From NCBI GenBank assembly GCA_963744755.1, contig CAVUUS010000003.1:537678-601677 (forward strand): a stretch of DNA of 64,000 bases. Reading direction: 5' to 3'. This document shows positions 1 through 64,000 of this stretch, one piece after another. The stretch comes from an uncultured Solirubrobacterales bacterium. GTDB taxonomy: Bacteria > Actinomycetota > Thermoleophilia > Solirubrobacterales > Solirubrobacteraceae. The translations under genes were made by a program, and so were the position numbers. Every line of letters begins with the position of its first letter. Positions within the stretch are counted from its first letter, which is position 1. The notes under the pieces were generated by a model, which made no database searches, was not told where the DNA came from, and was given only the letters and a program-made list of their open reading frames with translations.

Positions 1-124
1 CGCTCACCAGCCGCGCGGGCACGGGGAAGCCGTGACGCTGCTCCCACATCCGCAGGGTGCCTTCGACCACGCCGGTCCGCTGCACGACTTCGCCGATGCT
101 GTATTCAGATGGCCGCTCTTGCAT
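1..124 (-). CDS. MerR-family transcriptional regulator, N-terminal HTH part only (gene continues beyond window start)
   Basis: Reverse-strand ATG at 124. The translation MQERPSEYSIGEVVQRTGVVEGTLRMWEQRHGFPVPARLVS shows the MerR-type HTH pattern (SIGEV..TG....TLR.WE.R.GFP.P.R). Divergent from the SDR gene at 243. Not in the ORF track because it is truncated. Confidence 0.6.
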   Translation of the reverse strand, partial: MQERPSEYSIGEVVQRTGVVEGTLRMWEQRHGFPVPARLVS

Positions 125-242
125 CACAGGCTGTGAAGGTTTTTCTGGACAAAGGCGCGGGTAGAGCGAGGGAAGATAATCGATACCGTCGTCGCCCGCG
201 ACGACGGCTCAGCCACCGGCGTTCAACGTACCCCAAACCAAG

Positions 243-1244
243 ATGCGCACGACACGAATGATCGATACCGCCCTTGACCGCAGCATCGCGCTGGGCTACG
301 GCAACTTGGGCCTGCTGATCCGTCGCGCGCTCCCCGGCTGGCCGGCCGACCCGCCGCGCATGGACGGCCAGGTGGTGATGGTAACCGGCGCGGCCTCCGG
401 TCTCGGACTCGCCGCGAGCCAGGGGTTCGCCGCCCTGGGCGCGACGGTGCATGCGGTCGCTCGCAGCCGGCAGCGCGCCGAGCAGGCCGTCAAGGAGATC
501 AGAGCAGCGGTCCCGGGCGCCGACGCGCGTCCGGTCGTCTGCGACGTGAGCAGCCCGCGCGCGTTGGCAGCGATGACCGAGGCCTTCGCGGGCGAGGAGC
601 AGCGCCTCGATGTGCTCGTCAACAACGCCGGCGTGATGCCTGATCATCGCGAGCGCTCGATCGACGGGCACGAGCTGATGTTCGCCACCCACGTTCTCGC
701 CCCCTTCGCCCTCACCCAGCTGCTCGGTGACGTCCTGCGACGCAGCGTGCCCTCACGGGTGATCAATGTCAGCTCGGGCGGCATGTACAGCCAGAGCCTG
801 CCCAGCGAGGATCTCGAGTCCGAGACGACCAGCTACAGCCCGACCAAGCTCTACGCCCGGACCAAGCGCGAACAGGTGGTGATCACCGAGCTCTGCGCCG
901 AGCGCCTGCGGGGCAGCGGCGTGGTCGTACACGCGATGCACCCCGGGTGGGCCGACACCCAGGGTGTGCGCGTCTCGCTGCCGCGCTTCAGCGTCATCAC
1001 CAAGCCGATCATCCGCACCTCCGAGCAGGGCGCGGACACGATCGTCTGGCTCGGGGCGGCGGCGGAACCGCTCCAGACCACGGGTGAGTTCTGGCACGAT
1101 CGCCGCCCGCGGCCCACTCACTATTGGCTGCGCGCCTCCCAGGAGCGGCCACAGGACCGCGAAGCTCTGTGGGACCATTGCCAGTCGCTGCTCGACCGTG
1201 ACCTGGACGCGAGCGATCCCACGGCGACGCCCTCGGACGTCTAG
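243..1244 (+). CDS. short-chain dehydrogenase/reductase (SDR) family oxidoreductase
   Basis: Rossmann motif VMVTGAASGLG, NNAG motif (VLVNNAGV), and a typical SDR length once the N-terminal extension is allowed for. Confidence 0.85.
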   Translation: MRTTRMIDTALDRSIALGYGNLGLLIRRALPGWPADPPRMDGQVVMVTGAASGLGLAASQGFAALGATVHAVARSRQRAEQAVKEIRAAVPGADARPVVCDVSSPRALAAMTEAFAGEEQRLDVLVNNAGVMPDHRERSIDGHELMFATHVLAPFALTQLLGDVLRRSVPSRVINVSSGGMYSQSLPSEDLESETTSYSPTKLYARTKREQVVITELCAERLRGSGVVVHAMHPGWADTQGVRVSLPRFSVITKPIIRTSEQGADTIVWLGAAAEPLQTTGEFWHDRRPRPTHYWLRASQERPQDREALWDHCQSLLDRDLDASDPTATPSDV

Positions 1245-1322
1245 CTGGTCTCCCGTGAACGTTTGTGCTTCGGGCGCAACGCTTCGGGTCCGACCCTGGA
1301 TGATTGCGGTGCGACTTGCGAG

Positions 1323-1841
1323 CTAGGACGCGGCCAGCGCGGCCAGCTCCGCGGCCCGCTCGGCGATCCGCTCCTCGTCGGTGACCAGTCGCCACAGGCT
1401 GGTCCGGCGGGTCCCCGAGCGACGGACCTGACCGGTGCCCTCCAGCTGGCGGAGCAGGCCGAGCACCTGGTTGTAACCGGCGTTCGAGCGCTTGGAGATC
1501 GTGACCGCGCTGAGCCCACTCCCGGATTCCCGCAGCATCATCTCGAGCTTCCCGGCAAGCAGCACCTCGACCTCACCGTTGCCGTTGCTGGCGGCCTTGC
1601 GGCTGCGCCGTCTGCGCGTCGGGCCGGCTCGACGCGTACCCGGTGAGTCGGCTCGACGCGTACCCGGTGAGTCGGCTCGACGCGTACCCGGTGAGTCGGC
1701 TCGACGCGTGCCCGGTGAGGCGGCGACCCCGGTGCCTCCATCCTGTAGCGCGGCGCGTGCCGATTCCAGCGCGGCGATTTCGAGCCGCAGTTCGCCGATG
1801 CGCGCTTGGATCGAGTCGTGTATTTGATCAAGTGTGGGCAT
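1323..1841 (-). CDS. hypothetical DNA-binding-like protein (N-terminal coiled coil, basic 4x SPGTRRAD repeat, winged-helix-like C-terminus)
   Basis: Only long ORF in this interval. Internal ATG at 1841 (MPTLDQIHD...). The C-terminal segment LSAVTISKRSNAGYNQVLGLLRQLEGTGQVRR resembles a wHTH. Function not recognised. Confidence 0.5.
   Translation of the reverse strand: MPTLDQIHDSIQARIGELRLEIAALESARAALQDGGTGVAASPGTRRADSPGTRRADSPGTRRADSPGTRRAGPTRRRRSRKAASNGNGEVEVLLAGKLEMMLRESGSGLSAVTISKRSNAGYNQVLGLLRQLEGTGQVRRSGTRRTSLWRLVTDEERIAERAAELAALAAS
1626..1721. repeat. tandem repeat, 4 x 24 bp (ggctcgacgcgtacccggtgagtc), last copy has 2 mismatches
   Basis: Read directly. It is in frame in the minus-strand CDS and gives SPGTRRAD x4. 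Confidence 0.95.
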
Positions 1842-1874
1842 ACACACGATCCTACGCAACCGGTTCGGAGTTCG

Positions 1875-3008
1875 CTACGGAGCTGGCGCCCCAAACCGCC
1901 GTATCAATCCGCGATAGGCGGCGAACGCCGGCTTGCGCCGGTACCCGTCGCTGAGCAGGCCCGTGGTCTCGGCGAACGCCTGGGTGCTGGAAAGGTTGTC
2001 CCGGAGGTTGAACCAGCGGTAGTCGGTGACATCGAACGTTCTGGCGGCGCTGCGGATCGTGGTCACGAGCTGCCGGAGCGCGGAGCGCTGCCGGTTGGCA
2101 GTGATCACGCCGGGGGAGGTGTCGTACCCGTTCTCGGTGACCCAGATCGGTACGTGCGCTCCGAGTCCGCCCAGGGGCATGAAGCACCGGCGCACGGTCC
2201 CCAGCATCTGCAGGGTGGCCGCCGGGATGGCCGTGCGCCGTCCCGGATACAGCTCGGGATAGAAATCCACTCCGACGAACCCGAGCGCCCGCCGGAATCG
2301 CGCACCGCCGCTGCGTAGACCGGTGAACATGGCGGCGTCCGATACGGGGCTGAACCGGTAGGCAAAGGTGAACCCGAACCGCAGCCACCGGAACCCGCGG
2401 CGCTGCGCCTCCTGGTGAGCGGCGATGATTCCCTTGACCAGCGCCTGCTCGGCGCGCGGGAAGGTCCCATCCGACGTGTTGGGCGAGACTGCCAAGTTGA
2501 TCTCGTTGGTGATCGTCATCGCCACCAGATGCCGATTGGGGCCGAATACGTCGACCACGTTCCGCACGTAGCGCGTCCATGCCGCGATGTCTCCGCGCTG
2601 ATGCGCCGAGGGGTGATAGCGGACCTGCAGCTCCGTGTCGAAGCCCCGCCCGGTGTAGCCGTCGATGATCCGCTTGAAGTGACGGATGCCCGCGGCCCCG
2701 TCTGACTCGAACAGTCGATTGACCCGGAGCACGAGCTCCTTACCCGCTGGGCGCAGCGCGCGCAATGCACCGAGGGCCTTGGTGCGGTCGATCGGCTTGG
2801 CCCGGTTCTGGCGCGCGCCGATGCTGCCGGCCAAGCCGGGGTCGACACCGAACCGCAGCGTGCGCGCCGGCTTCACCGGCCCCTGCGCGTAGTTGGCCAG
2901 GCATGTCGGATCGGAGGCCGCCGGACTTGTGGCGTGTCCGGCTGGAGTCGCGGTGAATGCGACCACCAGGCCAGCCAGCAGCAATGATCCAACGGCGCGC
3001 CGAGCCAT
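1875..3008 (-). CDS. secreted glycoside hydrolase, clan GH-A (TIM barrel) type, family uncertain
   Basis: Signal peptide MARRAVGSLLLAGLVVAFTATPAGHA. NE acid/base-like motif (MTITNEINL) and nucleophile-like motif (IWVTENGYD), as in retaining clan GH-A enzymes. Start could instead be 3026. Confidence 0.7.
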   Translation of the reverse strand: MARRAVGSLLLAGLVVAFTATPAGHATSPAASDPTCLANYAQGPVKPARTLRFGVDPGLAGSIGARQNRAKPIDRTKALGALRALRPAGKELVLRVNRLFESDGAAGIRHFKRIIDGYTGRGFDTELQVRYHPSAHQRGDIAAWTRYVRNVVDVFGPNRHLVAMTITNEINLAVSPNTSDGTFPRAEQALVKGIIAAHQEAQRRGFRWLRFGFTFAYRFSPVSDAAMFTGLRSGGARFRRALGFVGVDFYPELYPGRRTAIPAATLQMLGTVRRCFMPLGGLGAHVPIWVTENGYDTSPGVITANRQRSALRQLVTTIRSAARTFDVTDYRWFNLRDNLSSTQAFAETTGLLSDGYRRKPAFAAYRGLIRRFGAPAP

Positions 3009-3111
3009 CGGGCAAAGGTAGTCCAAGCGCGTGGTAGTGTGCGCTCGGCCGGGGGGTCGTTATCGAGGTACAGGTCGAATGCGCGGTTCTCGCGTGGGAA
3101 AGGAGCGTCGC

Positions 3112-4593
3112 ATGACGCGCTGGTCTGAGGCCGGGGAGATGGGCTGGTCTGAGGCCGGGGAGATGCGCTCGTCTGAGGCCGCGCAGATGCGGCGGCTGGT
3201 TCGGATCCGCCGGCTGGCGGCGCTGTTGGTGACGGCCGTCTCCGTGACTCTGTTGGCCGTCTGCGCGCCGGCGTCGGCGCGCCCCCCGCGGATCGGGCAC
3301 GTGTTCACGATCGTGCTCGAGAACGAGGACGCCAGCACCACGTTCGGGCCTAATCCGCCTGCGCCATATCTGGCCAACACCCTGCGCTCGCAGGGTGCAT
3401 ATCTGCCCAACTACTACGGGATCGGGCATAACAGCCTTGACAACTACCTGGCCATGATCTCCGGCCAGGCGCCGAACACGACGACTCAGGCCGACTGCCC
3501 CGTGTTCAGCAACCTCACTCCCGGAAGCCTGGGGGCCAATGGGCAGGCCGGCGGCACCGGGTGCGTCTACCCGTCGGCGGTCCCCACGGTCGTCGATCAG
3601 CTTGCCGCCGCCGGCCACAGCTGGCGCTCGTACAACCAGTCGATGGGCTCGGATCCGGCACGAGAGTCGGCCACCTGCGGGCATCCTGCGATTGGGGCCC
3701 CGGACAACACCGAAGCCGCCACCCCGATCGACCAGTACGCCACACGCCACGACCCGTTTGTGTACTTCCACTCGATCATCGACAACGCCGGCCTCTGCGC
3801 CAGCCACGTGGTGAACCTGAACAGCCTCACCCACGATCTCGCTTCGGTCAAGACGACGCCCAGCTACGCGTTCATCACCCCCGATCTCTGCGCCGACGGA
3901 CACGACGCCGCCTGCGCCAACCCCGCTCGGCCCGGTGGGTTCGCGGGGATCGATGAATTCCTCGCCACCTGGATGCCGAAGATCCTGGGCTCGGCTGCCT
4001 ACAAGCAGGACGGGCTGGTGATGATCCTCTTCGACGAGGGACACAACGACGCGACGGCCTGCTGTGGAGAGATCCCCGGCCCGGGCAGCGCGATGCCCGG
4101 GATCACCGGGCCGGGCGGCGGCGACACCGGCGCCGTGCTCTTGTCTCCGTTCATAGCGCCCGGCACTGTCACCTCGGTCCCCTACAACCACTACGGCATG
4201 CTGCGCAGCGTCGAGGACATCTTCGGACTCAGCCATCTCGGTTATGCGGCGCTTTCCGGGGCGGCATCGTTCGGATCCGACGTCTTCACTCGCCCGTGCC
4301 TCGCGGCTAAGCGGCCGCACGCCAACCACGGAAAGCTGCCCCGCAACTCGGTCATCCGCGCGATCAGGCTGAGCCGCAGTCACGGTCGCGAACGGCTGTC
4401 CTTCACCGGTGTGTATCCGGGCAAGCTCAAGCTGACGCTGACGCCGCGCGCCAAGCACACGCACGCGCAAACGGTACGGCGGAGCATCGCCGCCTGCCAT
4501 TCCTACGCGATCGTCCTTCCACGCGGGCATTGGAGGTTGGCGATCGCGGCGGCGGTCGGCCGAGCCGCACAGCACGCATCAGCTCACTATTGA
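3112..4593 (+). CDS. phosphoesterase family protein (phospholipase C / acid phosphatase AcpA-like), secreted
   Basis: HVFTIVLENEDASTTFG and NYLAMISGQ motifs typical of the phosphoesterase family. ATG at 3112 is preceded by ggaaaggag. A signal-like segment follows the repeat region. Confidence 0.8.
   Translation: MTRWSEAGEMGWSEAGEMRSSEAAQMRRLVRIRRLAALLVTAVSVTLLAVCAPASARPPRIGHVFTIVLENEDASTTFGPNPPAPYLANTLRSQGAYLPNYYGIGHNSLDNYLAMISGQAPNTTTQADCPVFSNLTPGSLGANGQAGGTGCVYPSAVPTVVDQLAAAGHSWRSYNQSMGSDPARESATCGHPAIGAPDNTEAATPIDQYATRHDPFVYFHSIIDNAGLCASHVVNLNSLTHDLASVKTTPSYAFITPDLCADGHDAACANPARPGGFAGIDEFLATWMPKILGSAAYKQDGLVMILFDEGHNDATACCGEIPGPGSAMPGITGPGGGDTGAVLLSPFIAPGTVTSVPYNHYGMLRSVEDIFGLSHLGYAALSGAASFGSDVFTRPCLAAKRPHANHGKLPRNSVIRAIRLSRSHGRERLSFTGVYPGKLKLTLTPRAKHTHAQTVRRSIAACHSYAIVLPRGHWRLAIAAAVGRAAQHASAHY
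3121..3192. repeat. tandem repeat, 3 x 24 bp (tggtctgaggccggggagatgggc), third copy diverged
   Basis: Read directly. It encodes WSEAGEMG/WSEAGEMR/SSEAAQMR immediately after the start codon and before the signal peptide. Confidence 0.9.
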
Positions 4594-4612
4594 TCCGCCG
4601 AGGGCTCGAGGC

Positions 4613-5383
4613 TCAGCGACAGGTTGGATCGGGATCCCACCGAGCCGTTGACTGGGCCAGCGACAGTGGGCCGCCCGCCGGGATCAGCTGGATGTGATTG
4701 ACCTCGCTGTTGTTCGGATCGCCCGACGGATCGAATGGCCGGTACAGCCCGTAGGCCGCCAGCTCGGCTTCGCTGATCTGAGCCGCGCTGGAACGCAGCA
4801 GGCTGTTGACACCGATGTCCTCAGCCTGACCGAGGGTATGAGGGTCATTGGCAAACCCACCGACGGCGACGCTGTGGGCGGGAGTCCGGTATCCGCTGAT
4901 CCCGTAGATCGTCACGCCCAGCGCTCTGGCCAGTGCGCCCAGCTGCGCGGTGAGCTGAGGAAGCTGTCCCTGGACCTGACTGGTGCCGGGATCGGCGACG
5001 AAACCGGGGCCGGCCGCCGCCACGACCGGTTGTGCGTCGGCTCGGTTGGTGACGCCGCCGCACAGGTTCAGCCGGTTCAACTCGCGCTTCACCTCCGCCA
5101 GGGACGGCGCGTGGGCGTTGACGTCGCCGACCACCGGGGCGCCCGCGCCCGCGCCCGCAGCGGCGGCCCCCTGGACACCGGGCGCGGCCGCACCCTGGAC
5201 GCCGGCTGTGGGCTCAACCACCTGGGGGTGCGCGCGCGGCGCCGCGCCGCTCGTCGTCCCGGGCGCGCTCGATGCGTGCGTCTGACCCTGCGAGCCACAG
5301 CCGCCGATCGCGAGCCCGATCATCAACAGCGCGATTCGTGACCATGGGCACTTCGCCCCGTCGATCGCTCGGCTCCGCGCCAT
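4613..5383 (-). CDS. lipoprotein with C-terminal peptidase M15 (zinc D-Ala-D-Ala carboxypeptidase-like) domain
   Basis: Lipobox LAIGGC. C-terminal ISGYRTPAHS ... GQAEDI ... VNHIQL resembles the SxHxxGxAxD / H metal ligands of M15 cell-wall hydrolases. Confidence 0.7.
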   Translation of the reverse strand: MARSRAIDGAKCPWSRIALLMIGLAIGGCGSQGQTHASSAPGTTSGAAPRAHPQVVEPTAGVQGAAAPGVQGAAAAGAGAGAPVVGDVNAHAPSLAEVKRELNRLNLCGGVTNRADAQPVVAAAGPGFVADPGTSQVQGQLPQLTAQLGALARALGVTIYGISGYRTPAHSVAVGGFANDPHTLGQAEDIGVNSLLRSSAAQISEAELAAYGLYRPFDPSGDPNNSEVNHIQLIPAGGPLSLAQSTARWDPDPTCR

Positions 5384-5522
5384 CGCGTCACGTTATCGGC
5401 CGGAACCGGTCGACGCGCCGCGCAGACTCACCGCCCGCCGCTGTCAACTCACGAACATCTCTACGCAGCCGGACCAGATCCGGATGCATGCCCGGCCGGC
5501 GGTCGTTTTCAGCGCAGGCGAG

Positions 5523-5762
5523 TCAGCTGCTCGTGTTGGCCGGCGCGGGCTCGTTCGATGATGCGGCGCTGGCGGCGTCGTCCAGACGCTGCACCCCGGT
5601 CTTGTCCGGCGTCTGCCCTGCCCCCTCGACGCGGTCGGACCACCCGTGGACGTTGTCGTACCACCGGCGCGCCGCCTGTCCATAGGGATCCGAGTACCAG
5701 CCCCCGGAGCTCTCGTCGCTTTCCTGCTTTACCGCCTTGTCCTTCCGGGACATAAAGGCCAT
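5523..5762 (-). CDS. small DUF2510-like protein
   Basis: GGWYSDPYGQAARRWYDNVHGWSD matches the GWYxDP...RYWDG..W signature of DUF2510. Confidence 0.55.
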   Translation of the reverse strand: MAFMSRKDKAVKQESDESSGGWYSDPYGQAARRWYDNVHGWSDRVEGAGQTPDKTGVQRLDDAASAASSNEPAPANTSS

Positions 5763-5887
5763 ATCTCTCTCTTCCCACCGGGCTTCGATTCCCGGGTACG
5801 CGGGCCCTCAGCCCAGAATGGACAAAGCCGGCCCCGGCAGCGACTCTACTCCGTTCGGTGGTATTGCCTGGCCGCGGACCCGGCCGT

Positions 5888-6325
5888 TTATCCGCGGCGG
5901 GCGAGCAGCCGGTCCGTGGCCGCGTCCGCCTCCCCGCCGAAGTATTGGTCTAGGACCTGCTGGAACACCGCCTGCTCCGGCGCGGCGCGGACGAACAGTG
6001 TCATCGAGGAGCGGAGCTTCATGGCGTCGGTGCCGCCGAAGATCTCCTGCGCGCTCGGGCCGGTCAGCTCCGTGAGGATCCGTGCGGACTCGATCAGCCG
6101 AGGTCCCAGGACGGGATCGGCCAGGTAGGCCGAAGCCTCGGCCAGCGAGGCGATCGCGTAGGTCCTGGACACAGGACTCTGACCCAAGCCGGCGATCTGG
6201 GGGAATATGAACCACATCCAGTGGCTGCGCTTGCGCCCGGCCCGGAGCTCGGCCAGGGCGGCCTCGTAGGTCTCGTCCTCGTCCTGGGCGAGCCGGAAAC
6301 GGTTCAGGCGGTGGGGATCACTCAT
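5888..6325 (-). CDS. DUF1810 family protein
   Basis: RF..AQ....Y..AL.EL..G.K.SHWMWFIFPQ..GLG.S pattern is characteristic of DUF1810. Confidence 0.8.
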   Translation of the reverse strand: MSDPHRLNRFRLAQDEDETYEAALAELRAGRKRSHWMWFIFPQIAGLGQSPVSRTYAIASLAEASAYLADPVLGPRLIESARILTELTGPSAQEIFGGTDAMKLRSSMTLFVRAAPEQAVFQQVLDQYFGGEADAATDRLLARRG

Positions 6326-6372
6326 CGCACGCAGCGCGCCGAGCCGCAGCCGGCTCGGCGCGGACCGACGCG

Positions 6373-7134
6373 CTACGGCTGGGGCTCGTGGCGGACCGTC
6401 GCCTCGGAATCGGTGCGCGGCGCGGAGCGCTCGACCTCGCCGTCAGAGGTCGCAACGGGCTCGCCCCGGGTCGCCACCGGCTCGGGCTCGCCCCGGGTCG
6501 CTACCGGCTCGGGCTCGCCCCGGGTCGCCACCGGCTCGGGCTCGCCCCGGGTCGCAACCGGCTCGGGCTCGCCCCGGGCGGGCACGGGTTCGGCGTCCCG
6601 CTCGATCCGGCGATTGGTGACGTGCTCGGACACCGGTGGGGCGACGCCGCGGCCGGTGCGAACCTGCGGCTCCGCATAACCGTCGGTCTCGACAGTCCGG
6701 CGACGACGTGGGATCACCGTGTTGAACAGGAGGATCGCCGCGACGGCGCCCCATCCGAGCTCCGTCCAGTGGTTGGCGGCAGCCAGCCCAAGGACGTTGC
6801 CGCTGGCCAGCGCGATGATCGCGGCGGCGCCCAGAGCGACCCCGACGATCAGGCTCATCGTCTTGGCCAACAGATGCTGCGCGGCTCCGAAGAGGAGCAG
6901 TCCCCCGGCCACGGCCGTCAGCATCCCGGTCCAGCCGTTGGCGCCGAAGATCCCCAGAAAGACCTTGCCCTGCACCGGCGCTCGGCCGTTGGGGAAATTT
7001 GACAGCTTCGGGAAGAAGTGCTGCTTGTAGAGAAAGTACAGGCCTGCCGCCAGCAGGATCGTGCCCAGGATCAGCGCGGGACCGCGCGCCAGGCTAATGC
7101 CCTTCTCGGTCCGGACCTCGTTCGTCTCAGCCAT
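6373..7134 (-). CDS. hypothetical 4-TM membrane protein with repetitive C-terminal tail
   Basis: Four hydrophobic helices in residues ~20-150. The tail carries GEPEPVATR x4-5. High GC3 in this frame. Confidence 0.65.
   Translation of the reverse strand: MAETNEVRTEKGISLARGPALILGTILLAAGLYFLYKQHFFPKLSNFPNGRAPVQGKVFLGIFGANGWTGMLTAVAGGLLLFGAAQHLLAKTMSLIVGVALGAAAIIALASGNVLGLAAANHWTELGWGAVAAILLFNTVIPRRRRTVETDGYAEPQVRTGRGVAPPVSEHVTNRRIERDAEPVPARGEPEPVATRGEPEPVATRGEPEPVATRGEPEPVATRGEPVATSDGEVERSAPRTDSEATVRHEPQP
6457..6591. repeat. tandem repeat, ~5 x 27 bp (gggctcgccccgggtcgccaccggctc)
   Basis: Read directly. In frame in the membrane-protein tail. Confidence 0.95.
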
Positions 7135-7281
7135 GAGTCGGTCTCCTCTCCTCCACCCGCATCGTCTGCCTCGCAGCAGCTAACGTGTGCACTACCCCCG
7201 AGTCCGCGGTTGCACACGCGCGCCGGGAGCTGACGCCATGCCTTCCCGAAGACACGATCAAACGGCCTTGATCTGCCTCCG

Positions 7282-8523
7282 GTGCCCGTGACCGGAACCG
7301 ACCCAGTCCTCACCGGACTCGGCGCGCTCACACCACTCGGTCTCGATACGGCAAGCACGTGGCGGGGGCTGGTGGAGGGCCGTTCGGGGATCGGGCCTGT
7401 GACCCTCTTCGACGCATCGGGTCTTGCCACGCGTTTCGCTGCCGAGGTCCATGGCTTTGACCCGCTCGCGCTGCTCGGCGCCAAGCGTGAGCGCCGGACG
7501 GCGCGGTTCTCTCAACTCGCGATCGCTGCGGCGCGTGAGGCGGTCGCCGACGCCGGCATCGACCTCTCAAACCGTCCTGAGCGTGTCGGGGTCGTTCTGA
7601 ACAGCGCGATCGGCGGCGTTCCCGAGTCTCAGCAGGCCACGGAGACGTTGACCACCGCTGGACCCCGCGCCATCAGCCCCCTCTATGTCCCCTCGACGAT
7701 CCCCAACATGGCGGCCTGCGAGGTGGCGATCGACCTCGATGTGCATGGGCCGGTGACCGCCGGCGCGCTGGCCTGCGCCAGCGGGACCTACGCCCTACTC
7801 GACGCGCGGCGGCTGATCCTGGCCGGCGAGGCCGACGTGGTCATCGCCGGCGGCGCCGACGCCGGGATCTGCGAGGTGATGTTGGGGGGACTCTCGGTCA
7901 TGGGGGCGCTGTCGGAGCACAACGACGACCCCGCTCGCGCCAGCCGGCCATTCGACGCCGAGCGCGACGGCTTCGTGTTCGGGGAGGGGGCCGCCGTGCT
8001 GGTGGTCGAGTCGGCCGCGCACGCGCGTGAGCGGGGGGCTCACGTCTATGCCACGCTCGCCGGCGGGGCGCTGACCAGCGACGCCTTCCACGTGAGCGCG
8101 CCGGAGCCGGACGGGAGGTACGCCGCTCGCACGATCGAATTGGCGCTCGAGCGGACTCAGACGCGACCGGCCGATCTGGACTACGTCTGCGCTCACGGCA
8201 CCAGCACCCGGGCCAACGATCTGACCGAGACCCGCGCGCTACACCAGGCGCTCGGCAGCGACGCACCCCGCATCCCCGCGAGCTCGCCGAAGTCGATGGT
8301 CGGCCACCTGCTCGGCGCCGCCGGGAGCCTGTCGGCGATCATCTGCCTGCTGGCCATGCGCGACGGGGTGATCCCCCCGACGACCAACCTGGAGCACCCC
8401 GACCCCGAGTGCGACCTCGACTACGTGCCGCTGGAGCCGCGGGAGGGTCGAGTGCGCACGGCGATCGCCAACGCGTTCGGGTTCGGTGGCCAGAACTGCG
8501 TGATCGTGCTCCGCGCCCCGTGA
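7282..8523 (+). CDS. fabF: beta-ketoacyl-[ACP] synthase II
   Basis: Cys-His-His triad contexts ACASGTYAL, HGTSTRANDLTE and GHLLGAAG. C-terminal NAFGFGGQN. Confidence 0.9.
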   Translation: MPVTGTDPVLTGLGALTPLGLDTASTWRGLVEGRSGIGPVTLFDASGLATRFAAEVHGFDPLALLGAKRERRTARFSQLAIAAAREAVADAGIDLSNRPERVGVVLNSAIGGVPESQQATETLTTAGPRAISPLYVPSTIPNMAACEVAIDLDVHGPVTAGALACASGTYALLDARRLILAGEADVVIAGGADAGICEVMLGGLSVMGALSEHNDDPARASRPFDAERDGFVFGEGAAVLVVESAAHARERGAHVYATLAGGALTSDAFHVSAPEPDGRYAARTIELALERTQTRPADLDYVCAHGTSTRANDLTETRALHQALGSDAPRIPASSPKSMVGHLLGAAGSLSAIICLLAMRDGVIPPTTNLEHPDPECDLDYVPLEPREGRVRTAIANAFGFGGQNCVIVLRAP

Positions 8524-8524
8524 G

Positions 8525-8541
8525 CCGGGGCGGAGCCCCGG
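8525..8541. terminator. short GC hairpin between convergent fabF and acyltransferase genes
   Basis: ccggggc-gga-gccccgg (7-bp stem, 3-nt loop) fills the 18-nt gap between the two stop codons. No U-tract. Confidence 0.3.
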
Positions 8542-11070
8542 TCAGCCGTGCTTGCCGGGCTTGGCGGGCTTGGCGACCAGATCGAACGCGGCGCCGAATG
8601 CTCCACTCAGCGCGGCCGCGTAGGTCGCCGACACATGATCGACGTCCCGATAGCTGATGAGGTTTCCCACCACCAGCGGACACTGGCTCTGGTAGCAGAA
8701 CCATCCGGTGGGGTCGATCAGGCCCACGCCGTCGGCCTCGGCCAGCTGCGCCACCACGCTGGTGAGGTTTGGCTCGCTCGGAGACAGCGTTTCCGTGCAC
8801 CCGTCCAGCTTCACATGCGGCACGAGCAGGCAGTCAACCGGCTGTCGGCCCCGCTCGGGAATGTCCGCCACGATCGCCACCCGCTTGGCCGCCTGCTTCA
8901 TCCCAAGCACCGCACGGCTCAGCGCTACTCCCAGAGCCTGATCGGTGGATGGGCTGTCCACGGCTTGACTTCGGAAGCTGTAGTGCCCGGCGATCAGGGC
9001 GACGTCCGGATGCAGCCGGCTACCTTCGCGCAAGGCCCAGCGGAACCATGTCGGACATTGGGCCGATCCCCTCGGCCACAACAGCGGCGTACAGGCGGAC
9101 TTCATGATCGGCACCACGGCCCAGCCGTCGCTCTGAGCGAACTTCAGGACCGCCGGCAACCACATCTCGGCGTGCGAATCGCCAAACAGGACAATCGTTC
9201 TGGAACTCGACGACGCGCCCAGCCGACAGATTTTCGACTGAGTCTGCCCGTCATGCGCGATGCAGTTAGCCGGCACGGTCGGCAGGTCGTTCAGAAGCTG
9301 ACCGACCGGAGGGTTGAGTACGGCGGGCATGCCACGACCGCTCGAGGCATTGTTGACCGCTTTGATCACGGCCGGCAAGACCTCGCCGCCGGTGTCGGAG
9401 GACGCCGTCCCGCTAGTTGGAAGCGGGACGGTGCCGGACTTGGGAGCCACCGCCAGCACCTGGGTCGGTATCCGCTCGGCGGCCAGGCGCTGCTTGGTCT
9501 CGCGATCGTTGATCGACGAGACGTACACCGTGGCGAGGATCAACACCGCCATCACCGAACCAACCCACGCCAGCACAGCCCCGCCTCGGCGCGTCCACTG
9601 AGCCGATCTGATCGGCCTCTCGAACAGTGCGTAGCTGACGACGGAGAGGGCGAACGCGGCCACCAGCAACAGCAGATTCTCCCCCACGGAGAGGTTGTGG
9701 CCGGCGTGCTGCGCCACGATCACCAGCACCGGCCAGTGCCAGAGGTAGAAGGCATAGGACCGGTCGCCCACGTAGCGCAGCGGTAGCACCCCGAGCACCC
9801 GGCCGGCGCTGAGCCGCGGTGTGGACGGCGCCAGTCCGGCCGCGATCAGAAGCGCCGCCCCGACGGTGGGCAGCAGCGCGGCATAACCCGGAAACTCGGT
9901 GGCCCCCGAGAAGGTCACCGCCGCGATCAGGATGCAGACCAGGCCGCCCCAGCCCATACCGGTACGCCAACCGGCCGAGAGTCCTGCCAGTCTCGATCCG
10001 CCCAGCGCGAGTGCGGCACCCAGGGCCAGCTCCCACACACGCGCCGGGGTGGAAAAGTAGGCCGCGGCCGGCTGGCGCGCTGTGTAGATGATCGACCAAG
10101 CAAGCGACGCCGCCGCAATTGCCACCACGAACAAGAAGACCCGACGAATGGCCCGCTCGCGGATCATTTTCGGGCGGGGAGCGTAGCGGCGGAAGGTCAG
10201 GCCGAGGACGATCACGAACAGCCCGGGCCAGACCACGTAGAACTGCTCCTCCACCGCTAGCGACCAGAAGTGCTGGAAGGGAGACGGCGGCTGACCCTGG
10301 GCGAAGTAGTTGGTGCCTTGAGCGGCGAAGTGGAAGTTCGCCGCAAAGAACACGCTGGAGATGCTGTCCTGCAGGTACTGCTTGGCGCGAACGATGTTCA
10401 GCAGGTGGTAGGCGGCGAGGTCGGTGACCAGCAACGTCAGTGTCGCCGCCGGCAGGATCCGGCGCGCGCGGCGCAGATAGAACTCGGCCAGCGACACGTA
10501 GCGCCGGCGGCGGGCCTCGGACAGGAGCAACCCGGTGATCAGGAAGCCCGACAGGACGAAGAAGACATCGACGCCGACGTAGCCACCCTTCAGGAAGCCC
10601 ACTCCGGCGTGGGCCAGGGCAACCACCAGCACCGCGACCGCTCGCAGGCCCTGGATGTCATCGCGATGCCGGGGATGAACCTCCTCCGCCCCGGCATCCG
10701 CGACGGCTCCACGCGGCGTCGGCTTCCGAGCGGGCGTCAGCTTCCGAGCGGGCGTCAGCTGCACCGACTCCGGAGCGGGAGGCGTCACGCTCGGCGGAGA
10801 GGCGCCCTCGAGTTGCTTCAGCGTGTCCAGCCGAGCGTCGAGCAGGGCGACGCGGGCCCGCAGGAAATCCCCCTCACCGCGAGCGCTCGAGCCGCCCCCG
10901 AGCGCGAGGAGCCGCTGGCGATCTCGCTCCGCTTGCTCCTCGATTGCGGCGATCAGATCCGCTCGGGCCGAAACGGCCTCGGCCGTCTGGCCCGTCTCCG
11001 CCGCCGCCAGGTACCTCTGCTCCTGCAGAATCAGCGACGGCGGGAAGCGCGCCGGACTCACCCTGGTCAC
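8542..11070 (-). CDS. acyltransferase family 3 (OafA-like) membrane protein with C-terminal SGNH domain and N-terminal coiled-coil extension
   Basis: IQGLRAVAVLVVALAHAG...GGYVGVDVFFVLSGFLIT motif, about 10 TM helices, and C-terminal VLFGDSHAEMW (SGNH block I). True start uncertain. Confidence 0.85.
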   Translation of the reverse strand: MTRVSPARFPPSLILQEQRYLAAAETGQTAEAVSARADLIAAIEEQAERDRQRLLALGGGSSARGEGDFLRARVALLDARLDTLKQLEGASPPSVTPPAPESVQLTPARKLTPARKPTPRGAVADAGAEEVHPRHRDDIQGLRAVAVLVVALAHAGVGFLKGGYVGVDVFFVLSGFLITGLLLSEARRRRYVSLAEFYLRRARRILPAATLTLLVTDLAAYHLLNIVRAKQYLQDSISSVFFAANFHFAAQGTNYFAQGQPPSPFQHFWSLAVEEQFYVVWPGLFVIVLGLTFRRYAPRPKMIRERAIRRVFLFVVAIAAASLAWSIIYTARQPAAAYFSTPARVWELALGAALALGGSRLAGLSAGWRTGMGWGGLVCILIAAVTFSGATEFPGYAALLPTVGAALLIAAGLAPSTPRLSAGRVLGVLPLRYVGDRSYAFYLWHWPVLVIVAQHAGHNLSVGENLLLLVAAFALSVVSYALFERPIRSAQWTRRGGAVLAWVGSVMAVLILATVYVSSINDRETKQRLAAERIPTQVLAVAPKSGTVPLPTSGTASSDTGGEVLPAVIKAVNNASSGRGMPAVLNPPVGQLLNDLPTVPANCIAHDGQTQSKICRLGASSSSRTIVLFGDSHAEMWLPAVLKFAQSDGWAVVPIMKSACTPLLWPRGSAQCPTWFRWALREGSRLHPDVALIAGHYSFRSQAVDSPSTDQALGVALSRAVLGMKQAAKRVAIVADIPERGRQPVDCLLVPHVKLDGCTETLSPSEPNLTSVVAQLAEADGVGLIDPTGWFCYQSQCPLVVGNLISYRDVDHVSATYAAALSGAFGAAFDLVAKPAKPGKHG
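10723..10758. repeat. tandem repeat, 2 x 18 bp (cttccgagcgggcgtcag)
   Basis: Read directly. It encodes LTPARK x2 in the N-terminal extension of the acyltransferase. Confidence 0.9.
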
Positions 11071-11165
11071 CGATTTACCCTACATTCGCGGCCGTCTCGC
11101 GCCGTCTGGATGCGCTTGGGGCTTTGCCAGCTAGCGCGCACTTGGGGTGATGGTACTAGCCATCG

Positions 11166-11741
11166 GTGGTTGGGCTGGCCTCGATCCGGAGCGCAGATCG
11201 GCGAGCGCCCACAGGCCTGGCGCCGGCGCTGGCGCTCGATCGAGCCCCGTGCCACCATTGCCGAGAATGCGCGAGTATCGGAACCGGCTTGCCTGAGCAC
11301 TACCAGCGCCCGGGGTGGTTCACCACCAACGTCTTCAATCGCGTGGTGGCGGGGCTGACGCGCCTGGGCGTCAGCGTCTACGGCTCCCGCGTGCTCGAGG
11401 TGCAGGGCCGCAAATCGGGCGAGTGGAGGCAGACCCCGGTGAACCTCCTGCGCCATGAGCAGACGGACTTCCTGGTGGCAGCGCGCGGCCAGACGCACTG
11501 GGTGAGAAACCTGAGGGCGAGCGGTCAAGGCAGGTTGCGCGTCGGGAGGCGTACTCAGCCGTTCACTGCGGTCGAGCTCACGGACGACGAGAAGCCGCCG
11601 GTGTTGAGGGCCTATCTGCGCAAGTGGAAGTTCGAGGTCGGAGCCTTCTTTGCCGGTGTCGGGCCCGACGCCTCCGACGAGGAGCTGCGCCGGGTCGCCC
11701 CGGATCATCCGGTCTTCCGGATAACCGTGAGTGCTACATAA
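11166..11741 (+). CDS. deazaflavin (F420)-dependent nitroreductase family (DDN-like) protein
   Basis: NRVVAGLTRLGVSVYGSRVLEVQGRKSGEWRQTPVNLL...VAARGQTHWVRNLRASG matches the DDN/PNPOx-like split-barrel family. True start is probably downstream of 11166. Confidence 0.7.
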   Translation: MVGLASIRSADRRAPTGLAPALALDRAPCHHCRECASIGTGLPEHYQRPGWFTTNVFNRVVAGLTRLGVSVYGSRVLEVQGRKSGEWRQTPVNLLRHEQTDFLVAARGQTHWVRNLRASGQGRLRVGRRTQPFTAVELTDDEKPPVLRAYLRKWKFEVGAFFAGVGPDASDEELRRVAPDHPVFRITVSAT

Positions 11742-11769
11742 CCCGGACATAGTGCGGGCTATGTAGCAC
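11731..11769. repeat. 39-nt palindromic element, copy 1 (GTGCTACATAACCCG-9 nt-CGGGCTATGTAGCAC)
   Basis: 15-bp arms with 14/15 pairing. The TAA stop of the DDN-like gene lies inside the left arm. 34/39 nt identical to the copy at 48512-48550. Confidence 0.9.
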
Positions 11770-11780
11770 GCTCCGGTCCC

Positions 11781-11852
11781 GGCGACCGGTCTCGTCAGTA
11801 GGGCTGGCTGGGGAATCCTGGCGACCGGTCTCGTCAGTAGGGCTGGCTGGGC
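11781..11852. repeat. direct duplication, 2 x 32 nt identical with 39-bp period, covering the 3' end and stop codon of the GH6-like gene
   Basis: ggcgaccggtctcgtcagtagggctggctggg occurs at 11781 and at 11820. Confidence 0.95.
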
Positions 11853-13081
11853 CCTGGACCGAGTCGGTTGTTGGCGTGTGCCGCGAGGTCGATCGCCCGT
11901 GCCGTCCAGAAGGTGCCGGTCGCGGTGCCGCCGCGGCACGGGCCGCTGCTGTTGCCGGGGACGCTGGTCCACAGGAACGCGTCGACGCGGGGCAAGCCGG
12001 TATGCGTTGTGGGTAGTGGGCCGGCGCCGCGACCGGGTGGGTTGCAGAGGTCTTCGTTGCCTTGTGTGGAGGGGTGTGGATTGCGCTTCGGACCGTTGCC
12101 GTTGGTGGCGGTGTTGACGATGAAGTGCGCACCATGGGTATGACGCGAGATCTGCGTTGCCCAGCGGATCTCATTGATCGTCCAGTTGTTGTGGGTGCCG
12201 TTGGTCCAGAACCCGCGGATCCGGCCGATGTCGACGTGGTTGAGCGCCCGCCAGGTGTAGGCGGGGGAGTTGGCGTCGGAGTAGCCGCCCTCGACGTAGG
12301 CGACGACGTGTGGCAGGGTGGCGACGCGGTCGACCTCGTAGCGGACGAGCGCCTCCCACATGCCGAGATCGCCGTGCTTGGCCATGCAGCCGGAGGAGCC
12401 GAACGCGTCGGTCTCGAGCAACAGCACGGCGGGGCGGTTGCCGATGCCGGCGACGAACTCGTTGACACGCCGGCGGAACGCTGGTGTCGCTGCGTTCATT
12501 TCCGCTGGGGTTGCGCAGCCGCCGAGCGCGGGGTGCAGGAAGTAGGTGCTGACCACTGGAATCGAGCCAGGGTCGGCGGTGAAGTTTCCGCAGAAGAGCT
12601 TCTGGGTCTGCTTGTAGACCGCTCCGGGTCCGCCGCCCATCGCGAAGCCGAAGAGCCGATTGGTCTCAGGCTGGTCGGCAATCTTCTCGAGCATGCGGAT
12701 CTTCCACGCGACACTGCCCGAGGCGGTGAGGGCGCGGCGCGCGACGAAGCTGCGGAATGAGCCCCACGAGTCTCCGTCGACGAAACTGGGCAGCTGGGAG
12801 TGAACCGGGGCGGATGCGTCGATGCCGAGCAGCCGCGCGATCGCGCCGGCAGCGCTGCCGTGCTTGGGGCCATCGACGAAGAAGCGCGCGCCCGAGAGCG
12901 GGTCGGCGCCCGGCGCTGCCGGGAGCATCAGCGGGTTGCTCGGGTCGCGCTGAGCCGAATAGCGATCCTGGCACTGGGCCGTGGAGGCGTCTGCGGGCGA
13001 GGGCAGAAAGGCGATGGTCAGCAGGCACAGCATTGCCGCGAGGATCGCCTTGCGGCAAGCGGGCATGGAGATGAAGTTCAT
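11834..13081 (-). CDS. secreted glycoside hydrolase family 6-like protein
   Basis: Signal peptide. Motif series LLLETDAFG / YVEGGYSDA / GFWTNGTHNNW / FIVNTATNGNGP / DAFLWTSVPGNSSG parallels GH6 blocks (EPD.L, D.GH.GW, GF.TN.SN, .D..RNG, D..LW.K.PGESDG). The N-terminal RDC-type block is not evident. Confidence 0.6.
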   Translation of the reverse strand: MNFISMPACRKAILAAMLCLLTIAFLPSPADASTAQCQDRYSAQRDPSNPLMLPAAPGADPLSGARFFVDGPKHGSAAGAIARLLGIDASAPVHSQLPSFVDGDSWGSFRSFVARRALTASGSVAWKIRMLEKIADQPETNRLFGFAMGGGPGAVYKQTQKLFCGNFTADPGSIPVVSTYFLHPALGGCATPAEMNAATPAFRRRVNEFVAGIGNRPAVLLLETDAFGSSGCMAKHGDLGMWEALVRYEVDRVATLPHVVAYVEGGYSDANSPAYTWRALNHVDIGRIRGFWTNGTHNNWTINEIRWATQISRHTHGAHFIVNTATNGNGPKRNPHPSTQGNEDLCNPPGRGAGPLPTTHTGLPRVDAFLWTSVPGNSSGPCRGGTATGTFWTARAIDLAAHANNRLGPGPSQPY

Positions 13082-13374
13082 AGGAGAGTTCCGGGGTCGG
13101 GGGTGGACGGGGACGTCCGACAGCAGCGGTTGACACGCGTGCGGGGGCTCACCCGTGCCAGGCCGGTTCTTTGCGTAGCTGCTCCGTGAGCGGGTCAGGT
13201 GCCGCGAGGCGAAGTAGCCAGACGCCCGAGAGGGCGCTCATAGTCCTTCTCGGCCGAAGAACCCACCGCCTTAGGAAAAGGTGCGCCGACTCGACACCTG
13301 TTGCGCAACGTCAGGAGCCCCCGGGTGTTCTCTAGACAGGTGGACCACGACCAACACAGATCGGGCGCCGCCGG

Positions 13375-15294
13375 GTGTTGAGGGCTGCCGTCCCCAGCGC
13401 CCGTCGGGGCGGTTTGGTCCTGATCGCCTTCGTGCTGGCGTTCGTGGCGGCCGGCGCGGCGACCGCGCAGGCCCAGAGCTACAGCCCGGCGCCGCCGACG
13501 AAGGGCGCGCTCTACACAGATGGTCAGGCGAATCGGTACCTGCTCGGCGGGGCCTGGCTGTACCGCCCGGACCTGTCCGACGCGGGCCTCACCCAGGGCT
13601 GGTGGCGCGATCAGGCCGCGACCACCGGATGGTCGCCGACCACCGTCCCGAACTCATACAACACGGGCGATTTCTCGACCGCCAGCCAGAACGGCTACGT
13701 CGGCTGGTACCGGCGGGACTTCACGCTGCCGCGCGCGGCCTTTCCCAAGTCCGCGCCGGCCCGCTTCCAGCACTGGATCCTCCGCTTCGACTCGGTCAAC
13801 TACAGCGCGGACGTGTGGCTGAACGGCTACAAGCTCGGTAGCCACGCCGGGGCATACCTGCCGTTCGAGTTCGACATGAGCCACCTGCGCGCCGGCGTCA
13901 ACCGGCTAGTGGTGAGGGTCGACAACCGGCGCACGAAGCTGGACGTCCCCTCCGGGAACGGGGGCTGGTGGAACTTCGGAGGGTTGCTCGGCGAGGTCTA
14001 CCTCCGCGCGGTCACGCGCGTCGACGTGGCCCAGGTCCAGGTCAGGCCGATCCTTTCCTGCTCACGATGCGCGGCGACGATCGCCGCCCAGGCCGACCTG
14101 CGCAACCTCACGCGCTCGCGCCAGACGGTTCGGCTCAAGGGCGCGTACGGCAAAACGTCGGTCGACTTTGGATCGGTCACGATCGCCCCGCTCGGAACCT
14201 CGGTCGTGCGCACCAGCGCCCGCATCGCCCACCCGCGGCTGTGGTCGATCGACCACCCAACCCTCTACCGAGCCACACTGACTCTGCGCGATTCGGCCGG
14301 ACGGCGGATCGGGGGCTACGTCACCGAGAGCGGAATCCGCCGCATCACCGTCACCTCCGACGGACGTCTCGCGCTGAACGGACGGCTGCTCGACCTCCGC
14401 GGAGTCAGCATGCACGAGCAGAATTTAGTCGAGGGGGCCGCCCTGGACCCCGCGCATGACCGCCAGCTGATCGGCTGGGTGAGGTCACTCGGCGCGACGA
14501 TCATCAGGGCCCATTATCCGCTCAACCCGGAGCTGGAGGAGCTCGCTGACCGCAACGGCATCCTGCTGTGGTCGGAGATACCGGTCTGGCGGGTGAGCAG
14601 TCAGTACCTCGGCCAACCGGCGTTCCTGGCCAACGCGATGAAGATGCTGAAGGACAACATCCTCACCAATCAGAATCACCCCTCCGTGCTGCTGTGGAGT
14701 GTCGGCAACGAGTTGCCGCCGCCCGACCGCACTATCGCGGCCTACATCAAGCTGGCCGCCGCCACTGCGCGTGCGCTCGACCCGACTCGACCTGTCGCCA
14801 TGAGCGGAATCGATGCACGCTGCCACACGGCCTACGCTCCGCTGAGCGTGGTCGGATGGAACGAGTACTTCGGCTATTTCGCCGCCGGCGGCGGCGCCAC
14901 CGACGATCGCGACGCCCTCAGCGGTGCGCTCGACGCCGTGCGCGCCTGCAATCAGACCAGGGCTGTGATGGTCACGGAGTTCGGATTCGACGGAAACCGG
15001 ACCGGACCCGTCGAGCAGCGCGGCACCTACGCGTTCGAGTCCGACTCCCTGGCCTTCCACCTGGCGGTGATGGCCAGCAAGCCGTGGCTCTCGGGCGCGA
15101 TCACCTGGATCCTGCAGGATTTCGCCGCCTGGCCGGGATGGGCCGGCGGCAACCCCCTGGGCACGCCGCCGTTCGTGGCCAAGGGGCTCGTCGACCTCAA
15201 CGGCAACCTGAAACCCGCCTTCGCGGTCGTCGCCTCGATCTACCACGCCGTCCGGCAGATCGGCGCAGCCGGAAGCGCCGGGCCCGGCAGCTGA
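13375..15294 (+). CDS. secreted glycoside hydrolase family 2 protein
   Basis: Signal peptide. GH2 sugar-binding-like N-terminus. WSVGNE (acid/base) and VTEFGF (nucleophile) motifs. Confidence 0.85.
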   Translation: MLRAAVPSARRGGLVLIAFVLAFVAAGAATAQAQSYSPAPPTKGALYTDGQANRYLLGGAWLYRPDLSDAGLTQGWWRDQAATTGWSPTTVPNSYNTGDFSTASQNGYVGWYRRDFTLPRAAFPKSAPARFQHWILRFDSVNYSADVWLNGYKLGSHAGAYLPFEFDMSHLRAGVNRLVVRVDNRRTKLDVPSGNGGWWNFGGLLGEVYLRAVTRVDVAQVQVRPILSCSRCAATIAAQADLRNLTRSRQTVRLKGAYGKTSVDFGSVTIAPLGTSVVRTSARIAHPRLWSIDHPTLYRATLTLRDSAGRRIGGYVTESGIRRITVTSDGRLALNGRLLDLRGVSMHEQNLVEGAALDPAHDRQLIGWVRSLGATIIRAHYPLNPELEELADRNGILLWSEIPVWRVSSQYLGQPAFLANAMKMLKDNILTNQNHPSVLLWSVGNELPPPDRTIAAYIKLAAATARALDPTRPVAMSGIDARCHTAYAPLSVVGWNEYFGYFAAGGGATDDRDALSGALDAVRACNQTRAVMVTEFGFDGNRTGPVEQRGTYAFESDSLAFHLAVMASKPWLSGAITWILQDFAAWPGWAGGNPLGTPPFVAKGLVDLNGNLKPAFAVVASIYHAVRQIGAAGSAGPGS

Positions 15295-15301
15295 CCAAGC
15301 G

Positions 15302-16894
15302 CTACGGCGCCGGGACCTGCTGCTTTTCCAGCAGGAAGATGTGCGGGTGAGTGCTGTAGCCCGGAAGCACTCTGAGAATCTGGTTGGGCCGGAGACGGAC
15401 CGGAGTCGAAGCCTTCAGGCGAGTGAGCACGAAGGGCCCGCGGGTCACCGCTCCGACGTCGGTGAATCCGGCCAGCTCAGGCGGCTTATTGAAGTGCATG
15501 CGATGCAGCCCGCACAGGGCACCCCACCAGCAATGGAACACGTAGTGGGCCTGGTTGGCGGTGATGATGTCGAGCTCGCGAATCCGCTCAGGCTTGCGCG
15601 AGGACATTCTGACCAGGTACGGCTTGTACAGGCTGACGGGATACGGCGAGCCGTAGCGCAGGAGCAGAACCACTCGCGCGCCCGGTGTCCCCGGCGCCAG
15701 CGGCGCTCCGATGGCTTTGGTCACCGGGCGCCAGTCCGGGCGCTGCAGCCAGGGCCTGGCATCGATGTAGACGGTGCCGGCGATCCCCACCGCGCACAGA
15801 CCAGCCGCGGCGAGCAGGCCAAGACGCCCGAAGGCCGGCGTGGCCAGCCCGACGGCGACCACCACCGCGAGCGGGACCCAGAGCTCGAGTAGGTTGCGCG
15901 TGTTGGCCAGCTGGCTTCCGGCTGCCTCGACGATCATGATCAGCACGAAGCCGGTGACCACGATCCCGCCCATGCGCAGGGCACCCAATTTGTGCTCGCG
16001 CTGACCTCGGCGGATCAGCACGACCACGGCCACGATGGCCGTCGCGACCGCTACCAGGAAGATGATCGTGTAGCGGGGCAGGGCAAACCCGACCACGAAC
16101 TGCTCGCCGAGCTGGTGCAGACGGACCTTCAGCGGCGCTTGAGCGATCCACAGGGTGAACTTGCTCTGCTTGTGGGCCAGCGGGATCAGCGCCACCCCGA
16201 CGGCGCCCGCGGCGCCCACGCCGACCCAGGCCGACACCGTGCGACGGTGAGTCCACAGCAGCCAGCACGCCTCCGGGACCACGACCGCCGCCGCGAAGTA
16301 GTGAGCCAGCATGGCCAGGGCGGCGCTGATCGCCCACAAGCCAAACCGCCGTGGCGTCGGTTGCACGCGCGCCTGCTCGAAGGCGAGCAACGTCAGCGCG
16401 GAGAGCGCGACCAGCATCGAGTACGGCCGGGCCTCCTGGGAGTACCAGACGAGCAGTGAGCTCGATGCGGTCAGCGCGGCCGCGATCAGGCCCGCGCGGG
16501 TCGAGGCGACTCGCCGGCCGAGCGCATAAGCGACCGGAACCGCCGCCACGCCCATCACCGCGGAGAGAGACCGAACGCCGAACTCGCCGAAGCCGAACAC
16601 ACGGGCCCAGGCCCAGGCGATCGCGTAGTACAGCGGTGGGGTCGACTCCCGGTGCGGCAGCGCGGACATCGATGCCCAGAACGACTTGTGCAGGACCGAC
16701 AGCGTGATGCCCTCGTCCAGCCAGTAGCCCTGGTGGCCGAGGAAGACGAAGCGGAGCGCGGCCGCGGCCACGACGATCGCGGCCAAGGCGAGGCCGGGCC
16801 GATCGATCGCGCGAGTCGCGCTCGCGCGCCGCTCGCGAGCCGGCGCCTCGACGCGCGTTTTCTCCGGCGACAAGCTCACAGAGCCTTCGGTCAT
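15302..16894 (-). CDS. GT39/ArnT-like (PMT_2) membrane glycosyltransferase
   Basis: Polytopic membrane protein with an N-terminal YWLDEG motif loop and a soluble C-terminal domain, as in dolichyl-phosphate-mannose-type transferases. Confidence 0.75.
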   Translation of the reverse strand: MTEGSVSLSPEKTRVEAPARERRASATRAIDRPGLALAAIVVAAAALRFVFLGHQGYWLDEGITLSVLHKSFWASMSALPHRESTPPLYYAIAWAWARVFGFGEFGVRSLSAVMGVAAVPVAYALGRRVASTRAGLIAAALTASSSLLVWYSQEARPYSMLVALSALTLLAFEQARVQPTPRRFGLWAISAALAMLAHYFAAAVVVPEACWLLWTHRRTVSAWVGVGAAGAVGVALIPLAHKQSKFTLWIAQAPLKVRLHQLGEQFVVGFALPRYTIIFLVAVATAIVAVVVLIRRGQREHKLGALRMGGIVVTGFVLIMIVEAAGSQLANTRNLLELWVPLAVVVAVGLATPAFGRLGLLAAAGLCAVGIAGTVYIDARPWLQRPDWRPVTKAIGAPLAPGTPGARVVLLLRYGSPYPVSLYKPYLVRMSSRKPERIRELDIITANQAHYVFHCWWGALCGLHRMHFNKPPELAGFTDVGAVTRGPFVLTRLKASTPVRLRPNQILRVLPGYSTHPHIFLLEKQQVPAP

Positions 16895-17043
16895 GCCAGC
16901 ACGAAACCTGAGGTCGGGTGATTGGTCATCGGCTATCCGTACTCGTTCGGCGGCCGCACCACGCTCGCCGAACCCTCGGACACAGATCGTGGCGCACGCC
17001 CTTCAAAGCCACACTGTCCCACCCAGCGCGGCGGCGGCGAAGT

Positions 17044-17670
17044 CTACCCGCTGCTCGCCAGGGACCGTGAATCCGGCCGAGCCTCGCCGCTGTACTGCTC
17101 GTTGGGCAGCATGTTGGTGGCCATCGCCATCCGATTGGTGAGGTTGTACATCGCGGTGATCTCGGCGACGTCCCAGGCTTCCTCGAGGGTCAGGCCGATG
17201 TCGAGCAGGGTCTGGAGGTCGGCCCGCGTGACCTCCCGCGGGCGCAGGGTCAGTTTCTCGGCGTAGGCGCAGATCGTGCTCTGTCGCAGATCGAGCCCGG
17301 CCCGGCGCCAGTCGTACGACACCCGTTCGCCGAGCACGGGGTCACCGAGCTCCCTGCGCAGGTCGGCCCCGTGGGCGATCAGGCAGTACAGGCAGCCGTT
17401 GGCTGCGCTTACCACGACCGCGATCATCTCGCGATCGGCGGCGCCAAGCTGCTCGCTTGGCTGATGGAGCTGGCGGTAGTGAGCGAACCATGCGCTCAGC
17501 CGCTGCGGACGAAAGGAATACACGCGAAACACATTCGGCACGAACCCGAGCCGCTCGCGAGCCTTGGCGAAGAGTCCTCGTAGATCCGAGGGCAGGTCCG
17601 CCTCGCTCGGAACCGGAAACCAGGAGCCCGTGTCACGGGCGGGGTTGGTCGTCTTGTCGGTGTGGGACAT
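17044..17670 (-). CDS. carboxymuconolactone decarboxylase/AhpD-like peroxidase-related enzyme
   Basis: CLYCLIAH (CxxC...H) motif. Internal ATG at 17670 is preceded by gggagg. The longer ORF to 18441 overlaps the opposite-strand DapA-like gene and is Arg/Gly-rich. Confidence 0.8.
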
Positions 17671-17715
17671 GCCGTTTGTTTGCCTCCCGAAGTTGGTTCG
17701 TGACACGATGCCAGG

Positions 17716-18609
17716 ATGGTGCGGGAGCGGATCTCCGGGACCCTCGCGGCGGCGGTGACGCCGCTGCGCGATAACGGTGAACGACTCGACGAGGACGCCT
17801 TCGCGCCGCTGCTCGAGTTCTACGGCGCGAGCGGCATCGAAGGACTGCTGGTGCTCGGCACGACCGGCGAGGGGATCATGCTGGAACATCAGGAACGCGT
17901 GCGCACCGCCGAGTTGGCGGTCGCCGCAGCCGGCGAGCTGAGGTTGATCGTCCACTGCGGCGCGCAGACCACGGCGCAGACGTGCGCGTTGTCCGCTCAC
18001 GCCGCCGAGGCCGGCGCCGACGGGGTGGCCGTGATCGCACCTCCGTACTTCGCCTTTACGGACGGCGAACTGCTCGAGCATTTCGCCGCCGCGGCCCAGG
18101 CGTGCGCACCGCTCCCCTTCTTCCTCTACGAGTACGCCGAGCGCAGCGGTTACGCGATTCCGGTCCAGGTGATCGAGAGGCTGCGCGAGCGCGCGCCCAA
18201 CCTGGCCGGCATGAAGGTCTCCGACGCGCCGTTCGAACTCGTCGAGCCGTACCTGGCCACTGGAATCGATGTCTTCATCGGCGCCGAGGGCCTGGTCCCG
18301 CAGGGCCTGCAGAACGGGGCGGTGGGCGCCGTTTCGGGCGTCGCTGCGGCATTTCCCGACGCGGTATCCGCGCTCGTCCGCGACCCGACTCCGGAACGGA
18401 CCGCGCTGGTGCAGGCGCTGCGTGCCCTGCTCTCCGAGCACCCGTTCCAGGCCTCGGTCAAGGCGGCGCTCGGGTTCCGTGGCGTGCCGGTGCGGCCGGA
18501 TGTCCGCACGCCGCTGCTGCCGTTGCCGGACGCGGTGACCGAGCGCCTACGGACCGAGCTCGAGCGTCTGCTCGGCGCCGACGCGCTCGCGCGCCCGATC
18601 CGCGCGTAG
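17716..18609 (+). CDS. dihydrodipicolinate synthase/N-acetylneuraminate lyase family (class I aldolase) protein
   Basis: AAVTP...[10 protein letters not shown] motif and Schiff-base lysine context LAGMKVSD. Confidence 0.85.
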
Positions 18610-18614
18610 CCGGC

Positions 18615-19862
18615 TCAGGGTCGCGGTGGCCGACCGAGCAGCTTCTCGATCACCTTGGCAGCGATCGGGGCGGCGTCGGTGCCGCCGAAACCGCCGTTTA
18701 CGCCGCTGAGCACCACGGCGATCGCGATTCTTGGGTTGTTGGCCGGTGCGAAACCGATGAACCACGCATCGGTCCGCTTGGAGCGTGGATTACCGGCGTG
18801 TACCGTGCCGGTCTTGCCGGCGACCTGCAGCCGGCTCAGACCGGCGGCGGTGCCCGTTCCCCGCTCGACGACGTCTCTCATCATCTGGGCCAACGCTTGC
18901 GCGGTCGACGGTGCCATCACCTGGTTGTAGGGGATTGACCGGCCCGGTTCGAGGTGCGGGGCCATCAGCTTGCCCCGGTCGGCGACGGCGGCGGCCACCA
19001 TCGCCATCTGCAGCGGCGTCGCAGCCAGCTGACCCTGGCCGACGGCCAGCCGCCCCAGGTCGACTCGGGCGCTGCTCGGCAGCACCAGCGCGTCGCCCAG
19101 ACGCACCCCGCTGGCGGCGAGCCGGGCGGACGCCGAGTCGAGCCGCGGGGATGCGTAGAATCCAAAGCGGCGCATGTATGTGGTCATCGACCGCCGCCCG
19201 ACAGCTTCCCCGACCTGCGCGAAGACGGTGTCGACCGAATAGCGCAGCGACTCGGTCAGCGTGATCCGTCCGAAGCTCTGGTCGCCCTCATTGCGCAGGG
19301 GCGTCCCGGAGACCGACAGCGGCGATGGCCCGGCGATCCGCGAACCCGGCGCGTAGCGTCCGGTGTCGATCGCGGCGGCGGTCGTGACGATGTCGAACGT
19401 CGCCCCGGGCGGGAACTCGAGCGCAGCAGCGGGACCGGTGAAGGCGGGACCACCGCCCTGCGACGTGTTGGCATACATCGCCTTGATCGCGCCCGTCCGC
19501 GGATCGAGGGCGACCACGGATCCGGCGCGACCCGCCAACCCGAGCGCTGCGGCGCCTTGGGCTGCCGGGTCGAGGGCGGGCTGTGCTGAGCTCTTCCCCG
19601 ACGGCGTCGGTCCGGTCGTGCCATGACGAGCACCGAGCAGCGGAATCGCCAGCGCGAGGACCACCGCGACCGGCACCACCACGGCGGCCAGGGTGAGGGT
19701 CAGGCGGCGGATCCGTCGCGGGCGCCCGTCCGAGCTCACCCGTGGTATGGAGCCGGATTCCGCCTCGAGCTCGGCGATCTTCCGCCAGACCGTATCGATG
19801 GGCGGGCGCTCGGACTCGGGAACCGGATTGGCGGCAGCCAGCCGCTCGAGCAGATCACTCAT
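18615..19862 (-). CDS. single-pass membrane protein: N-terminal anti-sigma-like segment plus extracytoplasmic PBP transpeptidase-like domain with degenerate active site
   Basis: 4-nt overlap with the upstream ECF sigma gene. TM at residues ~52-76. GSVVALDPRTGAIKAM...PPGATFDIVT (SxxK replaced by ATFD), YSVDTVF (SxN replaced by SVD), AGKTGT retained. Confidence 0.75.
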   Translation of the reverse strand: MSDLLERLAAANPVPESERPPIDTVWRKIAELEAESGSIPRVSSDGRPRRIRRLTLTLAAVVVPVAVVLALAIPLLGARHGTTGPTPSGKSSAQPALDPAAQGAAALGLAGRAGSVVALDPRTGAIKAMYANTSQGGGPAFTGPAAALEFPPGATFDIVTTAAAIDTGRYAPGSRIAGPSPLSVSGTPLRNEGDQSFGRITLTESLRYSVDTVFAQVGEAVGRRSMTTYMRRFGFYASPRLDSASARLAASGVRLGDALVLPSSARVDLGRLAVGQGQLAATPLQMAMVAAAVADRGKLMAPHLEPGRSIPYNQVMAPSTAQALAQMMRDVVERGTGTAAGLSRLQVAGKTGTVHAGNPRSKRTDAWFIGFAPANNPRIAIAVVLSGVNGGFGGTDAAPIAAKVIEKLLGRPPRP

Positions 19863-20380
19863 CTCACTGCCTCCATCGAGTCGGATCGAGCCGGGTCCCC
19901 GCTACGGCCCAGGGCGTCCGCCAAACGACGGCGAGCGCGATGCAGCCGCATCGCGAATGCTCTGCGCGAGCAGCCCATCACAGCGGCCGCCCGGGCCAGA
20001 TCGAGCCCCTCCCACGCGACCAGCATCAACACCTCACGGTCGGCTGCACTCAGCGCCCCGAGCGCTTCGCCGAGTACCGAGTCCACGTTCGGCGGCTGGA
20101 CCGGAGCACCGGGTCGTTCGTGGCTGAGGCGCTCGGACAGCGCGCTCTGCCGACGCGTCGCCCGCCGCTGGTTGGCGATGATCCGCCGTGCGCACCCCAG
20201 CAACCACGGCAGCTCGTCGGCAGGGAGGTCCTCGAGACGCCGCCAGGCCACCACGAAGACGTCGCTCACGACATCGTCGGCAGCCCCCACGGCCACCCGG
20301 CGCAGAGCGTACGCCCGCACGGCCGCAGCATGCTCCACGAAAAGTGCCTCGAGCCGACGGCGCTGGTTCAGATCGTCCAT
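19859..20380 (-). CDS. ECF-type RNA polymerase sigma-70 factor
   Basis: Region 2 (DVVSDVFVVAWRRLEDL...PWLLGCARRIIAN) and region 4 (LSAADREVLMLVAWEGLDLARAAAVMGCSRRAFAMRLHRARRRL). Confidence 0.85.
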   Translation of the reverse strand: MDDLNQRRRLEALFVEHAAAVRAYALRRVAVGAADDVVSDVFVVAWRRLEDLPADELPWLLGCARRIIANQRRATRRQSALSERLSHERPGAPVQPPNVDSVLGEALGALSAADREVLMLVAWEGLDLARAAAVMGCSRRAFAMRLHRARRRLADALGRSGDPARSDSMEAVR

Positions 20381-20454
20381 ATCCAGCCTATGTCCGTCAT
20401 CCGGACAACGATCACACGATCCGTCGCCCGCGTCCCCGATAGCCGGGAAATGGC

Positions 20455-21963
20455 ATGATCGGGCGCGTGACCGAACTAAGCGAGCAGAACATCGCTTACC
20501 CTGCGGCCGGTCGTCGCCCGGCGGGAAGCGCTCCAGAGGAGGTCGCCCCTCATGTCGTGGTGCTGTTCGGAGCGACCGGGGACTTGGCCCGCCGGAAGCT
20601 GCTCCCGGGCCTGACCCGCCTGCTGTTGTCAGAGCTCGCGCCAGACATCCAGATCGTGGGGACCTCGCTCGAGGACTACGACACCGAGTCGTTTCGGGAG
20701 TTCGCCCGCAGTTCGGTCGAGGAGTTCGGCATCCACACCCACACCGATGAGGACATGGCGGCGTTTACCGCAAAGCTTCACTACGTCCCGCAGAGCGAGG
20801 GGCCCGAGGCGCTGGCCCAGGCGGTCTCGGCTGCGGAGCGCGAGCTGGGCGACGAGGTCCATCGGCTTCATTACCTGAGCGTTCCGCCGAAGGCGGCGCT
20901 TCAGGTGATCGATACGCTCAACGAAGCCGATCTGGTGCAGCGTTCGCGCATCATCATGGAGAAGCCGTTCGGAAGCGATCTGGAGAGCGCGGTCAAGCTG
21001 AACGATGAGCTGCACAAGACGTTCAGCGAGAGCCAGATCTTTCGGATCGACCACTTCCTCGGTAAGGAGCCGGCACAGAACATCCTCGCCTTCCGGTTTG
21101 CCAATGGGCTGTTCGAGCCGATCTGGAGCCGCCACTTCATCGACCACGTCCAGATCGACATCCCGGAGACGCTGGGGCTCGATAAGCGGGTCGGCTTCTA
21201 CGAATCCACCGGGGCCTACAAGGACATGGTGGTCACCCACCTGCTGCAGGTGCTGGCCTTCGTCGCGATCGAACCACCCACCGCGCTCGAGCCGCGGGCG
21301 ATCAGCGAGGAGAAGAACAAGGTCTTCCGCTCGCTGATGCCGATACAGCCCAAAGACGTCGTGCGCGGGCAGTACGAGGGTTACCGCAGCGAGGAGGGCG
21401 TGGCAGCCCATTCGGATACCGAAACGTTCATCGCCCTCAAGTGCGGGATCGACAACTGGCGCTGGGCCGGAGTGCCTTTCTATCTCCGCACGGGTAAGCG
21501 TATGCCGGAAGGACAGCGCATCGTCTCGATCGCCTTCCGCGAAGCGCCGAAGAGCATGTTTCCAGCCGGTTCCGGTGTCGGGTCGCAGGGCCCGGACCAT
21601 CTGACCTTCGACCTGGCCGACGCCTCCAGGCTGTCGTTGTCGTTCTACGGGAAACGACCCGGACCTGGCATGCGACTGGACAAGTTGAGCATGCAGTTCG
21701 CCACCAGCGAGACCGAGGAGGCCGGAGAGGTTCTAGAGGCCTACGAACGCCTGCTGCTGGACACTATGCGGGGCGATCACACCCTGTTCACCACGGCGGA
21801 AGGGATCGAGAGCCTGTGGGAGCGCTCGGCACCCCTGCTGGACGACCCGCCTCCGGTGAAGACGTACGCTCCCGGGACCTGGGGCCCGAACGCCATCCAT
21901 CAGCTGATCGCGCCACACGCATGGCGGCTGCCGTTTGAGCGGGTTTGGCGCGAGCGCAAGTGA
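20455..21963 (+). CDS. zwf: glucose-6-phosphate 1-dehydrogenase
   Basis: LFGATGDLARRKL (NADP site) and RIDHFLGKE active-site motif; full length. Confidence 0.92.
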   Translation: MIGRVTELSEQNIAYPAAGRRPAGSAPEEVAPHVVVLFGATGDLARRKLLPGLTRLLLSELAPDIQIVGTSLEDYDTESFREFARSSVEEFGIHTHTDEDMAAFTAKLHYVPQSEGPEALAQAVSAAERELGDEVHRLHYLSVPPKAALQVIDTLNEADLVQRSRIIMEKPFGSDLESAVKLNDELHKTFSESQIFRIDHFLGKEPAQNILAFRFANGLFEPIWSRHFIDHVQIDIPETLGLDKRVGFYESTGAYKDMVVTHLLQVLAFVAIEPPTALEPRAISEEKNKVFRSLMPIQPKDVVRGQYEGYRSEEGVAAHSDTETFIALKCGIDNWRWAGVPFYLRTGKRMPEGQRIVSIAFREAPKSMFPAGSGVGSQGPDHLTFDLADASRLSLSFYGKRPGPGMRLDKLSMQFATSETEEAGEVLEAYERLLLDTMRGDHTLFTTAEGIESLWERSAPLLDDPPPVKTYAPGTWGPNAIHQLIAPHAWRLPFERVWRERK

Positions 21964-21996
21964 CGCCGTCCTGCGGTCGCCGCCTCGTCGGCAACG

Positions 21997-24765
21997 TCAA
22001 TCTTTGAGACTCACAGTCTCGGCGGCGATCAGCATCTGCGCGGCGTGCCAATGCGCGGCCAGCGCCGTCACGTCGGCCTCCGTCCGGCCGTTGGCCTGAC
22101 CGTCGCGGCCACGGCTCTCCAGTTCCGAAGCCGCCGAGGTGACGTCGCTCGCGCCGACCATCTGCGCGCCGCTCTTGATCCGGTGCGCCGCGTCGGCGAG
22201 CCCCGCTGGGTCGCCGCTGACCGCCGCGTCCCGCAGCCTGGTCATATCCTCGGTCATCGCCCGTGAAAGGTCTTGGAGCATCCGCGTGAGCTCGGCCGGG
22301 GTGAACAGAGAGCCCAGTTCCGCCAGCCGCGAGCGGTCGACGGCGGGGCCGGCCGTCGCCGGATCCGGAAGCCATTGGTCGAGCATCTCGCCCACGGCGG
22401 CACCACTGATCGGCTTGGCCATGTAGTCATCCATGCCCGCCTCGAGGCAACGTTGGCGATCGCCGGCCATTGCGTTCGCGGTCATCGCGACGACCGGGAC
22501 CCGCTCACCGGAGAGGGCCTCACGACGCCGGATCTCGCGGGTGGTCGCGTAACCGTCGAGGACTGGCATCTGGCAGTCCATGAAGATCAGGTCCCATCGT
22601 CCCCCCGCGTCGTGCATCTCCAGGAGCTTCTCGCCATCAGGAGCATTGGCGGCCCGGTATCCACGCTTGGCGAGCATCCGCTCGATCAGCATCCAATTCA
22701 CGGCCTGGTCCTCGGCGACGAGGATCCGGAGCGGGCTGGGGATCGCAGGCGCGCGAGGAACCATCGACGGCGTACTCGTCACGGTGGGCCTCGGCTCCGG
22801 TTGGACTGCGCCGGCCTGGCTCGCCATCGCCGCCGTGATCGCGTCGTGCAGGCGCGATTGACGCACCGGCTTGGTCAGCCGCCCGCTGAATAGATCGACC
22901 GGATCGCCGCTACGGCCGCTCGCCGACGAGGTGAGGAGAATCAGGCGCGTGCGGGGCAGCCGGTTCGAATCCCTGATCCGTCCAGCCAGCTGTATCCCGT
23001 TCTCGCCCGGCATGTTGAGGTCGATCAGCGCGACGTCGAAGGGATCTCCCTCCGAGGCGCCGCGATCCAGCTCGATCATCGCCGCGGCCGCGTCCTCGGC
23101 CACCGCCGGCCGCATCCCCCAAGACTGGGCGTAGGCCTCGAAGACGCGCCGGTTCGTGGCGTTGTCGTCGACGACCAGGACGCGAAGGCCATCGAGCGAA
23201 ATCGCCGCGACCGGAGCGGGTGCTTCCGCCTCGGCCGCCGTGAAGGGGATCTGGAAACGGAACGTGCTGCCCTGGCCGAGTTCGCTCTCTACCTCGAGCG
23301 CGCCCCCCATCAGGTTGGTCAGCTCGAGTGAGATGGTCAGGCCCAAGCCCGTGCCGCCAAACTCGCGCGTCGTGCTCGTGTCGGCTTGGGTGAACGCCTC
23401 GAACAGCCACTTGATCCGGTCGGCCGCGATCCCGATCCCGGTGTCGCTAACCTCGAAGCGGAGCAACGTCTTGCCCTCCTCGTGTCCCGCGACGGTGACC
23501 TCGATCACGACCTCTCCGGTGGTGGTGAACTTGACCGCGTTGGAGAGCAGGTTTGCCAGGATCTGACCCACCCGGGCTCGGTCGCCGCTGACCGAACGCG
23601 GGACGTCGGCGTGAACGAAGGACTGGAGCTCGAGTCGCTTGGTTGCCGCAGTCGCCGCGACCATGTCGCAGGTCACCTCGACCACGTCCCGCACGTCGAA
23701 GTCCAGCCGCTCGAGCTCGAGACGTCCGGCCTCGATCTTGGCCAGGTCGAGCACATCGTTGACCACGATCATCAGCGCTTCGCCGGAGGCGCGCGCGACA
23801 TCGACGTAGCCGCTCTGCTCTGGGCTCACGGAAGTCTGAGCCAGGAGGTCGAGCATCCCCACGACGCCGTTCAGAGGGGTCCGGATCTCGTGGCTCATGT
23901 TGGCCAAGAACGTCGACTTCACCTGCGCCTCCGCCTCCGCATCGGAGAGCGCCTCCCGGAGCTGAGCACGGGCGTCGATGAGCTCGGCGCTGCGGCCCTC
24001 CAGCGACCCGGCCATGTCGTTGAACGCCCGCCCGAGCTGCGCGACCTCGCCGAGGCCGACCAGCGGGACACGCGTGGTGAGGTCTCCCCCGGCCAGACGA
24101 TCGGCGGCGGACGCGACAGTCCGGACCGGGCGTAGAACCAGCCGCAGAATGATCGCTTCGCGCGTGAGCATGAGCAGCAGCGTCACTCCCAGCCCGATTC
24201 CGGCGATCACCAGCGTTTCGTTGCTCGTTTCATCGACCGTGCCGCGCGCGCGAGCGCGGGCGGCGGTCAATTCGTGAATGAGCCCCGAGAACAGCCCGCC
24301 CAGCGCGGCCATGCGTCGCCCGCCCTCCTGGGACAGCGCCGCCCGGCGCCCAGGCGACAGGGTGCTCGGGGCGGCGATCGCGGCGGGCGCATAGTCCCTG
24401 AGATAGGCCGTGGCCAACGTATCGAGCCGGTCGCTCCGGCTCCGCTCGACCGTTCCGACTGCGGTGCGCCGGAGTGTCCGGAGCTCGGCGGGGACCGCCT
24501 GCCGGCCACGTTCGTAGGCCGCCATGTACTCGGGCTTGCCGTTGAGCAGAAAGTCACGTGCCGCGGCGTCCGTCCCAACCAGGTCGCGTTGCGCGATGAG
24601 CGCGGTGTCGAGCTGATTGCTCACCGCTCTGTCCTGGGCGCGCTGGTGGGAGAGATCGTTCAACGAGACGATCATCAGGACGAAGAACCCGCCCACCACC
24701 AACGCCGTCATCACGGCCAGGCCGACGATCAGCGCGCGTAGCCCTCCACGTCCGGGCGGGGTCAC
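21997..24765 (-). CDS. hybrid sensor histidine kinase (CHASE3-HAMP-HisKA-HATPase-REC-REC-HPt)
   Basis: H-box FLANMSHEIRTPLN. N/G boxes. Two receiver domains (VLVVDDN...DLNMP and ILVAEDQ...MDCQMP). C-terminal HPt (AAHRIKSGAQMVGA). GTGA overlap with the response regulator gene. Confidence 0.9.
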   Translation of the reverse strand: MTPPGRGGLRALIVGLAVMTALVVGGFFVLMIVSLNDLSHQRAQDRAVSNQLDTALIAQRDLVGTDAAARDFLLNGKPEYMAAYERGRQAVPAELRTLRRTAVGTVERSRSDRLDTLATAYLRDYAPAAIAAPSTLSPGRRAALSQEGGRRMAALGGLFSGLIHELTAARARARGTVDETSNETLVIAGIGLGVTLLLMLTREAIILRLVLRPVRTVASAADRLAGGDLTTRVPLVGLGEVAQLGRAFNDMAGSLEGRSAELIDARAQLREALSDAEAEAQVKSTFLANMSHEIRTPLNGVVGMLDLLAQTSVSPEQSGYVDVARASGEALMIVVNDVLDLAKIEAGRLELERLDFDVRDVVEVTCDMVAATAATKRLELQSFVHADVPRSVSGDRARVGQILANLLSNAVKFTTTGEVVIEVTVAGHEEGKTLLRFEVSDTGIGIAADRIKWLFEAFTQADTSTTREFGGTGLGLTISLELTNLMGGALEVESELGQGSTFRFQIPFTAAEAEAPAPVAAISLDGLRVLVVDDNATNRRVFEAYAQSWGMRPAVAEDAAAAMIELDRGASEGDPFDVALIDLNMPGENGIQLAGRIRDSNRLPRTRLILLTSSASGRSGDPVDLFSGRLTKPVRQSRLHDAITAAMASQAGAVQPEPRPTVTSTPSMVPRAPAIPSPLRILVAEDQAVNWMLIERMLAKRGYRAANAPDGEKLLEMHDAGGRWDLIFMDCQMPVLDGYATTREIRRREALSGERVPVVAMTANAMAGDRQRCLEAGMDDYMAKPISGAAVGEMLDQWLPDPATAGPAVDRSRLAELGSLFTPAELTRMLQDLSRAMTEDMTRLRDAAVSGDPAGLADAAHRIKSGAQMVGASDVTSAASELESRGRDGQANGRTEADVTALAAHWHAAQMLIAAETVSLKD

Positions 24766-25406
24766 CGGACGAGCCCGCGGCGCATGCCCTCGGCAACGGC
24801 GGCAGCCCGATCGTTGACCTCGAGCTTCTCGAACAAGGCCTTGATGTGGGTCTTCACCGTGGAGGCGCTGATGAAGAGCCGCGTGCCGATCTCCGGCGCG
24901 GAGCGCCCTTCGGCGATCAAGCCGAGGACCTGGGCCTCGCGCGGGCTGAGCGACGGCCGCGCCGCAAGGGAGCGCGTGCGCAGCTCGGCGGCGAGCCCCT
25001 GCTGAACCTCCGGCGCGAGCACCGTTCCACCCGCGGCGACTGTGGTGACCGCGGTGCAGATGGCCGCCATCGTCGCCGCCTTGGTGAGGAACCCGGCCGC
25101 CCCCAGCTCGAGCGCGTCGTAGACGATCGACCCGGCATCTTCGCCCGAGAGGATGATCACGCGGGTCGGGCGGGACTCGCGACGGATCGTGCGAAGAATC
25201 TCCACCCCCTCGAGCGATGGGAGGCGGTGGTCGAGGATCGCCACCGCCGGAGCGAGCTCCCGGACCGCCTCCAGCGCCTCGCGGCCATCGCCGGCCGCTC
25301 CCACCAGCTCAAACTCCGGTTGGGACTGGATCGCGCGCGCGATCGCTTCCCGGAAGACCGGGTGATCGTCGGCTATGTAGACGGTGGTGCGATCGGTCGT
25401 GGTCAT
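24762..25406 (-). CDS. NarL/FixJ-type response regulator (REC + LuxR HTH)
   Basis: VYIADDHPVFREA...AILDHRLP receiver and LSPREAQVLGLIAEGRSAPEIGTRLFISASTVKTHI HTH. Confidence 0.9.
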   Translation of the reverse strand: MTTTDRTTVYIADDHPVFREAIARAIQSQPEFELVGAAGDGREALEAVRELAPAVAILDHRLPSLEGVEILRTIRRESRPTRVIILSGEDAGSIVYDALELGAAGFLTKAATMAAICTAVTTVAAGGTVLAPEVQQGLAAELRTRSLAARPSLSPREAQVLGLIAEGRSAPEIGTRLFISASTVKTHIKALFEKLEVNDRAAAVAEGMRRGLVR

Positions 25407-25608
25407 GGCGAGGGGAGGCAGGAGGTCCTACGTCGAGGGGAGCCCGAACTGCGGGTTCAACCGGGAACCCCCTTTCAGCGTCGGCATTTCGGCCTCCGCA
25501 CTTGACTGAGCCGAGCTTGGCTCGCGGGCCGCGCCCCCCGCCAACGAGGGATGCCGCCCTCCCCCCAACTGGACCGAATCACCGTCCGGCTTTCGGTGTG
25601 AATGGGCG

Positions 25609-26550
25609 ATGGTGCGCCGGGTCGACGCCCGCCACTATGCCGGTATGAGAACCCACGCGAAACCGACACAACGCGATTTGATCCCCAGCCCCACGACCCC
25701 CAGCCCGCTCACGCTCGCGCCCACGACGGGGGCAAGACGGAGCGTGCTGATCGGCCGCCAGGCTCCTCGACCCACGCCGACGATCTCGGCGGTAATCCCC
25801 ACGTTGAACGAGGCCGCGAACCTTGGCCACGTGCTGCCGCGGATTCCCGATTGCGTCACCGAGCTGATCATCGTCGATGGCCACTCGACCGACGACACGA
25901 TCCGCGTGGCCAAGGAGCTCGCCCCGCACGCCCGCATCGTCACGCAGAGCGGCCGCGGGAAGGGCAACGCCCTCGCGTGTGGCTTTGCCGCGGCCACCGG
26001 GGACATCATCGTCATGCTCGACGCCGACGGGTCGACCGATCCCGCGGAGATTCCAACCTTCATCGCTCCCCTGCTCGCCGGGTTTGACTTCGTCAAGGGG
26101 TCGCGGTTCATGACGGACGGCGCCAGCACGGACATCACGCCGATCCGCCGGATGGGGAATCGCTTCCTGGGCGGGACGGTCAACCTGCTGTTCGGGACCA
26201 GCTACACCGACCTCTGCTACGGCTACAACGCGTTCCACGCCCACTGCCTTGACCACATGCACGTCACCTGCGACGGCTTCGAAGTGGAAACGCTGATCAA
26301 CACGAGGATCGCTCGGGCGGGCCTGAAGGTCACGGAAGTCCCTTCCACGGAGCACGAACGCATCCATGGTGAGAGCAAGCTCAACGCGATCCGCGACGGT
26401 CTGCGCGTGCTGAGGACGATCATGCGTGAGCGAATCCGCCGCAACCCGGCCGACCTTCAGCCCGGCTCATGGCGTCCGGAATACGCCGAGTTCGCCGACG
26501 TGGCAATCGCGCGCGAATGGACGCCGGTCAGCGAGCTCCTGGCGGCCTGA
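25609..26550 (+). CDS. family 2 glycosyltransferase (dolichyl/polyprenyl-phosphate sugar synthase-like)
   Basis: ISAVIPTLNEAANL...IIVDGHSTDDT...VMLDADGS (DxD). Start may be the ATG at 25645. Confidence 0.85.
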   Translation: MVRRVDARHYAGMRTHAKPTQRDLIPSPTTPSPLTLAPTTGARRSVLIGRQAPRPTPTISAVIPTLNEAANLGHVLPRIPDCVTELIIVDGHSTDDTIRVAKELAPHARIVTQSGRGKGNALACGFAAATGDIIVMLDADGSTDPAEIPTFIAPLLAGFDFVKGSRFMTDGASTDITPIRRMGNRFLGGTVNLLFGTSYTDLCYGYNAFHAHCLDHMHVTCDGFEVETLINTRIARAGLKVTEVPSTEHERIHGESKLNAIRDGLRVLRTIMRERIRRNPADLQPGSWRPEYAEFADVAIAREWTPVSELLAA

Positions 26551-26574
26551 AGCGCCCGTGGTAGGCTCGCGCCG

Positions 26575-27168
26575 ATGTCGCCCGTGGCTCGCCGACTCGT
26601 CTGCGCCGGCTTGGCGCTAGTTGTCTGCGGCGGTTTTGTGGCTTCGCAGCATCGTGCGGGTGCGGTTGAGGGCCCAGCGAAGATCGCGGTGGCGCGGCCT
26701 TCGTTCACGGCGAAGGTCAAGGACCACCAGAGCCCACACGTGCGTACCGTCCGGAAACCATCAACGGTCGCGCTCTATGGCAGCTCGACCGGCAGCTTCT
26801 CCGTCAAGGCCGGCCATGGTCCGGGAAGCCTCCCAGCCGAGTTCAGGAAGGGGCGGTACTCCGAGAAGTACGTGATGTTCTCGCTGATCGGGTTCAGCAC
26901 GTACCACTACCACAACGTTGCGTTGCTCAAGTTCTCGAACAAACGCGCGGGATCGGCCTGCTTCTTGCTCAACGGTCCGGCGAACCAGACCGCGTCTAAA
27001 GTGACCGTCATGTTCAGCGCCCTCGGCGGAACGGGAGATGGCGCGAAGCTCCGTATGTCCGGGACGGCTACCGCCGACGTGTTCTCATCGCCTCTGCGCG
27101 TGACGGCGCACGGCAACGTGACCTTTGGCAAATCGCGGCCGCTCTCGGCGACGTGCCGGCACGCCTGA
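26575..27168 (+). CDS. hypothetical secreted protein
   Basis: N-terminal signal-like helix. Lower GC than neighbours. No motif recognised. Confidence 0.5.
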   Translation: MSPVARRLVCAGLALVVCGGFVASQHRAGAVEGPAKIAVARPSFTAKVKDHQSPHVRTVRKPSTVALYGSSTGSFSVKAGHGPGSLPAEFRKGRYSEKYVMFSLIGFSTYHYHNVALLKFSNKRAGSACFLLNGPANQTASKVTVMFSALGGTGDGAKLRMSGTATADVFSSPLRVTAHGNVTFGKSRPLSATCRHA

Positions 27169-27247
27169 TCGGCACGCCTAGTCGGGTTTCGGTCACGGTC
27201 ACCTACGCCGGCGACTCCACGTACGACGGGACGGGACAGGTCGTCGC

Positions 27248-27295
27248 GACGTTCTGCTGACCGTCACGACGCGTGACGTTCTGCTGACCGTCACG
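27248..27295. repeat. direct duplication, 2 x 21 nt (gacgttctgctgaccgtcacg) with 27-bp period
   Basis: Read directly. The first copy contains the TGA that ends a short Ig-like remnant frame (..VSVTVTYAGDSTYDGTGQVVATFC*). Confidence 0.9.
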
Positions 27296-27349
27296 GGTCG
27301 TCACGACGCATCCCGTGGACCGGGGGGTGGGTCGGTAGAGTGACTCGGA

Positions 27350-28852
27350 GTGGGGGTGCGGAGCCAGACGACGGCAAGGCAGAGGACTGGCTTTCGCATA
27401 GCGGTCACCCTCGGAGGAGTAATCGGCGCGCTCTTGGTCGTCGGTGCTACGGCCTCCGGGAGGACGACGTCGGGCGGGACCAGGGTCGACGTCCTGGAGA
27501 CCACCGTTAATCTGTCCCGGCGCCTCAGCCGGATGCCCGGTCTGACCTTCCGCCGAGGCGTCCCAAAGGGTATCGGGGTGATTCAGGTCAAGGACTCGGT
27601 CCGCTATCAGCGCGTGACCGGCGTCGGAGCCGCGATGACCGACAGTGCAGCCTGGCTGATCGGCACGAAGTTGGATCCGGCCCGCAGGGACAGATTGATG
27701 AGCAATCTGTTCGGTCCGAGCGGTGACCACCTGAGCCTCCTGAAGCTACCCATGGCCGCATCGGACTTCACCGCCGGCCGACGTCCTTACTCATACGACG
27801 ACCTGCCCAGCGGCCAAACGGATCCCGGTCTCAGTCACTTCTCCGTTGCGCACGACGATCGCTACATCGTTCCCGCGCTCCGCCAGGCGCTCCAGCTCAA
27901 TCCCCGCGCCGAGATCCTCGCCACCCCGTGGAGTGCTCCGCCGTGGATGAAGGCCAATGACGCCGCGGACAACATCGACGGCAAGGGGGTGCTGCTGACG
28001 AACGACTACGGCCCCTACGCGACGTACTTCGTCAAGTTCATCAAGTCATACGCACGCCGGGGCATCACAATCGCCGGCGTTACTCCCCAGAATGAACCGA
28101 ACGCAGCGGTCAACTGGCCGGGCATGGAACTGTCCGAGCCGCAGGAGGCCGAGTTCATTGCCACCGATCTCCACCCGGCGTTCACCGCGGCCGGGCTGAG
28201 GACGAGGATCTTCGGCGGGGACGACGGCTTCAGCGACCCGGTCTATCCCCAACAGCTCGCCTCCGGGCCGGCCCGCGGGGCGATCGACGGAATCGCCTAT
28301 CACTGCTACCACGGCACCCCGCTGGTCTTGGATCAGCTCCACACGCTGAATCCCGCCCTCGATCTCGTAGTCAGCGAGTGCGCGGAGCAGTTGACGCCGT
28401 GGTCCGTGCCGGAGATCGTGATCGGTTCCCTGCGCAACTGGGCCAGTGCGGTCTCATTGTGGAATCTCGCCCTGGATCCTTCCGGCGGCCCGGTGCAGCC
28501 CCCGGATGCCGGCTGCTCTCCGTGCCGCGGACTCGTGGTCGTAGATCCGTCCACTCACACGGTTCGGTACAGCCTGGCCTTCTACCAGCTCGGACAGGTC
28601 GGGCGGTGGCTCCAGGCGGGGGCTCGGCGGATCGAGACCGACCATTTCGTCAACTACTTCGAGCGCTCTCCGCAAGACTTCGGCACAACCTCCGGCCTGG
28701 ACGACGTCGCCTTCGTCAATCCGGACGGAAGCCGGCTGCTCGTCGCCAACAACAACTCGGTCCACACCGTCCGGTTTGCCGTCGCGTGGCGGCGCCGTTC
28801 CTTCACATACCGCCTCGCGCCCGGTTCCACGGCCTCCTTCCTCTGGCGCTGA
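27350..28852 (+). CDS. glycoside hydrolase family 30 (glucosylceramidase-like) protein
   Basis: GVGAAMTDSAAWL, TPWSAPPWMK and GVTPQNEPN (acid/base Glu) motifs; C-terminal beta-sandwich segment. Confidence 0.85.
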   Translation: MGVRSQTTARQRTGFRIAVTLGGVIGALLVVGATASGRTTSGGTRVDVLETTVNLSRRLSRMPGLTFRRGVPKGIGVIQVKDSVRYQRVTGVGAAMTDSAAWLIGTKLDPARRDRLMSNLFGPSGDHLSLLKLPMAASDFTAGRRPYSYDDLPSGQTDPGLSHFSVAHDDRYIVPALRQALQLNPRAEILATPWSAPPWMKANDAADNIDGKGVLLTNDYGPYATYFVKFIKSYARRGITIAGVTPQNEPNAAVNWPGMELSEPQEAEFIATDLHPAFTAAGLRTRIFGGDDGFSDPVYPQQLASGPARGAIDGIAYHCYHGTPLVLDQLHTLNPALDLVVSECAEQLTPWSVPEIVIGSLRNWASAVSLWNLALDPSGGPVQPPDAGCSPCRGLVVVDPSTHTVRYSLAFYQLGQVGRWLQAGARRIETDHFVNYFERSPQDFGTTSGLDDVAFVNPDGSRLLVANNNSVHTVRFAVAWRRRSFTYRLAPGSTASFLWR

Positions 28853-29060
28853 CGAGCTCCTCCAGTTCGCATGAGTGTCCCGATGGGGGTGGCTGGCCAA
28901 GCCTCCTAGCTGATCTGTACGGTGGCGCAATGTCGATTCCCCACTCGATCCCTGTGCGAGTGCTCCTTGCCCTCCTCCGGGTGCTCGAGGACCCAGATGT
29001 TGACGAGGTAGTGGACGGAGGCCGAGGAGCCCTCCGCCGGGGTCTGAGCGCCGAGCCCCT

Positions 29061-30782
29061 ATGAGCAAGCTGCTGGCGCGAACCGGTTTTGCCGCGGCGC
29101 TGGGCCACCGCGACCTGCGGCTGCTGCTGGGCGGCCTCGTGGTGTCGGCAACCGGATCGTGGGCGTACGCCGTGGTGCTGCTCACCTATGCCTTCGACCG
29201 CACCCACTCGCTGGGCTGGGTCAGCGCGGCGGGGCTGGGTCGCTTCCTGCCCGCGCTGTTGCTCAGCGCATATAGCGGGGTGATCGCGGAGCGGGTCGAG
29301 CGCGTCGCTCTGATGGTGCGCTCCGACGTGCTGTGCATGATCTTCCAGGGACTGCTGGCCCTCACCGCGGCCCTCGACGGTCCCGTTGCCCTGGCCATCC
29401 TGCTGGCCGCTTTGACCAGCGCAGCCAACGTGGTCTACAACCCGGCGGTCGGGGCGATGATCCCGCAGCTCGCGGGCGAGGAGGACCTGGCCGCCGCCAA
29501 CGCGCTCAACAGCACCATCGAGAACCTGGTGATCGTCGCCGGGCCGGCGGTCGGGGCGGGGCTGCTCGTATTGGGCTCTCCGGCCGTGGCGTTCGCCGTC
29601 AACGCCGCCAGCTTCGGGTGCTCGGCGCTGCTCGTCGGCCGGATCTCGGTGCGCAGCCGCCCGACCGACGTGACCGAGGAAGGAGCGGCCGGACCGCTTC
29701 GGCAGATGGCGGTGGGGCTGCGCGCGGTGTTCTCGTCGGCCGCGGTGACCGTGCCGGTGGCCTTCAGCGTCGTGGCCAGCTTCGTCTATGGCGTGGACAC
29801 GGTGATGCTACTGGCCTTCGCCAAGGCGCAGCTCGGCAGCGGCGCCAACGGCTACGGCTATCTGCTCGCCGCCGAGGGCGTGGGCGGGGTGCTGGCCGGG
29901 GCCGCGGTCAACCGGCTGGCCGCGATGCCGCGCATCGGCGCGATCATGACCTGCGGGATCGCGGTCTACTGCCTGCCCACCGCCCTGATGGTGCTCGTCC
30001 ATTCGTCGGCGATCGCGCTCCCGCTGCAGGTGGTCCGGGGTGCCGGCACCCTGGCCGTCGACGTGCTGGCGGTGATCATGCTGCAGCGCTCGACGGCGCC
30101 GGAGCTGGTGGCCCGCGTGTTCGGCGTCTTCTGGGCGTTGATCCTCGGGGCGATCGCCCTGGGCGCATTGCTCGGGGCGCCGCTGGTCGACGGTCTGGGC
30201 CTGCATGGCGCGATGCTGACGGTCGGACTCGGCGTCCCGGCGCTGGCCCTGTGCTCCTATCCTGTGCTGGTCCGGCTCGATCGCGCGACGCTCGCCCGCG
30301 TCGCCGAGCTGACCCCACGGGTGGCGGTGCTCGAGCGCCTGCGGATCTTCGCCGCCGCCAGCCAGCAGGTGCTCGAACGAGTGGCGGCGGCCTGCACGGA
30401 CCTGGCCGTCGACGCCGGCGTGGCGATCGTGCGCGAGGGCGAGCACGCCGACGCGCTCTATGTGGTGCTCGACGGGACGGTCGAGGTGCGGGCCCGCGGC
30501 CAGGCCGGCGGTGCGGAGCATCAGGTGGCCACGCTCGGCCCCGACAGCTACTTCGGCGAGATCGGGCTGCTGGAGCGGATCCCACGGACCGCGACCGTCG
30601 TGGCCGCCGTTCCCACCCGCCTTTACCGGATCAGCGGAGACGAGTTCCTTGATGCCCTGACCAGTTCGCCGCCAGCGGCGTCGCTGATCGAGGACGTCCG
30701 CAGCCGCCTGGCCAGAACGCGGCCGTCGCACGAGCCGACCTTCGCCGCGGGGCAACCGGACACCGAGGCAGCTGGCCGCTGA
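29061..30782 (+). CDS. MFS transporter fused to a C-terminal cyclic-nucleotide-binding domain
   Basis: About 12 TM helices, followed by ...ALYVVLDGTVEVRA...FGEIGLLERIPRTATVVA (FGE...RTA cNMP-binding signature). Confidence 0.85.
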   Translation: MSKLLARTGFAAALGHRDLRLLLGGLVVSATGSWAYAVVLLTYAFDRTHSLGWVSAAGLGRFLPALLLSAYSGVIAERVERVALMVRSDVLCMIFQGLLALTAALDGPVALAILLAALTSAANVVYNPAVGAMIPQLAGEEDLAAANALNSTIENLVIVAGPAVGAGLLVLGSPAVAFAVNAASFGCSALLVGRISVRSRPTDVTEEGAAGPLRQMAVGLRAVFSSAAVTVPVAFSVVASFVYGVDTVMLLAFAKAQLGSGANGYGYLLAAEGVGGVLAGAAVNRLAAMPRIGAIMTCGIAVYCLPTALMVLVHSSAIALPLQVVRGAGTLAVDVLAVIMLQRSTAPELVARVFGVFWALILGAIALGALLGAPLVDGLGLHGAMLTVGLGVPALALCSYPVLVRLDRATLARVAELTPRVAVLERLRIFAAASQQVLERVAAACTDLAVDAGVAIVREGEHADALYVVLDGTVEVRARGQAGGAEHQVATLGPDSYFGEIGLLERIPRTATVVAAVPTRLYRISGDEFLDALTSSPPAASLIEDVRSRLARTRPSHEPTFAAGQPDTEAAGR

Positions 30783-30881
30783 ATAGAAGTGTGACGAACT
30801 GCTCACACACGCCGGCGACCCGGGATTAGGATCCCCTCAACAACAGCGAAGTCCGCGCAGCGCGGGCAGAGGGAGGGCGAG

Positions 30882-31115
30882 ATGGAAGATCCGAAGAGTG
30901 GCGAAGGAGTGAAGGCCAAGCGCTCCGACGACGAGCAAGAGGTCGAGGGCCATCTGCACAGACGGGCCGGACGGGCCGAGGAGATGGAGTCCGAGGGCGA
31001 GGGATTCAGGGCCTTGCGCTCCGACGACGAGCCCGAGGTCGAGGGCCACAGGTTCTTTGCCGGCGGCCCTGATCGCCAGTTTGGCGCCGAAGGCCCGGAC
31101 GCGAAGGCTCGCTAG
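30882..31115 (+). CDS. small acidic protein with duplicated RSDDE-x-EVEGH motif (function unknown)
   Basis: ATG is preceded by gagggaggg. GC3 about 78%. Internal 33-nt near-duplicate with 96-bp period. Followed by a strong hairpin. Confidence 0.5.
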   Translation: MEDPKSGEGVKAKRSDDEQEVEGHLHRRAGRAEEMESEGEGFRALRSDDEPEVEGHRFFAGGPDRQFGAEGPDAKAR

Positions 31116-31131
31116 ACGTAGCCGGTTGAGT

Positions 31132-31165
31132 GACACGGCGCGCAACCCGACTTGCGCGCCGTGTC
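31132..31165. terminator. bidirectional hairpin between convergent genes
   Basis: gacacggcgcgcaa-cccgac-ttgcgcgccgtgtc: perfect 14-bp stem, then ctgttc. Confidence 0.6.
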
Positions 31166-31171
31166 CTGTTC

Positions 31172-31750
31172 TCAGAGCAGCCGGGTGAGCGCATCGAGCA
31201 GAGCGTCGGCGGCGGCGCGACGCTCGCCATCGAGCCGCTCGATCGCGGCCCACAACTCTGCGAGCTGGCGCGGCTGACCGGCCTCGCCTTGCGCTGAATG
31301 ACGCCGGGCGTCGAGCGCGATCGCCGCTTGGTGGGCGAACAGGCCGAGCAGGTCGATCTCGATCAGGCTGAACTTCGTGCGCTGCGGGCGATCGAGCACC
31401 TCCAGAACCCCGCGTACGCCCTCGTCGCCCAGCAACGGCGCCGCCATCAGACCTTTGGGGAGGTAGCCGGACCGCTGCGCGAGGTCGGTCGCGAAACGCG
31501 GGTCTCGGGTTACGTCCTCGATCACCAGCGGTTGGCGTGAGGAGAGCACCCAGCCGGCGATCCCCGTGCTCGATGGAAACCGGCGACCGAGCATCGTCGC
31601 CTCGCCTTCGCCGGCGACGGCGGCGAACACGAGCTCGTCGGTCGACTCGTCGTGCAACAGGATCGTGGCCGCCCGGGCACCGAAGATCGCCCGGGCCACC
31701 TGGACGATCGAGTCCAACAGCGCGTCGCTCCGCCCCCCGCCGGCGGTCAT
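31172..31750 (-). CDS. GAF domain protein
   Basis: LLDSIVQVARAIFGARAATILLHDE...GIAGWVLSSRQPLVIEDV...MAAPLL..GVLEVL pattern. ATG at 31750 overlaps the S8 stop codon (ATGA). Confidence 0.75.
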   Translation of the reverse strand: MTAGGGRSDALLDSIVQVARAIFGARAATILLHDESTDELVFAAVAGEGEATMLGRRFPSSTGIAGWVLSSRQPLVIEDVTRDPRFATDLAQRSGYLPKGLMAAPLLGDEGVRGVLEVLDRPQRTKFSLIEIDLLGLFAHQAAIALDARRHSAQGEAGQPRQLAELWAAIERLDGERRAAADALLDALTRLL

Positions 31751-32571
31751 GATGACGCCGTCACGTTGCTGGCGGTCAGGTACAGCGCGCTCTTGAGCCC
31801 GAACGGCGTGAGCTCGGGATGGCGGCCGAGGATCAGCGCGCAGACGCCGGCCAGGTGTGGAGCGGCGAAGCTGTTCCCGGTCGCCCGGATCGTGCTGCCC
31901 TCCGACCAGGCGACCTCGACGTCCACGCCGCGGGCGAAGAACTCGACCGGAGGGTCGCCGTTGTAGTGGTACTCGAGCGGATCGGAGCTGGTGTGGCCGG
32001 CCACCGACACGACCGAGGCGAACCGCCACGGCCAGCTGTCGACCGGCAGGTTGTGCGCCGCCGCGACGATGATGCTGCGCCGGAAGTAGGCCAGATCGGC
32101 GAGGTCGTGCAGCGCGTCGACAAACTCGCGTCGCGTCGTCGAAAGGCTAAGGTTGATCACGTCGTAGCGATTCTCGATCGCCCACCGCAGTCCGGCAAGT
32201 AGGTCTCGTCCCGTGCCGCCCGTGTCCCTGCCCAGCACGCGGACGCTCGCCAGTTCGCACCCGGGGGCCAGCGCCCGGACGATGCCCGCGCACGCGGTGC
32301 CGTGACCGCTGGCATCGCCTTCGTGATCGTCCTCGATCACCAGCGTCCCGTCGGGCTGCGGTCGCGGTACGACCGCGCGCTGCACCCCGCCCACCAGCGG
32401 ATGGGAACCATCGATCCCGCTGTCCACTATGCACACCCGGACGCCGCCGCCGCTCGAGCCCGACCAGGCCCAATCGCGGGTCACGCCATGCGGCCAGTCG
32501 GTCCGCAGCGCCTCCGCCGCGGCGACCGTGAGGGCGTAGGCCGGAAGCTCCTCGGTCGGCGCGTCGGGCAT
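31747..32571 (-). CDS. S8 (subtilisin-like) serine peptidase without signal peptide or propeptide
   Basis: Triad contexts VCIVDSGID (Asp), GHGTACAG (His) and GNSFAAPHLAG (Ser). Oxyanion Asn in AAAHN. No N-terminal hydrophobic segment. Confidence 0.85.
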   Translation of the reverse strand: MPDAPTEELPAYALTVAAAEALRTDWPHGVTRDWAWSGSSGGGVRVCIVDSGIDGSHPLVGGVQRAVVPRPQPDGTLVIEDDHEGDASGHGTACAGIVRALAPGCELASVRVLGRDTGGTGRDLLAGLRWAIENRYDVINLSLSTTRREFVDALHDLADLAYFRRSIIVAAAHNLPVDSWPWRFASVVSVAGHTSSDPLEYHYNGDPPVEFFARGVDVEVAWSEGSTIRATGNSFAAPHLAGVCALILGRHPELTPFGLKSALYLTASNVTASS

Positions 32572-32668
32572 CGACGGCCGATGCTACCGGCGCGTGAACA
32601 TCCGACGATGTCACAAGCTCATCACCCTCCCGCTGCGCTCGCCGCATTCTGCAGGCATTCCAGCTGAA

Positions 32669-32741
<73 letters not shown>

Positions 32742-32860
32742 CGCGAGCTCGATGGTAATGAATGTATTCGGCGGCGGATGTCCACGCCCGGCGCTGCGAG
32801 CTAGCCCGATCGCAGCGTTAGAGTTCGTGGCGCGTCCGGCGTCGAAGAAGGGAGCTCGAA

Positions 32861-33487
32861 GTGCAGGTTGACCCTAAGACCACGGCTGTGGTGCTGATCG
32901 AGTACCAGAACGACTTCACCTCGGAGGGCGGTGCCCTCCACGGTGCGGTGCAGGAAGTCATGGAGCAGACCGGGATGATCGAGAACACCCGGAAGCTCGT
33001 CGAGACCGCGCGCGCCGCCGGAGCGACCATCGTGCACGCCCCGATCACGTTCGCTCCGGGATACGGGGAGCTTTCGCGGCACCCGTACGGGATCCTCAAG
33101 GGCGTCGTCGATTCGACGGCTTTCGTGAAGGGAGAGTGGGGCTCGGAGATCGTCGACGCGCTCGCGCCGCAGGAGGGCGACGTGGTCGTCGAGGGCAAGC
33201 GCGGGCTCGACACGTTCGCGACTACGAATCTCGACTTCATCCTGCGGGCTCGGGGGATCACGACGATCGCCCTTGGCGGCTTTCTCACCAACTGCTGCGT
33301 CGAATCGACGATGCGGACCGGCTACGAAAAGGGCTATCAGGTGATCACGCTGTCCGATTGCGTGGCGGCGACGTCCACCGCCGAGCACGAGAACGCGATC
33401 AGCTTCGACTATCCGATGTTCTCCGACGTCATGACCTCGAGCGCGCTGGTAGAGCAACTCGAGGGAGCGACCGCATCGGCGAGCTGA
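32861..33487 (+). CDS. isochorismatase-family cysteine hydrolase
   Basis: TAVVLIEYQNDF, G..T..CV context (GGFLTNCCVESTMR) with the catalytic Cys. Confidence 0.88.
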   Translation: MQVDPKTTAVVLIEYQNDFTSEGGALHGAVQEVMEQTGMIENTRKLVETARAAGATIVHAPITFAPGYGELSRHPYGILKGVVDSTAFVKGEWGSEIVDALAPQEGDVVVEGKRGLDTFATTNLDFILRARGITTIALGGFLTNCCVESTMRTGYEKGYQVITLSDCVAATSTAEHENAISFDYPMFSDVMTSSALVEQLEGATASAS

Positions 33488-33588
33488 GTCCCGAAGGGCC
33501 CGACGGCGAGCTGAGTCCCGAAGGGCCCGACGGCGAGCTGAGTCCCGAAGGGCCCGAGGGAGAGCTGAGTCCCGAAGGGCACGACGGG
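33481..33588. repeat. tandem repeat, 4 x 27 bp (gagctgagtcccgaagggcccgacggc), starting within the last codons and stop of the isochorismatase gene
   Basis: Read directly. Each unit re-creates ..gcg agc tga in the gene's frame. Confidence 0.95.
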
Positions 33589-33609
33589 AGGCCCCGGTAA
33601 GGTCGTTCC

Positions 33610-34131
33610 GTGAATTGCTTCCCGCCTGATCCCCGCCGGGCGTTGACCGGCGTGGGCCAGCTGCTCAGCCGCGCCTCGGACCCGCTCGCAAACCGCTTTT
33701 CCAGGATCGTGCGAGACATGCCCGACGAGCGACTCGACTGGCTGATGCGCACGCCGGTGCGGCGAGTGGTGCTCGAGGGGATCTTCTGGCAGATGCCCTT
33801 GCACCTGGACCAGGGCAGGGCCGTCGGAGTCAACTCGTCGATGCGCTGGCTGATCACCGGACGTCCGGACGGTGAGTCCGACGTCTATGACCTGTTGATC
33901 GCCGATGGACGCTGTCGCGTGACGCGCGGCGGCGAGGGCCCGACACCGCGTCTGACGATCACGGTCGATGCGGCGGAATTCCTGCGCATCGCGGCGGGCA
34001 GCTCCAGCCCGGTGAACGCGTACTTCAACGGCAAGCTTTCGCTGCGGGGCGACTTGATGCAAGCCGCCCGCTTGACGATGCTCTTCCGGATCCCCTCCCC
34101 GGGCCGCAAGCCGACTGCACCCGGGCCCTAG
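33610..34131 (+). CDS. SCP2 sterol-binding domain protein
   Basis: C-terminal LTITVDAAEFLRIAAGSSSPVNAYFNGKLSLRGDLMQAARLTMLF matches the SCP2 fold signature. Confidence 0.7.
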   Translation: MNCFPPDPRRALTGVGQLLSRASDPLANRFSRIVRDMPDERLDWLMRTPVRRVVLEGIFWQMPLHLDQGRAVGVNSSMRWLITGRPDGESDVYDLLIADGRCRVTRGGEGPTPRLTITVDAAEFLRIAAGSSSPVNAYFNGKLSLRGDLMQAARLTMLFRIPSPGRKPTAPGP

Positions 34132-34480
34132 CGACGAGGCGTCGGCACCCGCGCTCCCGGGTAGACGAATCGAAGACAAACGGGTGCACGCCAGGACGTC
34201 ACGATGGCCGGTAGCGATCAATCCGAGGACCCGGTACAGCCCACCGAGCAACGCGGCGGTACGACGCCCGGAGAATCCGAGGCCGAAACGAAGGGTCCGT
34301 GGGCGGAGACCGCGAACGAACCTCCGACGGGGGACCGCGGCGCCCTGACGACGCCGAGCCCGACCTCCGCGACGCGGCAGCCGGGCCCGTCAGGTCGATG
34401 TCGAATCGACCGAGTAACCGCCGCGGGCGAGTCCTCGAAGTCAGAATTCTGCGCCCCCTCGAGGCGGTGCCGGTTCCGCG

Positions 34481-34509
34481 TTGAAATGGCGACCCCCCGA
34501 TGGTAGGGT
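34481..34509 (+). promoter_or_regulatory. candidate sigma-70-type promoter TTGAAA-17 nt-TAGGGT
   Basis: Hexamers at 34481-34486 and 34504-34509, about 75 nt upstream of the GTG at 34584 (RBS gaggagg). An 8-bp inverted repeat ggcgaccc/gggtcgcc spans the spacer and -10. Confidence 0.35.
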
Positions 34510-34583
34510 CGCCCGCGATCGAGACGTGGACCCGGCGAAGCTGGTCGTGGCCAGCCAGGACGGGCCCCTGACCATTCGAGGAG

Positions 34584-36257
34584 GTGGTCGTGGTGAAGCC
34601 GATTCGGCTCGTCCTGTCCATGACTGCGGCGATGGCCGCGGTCGCCGCCCTGGGGCTCTGTTTCGCGCCAGCGGGAGCCGCCGCCAAGAGCCGGCACGCC
34701 AAGAGCCGGCACGTGGCTATCAACTGCGCCAACGCCAGCGGTATGTGCACCGAGGTCGCGAACTCGGACGAAGTTTTCGGCCATTACGTGGGTCACGACG
34801 AGCCGTCGGTGGTGTTCGACTCCAAGACCCCCGGGGCGGGCAATCACATGCGATACAACCTTACGCTGCCGAAGGATCCGTCGCCGAAGGATCCCAACGC
34901 ACCCGGCAAGTCCTACAACTTCGAGCTAGCCGGGGCGACGTGGCTGGGCATGGTGCTCTGTGACACGCAGTCGTACCCAGAGCAGGTCAAGACTTGTCCG
35001 CCTGACAGCGATGCCAACATCCTCGACCCCAAGGTGTCGCCCAAGCACGTGGGTCAGGCCTACATGGAGATGCAGTTCTATCCACCCGGATGGATCCCGT
35101 GGCCGACTTGGCAGAAGGCGGTCGGGTCGAGCGCCTGCGATGCCACGCACTGGTGCGCCGCGCTCAACATCGACAGCCTCTCCCTGAACCCGGTGACGGG
35201 GAAGGCGAACAACGAGAAGTGTCTCGCTCGGGCTGGCTTGGAGTACCTCAACTTCGCCTTCGTCACGAAGAATGGCGTCTCCCAGGCTCCGGCCAACCCC
35301 GTGGACTCGACACTCGACACGTTCACGCCCAATAAGGCCAAAGATCTGTTCATGAACTCCGGCGACAAGCTGCAGGTGGGATTCACGGATACGCCGGATG
35401 GTGTGAAGGTCACTATCAAAGACCTGAGCACCGGTGAGAAGGGATCGATGACCGCGAGCGCCTCCAACGGGTTCGCGCAGGTGAAGTTCGATCCCGAGGG
35501 TGATTCTTGCACCGCCATCCCGTACAACTTCCACCCGATGTACAGCACCTCTACTCCGCAGACGCGGGTCACCTGGGCGGCAGGCGGATACAACGTCGCC
35601 TACGACACGGAGATCGGCCACTTCCAGAAGTGCAACGGGCCGATTCCGATCCCGAGCACGCCGTTCGGCCTCACCGATGCGGGCGCGCCGACCTCGTGCC
35701 CGGCCGGTGACACCGAGAATGACGGTGGCACGCCAAGCCCACGTGATGATGACGACATCTTCTGCTTCCCCGGCAGTCAGGCACTCGTCATCAAAGTGTC
35801 GGGCTGCACGTTCACCAACAGCGGGTTCGATGGCGTCTCCTACCAACCGGTGTGGCCCGATGGCAACACCGCGCTGCATCCTTCGCCGTTCTACTTCACG
35901 AGCCCGCAGACAGGCCCGAACTACAACAAGCAATACGAGCACCCCGGGCTCGAGGTCGACCTGCCGGCTACCGAGGGCACCTGCAATTCCGAGACGAAGG
36001 AAGGGTGCACCCTGATCCCGACGACGGATAAGGGTACGCCTGCCGCCTTCTATCCCTTCTATACGATCTCGAACACGACAATCGGCTGCGCCTGGGCATT
36101 TGGCAACAACCTCCCGGGCCAGATCACCAACTTCGGAGGCAACGCGCAATACGGCAAGCTGCTGCCGCAGACGTACACCACCGTGGGCGGAGGAAGCAGG
36201 GTCCTCTTCGAGGACTTTGAGAACATCCTGCCCAAGAACCCATGCCCACAGGGCTAG
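34584..36257 (+). CDS. large secreted Cys-rich hypothetical protein
   Basis: Signal peptide, about 20 Cys, lower GC, own promoter candidate and strong terminator. No family recognised. Confidence 0.7.
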   Translation: MVVVKPIRLVLSMTAAMAAVAALGLCFAPAGAAAKSRHAKSRHVAINCANASGMCTEVANSDEVFGHYVGHDEPSVVFDSKTPGAGNHMRYNLTLPKDPSPKDPNAPGKSYNFELAGATWLGMVLCDTQSYPEQVKTCPPDSDANILDPKVSPKHVGQAYMEMQFYPPGWIPWPTWQKAVGSSACDATHWCAALNIDSLSLNPVTGKANNEKCLARAGLEYLNFAFVTKNGVSQAPANPVDSTLDTFTPNKAKDLFMNSGDKLQVGFTDTPDGVKVTIKDLSTGEKGSMTASASNGFAQVKFDPEGDSCTAIPYNFHPMYSTSTPQTRVTWAAGGYNVAYDTEIGHFQKCNGPIPIPSTPFGLTDAGAPTSCPAGDTENDGGTPSPRDDDDIFCFPGSQALVIKVSGCTFTNSGFDGVSYQPVWPDGNTALHPSPFYFTSPQTGPNYNKQYEHPGLEVDLPATEGTCNSETKEGCTLIPTTDKGTPAAFYPFYTISNTTIGCAWAFGNNLPGQITNFGGNAQYGKLLPQTYTTVGGGSRVLFEDFENILPKNPCPQG

Positions 36258-36275
36258 GCTGCTGAGTGAGAGCTG

Positions 36276-36305
36276 GCGGGCGCCGCGGGATCCCGCGGCG
36301 CCCGC
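36276..36305 (+). terminator. intrinsic terminator-like perfect 30-bp palindrome
   Basis: gcgggcgccgcggga|tcccgcggcgcccgc followed by tcagttt, 19 nt after the stop codon. Confidence 0.6.
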
Positions 36306-36333
36306 TCAGTTTCGGACCGGTTATGTTCGCGAC

Positions 36334-37296
36334 ATGCTGGACATCGACGAGGTACGTTCTGCAGCGCGATGCCTTGACGGGGTCGCGCATCGAACTCCCC
36401 TGATCACGTCGCGCACGCTCGACGAGCGCGCCGGCGTCCATGTCGTCCTGAAGGCCGAGCTGTTCCAGCGAACCGGCTCGTTCAAATTTCGGGGCGCCTA
36501 CAACAAGATCGCATCCGTCTCGCCCGGTCAGCGGGAAGCGGGCGTGCTGGCGTTCTCCTCTGGCAACCACGGGCAGGCCGTCGCATGCGCCGCGGCTCTG
36601 CTTGGCACCAGCGCGACGATCGTGATGCCCGCCGACGCCCCGGCGATAAAGCTCGCGGCTACCCGTCAGTACGGCGCGGAGGTCGTGACCTACGATCGGT
36701 ACGCCGAGGATCGAGAGCAGATCGGCAGGCGGATCGCCGGCGAACGCGGCCTGAGCGTCGTGCACCCGTTCGACGACCCCCTGGTGATGGCCGGGCAGGG
36801 CACCACCGGGCTCGAATTGGTGCAGGACGCTCAGGGCGTCGACCTGCTGGTGGCTCCGGTCAGCGGCGGTGGCCTGATGGCCGGGTGTGCGACGGCGGTG
36901 AAGAGCGTCTGTCCCGACGCGCGGGTGGTCGGGGTTGAGCCGGAAGCGGGGGATGACTACCGGCGTTCGCTGATCACGGGCCAGCGCGTCACGATCGATG
37001 TTCCCCGGACGATCGCCGATGCTCTGCAGACGACGGCGCCCGGCGAGCTCACGTTCGCCGTCAACAGCGTGCTGGTCGACTCGATCGTCGCCGTCTCCGA
37101 TGCCGAGCTCGTCGAGGCGATGCGGTTCTGCTTCGAGCGGCTGAAGCTCGTGGTTGAGCCCGGCGGCGCCGCAGGCCTCGCGGCGCTTCTGGCCGGCAAG
37201 GTGCCGCTCAGGGCGGCAAAGACAGTCGGCATCGTGCTCTCGGGCGGCAATATCGACCCTGAACGCTTTTGCCAGCTTCTGGGTGCGAACCGCTGA
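36334..37296 (+). CDS. PLP-dependent threonine/serine dehydratase family enzyme
   Basis: PLP-lysine motif GSFKFRGA and glycine-rich loop VSGGGL. ATG at 36334; the ORF's upstream extension overlaps the terminator and the previous gene. Confidence 0.85.
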   Translation: MLDIDEVRSAARCLDGVAHRTPLITSRTLDERAGVHVVLKAELFQRTGSFKFRGAYNKIASVSPGQREAGVLAFSSGNHGQAVACAAALLGTSATIVMPADAPAIKLAATRQYGAEVVTYDRYAEDREQIGRRIAGERGLSVVHPFDDPLVMAGQGTTGLELVQDAQGVDLLVAPVSGGGLMAGCATAVKSVCPDARVVGVEPEAGDDYRRSLITGQRVTIDVPRTIADALQTTAPGELTFAVNSVLVDSIVAVSDAELVEAMRFCFERLKLVVEPGGAAGLAALLAGKVPLRAAKTVGIVLSGGNIDPERFCQLLGANR

Positions 37297-37389
37297 CCGC
37301 GGATCACTCGTGCCGAACTAACCCGCGCGCCCGGCGCCCTAACATGCTGCCGCTAGCCTCGCAGACACGGGCATGACAGCCTTCGAGCG

Positions 37390-38154
37390 GTGCCCCGGGT
37401 TCGCGCCGTCTCGCAGGTCATCGCACGCCGAGGCGACCTCGTTGTCGAGCGGGACCCGTTGCGTCCGTCCGGGCGGCTGCTGCGCCAGGACGACATGGAT
37501 GCCTCCTACGTCGACCTGGCCGATCCATCACACCTGGAGTTCGATTACCTGCGGTGGATGAGAATCGTGTTGCGAGCCGCTCACGCGCGGCGGATCCTGC
37601 ACGTGGGCGGCGGCGGATGTGCTCTGCCGCGGGCGCTGGCTGCGGCCGACCCCGGTGGACGCCAGGAGGTCTGCGAGGTCGATGCCGACGCGCTCGCGCT
37701 CGCGCGAGACCACTTGGGGCTGCGGCGCGCACCGGGTCTGCGCGTGCGCCAGGCCGAGGGGCGAGCGTTTGTCGCCACCCAGCCCGATGCCAGCTGGGAC
37801 GCCATCGTCGTCGACGCGTACCTCGGCGCGAAGGTGCCGCGACGGTTGATCACCCGGCAGGCCTTCGCGGACGTTGCGCGCGTGGCCCCGCTGGCACTCG
37901 TCAACGTCGTCGACAATCGCTCCGCCGGCGATGTGCGAACCGTCGCGGCTGGACTGGCGAGCGCGTACGAACGTGTCTGGGCGCTCGGCGGGCGCGCGGG
38001 CAACACGGTCGTAGCCGGCGGGATGACGGAGCTGAACTTCGCCCGGATCAGCGCCCAGGCCGCCGCTGACCCGTCCCCCGCCCGGCTGACCGGGCCGGTC
38101 GCAATGGCTCGGCTCGCCGCCCCGACGCCTCCGCTGCGCGACGAAGAAATGTGA
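37390..38154 (+). CDS. spermidine synthase-like SAM-dependent methyltransferase-fold protein
   Basis: ILHVGGGGCALPRAL...EVDADAL...WDAIVVDAY pattern. Confidence 0.65.
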   Translation: MPRVRAVSQVIARRGDLVVERDPLRPSGRLLRQDDMDASYVDLADPSHLEFDYLRWMRIVLRAAHARRILHVGGGGCALPRALAAADPGGRQEVCEVDADALALARDHLGLRRAPGLRVRQAEGRAFVATQPDASWDAIVVDAYLGAKVPRRLITRQAFADVARVAPLALVNVVDNRSAGDVRTVAAGLASAYERVWALGGRAGNTVVAGGMTELNFARISAQAAADPSPARLTGPVAMARLAAPTPPLRDEEM

Positions 38155-38265
38155 GCGACCGGGCGCTTGGTCAGGATGTAACGGGGATCCGGCCGCGGCT
38201 TCTATTCTGGCGGACACCCGGTCAGAATCACTGCGTTAGGCCCTGCGCACTGCGAGGAGAACACC

Positions 38266-39279
38266 GTGATTGTCGATTGTGCTCATTACCGCGACGGCCG
38301 GCGCCAGCACGAGGGTCCAATCGAGTTGCGTCATGCCGCAGAGATCTGTCTGGAGGACAGAGGCTTCGTCTGGCTGGGGATGTTCGAGCCTGACGAGGCC
38401 GAACTCCGCGAGGTTCAGGAACGCTTCGGGCTCCATGATCTCGCCGTCGAGGACGCCCAGAGTTTCCACCTGCGCCCCAAGCTCGAGCGCTACGAGGATG
38501 CGGACATCTTCTTCGCGGTGTTTCGCACTGCACGCTATGTCGAGGCGAGCGACGAAGTCGAGTTCGGTGAGGTCTCAATCTTCATCTCACCCCGCTTCGT
38601 CATCACGGTGCGCCAGGGAGCTGCGAGCGACCTCCACGACGCCCGGCTGCGGTTGGAGGGCCGTCCCGGACTGCTCAAGGAGGGCACCGCCGCCGTCTTG
38701 TGGGCGATCCTCGACCTCGTGGTCGACGGATACGCTCCTGTGGTCGAGGGGCTGGAGGGCGATGTCGAAGAGGTCGAAGCGACGGTGTTCGCCGGCGCCG
38801 CGGCGCCGACCGAACGGATCTACCTCCTACGCCGAGAAGCGACTGATTTCTATCGTGCCGTGCATCCCCTGCTTGGTCCGCTCGAGGCACTCGAGCGCGG
38901 CGCATACTTTGAAGTGAGCAACGAGCTGTCCCAGTTCTTCCGCGATGTCAACGATCACCTGAAGCTGGTCAACGAGGAGGTCGTCGCCCTGCGAGACGTG
39001 CTGGCGATCGTGTTGCAGGCGAACATGGCCGTGATCTCCAACCAGCAGACGCAGATCAGCGTTCGCCAGAACGAGACGATGAAGCAGCTCACGCTCGTCG
39101 CCACGATCTTCCTGCCGTTGTCGTTCATCGTCGGCTTCTTTGGGATGAACTTCGCCTGGCTGACCGGGCACATCACCTCGCTCTGGGTATTCCTCGTGTA
39201 CGGCGTCGGCAGCCTCACGATCTCCGCCGCCGTGATCTACGCGTGGTTCCGGCGCGGCGGCCACATCGGCTCGAGATAG
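38266..39279 (+). CDS. corA: magnesium/cobalt transporter CorA
   Basis: C-terminal two TM helices with the FFGMNF (GMN) signature. GTG start preceded by gaggag. Confidence 0.9.
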   Translation: MIVDCAHYRDGRRQHEGPIELRHAAEICLEDRGFVWLGMFEPDEAELREVQERFGLHDLAVEDAQSFHLRPKLERYEDADIFFAVFRTARYVEASDEVEFGEVSIFISPRFVITVRQGAASDLHDARLRLEGRPGLLKEGTAAVLWAILDLVVDGYAPVVEGLEGDVEEVEATVFAGAAAPTERIYLLRREATDFYRAVHPLLGPLEALERGAYFEVSNELSQFFRDVNDHLKLVNEEVVALRDVLAIVLQANMAVISNQQTQISVRQNETMKQLTLVATIFLPLSFIVGFFGMNFAWLTGHITSLWVFLVYGVGSLTISAAVIYAWFRRGGHIGSR

Positions 39280-39345
39280 CGCGCGACGCCGGGCATCACT
39301 CGGTCGGATCGAAATGGTCCCTGCCGTCATCTAGGCTTTGCGGCC

Positions 39346-40086
39346 TTGACGGTAGACGCTGACACACGATTTCCAGGCGAGTCCACCGAGTACCGCCGCG
39401 CACGCAACGAGCTTCTGGAGGCTGAGATCGACCTCCGGCGGGCGATTGAGCGCGTCGCCGCACAGCGCCGCGCGCTGCCGCTCGGCGGGGAGGTGCCTGA
39501 CGACTATCGCTTCGAGGAGGCAGTCGACGGCCACCCTGAGGTGAGATTCTCCGAGCTCTTCGCTCCTGGCAAGGAGACTCTCGTCGTCTACAGCTTCATG
39601 TTCCCCCGCTGGCCTGGCGACACGAGACCTGGCCCGGCGCGGGGAGAGACGGCGCAACTCGAACTCGTCGAGATGCCGTGCCCGTCATGCACGTCGATCC
39701 TCGATTCACTGGACGGCGCAGCTCGCCAACTCGTCCGGCGGATCAACCTCGTCGTGGTCGCGAAGTCAGCTCCCGAACGGATCCGCGCCTTCGCGCAGGA
39801 ACGCGGCTGGCGACACCTGCGACTCCTGTCCTCGCGGAACAACGCGTACAACCGCGACTACCAGGCCGAGACGCCGGAGGGTAACCAGATCCCGATCCTG
39901 AACGTGTTCGTACGCGACGGCGACCGGTTCCGCCATTCCTGGGGGACTGAGCTGATGTTCGCGCCACGAACAGAGGGTGAGGAGGCGCGACACGTTGACT
40001 CCATCTGGCCGATCTGGAACATCCTCGACATGACCCCGGGCGGACGCGGAACCGAGTCGAACTTCCCCGGGCTGCAAGACGAGTAG
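39346..40086 (+). CDS. DUF899 thioredoxin-like protein (paralog 1)
   Basis: FPGES.EYR.AR..LL..EI.LRR and CPSC motifs. About 60% identical by eye to the CDS at 63245. Confidence 0.8.
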   Translation: MTVDADTRFPGESTEYRRARNELLEAEIDLRRAIERVAAQRRALPLGGEVPDDYRFEEAVDGHPEVRFSELFAPGKETLVVYSFMFPRWPGDTRPGPARGETAQLELVEMPCPSCTSILDSLDGAARQLVRRINLVVVAKSAPERIRAFAQERGWRHLRLLSSRNNAYNRDYQAETPEGNQIPILNVFVRDGDRFRHSWGTELMFAPRTEGEEARHVDSIWPIWNILDMTPGGRGTESNFPGLQDE

Positions 40087-40258
40087 GGCGACCCAGCCCC
40101 GCTTCCCCACTCCTCTCCAGTTCCAATTTATACCGCACACGGGGCCTTCATGAAGCCCCGGGTCATGCCGCATAATCGCCCGCCGCAGGCCACAACCTAC
40201 GGAGATGGAGCGACGAAATGCGAGCGTTTTTCTCGAGGTATCCCATCGGAGGGCGGCC

Positions 40259-41725
40259 ATGACCGGGCACGCCGTGGTGATAGCCGGGGGCGGTCCGGCG
40301 GGGATGATGCTGGCGGCAGAGTTGGCGCTGGCAAAGGTCGACGTGGCGGTCATAGAGCGGCGTCCCGATCACGTGCTCGTCGGCTCCCGGGCCGGCGGCT
40401 TTCACTCGCGGACGATCGAGGTGCTGGATCAGCGCGGGGTAGCCGATCGGTTCCTCGCGGAGGGTCAGGTCGCTCAGGCCGCGATGTTGGGCACGACCGT
40501 GTTGGACATGAGCGACTTCCCGACACGTCATCCGTACTCGCTCGGGATCTGGCAGAACCAGATCGAGCGGATCATGGCCGCCTGGCTCGCCGAGCTATCG
40601 GTACGGATCTGTTACCGACATGAGGTGTCGGGCTTCACGCAGGACGACAGCGGAGTCGACGTCGAGCTGTCCGATGGCCAGTCGCTGCGGGCGCAGTATC
40701 TCGTCGGGTGCGACGGAGGACGCAGCGTCATTCGTAAGGCAGCGGACATCGGGTTCCCGGGGTGGGATCCGACCAGGAGCAACCTGATCGCCGAGGTCGA
40801 GGTGACCGAGGAACCGCCGCGGGGCATCCGCACCGACTCGATCGGCGTCCACGGCCTGCACAGGCTGGAGGACGGGAGGACGGTGCGGGTCGTCGTGACC
40901 GAGCAGCAGCTCGGGCCTAGCAGCGAGCCCACCCTGAGCGATCTCAGCGCGGCGCTGATCACGGTGTACGGCACCGACTTCGGGATCCACAGCCCCACGT
41001 GGATCTCGAGGTTCACCGACATGACACGTCAGGCCGCGACCTACCGCGTCGGGCGTGTGCTGCTGGCCGGCGACTCGGCCCACGTGCACTACCCCGCGGG
41101 CGGGCAGGGCCTCAGCCTCGGCGTACAGGATGCCGTGAACCTGGGATGGAAGCTGGCCCAGGTGGTAAACGGGACGTCCCCCGAGAGCCTCCTCGACACC
41201 TACCACGCCGAGCGCCACCCGGTCGCTGCCCGCGCGCTTCAGCACACTATGGCTCAGACCGCGCTCCAGCGCCCGGACGAGCGCATGAAGGCGCTGGTCG
41301 AGGTCGTGTCGGAGCTGGCGACCATGGACGAGCCTCGCAAACGGATCGCCGGGATCGTCTCCGGGCTGGACATTCACTACGACCTCGGCGAGGGAGATCC
41401 GCTGCTCGGACGCCGCATGCCCGATCTGGACCTGGTGACCGCGGACGGCCCGCTCCGAGTCTTCGAGCTGCTGCACGACGCCAAACCGGCGCTGCTCAAC
41501 CTCGGTGAGCCAGGTGGCTTCGACATCACTCCGTGGGCTGATCGGGTCCAGCTGATCGACGCTCAATCTGCGGGTCCGTGGGAGCTTCCGGTGATCGGTG
41601 CAGTCGCCGCTCCCCCTGCCACGTTGATCCGGCCCGACGGCTACGTCGCCTGGGTGGGAGACGGCACCCAGCTGGGGCTTCGCGACGCGCTAACCACCTG
41701 GTTCGGACCACCCGCTGCGGCATAA
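40259..41725 (+). CDS. FAD-dependent aromatic-ring monooxygenase/hydroxylase
   Basis: VVIAGGGPAGMMLA (GxGxxG), GCDGGRSVIR, LLAGDSAHVHYPAGGQGLSLGVQDAVNLGWKL. ATG at 40259 after ggaggg. Confidence 0.85.
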   Translation: MTGHAVVIAGGGPAGMMLAAELALAKVDVAVIERRPDHVLVGSRAGGFHSRTIEVLDQRGVADRFLAEGQVAQAAMLGTTVLDMSDFPTRHPYSLGIWQNQIERIMAAWLAELSVRICYRHEVSGFTQDDSGVDVELSDGQSLRAQYLVGCDGGRSVIRKAADIGFPGWDPTRSNLIAEVEVTEEPPRGIRTDSIGVHGLHRLEDGRTVRVVVTEQQLGPSSEPTLSDLSAALITVYGTDFGIHSPTWISRFTDMTRQAATYRVGRVLLAGDSAHVHYPAGGQGLSLGVQDAVNLGWKLAQVVNGTSPESLLDTYHAERHPVAARALQHTMAQTALQRPDERMKALVEVVSELATMDEPRKRIAGIVSGLDIHYDLGEGDPLLGRRMPDLDLVTADGPLRVFELLHDAKPALLNLGEPGGFDITPWADRVQLIDAQSAGPWELPVIGAVAAPPATLIRPDGYVAWVGDGTQLGLRDALTTWFGPPAAA

Positions 41726-42224
41726 CCCACCCGCTTCCAGGATCAATCTCTGTGAAGGCCCACGTACCGCCACCGCCGCTGCGAGTACGGCGACGAGCTC
41801 TCCAGACAACCGGCGCATCGACCGGTTCATGCGAAGAGGTAGATCCGCGGCACAGTCCGAGTGGCGGCTGGTGACCGAAGCCCCCAGCCTGCTCAAGCTC
41901 CAGTCACTGGATCGCCGACACCACCTCACATCGGCACCGCTAAGCGCGATCGCGTTTCCGCGGAAACGCCGTGCCCGCCCAGATTCCCGCTCTCGCCGCA
42001 TTTTCGGACGGCCTCGCGGCGGCGCGATCGTGCCGATCGCCGGCGTCGGGACGATCGAGTCGTCGCCAACTCGATCGTCAGCGCGCCGCAGACCCGTCGA
42101 CGAAAGCGATCACGCCATGGAAAACGTCTCCGCGGAAACGCGCGCTCCCATTGTCGCCGGAGCGATCGCCGCGCTCTGTGCCTGGGAAGACACGGATGCG
42201 AACGTGTCTCCGGCGGCGCGAGAG

Positions 42225-42785
42225 CTATTTGGTCGGTAGTGCGGTCGGGTGGTTTGGCTGGTGGAGTGTTGATCGCCCTGCCACGGCGAGCGCCGTCGCG
42301 GCTGCCGCCGCACCTGCCGCGACCACGAACGCGGGCCGTGCGTTGCCGCCGTGCTGAGTAACTGCGCCCGCGATCGCGTTTGCTGCGCCGGTGCCGCCCG
42401 CGAGGCCGGTCGACAGCCACCCGAACGCCTCGGCCGCGGCGCCCCCCGCGGTGTGCCGATCGAGGAGCAGCGAGATCGTTGTCAGCGACGGATTGATCGT
42501 CAAACCGGTCGCCAGGAGCAGTGCGCCGACCATGATCAGGAGTGTCGGGATGCCCGCAAGCACCACAGTGAGGGTCAGACACGCGAGTAACACGGTCAGG
42601 CGCGCGGCCGCGTCCGAGCGCCAACGCCGGGTGGCATACATAGGATCGCGGGCGGGGACAGGGCCGGCGGCGCGCCCGGCGTCCGACCGTAGGGTGCCGC
42701 AATGCATGGGAAGCAGCAGTCCGCAGGGCCGTCGGGTCGCTCGCGTACCGCACAACGCGCAACGCGCAACGCGCAACGCTGGCAT
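42225..42785 (-). pseudogene. probable C-terminal remnant of an MFS transporter
   Basis: The last ~130 residues look like MFS TM9-12 (..LLATGLTINPSL....AFGWLSTGLAGGTGAANAIAG..). The N-terminal part is Arg/Cys-rich junk, and the YciI stop codon lies only 30 nt upstream. Confidence 0.4.
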
Positions 42786-42815
42786 GAGAGTCGAGCCGCC
42801 TCCAGCGAACTGTGA

Positions 42816-43157
42816 CTAGCCGTCGGCGATTGGGCGCAGTTCGATCACGCCGTAACGGGCGATGGGGTGCTTGGCGGACACCTCGATCGCTTCGTCGATG
42901 TCAGCGCACTCGAGGAGATTGAAGCCCGACGGTGGTGCGGTCATAGCTTCGCGCGGACCATTGTCGATCTCGATCTCCCCGCCTCGCACGCAGACATTCA
43001 CGGTCGCATCAACAGCCGCCAGCACATCCCCTTGCAAACGCACGCCGCGCTGCTCCATCTCCGACACCCAAGCCTCGACCTGGGAACCGATGGTTCCGCG
43101 GTCCACTGGATCGAACGCGATCGACTCATCCCGGCAAACCAGCATCAGGAACCTCAT
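42816..43157 (-). CDS. YciI-like (DGPF domain) protein
   Basis: MRFLMLV....D......... and C-terminal ...A.KHP.ARYG.IE.RP pattern. RBS gaggagg. Confidence 0.8.
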   Translation of the reverse strand: MRFLMLVCRDESIAFDPVDRGTIGSQVEAWVSEMEQRGVRLQGDVLAAVDATVNVCVRGGEIEIDNGPREAMTAPPSGFNLLECADIDEAIEVSAKHPIARYGVIELRPIADG

Positions 43158-44175
43158 CGATCCTCCTCACTCAGACCGTTGTCACAAGATGGCACCCATC
43201 GAAACGACGGATATCAATCATGACTCGGACTCCACGCCGGCGTACTCGTCGCCGTATTCCGCCGCCTGACTGGGCCTGTCAGTCCCGCGAAGAGCCGGCT
43301 ACCGCAATGGACGAAACAGGGCAGTGCGCCGATGCCGACGCCGGCGAGGTCGCGAGATCGGATTTCTCGCGGAGCGATCGCCCGGCGCCGACAGTCGGCG
43401 TGATCGGAGGGTCGCCATAGGCATCGTGAGGTCTGTAACGGCGTGCTTGGGCGAAGCACTCGCCCGGCTTCCGCGCCTACGCCTACTGATGAACGACAGG
43501 ACCAGCTTGCGCCGGCTGCCCCTATGCGCGTGGAAAGCAGCAGCCGGCTTGTTGTCTCGCTCGTGGCTCCGGCTGTCCGACAGCAGCAGTCTTAGAGCCG
43601 AGGGTGCTCGGGGTTGGCTGCCGCTTCTGCACCGACGCATAACTTTGGGGCATGGAAAGCACAAGTGCGCGCGTGCGTTTCGGCCCGACGGAGTTCTTGT
43701 TGGTCGCGAGGGCGAGGTTGGTCTGGGGGGCGCGCGCATCGACGGAGGGAAGCGTCGCAGCGTCCATGACGGTTCCGCTCTAGCCACCGGGCACTCAGAC
43801 CATGTACCGAACGGGGAGACGTCCGAATGGCGGCGGGGCATGGGTTTGGTGCCCTGGGGCCGGAGAAAAGACTAGGGTGGCCTCCTGGTGCGACCGGCCG
43901 CGGGCGCGTCATGATCGTTCCGCGGGTGATCCACGAGGGATCGCTCGGCATCGAGGGAGGACTCCAATGAAATGTCTCGCTGCCGGCGTGGGTTCCGGCT
44001 CGAGTGCTGCGCTCGCTTCCTTGGGGGGCGACAGCCTCCGGTTCCCAACTTTTCAACGCGACCGATCGGCGCTAGCGCGACCTGGCTTACGCGACCGGGT
44101 CGAGGCGACACCATTGGGGTTTGTAATTCTGGGGGGTGTTTCGTGGACGATCTAACGACTCGGCGCGGGCACATA

Positions 44176-45015
44176 ATGCGCCGGCGCGCCTCCCAGCATC
44201 GCGCCCAGCTCAGCGGAGGCGTTGCGGCAGTGCTCGCGCTCGGCAGTCTCGTGGCTGGCTGCGGGGTTGGCGCCACAACGACCGTCATCGAGAAAACCGC
44301 CGCAGCTCCAGTCACCGCCCATCGAGCCGCGTCACCCCGCCGAGCCGCGAGGAAGGTACACGCAGTAACCGTGACCCGGACTGTGGCCACACCCGCACCA
44401 CCGCCGTCGACGCCGCAGGTATTCACGGGTTCGGGTCAACTAGACCTCGGAACGATCCAGGTTCCTGAAGACTCCGTGATCAGTTGGAACTGCCCGTCGT
44501 GCGCGAACACCAACTTCATCATCAACAACGCGCAGTCCGACTTGAACCAAATCGCGACGAACGGCCTGGACCAGACCCAGGGGGTCGACCCGATCGCCGC
44601 CGGCGACTACCACACCGTGGTCGTGGACACGACCGGCGGCCCGTGGACCGTGGCGATCGGGCGCACCGCTCCCGCCCCGACCAACTCCGCGCCGGCGGCG
44701 CAACAGTCCTCAGCGCCAGCCGGGTCGCCCTCGACGAGCGCGACGCAATGTGACCCGAACATTTCGGTCGCAAACGGGAGCTGCCCGTTCGCCGAGAACA
44801 CGTTCTACGAATACTGGCGGCACGGGGGCGCGTCGTCATTCGCGGTTCGCAGCCCAGCTGCGGACGCCACGCTCGAGGTCAGCTGTAGCGGTGGGAGTCA
44901 GGTGAGCTGCACCGCGAGCGATGGCACCACCGTGTCCTTCCCGCAGGCCGCCGTGGCGCGCTACACCCCCGCGGAGGCAAGCGCCTACGCCCGTTCCCAT
45001 AACCCCGGGCCCTAG
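44176..45015 (+). CDS. hypothetical lipoprotein with C-terminal 4-Cys motif domain
   Basis: Lipobox LVAGC after the ATG at 44176. The ORF part upstream of 44176 is not coding-like. Confidence 0.55.
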   Translation: MRRRASQHRAQLSGGVAAVLALGSLVAGCGVGATTTVIEKTAAAPVTAHRAASPRRAARKVHAVTVTRTVATPAPPPSTPQVFTGSGQLDLGTIQVPEDSVISWNCPSCANTNFIINNAQSDLNQIATNGLDQTQGVDPIAAGDYHTVVVDTTGGPWTVAIGRTAPAPTNSAPAAQQSSAPAGSPSTSATQCDPNISVANGSCPFAENTFYEYWRHGGASSFAVRSPAADATLEVSCSGGSQVSCTASDGTTVSFPQAAVARYTPAEASAYARSHNPGP

Positions 45016-45173
45016 TACACGGAAAAATGCCCCTGCGGACTAACGCGGCAATCCTCCGCTCAAGCCGGGGGGCTAGCGGCCGAACCACAACGCGCGCCAA
45101 CGCGCGAACCAAGATAGCCCAGCCCGAGCGGAGTCCGTGCGGGCTGCGACATGTTCGGTTAGGGTTGGCCGGC

Positions 45174-45530
45174 ATGACATCTCGGTTATGTCTCATCGTC
45201 TGTCTTGCTGCGCTCGCTCTGGTGGGCGCCGCGAGTTCCGCCGACGCGAGCAACAATGGTCGCGATCCGGCAATGGCCACCGTCGCAGCGCTGCACTGTC
45301 GGGATGTCGGGCCTCCGAACAGTGATGTCGGTCTGTACCAAGTCACCGCAACTCGCCTCTCGTGCTCCCAAGCGCGTTCGGTGCTGAGGCGCTGGTACAA
45401 CAACCCGTCGGCCCCGAGATCCGGTCCGCGGGGGTGGCGTTGCTGGACACGGCAAACCTCAGCGTTTGCCTACCGCACAACGTGTCGCAGGAAGGGAGCA
45501 ACGATCAGGTTCACGCAGCTTGCCGCATAG
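45174..45530 (+). CDS. small secreted 4-Cys motif protein
   Basis: Signal peptide MTSRLCLIVCLAALALVGAASSADA. Shares the ..LSC..A....W/Y...C....C...G..I/V.F pattern with its neighbours. Confidence 0.5.
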   Translation: MTSRLCLIVCLAALALVGAASSADASNNGRDPAMATVAALHCRDVGPPNSDVGLYQVTATRLSCSQARSVLRRWYNNPSAPRSGPRGWRCWTRQTSAFAYRTTCRRKGATIRFTQLAA

Positions 45531-45857
45531 CCGCGAACACCGTGCCCAACTTGCGCGACGAAGCATCCACCTTTCACGACTGGTGACTATTGGTGTCCGC
45601 TGTCGGTTGGATCGAGCAATCCCGACTCCGGCGCTTAGGAAGTCGCCGAGGTACCGGGCGGCGAACCCGTCGGTCACGGGCTACCGTCTTCACAGTCAAC
45701 GACGGAAGGCTATTGTCGCTGTCGACGGCAACGCGGGATCGAACTTGCTCGGAGGAGATGCTCGACGCCCGGTCGGACGCGCGCGATTTCCGTCTCGACG
45801 AGCTCAGCAAACGCGCGGTGCTGACGTCCTGAACATCGGGGTCCTGTGCGCCGGCCG

Positions 45858-46286
45858 CTACTGCCCGTGCAGCCACCAGTGCTCCTCGACGACGAAGCTT
45901 GAGAACCGGACGCTTTGGCGGCAGCGCGCCTGAACGAAATCGCTGCCGCGCTCCGTCATCCGGCACGTGTAGGTCCCGTATTTACGGGTGTGCACTTTGA
46001 ACGTGTGGCTCTGGCCGCCGGGGACGCCCGGTGGTGGCGGCGGCGGATAGTCTGCGACGGGCAGGCCACGCTCGTACGCGTCCGAGGTCGCGCTCGCGAT
46101 CCGGGCGGCAGCGCCGCACGAGAGATGGTGGTAGCGGTAGACGGTGACGCGCCGGTCATACACGGGCAGGGCGAGGTCACGGTAGCGTCGAACGCACTTC
46201 GCGCTCGCGTCGGCCGCGCCGCCGAACACGCCCAACAGCACCCCGACCGTGACGCTCGCCGTCACGAGCACACGCGTCCGACTCAT
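45858..46286 (-). CDS. small secreted 4-Cys motif protein
   Basis: Signal peptide. RBS aggagg. Same Cys pattern (C..LSCGAAARIA...TYTC...ARCRQSVRF). Confidence 0.55.
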   Translation of the reverse strand: MSRTRVLVTASVTVGVLLGVFGGAADASAKCVRRYRDLALPVYDRRVTVYRYHHLSCGAAARIASATSDAYERGLPVADYPPPPPPGVPGGQSHTFKVHTRKYGTYTCRMTERGSDFVQARCRQSVRFSSFVVEEHWWLHGQ

Positions 46287-46769
46287 CGCGCCCCTCCTGT
46301 TCTGACCGTACGATCCCAGGGACGCAGTGTCTCAACGAGACTATACGAACGCAACCTCGTTGACGAGCCGACTTCCGAACCGGTGACGTGGCCGCGCGAT
46401 CGCTTTCATCGTGGGCAGCGTAGACGGCTGACGACGGCTTCGGCGACGAAGCGCTCGCCCGACAAGACCTCAGCGTCGCCAAGACCAGGGCGCGCGAAAC
46501 GGACCTTCAAACACTCCTGTTCGTCCAACGCGCAGACCGTTGCCCGCCGCCGTTGCCCGCTCGGCACAGACGCGGGATAACGAGTGCCGGCGGAAGTGGC
46601 CGTTCACCTACGGATGGGCTGGCGCAGCCGTCATGGCTGATGATCTAGCACCTACCGCAGGTGTGCCTCGGAGTCGAGGCTGCCCGGCACGGTTGCCCAA
46701 GCCTGGGTCCGGCGCCCACGGAGACCTGGCGGGACGTCGAGCCCAGCGGCGGCCGACTCGTCCGTGGAA

Positions 46770-46842
46770 TACCCCCAGCCGGACTCGAACCGGCGATCTC
46801 CTGCGTGAAAGGCAGGCGTCCTAACCGCTAGACCATGGGGGC
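46770..46842 (-). tRNA. tRNA-Glu (anticodon TTC)
   Basis: Manual cloverleaf: GCCCCCA acceptor, GTCT-AGCGGTTA-GGAC D arm, CCTGC-CTTTCAC-GCAGG anticodon arm, GCCGG-TTCGAGT-CCGGC T arm. Confidence 0.9.
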
Positions 46843-46886
46843 GTGTTGGGGTCATTGTAAGAGCGGGACGCCTATAGGCTTCGTCC

Positions 46887-47372
46887 GTGCCCAGCCCCGG
46901 TCTCGAAGATTCGGATCCGGATGAGCCGGATCGTTTGTCCGACGGCCTCGCCTACGTGCGCGCGCAGGTCGGTGCCGAGCCGCGCAGCGGTTTCGCCCGG
47001 ATGCTCGGCCTGAGCGTGCAAAGCGCTGAGTTCGGCGTTGCGGTGGTTCGCGTGAGCCCGCGGGCGGAGCATCTCAACGTCGCCGGCACCGTCCACGGCG
47101 GGTTCCTGTCCGCGCTGATGGACTACGCGACCGGCCTCGCGGCCATGACCACGCTGCCGCCGGGCAATCGCGGCGTGCACGCGCAGGCCTGCTATTCGTT
47201 CCTGCGCGGGGCGCGCGCGGACCGCGGGCTCAGCTGCCGTGCGACCTGTCCGCGGACGCCCCGGGCCGTCGGTCACATCAACTGCGAGGTGCACGACGAC
47301 GCGATGGAATTGATCGCCACTGGTAGCTCGGTGATCGCTGTGGTGCCGTTCCGCGGCAGGCCCACGGCCTGA
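46887..47372 (+). CDS. PaaI-family (hotdog fold) thioesterase
   Basis: HLNVAGTVHGGFLSALMDYATGLA motif. Confidence 0.8.
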   Translation: MPSPGLEDSDPDEPDRLSDGLAYVRAQVGAEPRSGFARMLGLSVQSAEFGVAVVRVSPRAEHLNVAGTVHGGFLSALMDYATGLAAMTTLPPGNRGVHAQACYSFLRGARADRGLSCRATCPRTPRAVGHINCEVHDDAMELIATGSSVIAVVPFRGRPTA

Positions 47373-47442
47373 CCGCCGCCGGCACAGTCGCCGTGCGGTC
47401 AAGGGCAAGACGGGCCGACGTTGTCGGGAGGCGTATGGTGGA

Positions 47443-48474
47443 GTGGTGCCGCGTGCTTCCCGAGTCGAGGTCTCCGACGGCCGGCAGCGCTCGTTGCGGC
47501 CGAGTCGCCAACTGCTGGTCACCCTGCTGATCGGAGGCATTTGCGCCGGCCTGCTGGTACACGTGGCGCCACCGGGTGCCGTGCTGGCCCAGATTGGCGA
47601 AATGAGTCTGCCTTGGGTGGGGGGTGCGGTGGCGCTCGAGCTCGCGTCGTGTCTTGGGTACGTGTTCGTCTTCCGTCGCCTCTTTCCTGAGCCGGCCGGA
47701 ACGCGGGCGCGGCGGCTGGCCTGGATCGGGATGGGCGCCGGCGCGGTGCTGCCAGGCGGCAACTTCTGCTCCGCCGCGGCGACCGGATGGTTGCTGCGCA
47801 AGAGCGGATTGACTCGGGACCAGCTCCTGACTCGCTGCGCGACGCTGGTGTCGCTGTTCATCGCGGTCAACCTGGTGGCGGCGGTTACCGTCGGGTTGTT
47901 GCTGCTGATACGCCTGGCCCCGGGACCGCACGACCTCGAGCACACCCTGTTGCCGACCGCGGTCTGCGGCGGCCTGCTCTTCCTCATGTGGGCTTGCGGT
48001 GCGCTGATCCGCGCGCGGGGGAAGCGTGCCCCGCGCATGCTGCGGGCGATCGGCGAAGGCATCGACGGGGCCTGGGAGGCGATCGGCGGAGCGCACTGGA
48101 GACTGCTCGGAGCCGCTGGCTACGTCTGCCTTGACATGGCCGCGCTGTGGGCGGCGTGCGCGGCAACCGGCCATCCGGTCGGCTTTCCCGCCGTGGTCCT
48201 GGCGTATGAGATCGGCTATTTGGCCACGCTCATCCCGATGCCGGCCGGCATCGGGGTGCTCGACACCGGGCTGGTGGCGTCGCTGGTGCTCTACGGCGCC
48301 CGGCCCGCCGCCGCAGTCAGTGCCGTGCTGGTCTACCACGCGGTCGCGATCTGGGTCCCCGGCCTCGGCGGCCTGGCGGCGTGGCTACCGGTCCGCCGCG
48401 AGCGCCGTTCGACCCCCGACGGAGTCGGGCTCGGCATCCTCGTCGGCACTGCCGAGCGGCAGCCCGTCACCTAG
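47443..48474 (+). CDS. flippase-like / lysylphosphatidylglycerol-synthase TM-region (UPF0104) family membrane protein
   Basis: Eight or so TM helices, with C-terminal ..PAGIGVLDTGLV..LVLYG pattern. Confidence 0.7.
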   Translation: MVPRASRVEVSDGRQRSLRPSRQLLVTLLIGGICAGLLVHVAPPGAVLAQIGEMSLPWVGGAVALELASCLGYVFVFRRLFPEPAGTRARRLAWIGMGAGAVLPGGNFCSAAATGWLLRKSGLTRDQLLTRCATLVSLFIAVNLVAAVTVGLLLLIRLAPGPHDLEHTLLPTAVCGGLLFLMWACGALIRARGKRAPRMLRAIGEGIDGAWEAIGGAHWRLLGAAGYVCLDMAALWAACAATGHPVGFPAVVLAYEIGYLATLIPMPAGIGVLDTGLVASLVLYGARPAAAVSAVLVYHAVAIWVPGLGGLAAWLPVRRERRSTPDGVGLGILVGTAERQPVT

Positions 48475-48511
48475 CTCGCCGGTCGATCTGATGGCTACCG
48501 GTCGCCTGGGC

Positions 48512-48550
48512 GTGCTACATAACCCGGACTATTTGCGGGTTATGTAGCAC
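48512..48550. repeat. 39-nt palindromic element, copy 2 (GTGCTACATAACCCG-9 nt-CGGGTTATGTAGCAC, perfect arms)
   Basis: Read directly, 38 nt after the stop of the preceding gene. Confidence 0.9.
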
Positions 48551-48622
48551 GCCGCCGCGCCGCCGCGCCGCCGCGCCGTCCGCCGCCCGCCGCCCCGCCG
48601 CCCCGCCGCCCCGCCGCCTCGC
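48551..48622. repeat. near-pure G+C low-complexity tract with G-quadruplex motif on minus strand
   Basis: (gccgccgc)x3, then C-runs ccc/cccc/cccc/cccc at 48586-48612 separated by gccg. Only two T in 72 nt. Confidence 0.85.
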
Positions 48623-48670
48623 TGAAACCAGCGCCGGGATGGCCAGCCCCGAGCAGCGAACGTTGTCCAC

Positions 48671-48979
48671 GTGGCCCTGTCGGAAGCCCGCTACGAGCGA
48701 GAAACTCCGCCACTGCTCAAGGTACGTCACCAGCGAGGGGCCATTCCGGCGATCGCCGCCGTGTCGGCGCTGTACGGGCGGGATATCGACGCGGGACTGG
48801 AGCGGATCGAGCGCACGGTGGAGCGCGCGCGAAAGCTCGGCGCGCGCCTGATCGTCTTCCCAGAGTCGGCGCTGGGCGGCTATCTGTACGAGCCTCGGGC
48901 TGGCGAGCCGGCGTCGGCTGACGCGTCGGCGTGCGCCCGGAACAGAACATCGGGCGGTTCGCCACCGCTTGACCTCTGA
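48671..48979 (+). pseudogene. N-terminal fragment of a carbon-nitrogen hydrolase (nitrilase superfamily) gene
   Basis: IAAVSALYGRDIDAGLERIERTVERARKLGARLIVFPESALGGY matches the first ~70 residues, including the catalytic Glu context (FPE). No Lys or Cys blocks follow in any frame. Confidence 0.45.
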
Positions 48980-49230
48980 TCCAGAGCGGCTCGTCGTCAG
49001 ACCTGCGGACGAACCACGCTGTGCACCTGGTAGACCGTCACCGCCGGACGCGGGGGGCCGCCCCGCCTGCAGCCGCGGCGTTCCTCGGCAGCAGCCGCTC
49101 GGTCTCGAAGCGTGTAGGACATTCGTTTACGCCGGCCCGCCTTGGGGCTCGGTTCGATTCTCAGCCCGCCCGCGCGGGTAGCGGAGGACCGGACGTATCG
49201 CATCGCGGTACGCGAATACGAGGAGAATCA

Positions 49231-49386
49231 ATGATCACGCTGGGACTCATCCTGTTGTTGATCGGTTTGGTGGCAAAGGTCGCCATTCTCTGGACGCTGG
49301 GCATCCTGTTGCTGGTGGTCGGAGTGGTGATGGTCGCCCTCGGCTCGATGGGACGGGCGGTCGGCGGTCGGCGGCACTTCTATTAG
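49231..49386 (+). CDS. small two-TM membrane protein (GRAVGGRRHFY C-terminus)
   Basis: ATG at 49231 after aggaga. MITLGLILLLIGLVAKVAILWTLGILLLVVGVVMVALGSMGRAVGGRRHFY resembles a widespread actinobacterial small membrane protein family. Confidence 0.65.
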   Translation: MITLGLILLLIGLVAKVAILWTLGILLLVVGVVMVALGSMGRAVGGRRHFY

Positions 49387-49426
49387 CGCTGGGGGTCCGG
49401 AGCTGATCGCCCCTCGGGCGATCAGC

Positions 49427-50581
49427 TCAGATCCAGCCGCGCTCGGTGGCGATAAGCACTGCTTGGGCGCGGTCCGTCGCCCCCAGCTTGCCGTACACGT
49501 TGTGCAGGTGAGCCCGCACGGTGCTCGTCGCCAGGCCGAGGTCACTGGCGATCTGCTTGTAGACCATGCCCTGGGCCAAGCGGCGCAGGACCTCCACCTC
49601 CCGCGGGGACATCGGACAGGGGTCGATCTGACGCGGGCGAGTGCTCGACGTCGGCGACGGCAGGTCATACAGCACGGCGCGTAGCTCGGCCGGCTTGACG
49701 CCGGCCACGCGGGCCATGCTGACCAGCTCGCGTGGATTGGTGACCCCGCCGAAGGCGTAGTGGGCAAGCATGTCGGCCAGGCGCACCAGCGCGGCCTCGC
49801 CTTCGCAATCCTCGGCGTGATGGCGCTCGATCACACTGGCGATCGACCCCGGCAGCCCCCACCGCCGCGCCAAGACGCCGCCGACCAGGGCGTGATCGAC
49901 CCCGAGCTCGCGGCGCTCCCGGGCCAGACGCTCGTCGGACGTCCGGGCATCACCGAGCACCTGATTGGGATAGCCGGGGTAGGCATGAACCAGCACCAGC
50001 TTGCCGACATCGTGCAAAAGCGAGGTCACCATCAGGCGATCGCGCTGCTCATAACCGATCTCCCGGGCCAGTCGATCGGCGGCTCGTTGGGTGGCGATCG
50101 CATGCAGGCGGAAGCGCTCGGGGATCCCGTGCCAGACCGTGTTGCGCTCGAAGAAGTCCTGGGTGGGCCAGTGGCTGGCGAGGTCCCGCACCGCGTGTGG
50201 GGAAAGGATGTCCACGGCTTGAACCACGCTCTCGACGCAACCGTGAAGGTCGCCCTCGGCCCGGTTGGCCAACCGCAGCACCGCGACGGCAAGCGCGACC
50301 TCGACCTCGACCGCATCGACCACGGCGGGCTTCGCGGGTTCGCCGTCGTCGAATAGGCGTAGCACGCGATTGCGCGATTCGACCATCATCGGGAATACCT
50401 CGAGCGCCTCAAACGCGGCCGTCAGGCGTCGCCCGTGGCCCTCGTTGTGCTCGCGGACGACATATGGGTGGGTCGGAATCGTTTTCACTCCAGCAAGTCG
50501 GCTCGACCGATGCGGACGGGCCCATTCGCGCACCCGCCGCTCGACGAGCTCGCCTCTCTCACCACTACTACGGCCCGGCAC
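49427..50581 (-). CDS. HDOD domain protein fused to a C-terminal LuxR-type HTH
   Basis: HDOD signature (..LLHDVGKLVL...ERRELGVDHALVGGVLARRWGLP..I..VIERHH) and SPREVEVLRRLAQGMVYKQIASDLGLATSTVRAHL. True start uncertain. Confidence 0.8.
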   Translation of the reverse strand: MPGRSSGERGELVERRVREWARPHRSSRLAGVKTIPTHPYVVREHNEGHGRRLTAAFEALEVFPMMVESRNRVLRLFDDGEPAKPAVVDAVEVEVALAVAVLRLANRAEGDLHGCVESVVQAVDILSPHAVRDLASHWPTQDFFERNTVWHGIPERFRLHAIATQRAADRLAREIGYEQRDRLMVTSLLHDVGKLVLVHAYPGYPNQVLGDARTSDERLARERRELGVDHALVGGVLARRWGLPGSIASVIERHHAEDCEGEAALVRLADMLAHYAFGGVTNPRELVSMARVAGVKPAELRAVLYDLPSPTSSTRPRQIDPCPMSPREVEVLRRLAQGMVYKQIASDLGLATSTVRAHLHNVYGKLGATDRAQAVLIATERGWI

Positions 50582-50589
50582 GGAGGAAG

Positions 50590-52002
50590 TCAGGGCGTAC
50601 CTCCAGTGCGGAGTTCGTGTCCGGCACGCCAGCCCTTCCCGGCATCGGCCCGGTCATGCCGCGCGCGATCGCGCTTACGGGCGTCCCACTTGACGTGGCG
50701 CCTCTCGTGCTTCTTGTCCGGCTTGTGCTTCTTGTGCTTCTCGTGCTTACCGGCCCTCGACTTCTGATGCCCGTGGTTCTCATGGGCTGAACCTCGGGAC
50801 GGCCGGACCCTGGCCTGCGGCAAGGAACGCGCCTGGGCGCGCCTGGCTATGGCGGCGAAGGACGACGCGGCCGGGCGGCTGGCCGTACGCCGTCGGGCGC
50901 GTTTGGCTCGGTGCTTGGAGCTCGCGCCCGACCTCTTCGCGCGCCGGCGGCCGGCCGCGGGTCCGCCAGGACCGCCCGAGCCCGGGGGCGTCCGAGCCGC
51001 GGGGCGTCCGGGGCCAGACCGGATGGCGTGAGTCGGGGCCGAAGTGCGCGCCGGGTGCCCAGAGTGATGCAGGACCGCGGTAACGCCCGCCGCCGCGGTG
51101 GCGATCACGGCGACCCCGGTCAGCGCCTTCGCGGAGAGCGCCATGCCGACGGACTTGCCGGCGCCGGCCGCTACCGCGCCTCCGGCTCCCGCCGCTCCGT
51201 GTCCAGAGCCGACGCCGGCGATGCGGGCGAGCAACCCTGCGGCAGCGACGGCGGGCAGCGGCGCCAGCGCGCGCAGCTCGGCGGTGCGGGCGGGAATCGC
51301 CGCGGCGAATGCCGCGCACCCCGGGCAGTCGCGGAGATGGGCACGGATGCGACGGCCGCGGAGCGCGCGCCCGTCGCCGTCGGAGATGGTTCGCCGGATC
51401 TCCTCACATGCCATGGCACGGCCCTCGGAGAACTCCATCAGCGACCGCCGCGCCTCGAACACGGTTTGCTTCGCGGCACCAACCGTGATTCCCAGCGCCA
51501 GCGCCACCTCCTCGTGCGAGAGGCCGCCGAGCTCGCGCATCACCAAGGCTCCCCGCTGACGCTCGGGCAATTCGCGTAGATCCGCCATCAGCAGGTCCAG
51601 CCGGGCACGCTCTTCGGCCACGTCCGCCACCGAAGCCGTCGCTGGCTCGGAGGCCTCGGAGAGCTCGTCCTCCGAACGGCGTCGGCGCAGCAGCGAAATC
51701 GACTCGTTGTGCGCGATCCGGTAGAGCCAGGGGCGCAGGGGTGCATTGCGCTGGCCACGCCTGAGCGCGACCAACGCCCCCGTGAACGTCGCCTGCAGCG
51801 CGTCCTGTGCGTCGGCGTCGTTTCTCAGCATCGAGAGGCAATAGCGATACAGCGCCTGGTGGTAGCGCTCGTACAGAGCGGTGAACGCGCGCTCGCTGCC
51901 TCCGCCGACCAGGCGTGCCAACCGCTCGTCGCCCAGCACCGTCAGCCGCGGCGGGAACGACCGCCCGCGCGATGGCACCCGCAGGTCGGCCTGGGCTTCC
52001 AT
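50590..52002 (-). CDS. ECF sigma factor fused in frame to a zf-HC2 anti-sigma domain, TM segment and highly basic C-terminal tail
   Basis: Regions 2 and 4 occupy residues ~30-190. AHLRDCPGC (H-x3-C-x2-C; Cys codons at 51325-27 and 51316-18) follows with no intervening stop. Hydrophobic segment around residues 290-312. Confidence 0.8.
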   Translation of the reverse strand: MEAQADLRVPSRGRSFPPRLTVLGDERLARLVGGGSERAFTALYERYHQALYRYCLSMLRNDADAQDALQATFTGALVALRRGQRNAPLRPWLYRIAHNESISLLRRRRSEDELSEASEPATASVADVAEERARLDLLMADLRELPERQRGALVMRELGGLSHEEVALALGITVGAAKQTVFEARRSLMEFSEGRAMACEEIRRTISDGDGRALRGRRIRAHLRDCPGCAAFAAAIPARTAELRALAPLPAVAAAGLLARIAGVGSGHGAAGAGGAVAAGAGKSVGMALSAKALTGVAVIATAAAGVTAVLHHSGHPARTSAPTHAIRSGPGRPAARTPPGSGGPGGPAAGRRRAKRSGASSKHRAKRARRRTASRPAASSFAAIARRAQARSLPQARVRPSRGSAHENHGHQKSRAGKHEKHKKHKPDKKHERRHVKWDARKRDRARHDRADAGKGWRAGHELRTGGTP

Positions 52003-52110
52003 ACCTCACATCATCGACTACGGACCAAGCCGCGCGGAAGTCAGGATGTATGCACGCGTATGTATGGATGCGGACGCGATGGACAAAGCTGGGCGCCACG
52101 AGGTCCAGCT

Positions 52111-52383
52111 TCACGCCTGGGTCGGGCTGGCGCCGACGTGGACGACGACAACGTTGAGCGGCGTAGCGGGCTGCTGCGACTCGGGTATCGCGGAGAGGAT
52201 TGACTCCTCGGTCCCCAACGCTGCCCGCAGGTCGACCAGCCCTCCGGCCGAGTAGAAGCGCTCGTCACGGCCGACGAGGATCTGGCGCGGAAAGCCGAGC
52301 AGTTCGACGCACACGTTCAGCACGTCCGGGCTGACACCGACAAACGCGGCGGCGGCGTCCAGCTTCATCAGGGGTTCGAGCAT
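52111..52383 (-). CDS. possible small HTH protein (hypothetical)
   Basis: MKLDAAAAFVGVSPDVLNVCVELLGFP resembles excisionase/MerR-like HTH starts. Weak RBS and no strong support. Confidence 0.3.
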   Translation of the reverse strand: MLEPLMKLDAAAAFVGVSPDVLNVCVELLGFPRQILVGRDERFYSAGGLVDLRAALGTEESILSAIPESQQPATPLNVVVVHVGASPTQA

Positions 52384-52441
52384 CTCTCTCGTCCTACATA
52401 CGCGCCGCCGCGGCAAAAGTCAGGAACGACTCACGTACCCG

Positions 52442-53083
52442 ATGGGTATCGGTCTGTACCCATCGGGTATTGTCCCATCCGTGCCGGAATCCCTGGTCGC
52501 CAGCCACCCGGAGATCGCGCCGCTGCTCAGCGAGCGTCCACAGCGGGCGCGCCTCCTGGAAGCGATGGTGCGCGCTGTGGCGGAGAAGGGATACGAGGCG
52601 GCCACCGTGACCGACGCCGTGCGGCTCGCGCGCGTTTCCCGAGGCACGTTCTACGAGCTCTTCGATTCCAAGGAGGCCTGCCTGCTCGCCGGATACAGGG
52701 TCGGATACGAGGTGCTCGAGAGTCGGATCTCCGCGGCCGTCCGCGAGGCGAGGGACTGGCGCGAGGAGCTGCGGCTGGGCATCCGCGCTTACCTGCAGAC
52801 ACTCGAGCAGGACCCGCTGTTCGCGCGGGTGTACCTGATCGAGGCCGAGGTCGTGTGGGCGCAGCGCGATGAGATCCTCGATCGCTTCGCCCGCAGGTAT
52901 GCCAAGACGTTTGCCAAGTCCGGGCGGCCGACGCCGCCGCTGGAGGCGCTCTATCTGCTGGCCGTCGGCGTGCATGCGCTGGCCTGCGCGCGGGTGCGCG
53001 CGGGGAGAGGAGTGCTCGATCTCGAAGACATCCTGGTGGGCTGCGCGGTGCGGCTCGCCAGCAAGGAGGAGAAATGGACCTGA
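52442..53083 (+). CDS. TetR-family transcriptional regulator
   Basis: RARLLEAMVRAVAEKGYEAATVTDAVRLARVSRGTFYELF HTH. Overlaps the next gene by 10 nt. Confidence 0.85.
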   Translation: MGIGLYPSGIVPSVPESLVASHPEIAPLLSERPQRARLLEAMVRAVAEKGYEAATVTDAVRLARVSRGTFYELFDSKEACLLAGYRVGYEVLESRISAAVREARDWREELRLGIRAYLQTLEQDPLFARVYLIEAEVVWAQRDEILDRFARRYAKTFAKSGRPTPPLEALYLLAVGVHALACARVRAGRGVLDLEDILVGCAVRLASKEEKWT

Positions 53084-54216
53084 CTTTCAACGAGCGCGAA
53101 CTCGCCTTCCGCGACGAGCTGCGTACGTGGTTCGCCGACAACGACGCCGGGCCCGAGCCCGAGGGCGATGAGGACGCGCACGCCATCTGGCGGCGCGACT
53201 TCCAGCGGCGGCTGGCCGATGACGGCTGGGTGGCAGTCCACTGGCCGCGCGAGTACGGTGGTCGCGGCGCGACCTTGACCGAGTCGGCGATCTTCTTTGA
53301 GGAGCTCGGCCGCTCCGGGGCTCCGCTGCCGATCAACGTGCTCGGGGTGCTGCTGGCCGGACCGACGATCATGACGTGGGGAACGCCGGACCAGAAGGAC
53401 CGTTATCTCAGCCCGATCCTCACCGCCGAGGAGATCTGGTGCCAGGGCTTCTCCGAGCCCGACGCCGGCTCCGACCTCGCGAGCCTGAAGACCCGAGCGG
53501 TGAAGGACCCCGACGGAGGATGGGTGGTCACCGGGCAGAAGGTTTGGACCAGCGGCGCGCAGTACTCGAAGTGGTGCATGCTGGTGGCGCGAACCGACAC
53601 CGATGCGGCGAAGCACAAGGGACTTACGTACTTCCTGCTCGACATGGAGCAGGAGGAGGTCCAGGTCCGCCCGCTGCGCCAGATCACCGGCGAGGCGGAA
53701 TTCAACGAGCTGTTCATCGACGGAGCACGGATCCCGGACGAGAACGTGCTCGGGGGAGTTGGCAATGGCTGGAAGGTCGCGCTGACGACGCTGATGAACG
53801 AGCGCGCGGGCCTGGGGTTCTTCCTCCAGGTCCGTCTTCGCCAGATGCTCGACCGGCTGATCGAGGAGGCCGCCGCGGCGGGACTGCTTGACGACCCGAT
53901 CATCGCCGACCGCTTGGGTGACCTGCACCTGAGGACCGAGATCCTGCGCCTCACCGCCTATCGCGGACTGACCGCCATCGAGAAATACGGCCAACCCGGT
54001 CCTGAGGGCTCGCTGACCAAATGGCTGTGGTCGGACACCAACCAGCTGCTCACCCAGTTCGCCGCCGACCTGCTCGGGCCCCGGACGCTGCAGGCCGGGG
54101 ACCGGTGGGCCTACGAGTTGCTCCGCGCCCGGGGCAACTCGATCGAGGGGGGCACCACCGAGGTGCTCAAGAACATCATCGCCGAGCGCGTGCTCGGCCT
54201 CCCCAAGGCTCGTTAG
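53074..54216 (+). CDS. acyl-CoA dehydrogenase (full-length, alpha-type subunit)
   Basis: CQGFSEPDAGSD, WTSGA and C-terminal IEGGTTEVLKNIIAERVLGLP (catalytic Glu context). Confidence 0.9.
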   Translation: MDLTFNERELAFRDELRTWFADNDAGPEPEGDEDAHAIWRRDFQRRLADDGWVAVHWPREYGGRGATLTESAIFFEELGRSGAPLPINVLGVLLAGPTIMTWGTPDQKDRYLSPILTAEEIWCQGFSEPDAGSDLASLKTRAVKDPDGGWVVTGQKVWTSGAQYSKWCMLVARTDTDAAKHKGLTYFLLDMEQEEVQVRPLRQITGEAEFNELFIDGARIPDENVLGGVGNGWKVALTTLMNERAGLGFFLQVRLRQMLDRLIEEAAAAGLLDDPIIADRLGDLHLRTEILRLTAYRGLTAIEKYGQPGPEGSLTKWLWSDTNQLLTQFAADLLGPRTLQAGDRWAYELLRARGNSIEGGTTEVLKNIIAERVLGLPKAR

Positions 54217-54225
54217 GAGGCGGCT

Positions 54226-55215
54226 GTGGACTTCGATCTGACCCAGGACCAGAAGGAGATCAAGGGCGTCGCCCGGGAGCTGCTTGCCGCGCGCTCGCCG
54301 ATGGCAAAGGTGCGCGAGGCGGCCGAGGCCGGTGCATACGACAGCTCGTTGTGGAACGAGCTGGTCGGACTCGGGTGGCCCGGAATCGCAGTCGCCGAGG
54401 AGCACGGCGGCCAGGGCCTGGGCGCCGTCGAGCTCGCGGTGCTGCTCGAGGAACTTGGATACGCCTGCGCGGCGACGCCATTCCTGTCAACCGCCGTGGC
54501 CGCCGCGGTGATTCAGTCCACCGGCACTGCCGAGCAGCAGGCTCGCTGGCTGCCCGGATTGGCGTCGGGCGAGTTGACCGCCGGGATCGGGACGCACGAG
54601 CTGGCCGCCGACGCGGCCGGCGCCGCGGTCGCCGTCCTGATAAGCGGCGACGAAGCCCAGATCGTGACGGCGCCTGAGACCGAGCCGCTGATTGCGATCG
54701 ACCCGACCCGGCGCTATGCGCGCGTGCTCGGATCTGGGGAATCTGGTGCGCTCGGCGCGGGAGCGGCCGAGCGGATCCGCGCGGCGATCTCGGCCGAGGT
54801 CGTCGGGGTCTGCCAGCGCGCGCTCGACATGACGCTGGACTACGTCAAGGACCGCAAGCAGTTCGGCGTCCCGGTCGGCTCCTTCCAAGCCGTCGCGCAC
54901 CGCTGCGCCCAGATGCTGCTGCACACCGAGAGCGCGCGGGGGGCCGCGTACTACGCGGCCTGGGCGGCCGACGCGGACCCTGACCGGCTGGCCGAAGGCG
55001 CAGCTCTGGCCGGCGCCGCGGCGGCCGACGGCGGTCGCGAGGTCACCGCCAGCGCGATCCAAGCGCACGGCGGGATCGGCTTCACCTGGGAGGCCGACGT
55101 TCATTGGCTGTATAAACGCGCGCAGCTCGATGCCGCGCTGATCGGCGGCGCCACCCGTCACCGAGCGGCGCTGGCGGCGATCGCCGCCGACCAGGTGGCG
55201 ATGCGCGCCCGTTGA
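54226..55215 (+). CDS. acyl-CoA dehydrogenase family protein (shorter, beta-type subunit)
   Basis: ACAD middle and C-terminal domains (QAHGGIGFTWE..HWLYKRA), but shorter at 329 aa. Confidence 0.85.
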   Translation: MDFDLTQDQKEIKGVARELLAARSPMAKVREAAEAGAYDSSLWNELVGLGWPGIAVAEEHGGQGLGAVELAVLLEELGYACAATPFLSTAVAAAVIQSTGTAEQQARWLPGLASGELTAGIGTHELAADAAGAAVAVLISGDEAQIVTAPETEPLIAIDPTRRYARVLGSGESGALGAGAAERIRAAISAEVVGVCQRALDMTLDYVKDRKQFGVPVGSFQAVAHRCAQMLLHTESARGAAYYAAWAADADPDRLAEGAALAGAAAADGGREVTASAIQAHGGIGFTWEADVHWLYKRAQLDAALIGGATRHRAALAAIAADQVAMRAR

Positions 55216-55246
55216 TCGGACCCCCAACCAAGGAGCGAACTTCAAG

Positions 55247-55702
55247 ATGCTCACCCTCACCGGCCTCGACGAAGTCAAGTCCTACGTGGGCCAGGAGCTC
55301 GGCGTCAGCGACTGGCACACGGTCACCCAGGAGAGGATCGACGAGTTCGCCGAGGTGACCGGCGACGACCAGTGGATCCATGTCGACGTCGAACGGGCCA
55401 AGCAGACGCCGTTTGGTGGCACGATCGCCCACGGGTACTACGTCCTGTCACTGATGCCGCGGTTCTCCTACGACATGTTCAAGCTCGAGGGCTTCGCGTT
55501 CGGGCTGAACTACGGGCTCAACCGCGTCCGGTTCCCCGCGCCGATGCCCGTAGGCGAGAAGGTGCGCATGCGGGCGAAGCTGGCCTCGGTCGATGAGGTC
55601 CCAGGGGGCGCCCAGATCACCACGGAGGTGACCTTCGAGCGCGAAGGCGGCGAGAAGCCGGTCTGCGTCGCCGAGACGCTGGCCCGGTTCTACACCGGCT
55701 GA
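55247..55702 (+). CDS. MaoC-family (R-specific enoyl-CoA hydratase-like) dehydratase
   Basis: FAEVTGDDQWIHVDVERAKQTPFGGTIAHGY hot-dog motif. Confidence 0.88.
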   Translation: MLTLTGLDEVKSYVGQELGVSDWHTVTQERIDEFAEVTGDDQWIHVDVERAKQTPFGGTIAHGYYVLSLMPRFSYDMFKLEGFAFGLNYGLNRVRFPAPMPVGEKVRMRAKLASVDEVPGGAQITTEVTFEREGGEKPVCVAETLARFYTG

Positions 55703-55705
55703 CGC

Positions 55706-56149
55706 TCAGACGACGACGGGCGACCCGAGCTCCGAGGCGATCCGGTCCACGGCCATCCGCAGCGCGCCGGCGGCCAGCAGGGCATCCGTGGCCTGCGCCA
55801 GTATCCGACCCATCAGGCCGTGGCCGGTGACCTTGATCGTGGCCCGCACCTCGGTGCCGTCGCCGGCCAGGACCGCGAAGTACGCGACGTCCAGTCGGAT
55901 CGGGCCGACCGCGGTCAGGACCAAGCGACCGTCGTCGGCTTCGGCCACCTCGACACCAAACTCGAGGCGGCGTCCGGCCAGGCTGCCGCTCACCCGTACG
56001 CGGTCGCCGGCGGCCAGGCGGTCCCCCTCGAAGTCGAGGACGTCGAAGGCGATCGGGGCCCAGCGGCCGATGGCGTCCGGCTCGGTGAGAAGCGCCAGCA
56101 CCTCATCGGGAAGTCCGGCTACTCGGGTCTGAGCTGTCCATGTCGCCAT
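55706..56149 (-). CDS. SRPBCC (START/polyketide cyclase-like) family protein
   Basis: Length and the ...P..V...L.....GRW.P pattern. Start may be the GTG at 56167. Confidence 0.65.
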   Translation of the reverse strand: MATWTAQTRVAGLPDEVLALLTEPDAIGRWAPIAFDVLDFEGDRLAAGDRVRVSGSLAGRRLEFGVEVAEADDGRLVLTAVGPIRLDVAYFAVLAGDGTEVRATIKVTGHGLMGRILAQATDALLAAGALRMAVDRIASELGSPVVV

Positions 56150-56222
56150 GGGGATACTTTCCCGCACTTATCCACCCCCGATGTGTGACATTAACCCGGT
56201 TCCCGGGTAGGTTCCGCGAGCC

Positions 56223-57176
56223 TTGACCGGTGCCGGACACCCGCACTCGTTCCACAGCGTCAGCGCGGAGCACGCCGCGTTCGTCTGGGACAACTCGGCC
56301 ACGGCCGTCCTCGAGGTGGAGTCCGGTGCGACAGTCGAGCTGGAAGCCGCCGACGCCTCGGGCGGGCAGCTGACCGCGCAGTCCTCGTCGCAAGACGTCG
56401 CGGGACTGGACCTGGCCCGCGTCAACCCCATCACCGGGCCGGTATTCGTGCGCGGGGCGGAGCCGGGCGACGTGCTCGCCGTGGAGATCCTCGAGCTACG
56501 GCCGCACGACTGGGGTTGGACGGCGATCATCCCCGGCTTCGGTTTGTTGGCCGACGAGTTTCCCGATCCCTGGCTGCGGATCTCGCAGGTCGACGCCAAG
56601 CGGGGGTCGGTGCGGTTCGCCGACGACGTCACGCTTCCGTTCTCACCGTTCCCGGGGACGATCGGCGTGGCGCCGGCCGAGCCGGGACAGCACTCGGTCG
56701 TGCCGCCCACGCGCTGGGGAGGCAACATGGACATCAAGCACCTGCGTCCCGGGACGACGCTGTTGCTCCCGGTGGGCGTGTCGGGCGCGCTGTTCTCGGT
56801 GGGCGACACCCACGCGGCGATGGGCGACGGGGAGGTCTGCGGTACCGCCGTCGAGACGGCGATGGACATCGCCGTTCGGCTTTCGGTACGACGCGACCTG
56901 TCGCTCCACTACCCCCAATACGTCGTGCCCGCCGGCCAGCTGGCCGCGATCGAGGCGTCGAGCTATCACGTCTGCACCGGCGTAGACCCGGACCTGCTCG
57001 AGGCGACCCGCGCGGCCACGCGCGCGGTGATCGATCACATCGTCGAGCGTCACGGGCGCAGCCGCCAGGAGGCCTACGCGATCGCCTCGGTCTCGGTCGA
57101 CCTGCGGATCCACGAGGTCGTCGACGTTCCCAATTGGGTGGTCGGCGCCTTCCTCCCTGAGGCGATCTTCGGCTAG
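56223..57176 (+). CDS. acetamidase/formamidase family protein
   Basis: NPITGPVFVRGAEPGDVLAVEIL, GGNMD and GDTHAAMGDGEV motifs. Confidence 0.85.
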   Translation: MTGAGHPHSFHSVSAEHAAFVWDNSATAVLEVESGATVELEAADASGGQLTAQSSSQDVAGLDLARVNPITGPVFVRGAEPGDVLAVEILELRPHDWGWTAIIPGFGLLADEFPDPWLRISQVDAKRGSVRFADDVTLPFSPFPGTIGVAPAEPGQHSVVPPTRWGGNMDIKHLRPGTTLLLPVGVSGALFSVGDTHAAMGDGEVCGTAVETAMDIAVRLSVRRDLSLHYPQYVVPAGQLAAIEASSYHVCTGVDPDLLEATRAATRAVIDHIVERHGRSRQEAYAIASVSVDLRIHEVVDVPNWVVGAFLPEAIFG

Positions 57177-57188
57177 CGCGCATCGACC

Positions 57189-58655
57189 GTGGCGAGCGAC
57201 GCGACAGTACCCGCACGAGGCGCCGCTCCGGGACTCCGGCGCGAGCTGCGCTTCTGGGAGGCGATCGCGCTCTCGATCGGCATCATGGCCCCGACCGCGG
57301 CGATGGCATTGAACGGAACCGCGCCGGCCGGACTGATCGGCCGCGCCGTGCCGCTGGCTTTCATCTTCGCGACGATCGGCGTGCTGTTCGTCTCCTACGC
57401 GTTCATTCGCCTGTCCCGGTATTTCAGCCACGCCGGATCGGTGTTCGCGTTCTCGGGGATCACGCTCGGGCCGCGCGCCGGGTTCTTCTCGGGCTGGGCG
57501 CTGCTCGGCACCTACCTCGCCTTCACCTGCGCGTCCACGGCCGAGGCGGGAACGTTCGGCATCGCATTCCTGAGCGGCACGGGGATCGCCAAGTCGGCCG
57601 ACTATTTCGTGATCGCCGTGATCGCGGCGGCGCTGATCGCGCTGCTGGCCTACGGCGACATCCGTGTGGCCACCAGATCGCTGCTCGGGATGGAGGGGAT
57701 CTCGGTGCTGTTGATCGTGATCCTGATGGTGGTGATCGTGGTCAAGCTGATCGCCGGCACCTCGCCTCACGGTCAGAGCGTCACGCTTGACGCATTCAAG
57801 ATTCCGGGCGGCGTCTCGTTCTCGGCGGTGGCCAGCGCCGCCGTGTTCGGATTCCTGTCCTTCGCCGGGTTCGAGGGCGCCGCTGCCCTCGGCGAGGAGA
57901 CCAACAACCCGCGGCGGGAGATCCCACGGGCGATCCGCACCGCGGTGATCGGCTCGGGCATCTTCTACATCCTCTGCATCCTCGTGCAGACGTGGGGGTT
58001 CGGGGCCAACGCGACCGGAGCAAAGGCGTTCTCGAGCTCCACCGCCCCGCTCGGCGACCTGGCGCAGACCTACGTCGGCTCGGCGATGTCCGACGCGATC
58101 AACTTCGGCGCCACGATCAGTGCGTTCGCCAGCGGACTCGGCGCGGCGGCTGCCGGCGCGCGGATCCTGTTTGCCCTCAGTCGCGATACCGCGCTCGCCG
58201 GGGCCCTCGGGCGCCCGTCGGCCCGGACCGGGGCACCGGCCGGGGCGCTGACGGTGGTGCTGCTCGTCGGCGTCGGCGCGATCGCCGCCCAGCGCATCGC
58301 GGGCGTCTCGGCTGTCAATGCCTTCTTCTACCCCGGCACGATCGGGGTGCTCAGTCTGCTGATCGCCTACATCGTCACCAACGTCGGCGCGATCAGCCAC
58401 CTGTTCATCCGCGCTCGTCGAGCCCCACGGTGGGAGATCGTGTTTCCGCTGCTGGGGATCGCGTTCCTGATCTACACCCTGTACAAGAATGTCCAGGGCG
58501 TCGCATTTCCCTACAGCCGATTCCCGCTGGTGGTCGGCATCTGGCTGGCCGTCGGCTTGGTGATCGTCCTGGCGTTGCCGGGGCTATCGGCCAGGATCGG
58601 GAAATCGTTGGCGCGCGAAGAGGGTCTCGACCTCGCGGCGGACGAGCGCAGCTAG
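57189..58655 (+). CDS. APC-superfamily amino acid/amide permease
   Basis: 12 TM helices, N-terminal LRRELRFWEAIALSIGIMAP pattern. 12 nt after the acetamidase gene. Confidence 0.88.
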   Translation: MASDATVPARGAAPGLRRELRFWEAIALSIGIMAPTAAMALNGTAPAGLIGRAVPLAFIFATIGVLFVSYAFIRLSRYFSHAGSVFAFSGITLGPRAGFFSGWALLGTYLAFTCASTAEAGTFGIAFLSGTGIAKSADYFVIAVIAAALIALLAYGDIRVATRSLLGMEGISVLLIVILMVVIVVKLIAGTSPHGQSVTLDAFKIPGGVSFSAVASAAVFGFLSFAGFEGAAALGEETNNPRREIPRAIRTAVIGSGIFYILCILVQTWGFGANATGAKAFSSSTAPLGDLAQTYVGSAMSDAINFGATISAFASGLGAAAAGARILFALSRDTALAGALGRPSARTGAPAGALTVVLLVGVGAIAAQRIAGVSAVNAFFYPGTIGVLSLLIAYIVTNVGAISHLFIRARRAPRWEIVFPLLGIAFLIYTLYKNVQGVAFPYSRFPLVVGIWLAVGLVIVLALPGLSARIGKSLAREEGLDLAADERS

Positions 58656-58718
58656 GGTCCGCGTGGTTCGTCGGAAAACTACGGGTGCTATCTGGACCAA
58701 TCGGCCCATACTCGGAGG

Positions 58719-60743
58719 ATGCCCCTGAGCGATGGATCGGGCGTCGACGAGCTGGTCACGCGGACGGTGGCCAAACACGTCGTGCTGTCGATCCTGGCCG
58801 CGCTTCCCGACGCCTCGGTGCTCGCGTTCGACCCTGAGCTGCGGTTCGTGTTCGGGGCCGGAGCCGCACTCGGGCGCCACGGCTTTACTCCGGAGGATCT
58901 CACCGGCCGGGCATGCCAGGACGTGCTCGGTGAGCGCTGGGCAATATACGAGAACGCATACCGTGCGGCCTTGGCCGGCCACCCGAGCTCAATTGAGGTG
59001 AACGCCCCCGATGGGGACCGCCGGTACCTGGTCGAGGTGTCCCCGGCACGATCGGATCTGGGCGAGGTGACCGGTGGCGTCGTGATCGCCCGGGACGTGA
59101 CCGAACTGCGCCGTCTGGAGCGAGAGGCGCGCACGCACGAGCATCTGCAGCAAGTTGGCTTCGATGGGTCGCTGACCGGTGCCGCGCGAACCGACCTCGA
59201 CGGCCGGTTTCTGGAGGTCAACCAAGCCTTCGTCGACCTGTTGGGCTACTCGCGTCAGCGACTGACCGGCATGACCTCCCGTGAGATGACAGACCCGCGG
59301 GACCTGCCCGCGGACCTCGCCGCCGAGGCTGAGATGGTGAGGGGCGCGCGGCGCACGTACCGCGCCGAGAAGCGCTACCTGTGCGCCGATCGCCGCACCG
59401 TCTGGGCGCTGATATCGGTCGTTCTGATTCCCGCCGGCGTCCGCCCAGCGCACCTCTTCACGCAGGCGATCGACATCACCGACCGCAAACGTGCCGAGGC
59501 CCAGCGGGCGCTGCAGGCGACGATCACCGAACGGATGGGCGACGGGGTCGCCCTCGTCGATGCCCGCAACCGGACCATCGTGTACGCGAACAACGCCTTC
59601 TCGTCGATGCTCGGCTACGAGCCGGGCGAGTTGGACGGTCAAGCCCTCGCCGTCGTGTCGGCACCCGCGGAGCCCACCGATCACGACGTGGCGAGCGAGA
59701 TCGTCCAGGCGATTGCCCGTGACGAGGTGTGGAACGGGAGGATCCAGAACGTGCGGAAGGACGGCTCTGCCTGCTGGTGCTGGGCGAGCGTGACCGAGCT
59801 TGAGCATCCCGATCACGGTCCCCTGTGGGTCTCGGTACACAACGACATCAGTCAGGTCAAGCGTTCCGAGGATGCGCTCCGGGAGGCGCAGGAGCGGTTT
59901 GAGCAGGCCTTTGAAAAGGCGCCGATCGGGATGGCGCTGGTCGGGCTGGACGGCCGTTTCCTCCGGGTCAACCAGGCGCTCTGTCGGATCACGGGTTACG
60001 ACCAGGACGAGTTGACGACCATGTGCTTCCAGGACATCACGCATCGTGAGGATCTCGATGCCGGCGTGGAGTATGCGAAGCGCCTGATGGCGGGCGAGAT
60101 CCGCGACTATCAGATTGAGAAGCGCTACCTCAAGGCGGATGGCAGCATCGTCTGGATCAACCTGTCCGCAACGCTGATCCGAGACACACGTGATCAGCCG
60201 CTGCATTTCATCGCCCAGATCCAGGACGTCTCCGACCGTCAGCGACTGGAAGCCCGTCTCCGCGATCTGGCCGACCACGACAGCCTCACCGGGTTGCGCA
60301 ACCGCCGGGTCTTCGAGGAGGCCCTGCTGATACAGGTTGGGCGCTGTCAACGCTACGCCGAGCGTGCCGCACTGCTGATGATCGACATGGACGACTTCAA
60401 GGCGATCAACGACACCCATGGCCACAAGGCCGGCGATCGAACCCTGATAACCGTGGCGGCCGCGATCGTTCGGCGGATCCGCGTCGCCGATATCGCTGCG
60501 CGTCTGGGCGGCGATGAATTCGCCGTCCTCCTCGCTCACATCGGTGAAGCGGAAGCGACGTCCATCGCGCAGGACGTCGGAGCAGCAATCGAGGCGTCGA
60601 CCGTTCCGCACGGCAATCGCACGATTCATCCTCGCGCCAGCATCGGCGTCGCGTTCATCGATCAACACAGCGTCGGCGACGAAGCGGTGCTCGCCATCGC
60701 CGACCGCGCCATGTACGCCGCCAAGCCACAACCGATGAGATAG
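58719..60743 (+). CDS. multi-PAS diguanylate cyclase (GGDEF)
   Basis: Three or four PAS/PAC modules, then DSLTGLRNRR...RLGGDEFAVLL. No EAL domain. Start uncertain. Confidence 0.88.
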   Translation: MPLSDGSGVDELVTRTVAKHVVLSILAALPDASVLAFDPELRFVFGAGAALGRHGFTPEDLTGRACQDVLGERWAIYENAYRAALAGHPSSIEVNAPDGDRRYLVEVSPARSDLGEVTGGVVIARDVTELRRLEREARTHEHLQQVGFDGSLTGAARTDLDGRFLEVNQAFVDLLGYSRQRLTGMTSREMTDPRDLPADLAAEAEMVRGARRTYRAEKRYLCADRRTVWALISVVLIPAGVRPAHLFTQAIDITDRKRAEAQRALQATITERMGDGVALVDARNRTIVYANNAFSSMLGYEPGELDGQALAVVSAPAEPTDHDVASEIVQAIARDEVWNGRIQNVRKDGSACWCWASVTELEHPDHGPLWVSVHNDISQVKRSEDALREAQERFEQAFEKAPIGMALVGLDGRFLRVNQALCRITGYDQDELTTMCFQDITHREDLDAGVEYAKRLMAGEIRDYQIEKRYLKADGSIVWINLSATLIRDTRDQPLHFIAQIQDVSDRQRLEARLRDLADHDSLTGLRNRRVFEEALLIQVGRCQRYAERAALLMIDMDDFKAINDTHGHKAGDRTLITVAAAIVRRIRVADIAARLGGDEFAVLLAHIGEAEATSIAQDVGAAIEASTVPHGNRTIHPRASIGVAFIDQHSVGDEAVLAIADRAMYAAKPQPMR

Positions 60744-60773
60744 GCCGGGTGATGAGAAGCTGAAGACGCAACC

Positions 60774-61037
60774 GTGACACGGGTCGCTAACGATGTCGGC
60801 GCCCGCCTCGTGCACGCCGGCGCCGGTCGTCGCATCTCGGCCCGGGCGAGCCAGGCCAAGCTCGCCACGACGATCCGCAGCGCCCTGGTCGATCGCAGCC
60901 TGACCGCCAACGCGGTGCGCTTGGCCGATGCGATCCGCGGCGAGATCGCCGCCGGCCGAGCTGTGGCCGAGCTTGAGGCCCTGGCCAGCGCCGATCAGCC
61001 GTTGGTCACGGATCCCGCATCGCCCTTGCTCCTCTGA
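60774..61037 (+). pseudogene. possible C-terminal remnant of a GT1 (MGT-type) glycosyltransferase
   Basis: NDVGARLVHAGAGRRIS....LATTIRSALVD.SLTANAVRLADAI resembles the last ~80 residues of macrolide-type glycosyltransferases. No N-terminal part is present. Confidence 0.3.
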
Positions 61038-61041
61038 CCGT

Positions 61042-61458
61042 TCACCGATCGGCGACCGCGGCGAATATCGCCCCGAAGGCGACGTTGTCGGCGATCTGCG
61101 GTCCGAGCTCGAATTCGGCGATCAGCGGGAACCACCGCGGCGCGATCAGGCCGAGGTTGACCACGCCGAGCAACAGGCCGGCGAACGTCCCCCACGCCAC
61201 GGAATGCTCGCGGGGGAGCATGTACGCCAAGAGCTCGGCGCTCGCCAGCGAGATCGCCGCGTGGGTGACGGCGCCGCGCACGAGCCCGGGGCGACCGGGG
61301 GGCAGCAGCGTGCCGACGGCTCGGGTGGCGTCGACGCCGTAGGCCAGCGCGGACCGGAGACCTCCGGTCGCCACGGCGTGCCCAAACGATGGCGTACCGC
61401 TGAGGACCGAGGCGACGGCGGCTCCCTGGAGGACACAACGCTGGCGGCGCCGCGGCAC
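61042..61458 (-). CDS. hypothetical membrane protein
   Basis: Three or four hydrophobic helices and good GC3. No family recognised. Confidence 0.5.
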   Translation of the reverse strand: MPRRRQRCVLQGAAVASVLSGTPSFGHAVATGGLRSALAYGVDATRAVGTLLPPGRPGLVRGAVTHAAISLASAELLAYMLPREHSVAWGTFAGLLLGVVNLGLIAPRWFPLIAEFELGPQIADNVAFGAIFAAVADR

Positions 61459-61470
61459 GTCTGGCCTGAT

Positions 61471-62295
61471 TCAGCGCCGCGCGAGCACGATGTTCGACTC
61501 GAGCCCGGACTCGATCGGCCCATCGCCCGTCCCACGGGCGACGGCGGCGACCAGGCGTTGCCTCTGTTCGTCCGAAAGCCGGTCGATGTCGGCGGCGATC
61601 GGCGTCACCGCAAGCGTGGCCACAACCTGCGCCGGACCGCCCTCGAAGGCGACCGGCAGGGTGTGCGTGGCCACCTGGACATCGTGAAAGCCGGCGGCCT
61701 CGAGCAGGGCACCGAGCCGCTCGCCCTCCGGGAATCCGAACGGACCGCCGCGGTAGCGGTCGGCAAGCTCCGCACCGAGAGCCGCCTCGATCCCATCCGC
61801 CATAGCCCGGAACGGAGGCGAGCCGTCGATCTCCGTCCAGACGGCGATGCCGATCCGGCCTCCCGGCCGCAGGGCGCGGCGCATCTCGGCGACCGCCGCC
61901 GGTCGATCCGGGAAGAACTGGATCCCCTGCTGACAACTCACGACGTCGAACGTGGCGTCATCCACCGGGAGCCGGTCCGCCGGCCCCTCGAGGTACTCGA
62001 TCACGGCAGCCCCGCGCTTCGGAGGCTTGGCCCTGGCCAGGGTCAGCATCGCCGGACTGAGATCGCAGCCTGTCACCCGTCCTTCCTCGCCCACCCGCTC
62101 GGCGGCGCTTTGCGCAACCGACCCCGGACCGCAGGCCACGTCCAGCACGGCCTCGCCGGAAGCGACGGCGAGCTGCTCGAGCAACAGCTCGCCCCAGGGC
62201 GCGAACATCCGCGGAACCATCACCTCGTCGTAGACCTGCATCGCCGCCAAGGCCGCTTCGCCGAAAGATTCGCTCCACCTGGCTCCGGTGCTCAT
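61471..62295 (-). CDS. class I SAM-dependent methyltransferase
   Basis: Motif I VLDVACGPGSV, then DLSPAML, FDVVSCQQG. ATG at 62295. Confidence 0.85.
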   Translation of the reverse strand: MSTGARWSESFGEAALAAMQVYDEVMVPRMFAPWGELLLEQLAVASGEAVLDVACGPGSVAQSAAERVGEEGRVTGCDLSPAMLTLARAKPPKRGAAVIEYLEGPADRLPVDDATFDVVSCQQGIQFFPDRPAAVAEMRRALRPGGRIGIAVWTEIDGSPPFRAMADGIEAALGAELADRYRGGPFGFPEGERLGALLEAAGFHDVQVATHTLPVAFEGGPAQVVATLAVTPIAADIDRLSDEQRQRLVAAVARGTGDGPIESGLESNIVLARR

Positions 62296-62299
62296 CTGG

Positions 62300-63079
62300 T
62301 CAGCCGAGGTCCGGCAGCAGGTCGGCGATCGAGTTGACGATCCTCGAGGCCCGGTAGGGATGGCGCTCGGCATCCTCCAGTGTCGTCAGGCCGGTTAAGA
62401 CGAGGATCGTTTCCATCCCGGCCTCCAGGCCGGAGACGACGTCGGTGTCCATCCGGTCGCCGATCATCGCCGCGGTCTCCGAGTGTGCGTCGATGGCGTT
62501 GAGCGCCGAGCGCATCATCAGTGGGTTGGGCTTACCCACGAAGTAGGGCTCAACGCCGGTGGCGCGGCTGATCAGGGCCGCCACCGAGCCCGTGGCCGGC
62601 AGGGGGCCGTCGAGCGTCGGCCCGGTGGCGTCGGGGTTGGTGGCGATGAACCGAGAACCGGAGGCGATCAGCCGGATCGCGTGGGTGATCCGCTCAAAGC
62701 TGTAGGTCCTGGTCTCACCCAGCACCACATAGTCGGGCCCTCGCTCGGTCAGCGTGTACCCGACGTTGTGCAGCGCCGTGGTCAGCCCGGCCTCGCCGAT
62801 CACGTAGGCCGACCCGCCCGGCCGCTGATCCTCGAGAAACCGCGCTGTGGCCAATGCCGAGGTCCAGATTCGCTCCTCGGGAACTTCGATACCGCTGGCG
62901 CTCAAGCGCGCGGCCAGGTCGCGCGCCGTGTAGATCGAGTTATTGGTCAGCACCAGGAAGGGCCGGCCGAGCGACACCAGGCGGGCGATGAACTCGTCCG
63001 CTCCCGGGATCGCGAGGTCCTCGCGGACCAGCACTCCGTCCATATCCATCAACCATGAGCGGATCTCTCGTTTGGCCAT
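62300..63079 (-). CDS. HAD-IIA family hydrolase (NagD-like)
   Basis: DMDGVL (DxDG), LTNNS, GKP, GDRMDTD motifs. ATG at 63079. Confidence 0.85.
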
Positions 63080-63244
63080 CTCCACGCAAATGGTTGCAAA
63101 GCTCCGAGTTGGGGCCGGGGCGGTGCCCGAACCGCGACCCATTCGCCGCCCCGCCGCGATGAATTCCTCGCGTCGATCGGGTCTAATCCGGTGCCGATGT
63201 CTCCGTGGCGCCGGCCAAGCAAGCGACCCGAGAGAGGCGACCCC

Positions 63245-63973
63245 ATGAGCGCGACGTTCCCCGGCGAGTCACCCGAGTACCGCGCGGCGCGCGACCGGCT
63301 GCTGCGACAGGAGATCGAGCTCCGGCGGGCGACCGAGACGGTGGCCGCCGCGAGGCGCGAGCTCCCTCCGGGTGGGGTCGTCCCCGAGGACTACGTGTTT
63401 GCCGGCGCCGGAGCCGACGGCAGTGCGACTGAGGTGAGAATGTCTGAGCTGTTCGCACCGGGGAAGGACAGCCTCGTTATCTACAGCTTCATGTTCCCGC
63501 GTGACCCGGGCGACGATCGACCGGGGCCCGAGACCGGACAGACCGCGCTGCTGACGCTCGCCGATGGCCCGTGTCCGTCATGCGTCGCCTTACTCGACCA
63601 GCTGGACGGCGCCGCCGAGCACGCCGGCCAGCAGGTCAATCTCGTGGTCGTCGCTCGGTCGCCGATCTCGCGGCTGCTCGCGTTCGGTGCGGAGCGAGGC
63701 TGGCGGCACCTGCGACTGCTGTCCTCGTCGGGAAACTCCTACAACCGGGACTATCTTGCCGAGACCGCGGAGGGAGCACAGCGACCGATGCTGAACGTAT
63801 TTCACCGTGATGCCGAAGCGGTGCGGCACTTCTGGGGCTCGGAGCTCTTCTACGCGGAGCCTGAGCCCGGGCAAGACCCCCGCCACGTCGGAAGTCTGGA
63901 GCCCGTCTGGAACCTGTTCGACCTGACACCGGAGGGCCGCCCGAACTGGGATGAGCAGCTGAGCTACCGATGA
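63245..63973 (+). CDS. DUF899 thioredoxin-like protein (paralog 2)
   Basis: [43 protein letters not shown]. Colinear with the CDS at 39346. Confidence 0.8.
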
Positions 63974-64000
63974 TGGGCTCCTTCCTCAACTATTTGTGGC

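Follow-up and report, generated by a model that had tools for sequence, protein, structure and literature searches.

BlaR1 and MecR1 are membrane signal transducers that sense through a penicillin-binding fold outside the cytoplasm. BlaR1 is acylated at the serine of its SxxK motif, and its signal passes through a zinc protease in the cytoplasm to a repressor; acylation by beta-lactams or peptidoglycan stem peptides requires both the Ser and the Lys of this motif. RsiV, which binds lysozyme, and RsgI, which contains carbohydrate-binding modules, are single-pass anti-sigma factors with an ectodomain that is a direct ligand receptor. We know of no pseudo-PBP member of these receptor-type anti-sigma factors. 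The monitoring of peptidoglycan without covalent chemistry is, to our knowledge, poorly understood, and the PBP-fold sensors known to us (BlaR1, MecR1, and PbpP) all need acylation. In the Sigma-P/RsiP/PbpP system of Bacillus thuringiensis, Sigma-P has RsiP as its anti-sigma factor, and PbpP is the beta-lactam sensor (PMC8092216, PMC8844934).

The window analyzed here is a 64,000-nucleotide stretch of DNA from an uncultured Solirubrobacterales bacterium. It contains a pair of genes (Table 1) that, like the Sigma-P system with its PBP-fold sensor of the wall or of beta-lactams, brings together an ECF sigma factor, a putative single-pass anti-sigma factor, and a PBP fold. In B. thuringiensis the sensor and the anti-sigma factor are separate proteins, whereas in the window a single 415-aa protein, which we call the partner, combines the PBP fold with the putative anti-sigma factor. 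The two genes share the sequence ATGA (19862-19859) as start and stop codons, and a GGAGG Shine-Dalgarno sequence at 19874-19870 lies inside the sigma codons M-E-A, 7 nt 5' of the partner ATG. Both the end of the sigma factor (...MEAV(R)) and a gene overlap of 1-8 nt are kept in all related loci. The genes flanking the pair vary between loci, suggesting that the pair itself is the unit, and none of its neighbors in the window is a cell-wall gene. We consider it probable that the pair forms an autoregulated cassette in which a cognate anti-sigma factor, crossing the membrane once and sensing through a pseudo-PBP domain, holds the sigma factor.

Table 1. Positions in the window of the two genes and of the features discussed in the text
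Feature	Position	Strand	Remarks
ECF sigma gene, 173 aa	19859-20380	minus	
Partner gene, 415 aa	18615-19862	minus	downstream of the sigma gene
Promoter-like element GTGTGAT-N15-GGACATAGG	20387..20417	minus	ends 6 nt 5' of the sigma ATG
Translational-coupling junction	19859..19874	minus	GGAGG Shine-Dalgarno, then ATGA; read from sequence
Cytoplasmic head, residues 1-36 (MSDLLERLAAANPV...PPIDTVWRKIAELEAE)	19755..19862	minus	proposed sigma-binding module
Single TM helix, residues 54-76	19635..19703	minus	read from sequence; AF2 helix 62-76
Juxtamembrane linker, residues 77-113	19524..19634	minus	AF2
PbpA-type transpeptidase-fold domain, residues 114-406	18645..19523	minus	extracytoplasmic, without catalytic Ser/Lys
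Degenerate SxxK box A154-T155-F156-D157	19392..19403	minus	
SxN box reading S209-V210-D211	19230..19238	minus	Asn lost
Intact KTG box K350-T351-G352	18807..18815	minus	

By its domain content, the 173-aa protein is a group-4 ECF sigma-70 factor. It consists of Pfam Sigma70_r2 (residues 13-77) and Sigma70_r4_2 (residues 103-153), as expected for this group, the members of which have only sigma-2 and sigma-4 and are ~170-200 aa long. It scored 48.5 bits against the NCBIfam sigma70-ECF model TIGR02937 (cutoff 42.9). The sigma-2 of an ortholog, as modeled by AF2, superposed at 1.6-2.3 A on the sigma-2 domains of ECF sigma factors. The nearest solved structures were SigL from Mycobacterium tuberculosis (6dv9, E=1e-10) and CnrH (4cxf, E=9e-9). 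A search at E<=1e-10 returned 2027 homologs, and the source names given were Solirubrobacteraceae.

Profile searches with the partner placed PF00905 on residues 114-406 (E=2.1e-48, full-length profile coverage) and revealed no anti-sigma N-domain. An Arg-rich stretch, RPRRIRR (residues 47-53), directly precedes the hydrophobic segment L54-L76, which puts the head in the cytoplasm and the PBP domain outside (N-in, C-out). In the AF2 model, the first ~20 residues of the linker are predicted to be disordered (pLDDT <50 at 77-88); a helix follows at 99-108, and the remainder of the linker corresponds to the last helix of PbpA before the transpeptidase (TP) domain. A first-pass annotation of this DNA had described the 4-nt ATGA overlap, a protein in which one TM helix separates a cytoplasmic head from an extracytoplasmic PBP domain, and the motifs A-T-F-D, S-V-D, and intact KTG. 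We found the overlap at the same coordinates with the internal Shine-Dalgarno in addition, the layout was borne out with the TM helix refined, and each motif was verified with its residue and nucleotide positions.

The best PDB sequence matches of the partner were PbpA-type class B PBPs (4mnr, 4jbf, and 3un7; E~1e-26). In these alignments, PGATFDIVT lies opposite PGSTFKIVT, and YSVDTVF lies opposite SSNTVF. The domain was modeled by AF2 with pLDDT mostly >90 and a pTM of 0.76, and the best Foldseek matches of this fold were 4qjg, 4jbf, 4mnr, and 3un7 (E~1e-22 to 1e-24). Models of class D beta-lactamases matched only at E>0.03. The TP domain is 52-55% identical to that of PbpA paralogs from the same lineage. 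Thus, the partner and actinobacterial PbpA (3un7, 4jbf, 4mnr) have the transpeptidase fold in common. The partner is, however, unlike PbpA in having no PF21922 pedestal, no catalytic Ser or Lys, and a different N-terminus, and its gene lies beside a sigma gene whereas PbpA is encoded in a cell-wall operon. Neither PF03717 nor PF21922 (pedestal, or PBP dimer, domain) was matched by the 415-aa protein, while true PbpA paralogs contain PF21922 and align to it only from ~residue 97. The partner thus has neither the pedestal that stands between the TM anchor and the TP domain of class B PBPs nor the nucleophilic Ser and general-base Lys of a functional DD-transpeptidase. It also differs from BlaR1 and MecR1, which couple an acylatable sensor to a multi-pass zinc-metalloprotease domain, since it has no nucleophile or Lys, no protease domain, and one TM helix, and the output of the cassette would be an ECF sigma factor.

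We compared these motifs between 38 members of the pseudo-PBP family and 78 PbpA paralogs. At the SxxK Lys position (157), all 38 family members have an acidic residue (E22/D16), and all 78 paralogs have Lys. This change from Lys to Asp or Glu defines the family. The SxxK Ser position (154) reads A25/S8/G4/D1 in the family and Ser in 78/78 paralogs. Position 211 of the SxN box is N22/D12/other 4, and position 350 of the KTG box is K24/Q13/M1, with T351 kept in 37/38 and G352 in 36/38. The framework of the pocket is retained: the family shows no variation at F156, V159, L206, T212, A348, G349, F368, A372, and P373 and almost none at T160, T351, G352, and T353 (35-37/38), and 80/317 positions are at least 90% conserved and identical in both the family and the PbpA paralogs. 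The PBP domain, which had been called non-catalytic from the one sequence, is thus a conserved derivative in which the Lys is always replaced. As for whether the individual substitutions are conserved, the acidic residue at 157 proved universal and the Ala is found in 25/38, but the S-V-D of the window is a minority state, with Asn in 22/38.

These data bear on two other explanations for the loss of catalytic residues. The gene could be a PBP pseudogene in decay, or an artefact of sequencing, beside a sigma gene, and the missing catalytic residues would agree with this, as would one assembly (L089) in which the copy of the partner gene is split. We give this virtually no credence. The 415-aa reading frame is intact, the fold is confidently predicted, and the same substitutions are shared by 38 homologs reaching down to 48% identity that have an invariant framework and conserved synteny (12/12 loci, see below). 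The pattern common to these homologs, set against the intact motif of the 78 paralogs, refutes this reading. Given the shared substitutions and the invariant framework across the family, the loss is neither a sequencing error nor a sign of a pseudogene. It is also very improbable that the domain has residual or altered catalysis and, with Asp or Glu as general base, works as a hydrolase, be it a DD-peptidase or an enzyme similar to beta-lactamases. That the Lys is always replaced by an acidic residue and not at random would fit such an enzyme, and 8/38 members keep the Ser. However, there is no nucleophile at the Ser position in 30/38, including Ala154 of the window, seven of the eight that keep the Ser have lost the KTG Lys to Gln, and a complete catalytic set is found in 0/38.

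The head is a helix-loop-helix in the AF2 model (helices H2-11 and H22-36, pLDDT 74-91) with a ~30-residue consensus, MxD[LV]xERL[AR]AxNPV...P.I[ED].VW[RK][KR]. No other part of the protein is as well conserved as the head, which has a mean column identity of 0.78 versus 0.69 for the TP domain. In an exhaustive HMMER search of cluster representatives, a head-only profile found 120 representatives, and the match lay at residues 1 to ~40 in nearly all of them. In these proteins the head is followed by an Arg-rich segment, a single TM helix, and an ectodomain that varies, and the alternative ectodomains behind the head include thioredoxin-like, RskA_C, CU044_5270, and NCBIfam 'anti-sigma factor' types. 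Matches to NF052375 'anti-sigma factor' among head-bearing proteins fall on the ectodomains and not on the head. The head itself matched no anti-sigma domain in PDB, Pfam, or NCBIfam at E<=10. This arrangement resembles the RsgI paralog series, in which ectodomains are swapped on a common sigma-binding head, but RsiV and RsgI differ from the partner in both their N-terminal anti-sigma domains and their ectodomains.

Of the described anti-sigma factors, those of SigL and SigK from M. tuberculosis are of interest as SigL is the closest solved sigma factor and RskA_C occurs on some head-bearing proteins. RskA and RslA, however, have an N-domain of class I (zinc-finger type), which comprises ~80-90 residues and four helices and in many cases has an HxxxCxxC motif, in contrast to the unrelated head of ~36 residues and two helices. 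The length and helix content of the head are compatible with class II (CnrY type), in which the short segment wraps around sigma-2 and sigma-4, and CnrH is a close sigma factor. Like the partner, CnrY has a very short helical cytoplasmic segment and one TM helix (4cxf; PMC7406223, PMC6851896). It differs in that it works with CnrX, a separate periplasmic metal sensor, and its head has no detected similarity; the head profile did not find the CnrY chain in PDB at E<=10. CnrY-like genes also lie at position -2, unlike the partner gene, which is downstream of the sigma gene.

Contig look-ups by exact protein showed an ECF sigma gene directly upstream of and overlapping the partner gene in 12/12 distinct PBP-type loci (the window, L081-L086, L088, L090, L093, L095, and L096). 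Homologs of the partner do, then, adjoin ECF sigma genes, as its first description as the partner of the sigma factor would lead one to expect. Three head proteins with other ectodomains (L092, L097, and L098) each lie directly behind a sigma gene of the same group, so that the sigma-first order holds in 15/15 loci of both kinds. A metagenome scan with the head profile found 6 loci, all fitting the sigma-then-partner pattern, and one metagenomic protein, P0027, is an in-frame sigma::partner fusion. As judged by these comparisons, the cassette is conserved in Solirubrobacterales-type soil Actinobacteria. From the coupling, the synteny (15/15), the natural fusion, and the modular head, we infer that the partner acts as an anti-sigma factor.

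Effector genes are often part of ECF sigma operons, leading us to consider that the partner is a co-transcribed effector, namely a pseudo-PBP anchored in the membrane and active in the wall, for example as a sponge for beta-lactams or D-Ala-D-Ala or as a peptidoglycan-binding factor, with the sigma factor controlled in some other way. The failure of the head to match known anti-sigma families would be consistent with this, as would the AF2 model of P0027 (residues 1-245, single chain), which showed no docking of the head on the sigma factor. In this model, confidence was high for sigma-2 and the head and low for sigma-4 (pLDDT 53-73), and the chain did not form a compact complex. The head was equally confident in the 415-aa protein modeled without sigma, so this comparison of confidence says nothing about docking. 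We nonetheless regard an effector as quite unlikely, because nothing in an effector role would explain why its cytoplasmic tail is better conserved than the rest of the protein, the head is common to ~120 protein clusters with unrelated ectodomains that include the anti-sigma-type RskA_C, and every example examined sits behind a sigma gene of the same group. Nor was any other candidate anti-sigma gene found to be conserved near the PBP-type loci.

For the anti-sigma reading, we propose the following mechanism. The ~30-residue head would keep the sigma factor at the membrane. The ectodomain is a copy of the PbpA TP domain from which the pedestal and the acylation machinery are gone and in which the framework of the pocket is kept. 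Because this machinery is lost, established PBP chemistry allows the ectodomain neither peptidoglycan cross-linking nor canonical acylation by beta-lactams, and sensing by acylation, as in PbpP, is excluded for a pseudo-PBP without Ser and Lys. It would most likely be a non-covalent receptor for a ligand related to the cell wall, for instance a stem peptide, a muropeptide, or nascent peptidoglycan, and perhaps a beta-lactam. The ligand state might alter the stability or conformation of the partner, for example by exposing the disordered linker to site-1 cleavage, and intramembrane proteolysis could then free the sigma factor, a sequence of events modeled on RsiV, RsiP, and RseA. Once free, the sigma factor would transcribe its own operon, plus a regulon. 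More tentatively, the head may represent an unrecognized minimal class of anti-sigma factor with interchangeable ectodomains in Solirubrobacterales-like Actinobacteria, the PBP member of which would be the first to read the wall, in the form of uncross-linked stem peptides or muropeptides, or beta-lactams via a non-acylating pocket, with the Lys position recruited as an acidic ligand-binding residue.

The ectodomain of such an anti-sigma factor might, alternatively, sense a protein of the elongation or division machinery (PbpA, RodA, or other PBPs) or act as a structural probe of intact peptidoglycan, with contact being lost and the sigma factor released when synthesis is disturbed. The pedestal of class B PBPs is their contact with SEDS proteins, and its absence from the partner (PF21922) argues against this, as do the invariant residues, which frame the active-site pocket and are better suited to a ligand in the cleft. 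On the other hand, a recent duplicate with a TP domain 52-55% identical to PbpA could keep its partner surfaces, and in B. subtilis and C. difficile, bPBPs that are catalytically inactive can still have a scaffolding role (PMC12516126). On balance, we think that sensing of this kind is unlikely.

The sigma gene is preceded by the element GTGTGAT-N15-GGACATAGG, which occurs once per locus with fixed geometry, 6-7 nt 5' of the sigma start, in about 10 loci, all of those examined (the window, L081-L086, L088, L090, L093, and L095). Allowing <=2 mismatches, the window contains 1 match versus 0.06 expected. A promoter PWM scored 43.3 at this site versus 11.2 for the runner-up, and the maxima in shuffled sequences were 6.5-14.9. 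We propose that the element is an autoregulated ECF promoter giving a transcript that would be leaderless or nearly so. A PWM scan of the window and related loci found the autoregulatory site and no further target promoters. It is the ancestry of the PBP domain that links the cassette to the cell wall, and on this comparative evidence the cassette looks like a cell-wall-sensing switch.

No description of a sigma/pseudo-PBP module was found in the literature searched, in keeping with the opinion in the first-pass annotation that it was of a type not recognized as described, although an unnamed ECF group with this context may already be catalogued. If our reading is correct, a pseudo-PBP with its ECF sigma factor would offer a simple two-gene reporter for ligands of a non-acylating PBP pocket, with the invariant change of Lys to Asp or Glu as an obvious mutational handle, and synthetic circuits could draw on a further sigma/anti-sigma family, built on the modular head, that is compact and possibly orthogonal. 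Hundreds of genes called 'hypothetical' or 'peptidoglycan glycosyltransferase' in abundant soil Actinobacteria would gain an annotation. Metagenome annotations name pseudo-PBP genes as active PBPs, and such naming is wrong. A contig scan with the whole 415-aa protein, which relied on generic PBP patterns, returned mostly unrelated PBPs of Pelagibacter and Acidobacteria.

The two genes of the cassette lie on the minus strand and share an ATGA, the 4-nt overlap that the first-pass annotation had claimed for them. The upstream 173-aa protein contains Sigma70_r2 and Sigma70_r4_2 domains and exceeds the score cutoff of TIGR02937 (Pfam, NCBIfam). It is an ECF sigma factor, and its nearest solved relatives in a PDB sequence search are SigL from M. 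tuberculosis and CnrH. There is a GGAGG at 19874-19870, within the last sigma codons (ATG GAG GCA, M-E-A) and 7 nt 5' of the partner ATG. This site gives the partner start good support and makes it plausible that translation of the partner is coupled to that of the sigma factor. Elsewhere in the window, a hybrid histidine kinase (CHASE3-HAMP-HisKA-HATPase-REC-REC-Hpt, 922 aa) belongs to a separate signaling operon adjoining zwf, and its gene is overlapped by 4 nt by that of a LuxR-type response regulator. An upstream cluster of carbohydrate-active and glycosylation genes is, as far as can be seen, unrelated to the cassette.

Coordinates of the cassette, its promoter-like element and other features in the window and related loci
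Feature	Location	Coordinates	Strand	Details
ECF sigma ORF	window	19859-20380	-	173 aa
Pseudo-PBP partner ORF	window	18615-19862	-	415 aa
Promoter-like element GTGTGAT-N15-GGACATAGG	window	20387-20417		31 bp of the 74-bp gap 20381-20454
zwf (glucose-6-phosphate dehydrogenase)	window	20455-21963		divergent from sigma gene
Hybrid histidine kinase, signaling operon	window	21997-25406	-	922 aa
LuxR-type response regulator	window	24762-25406
Carbohydrate/glycosylation cluster	window	11834-16894
GH6-like gene	window	11834-13081
Secreted GH2	window	13375-15294
PMT_2 glycosyltransferase	window	15302-16894
Non-PBP head-protein gene, thioredoxin type	L092	4067-4687
Non-PBP head-protein gene	L097	from 1826
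Non-PBP head-protein gene	L098	from 2501
Element before thioredoxin-type paralog's sigma	L092	3509-3540		PWM 16.3
Cassette next to parB	L088	5356-7516
Cassette next to parB	L090	7180-7525
Split PBP-like gene	L089	4013-4854		calls of 79 aa and 201 aa

The Pfam search proposed for the 415-aa partner matched residues 114-406 to PF00905 along the entire profile (E=2.1e-48). In PDB alignments with PbpA-type class B PBPs, PGATFDIVT pairs with PGSTFKIVT and YSVDTVF with SSNTVF. These pairings place SxxK at A154-T-F-D157, SxN at S-V-D211 and an intact KTG at 350-352, the motif states read earlier from the sequence. An Arg-rich stretch precedes the only hydrophobic segment (residues 54-76), which indicates that the first ~50 residues are cytoplasmic and the PBP domain is outside. 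The AlphaFold2 model of the partner is confident (domain pLDDT mostly >90, pTM 0.76) and its closest solved folds are the PbpA-type enzymes 4qjg, 4jbf, 4mnr and 3un7 (E~1e-22 to 1e-24). The pedestal that class B PBPs carry is missing from the partner.

Homologues of the partner fall into two groups. Proteins of the first (~380-425 aa) share the head, align over the full length and have PF00905 alone; the second is PbpA (~474 aa, PF21922 plus PF00905) from the same lineage, with sources named as Solirubrobacteraceae or Solirubrobacterales and 52-55% identity to the window partner that is confined to the transpeptidase domain. The SxxK Lys is present in 78/78 PbpA paralogs, whereas all 38 partner-type homologues have an acidic residue there (22 Glu, 16 Asp). 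The Ser is likewise found in 100% of PbpA paralogs, and in the partner family this position is Ala in 25, Ser in 8, Gly in 4 and Asp in 1. Gln replaces the KTG Lys in 13 of the 38, including 7 of the 8 that retain Ser, and 22 still have the SxN Asn, making the Asp of the window partner a minority state. Motif tables revealed a complete catalytic set in none of the 38, and the idea of a non-catalytic PBP fold was thus upheld. The residues framing the pocket are invariant across the family (F156, V159, L206, T212, A348, G349, F368, A372, P373) or nearly so (T160, T351, G352 and T353, in 35-37 of 38), and 80 of 317 domain positions have the same residue at ≥90% conservation in family and PbpA paralogs. 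As read from these alignments, the pattern is the signature of a pseudo-enzyme with its binding cleft kept, and the fact that an acidic residue always replaces the SxxK Lys speaks for a new constraint and against drift. That the acidic residue supports an altered catalysis appears very improbable. It is rather unlikely that the domain senses the synthesis machinery through protein-protein contacts; a putative ligand-sensor role is plausible.

We gathered PBP-type loci by looking up contigs that encode exact proteins and by scanning metagenomes. At all 12 distinct loci (the window, L081-L086, L088, L090, L093, L095 and L096), the partner gene is immediately preceded by an ECF sigma gene (170-185 aa), and the two overlap by 1-4 nt. 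The sigma ORF of L082 is intact, although gene calling had shortened it. Loss of this synteny had been named beforehand as grounds for refutation, and the synteny held. The reading of the partner as a pseudogene or artefact is refuted. One metagenomic protein (P0027), known from its protein sequence alone, is an in-frame sigma-partner fusion (...SDAMEAL|SDLLERL...), the outcome expected of a small deletion within the ATGA overlap. Flanking genes vary between loci. The cassette adjoins parB in L088 and L090 (L088 also has parA and gidB there), placing it near the chromosomal origin region in those two genomes. A DUF4031 gene precedes the sigma gene in L081 and L085, and no other neighbors are conserved. 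In L089, a second assembly of the L088 locus, the PBP-like gene is split, reflecting either an assembly-error frameshift or a decaying copy.

Conservation in the partner peaks at residues 1-30 (0.78 versus 0.69 in the transpeptidase domain), whose motif is MxDLLERLAAANPV-x5-6-PxIxxVWRK. An exhaustive search of 1.84 billion cluster representatives with a head-only profile (E≤1e-3) matched 120 proteins, all but three at residues 1 to ~40. The three exceptions, P0124 (1998 aa), P0166 (1131 aa) and P0233 (543 aa), match only by many short internal LLERLAAANP-like repeats, at profile positions 3-16, and are probably unrelated repeat proteins. Head-bearing proteins are 43-507 aa long and consist of the head, an Arg-rich stretch, one transmembrane helix and a divergent ectodomain. 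Among the 86 of at least 180 aa, the ectodomain is a DsbE/ResA/TlpA-like thioredoxin fold in 11-12, CU044_5270-family in 13, RskA_C or NCBIfam 'anti-sigma factor' in 5-9 and PBP in 4, and many have no match. P0121-P0239 are head-bearing proteins of this kind, in which the ~30-aa head stands before ResA/DsbE-like thioredoxin, CU044_5270-family, RskA_C-like and many unannotated ectodomains. Some of these ectodomains are otherwise known from anti-sigma factors. The head itself has no match in Pfam, NCBIfam or PDB. The three non-PBP head proteins with DNA available are encoded directly 3' of a sigma gene from the group of the cassette sigma, overlapping it by 4 nt (L092), 1 nt (L097) and 8 nt (L098). 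Thus, the head goes with the sigma group regardless of the ectodomain. This association is the strongest evidence available, contextual in kind, for the head as a putative sigma-binding (anti-sigma) module. The variety of ectodomains on one head suggests that this lineage has an extensive and so far undescribed modular set of sigma partners. Together with the overlap synteny at 12/12 loci, the link of the head to the sigma group strongly supports the partner role first proposed for the 415-aa protein; that the partner is instead a co-transcribed effector and no regulator seems quite unlikely.

We consider it fairly probable that the cassette is an ECF sigma/single-pass anti-sigma pair whose sensor ectodomain descends, in non-catalytic form, from the transpeptidase domain of the lineage's own PbpA. 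The head would bind and inhibit the sigma factor, the pseudo-PBP pocket may bind a cell-wall-related ligand non-covalently, and sigma could be released by regulated proteolysis through the juxtamembrane linker (residues 77-88), which is disordered in the AlphaFold2 model (pLDDT <50). Modeling of residues 1-245 of the natural fusion P0027 gave pLDDT 91-98 for sigma-2, 82-90 for the head helices and a weak 53-73 for sigma-4; the whole did not superpose on solved sigma/anti-sigma complexes. In a control fold of the partner by itself, built on the same head rows, confidence in the head (helices 2-11 and 22-36, pLDDT 74-91) matched that in the fusion, so head confidence is independent of sigma and speaks neither for nor against docking.

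In the proposed reading, the partner works like the receptor-type anti-sigma factors RsiV and RsgI. Sigma-P/RsiP/PbpP and BlaR1 likewise use a PBP fold for envelope sensing, whereas here the fold is fused to a putative anti-sigma and is not acylatable. The ~30-residue head has no sequence relation to class I anti-sigma domains. Functional PBPs, class B PBPs, class I anti-sigma factors and the BlaR1 family were each rejected as a home for the partner, which lacks a defining feature of each. In the literature searched, no anti-sigma factor was found to carry a penicillin-binding domain, and a sigma/pseudo-PBP context goes unmentioned in the main text of the ECF reclassification. The proposed pair is of a known type; what we judge new is its sensor domain and the undescribed minimal head.

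One copy of a promoter-like element precedes every sigma gene examined and ends 6-7 nt from the start codon. At ≤2 mismatches it matches once in the window (0.06 expected), and a PWM scan of the window and loci found no second site. We infer a candidate autoregulated ECF promoter, whose mRNA would be leaderless or nearly so. Given how much of the gap between the sigma start and zwf the element fills, the promoter of zwf must either share sequence with it or sit within the sigma gene. The sigma gene of the thioredoxin-type paralog in L092 is preceded by a related, distinct element, CTGTAATC-N14-GGGCATGTA, a hint that promoter specificity has diverged among paralogous sigmas of the group.
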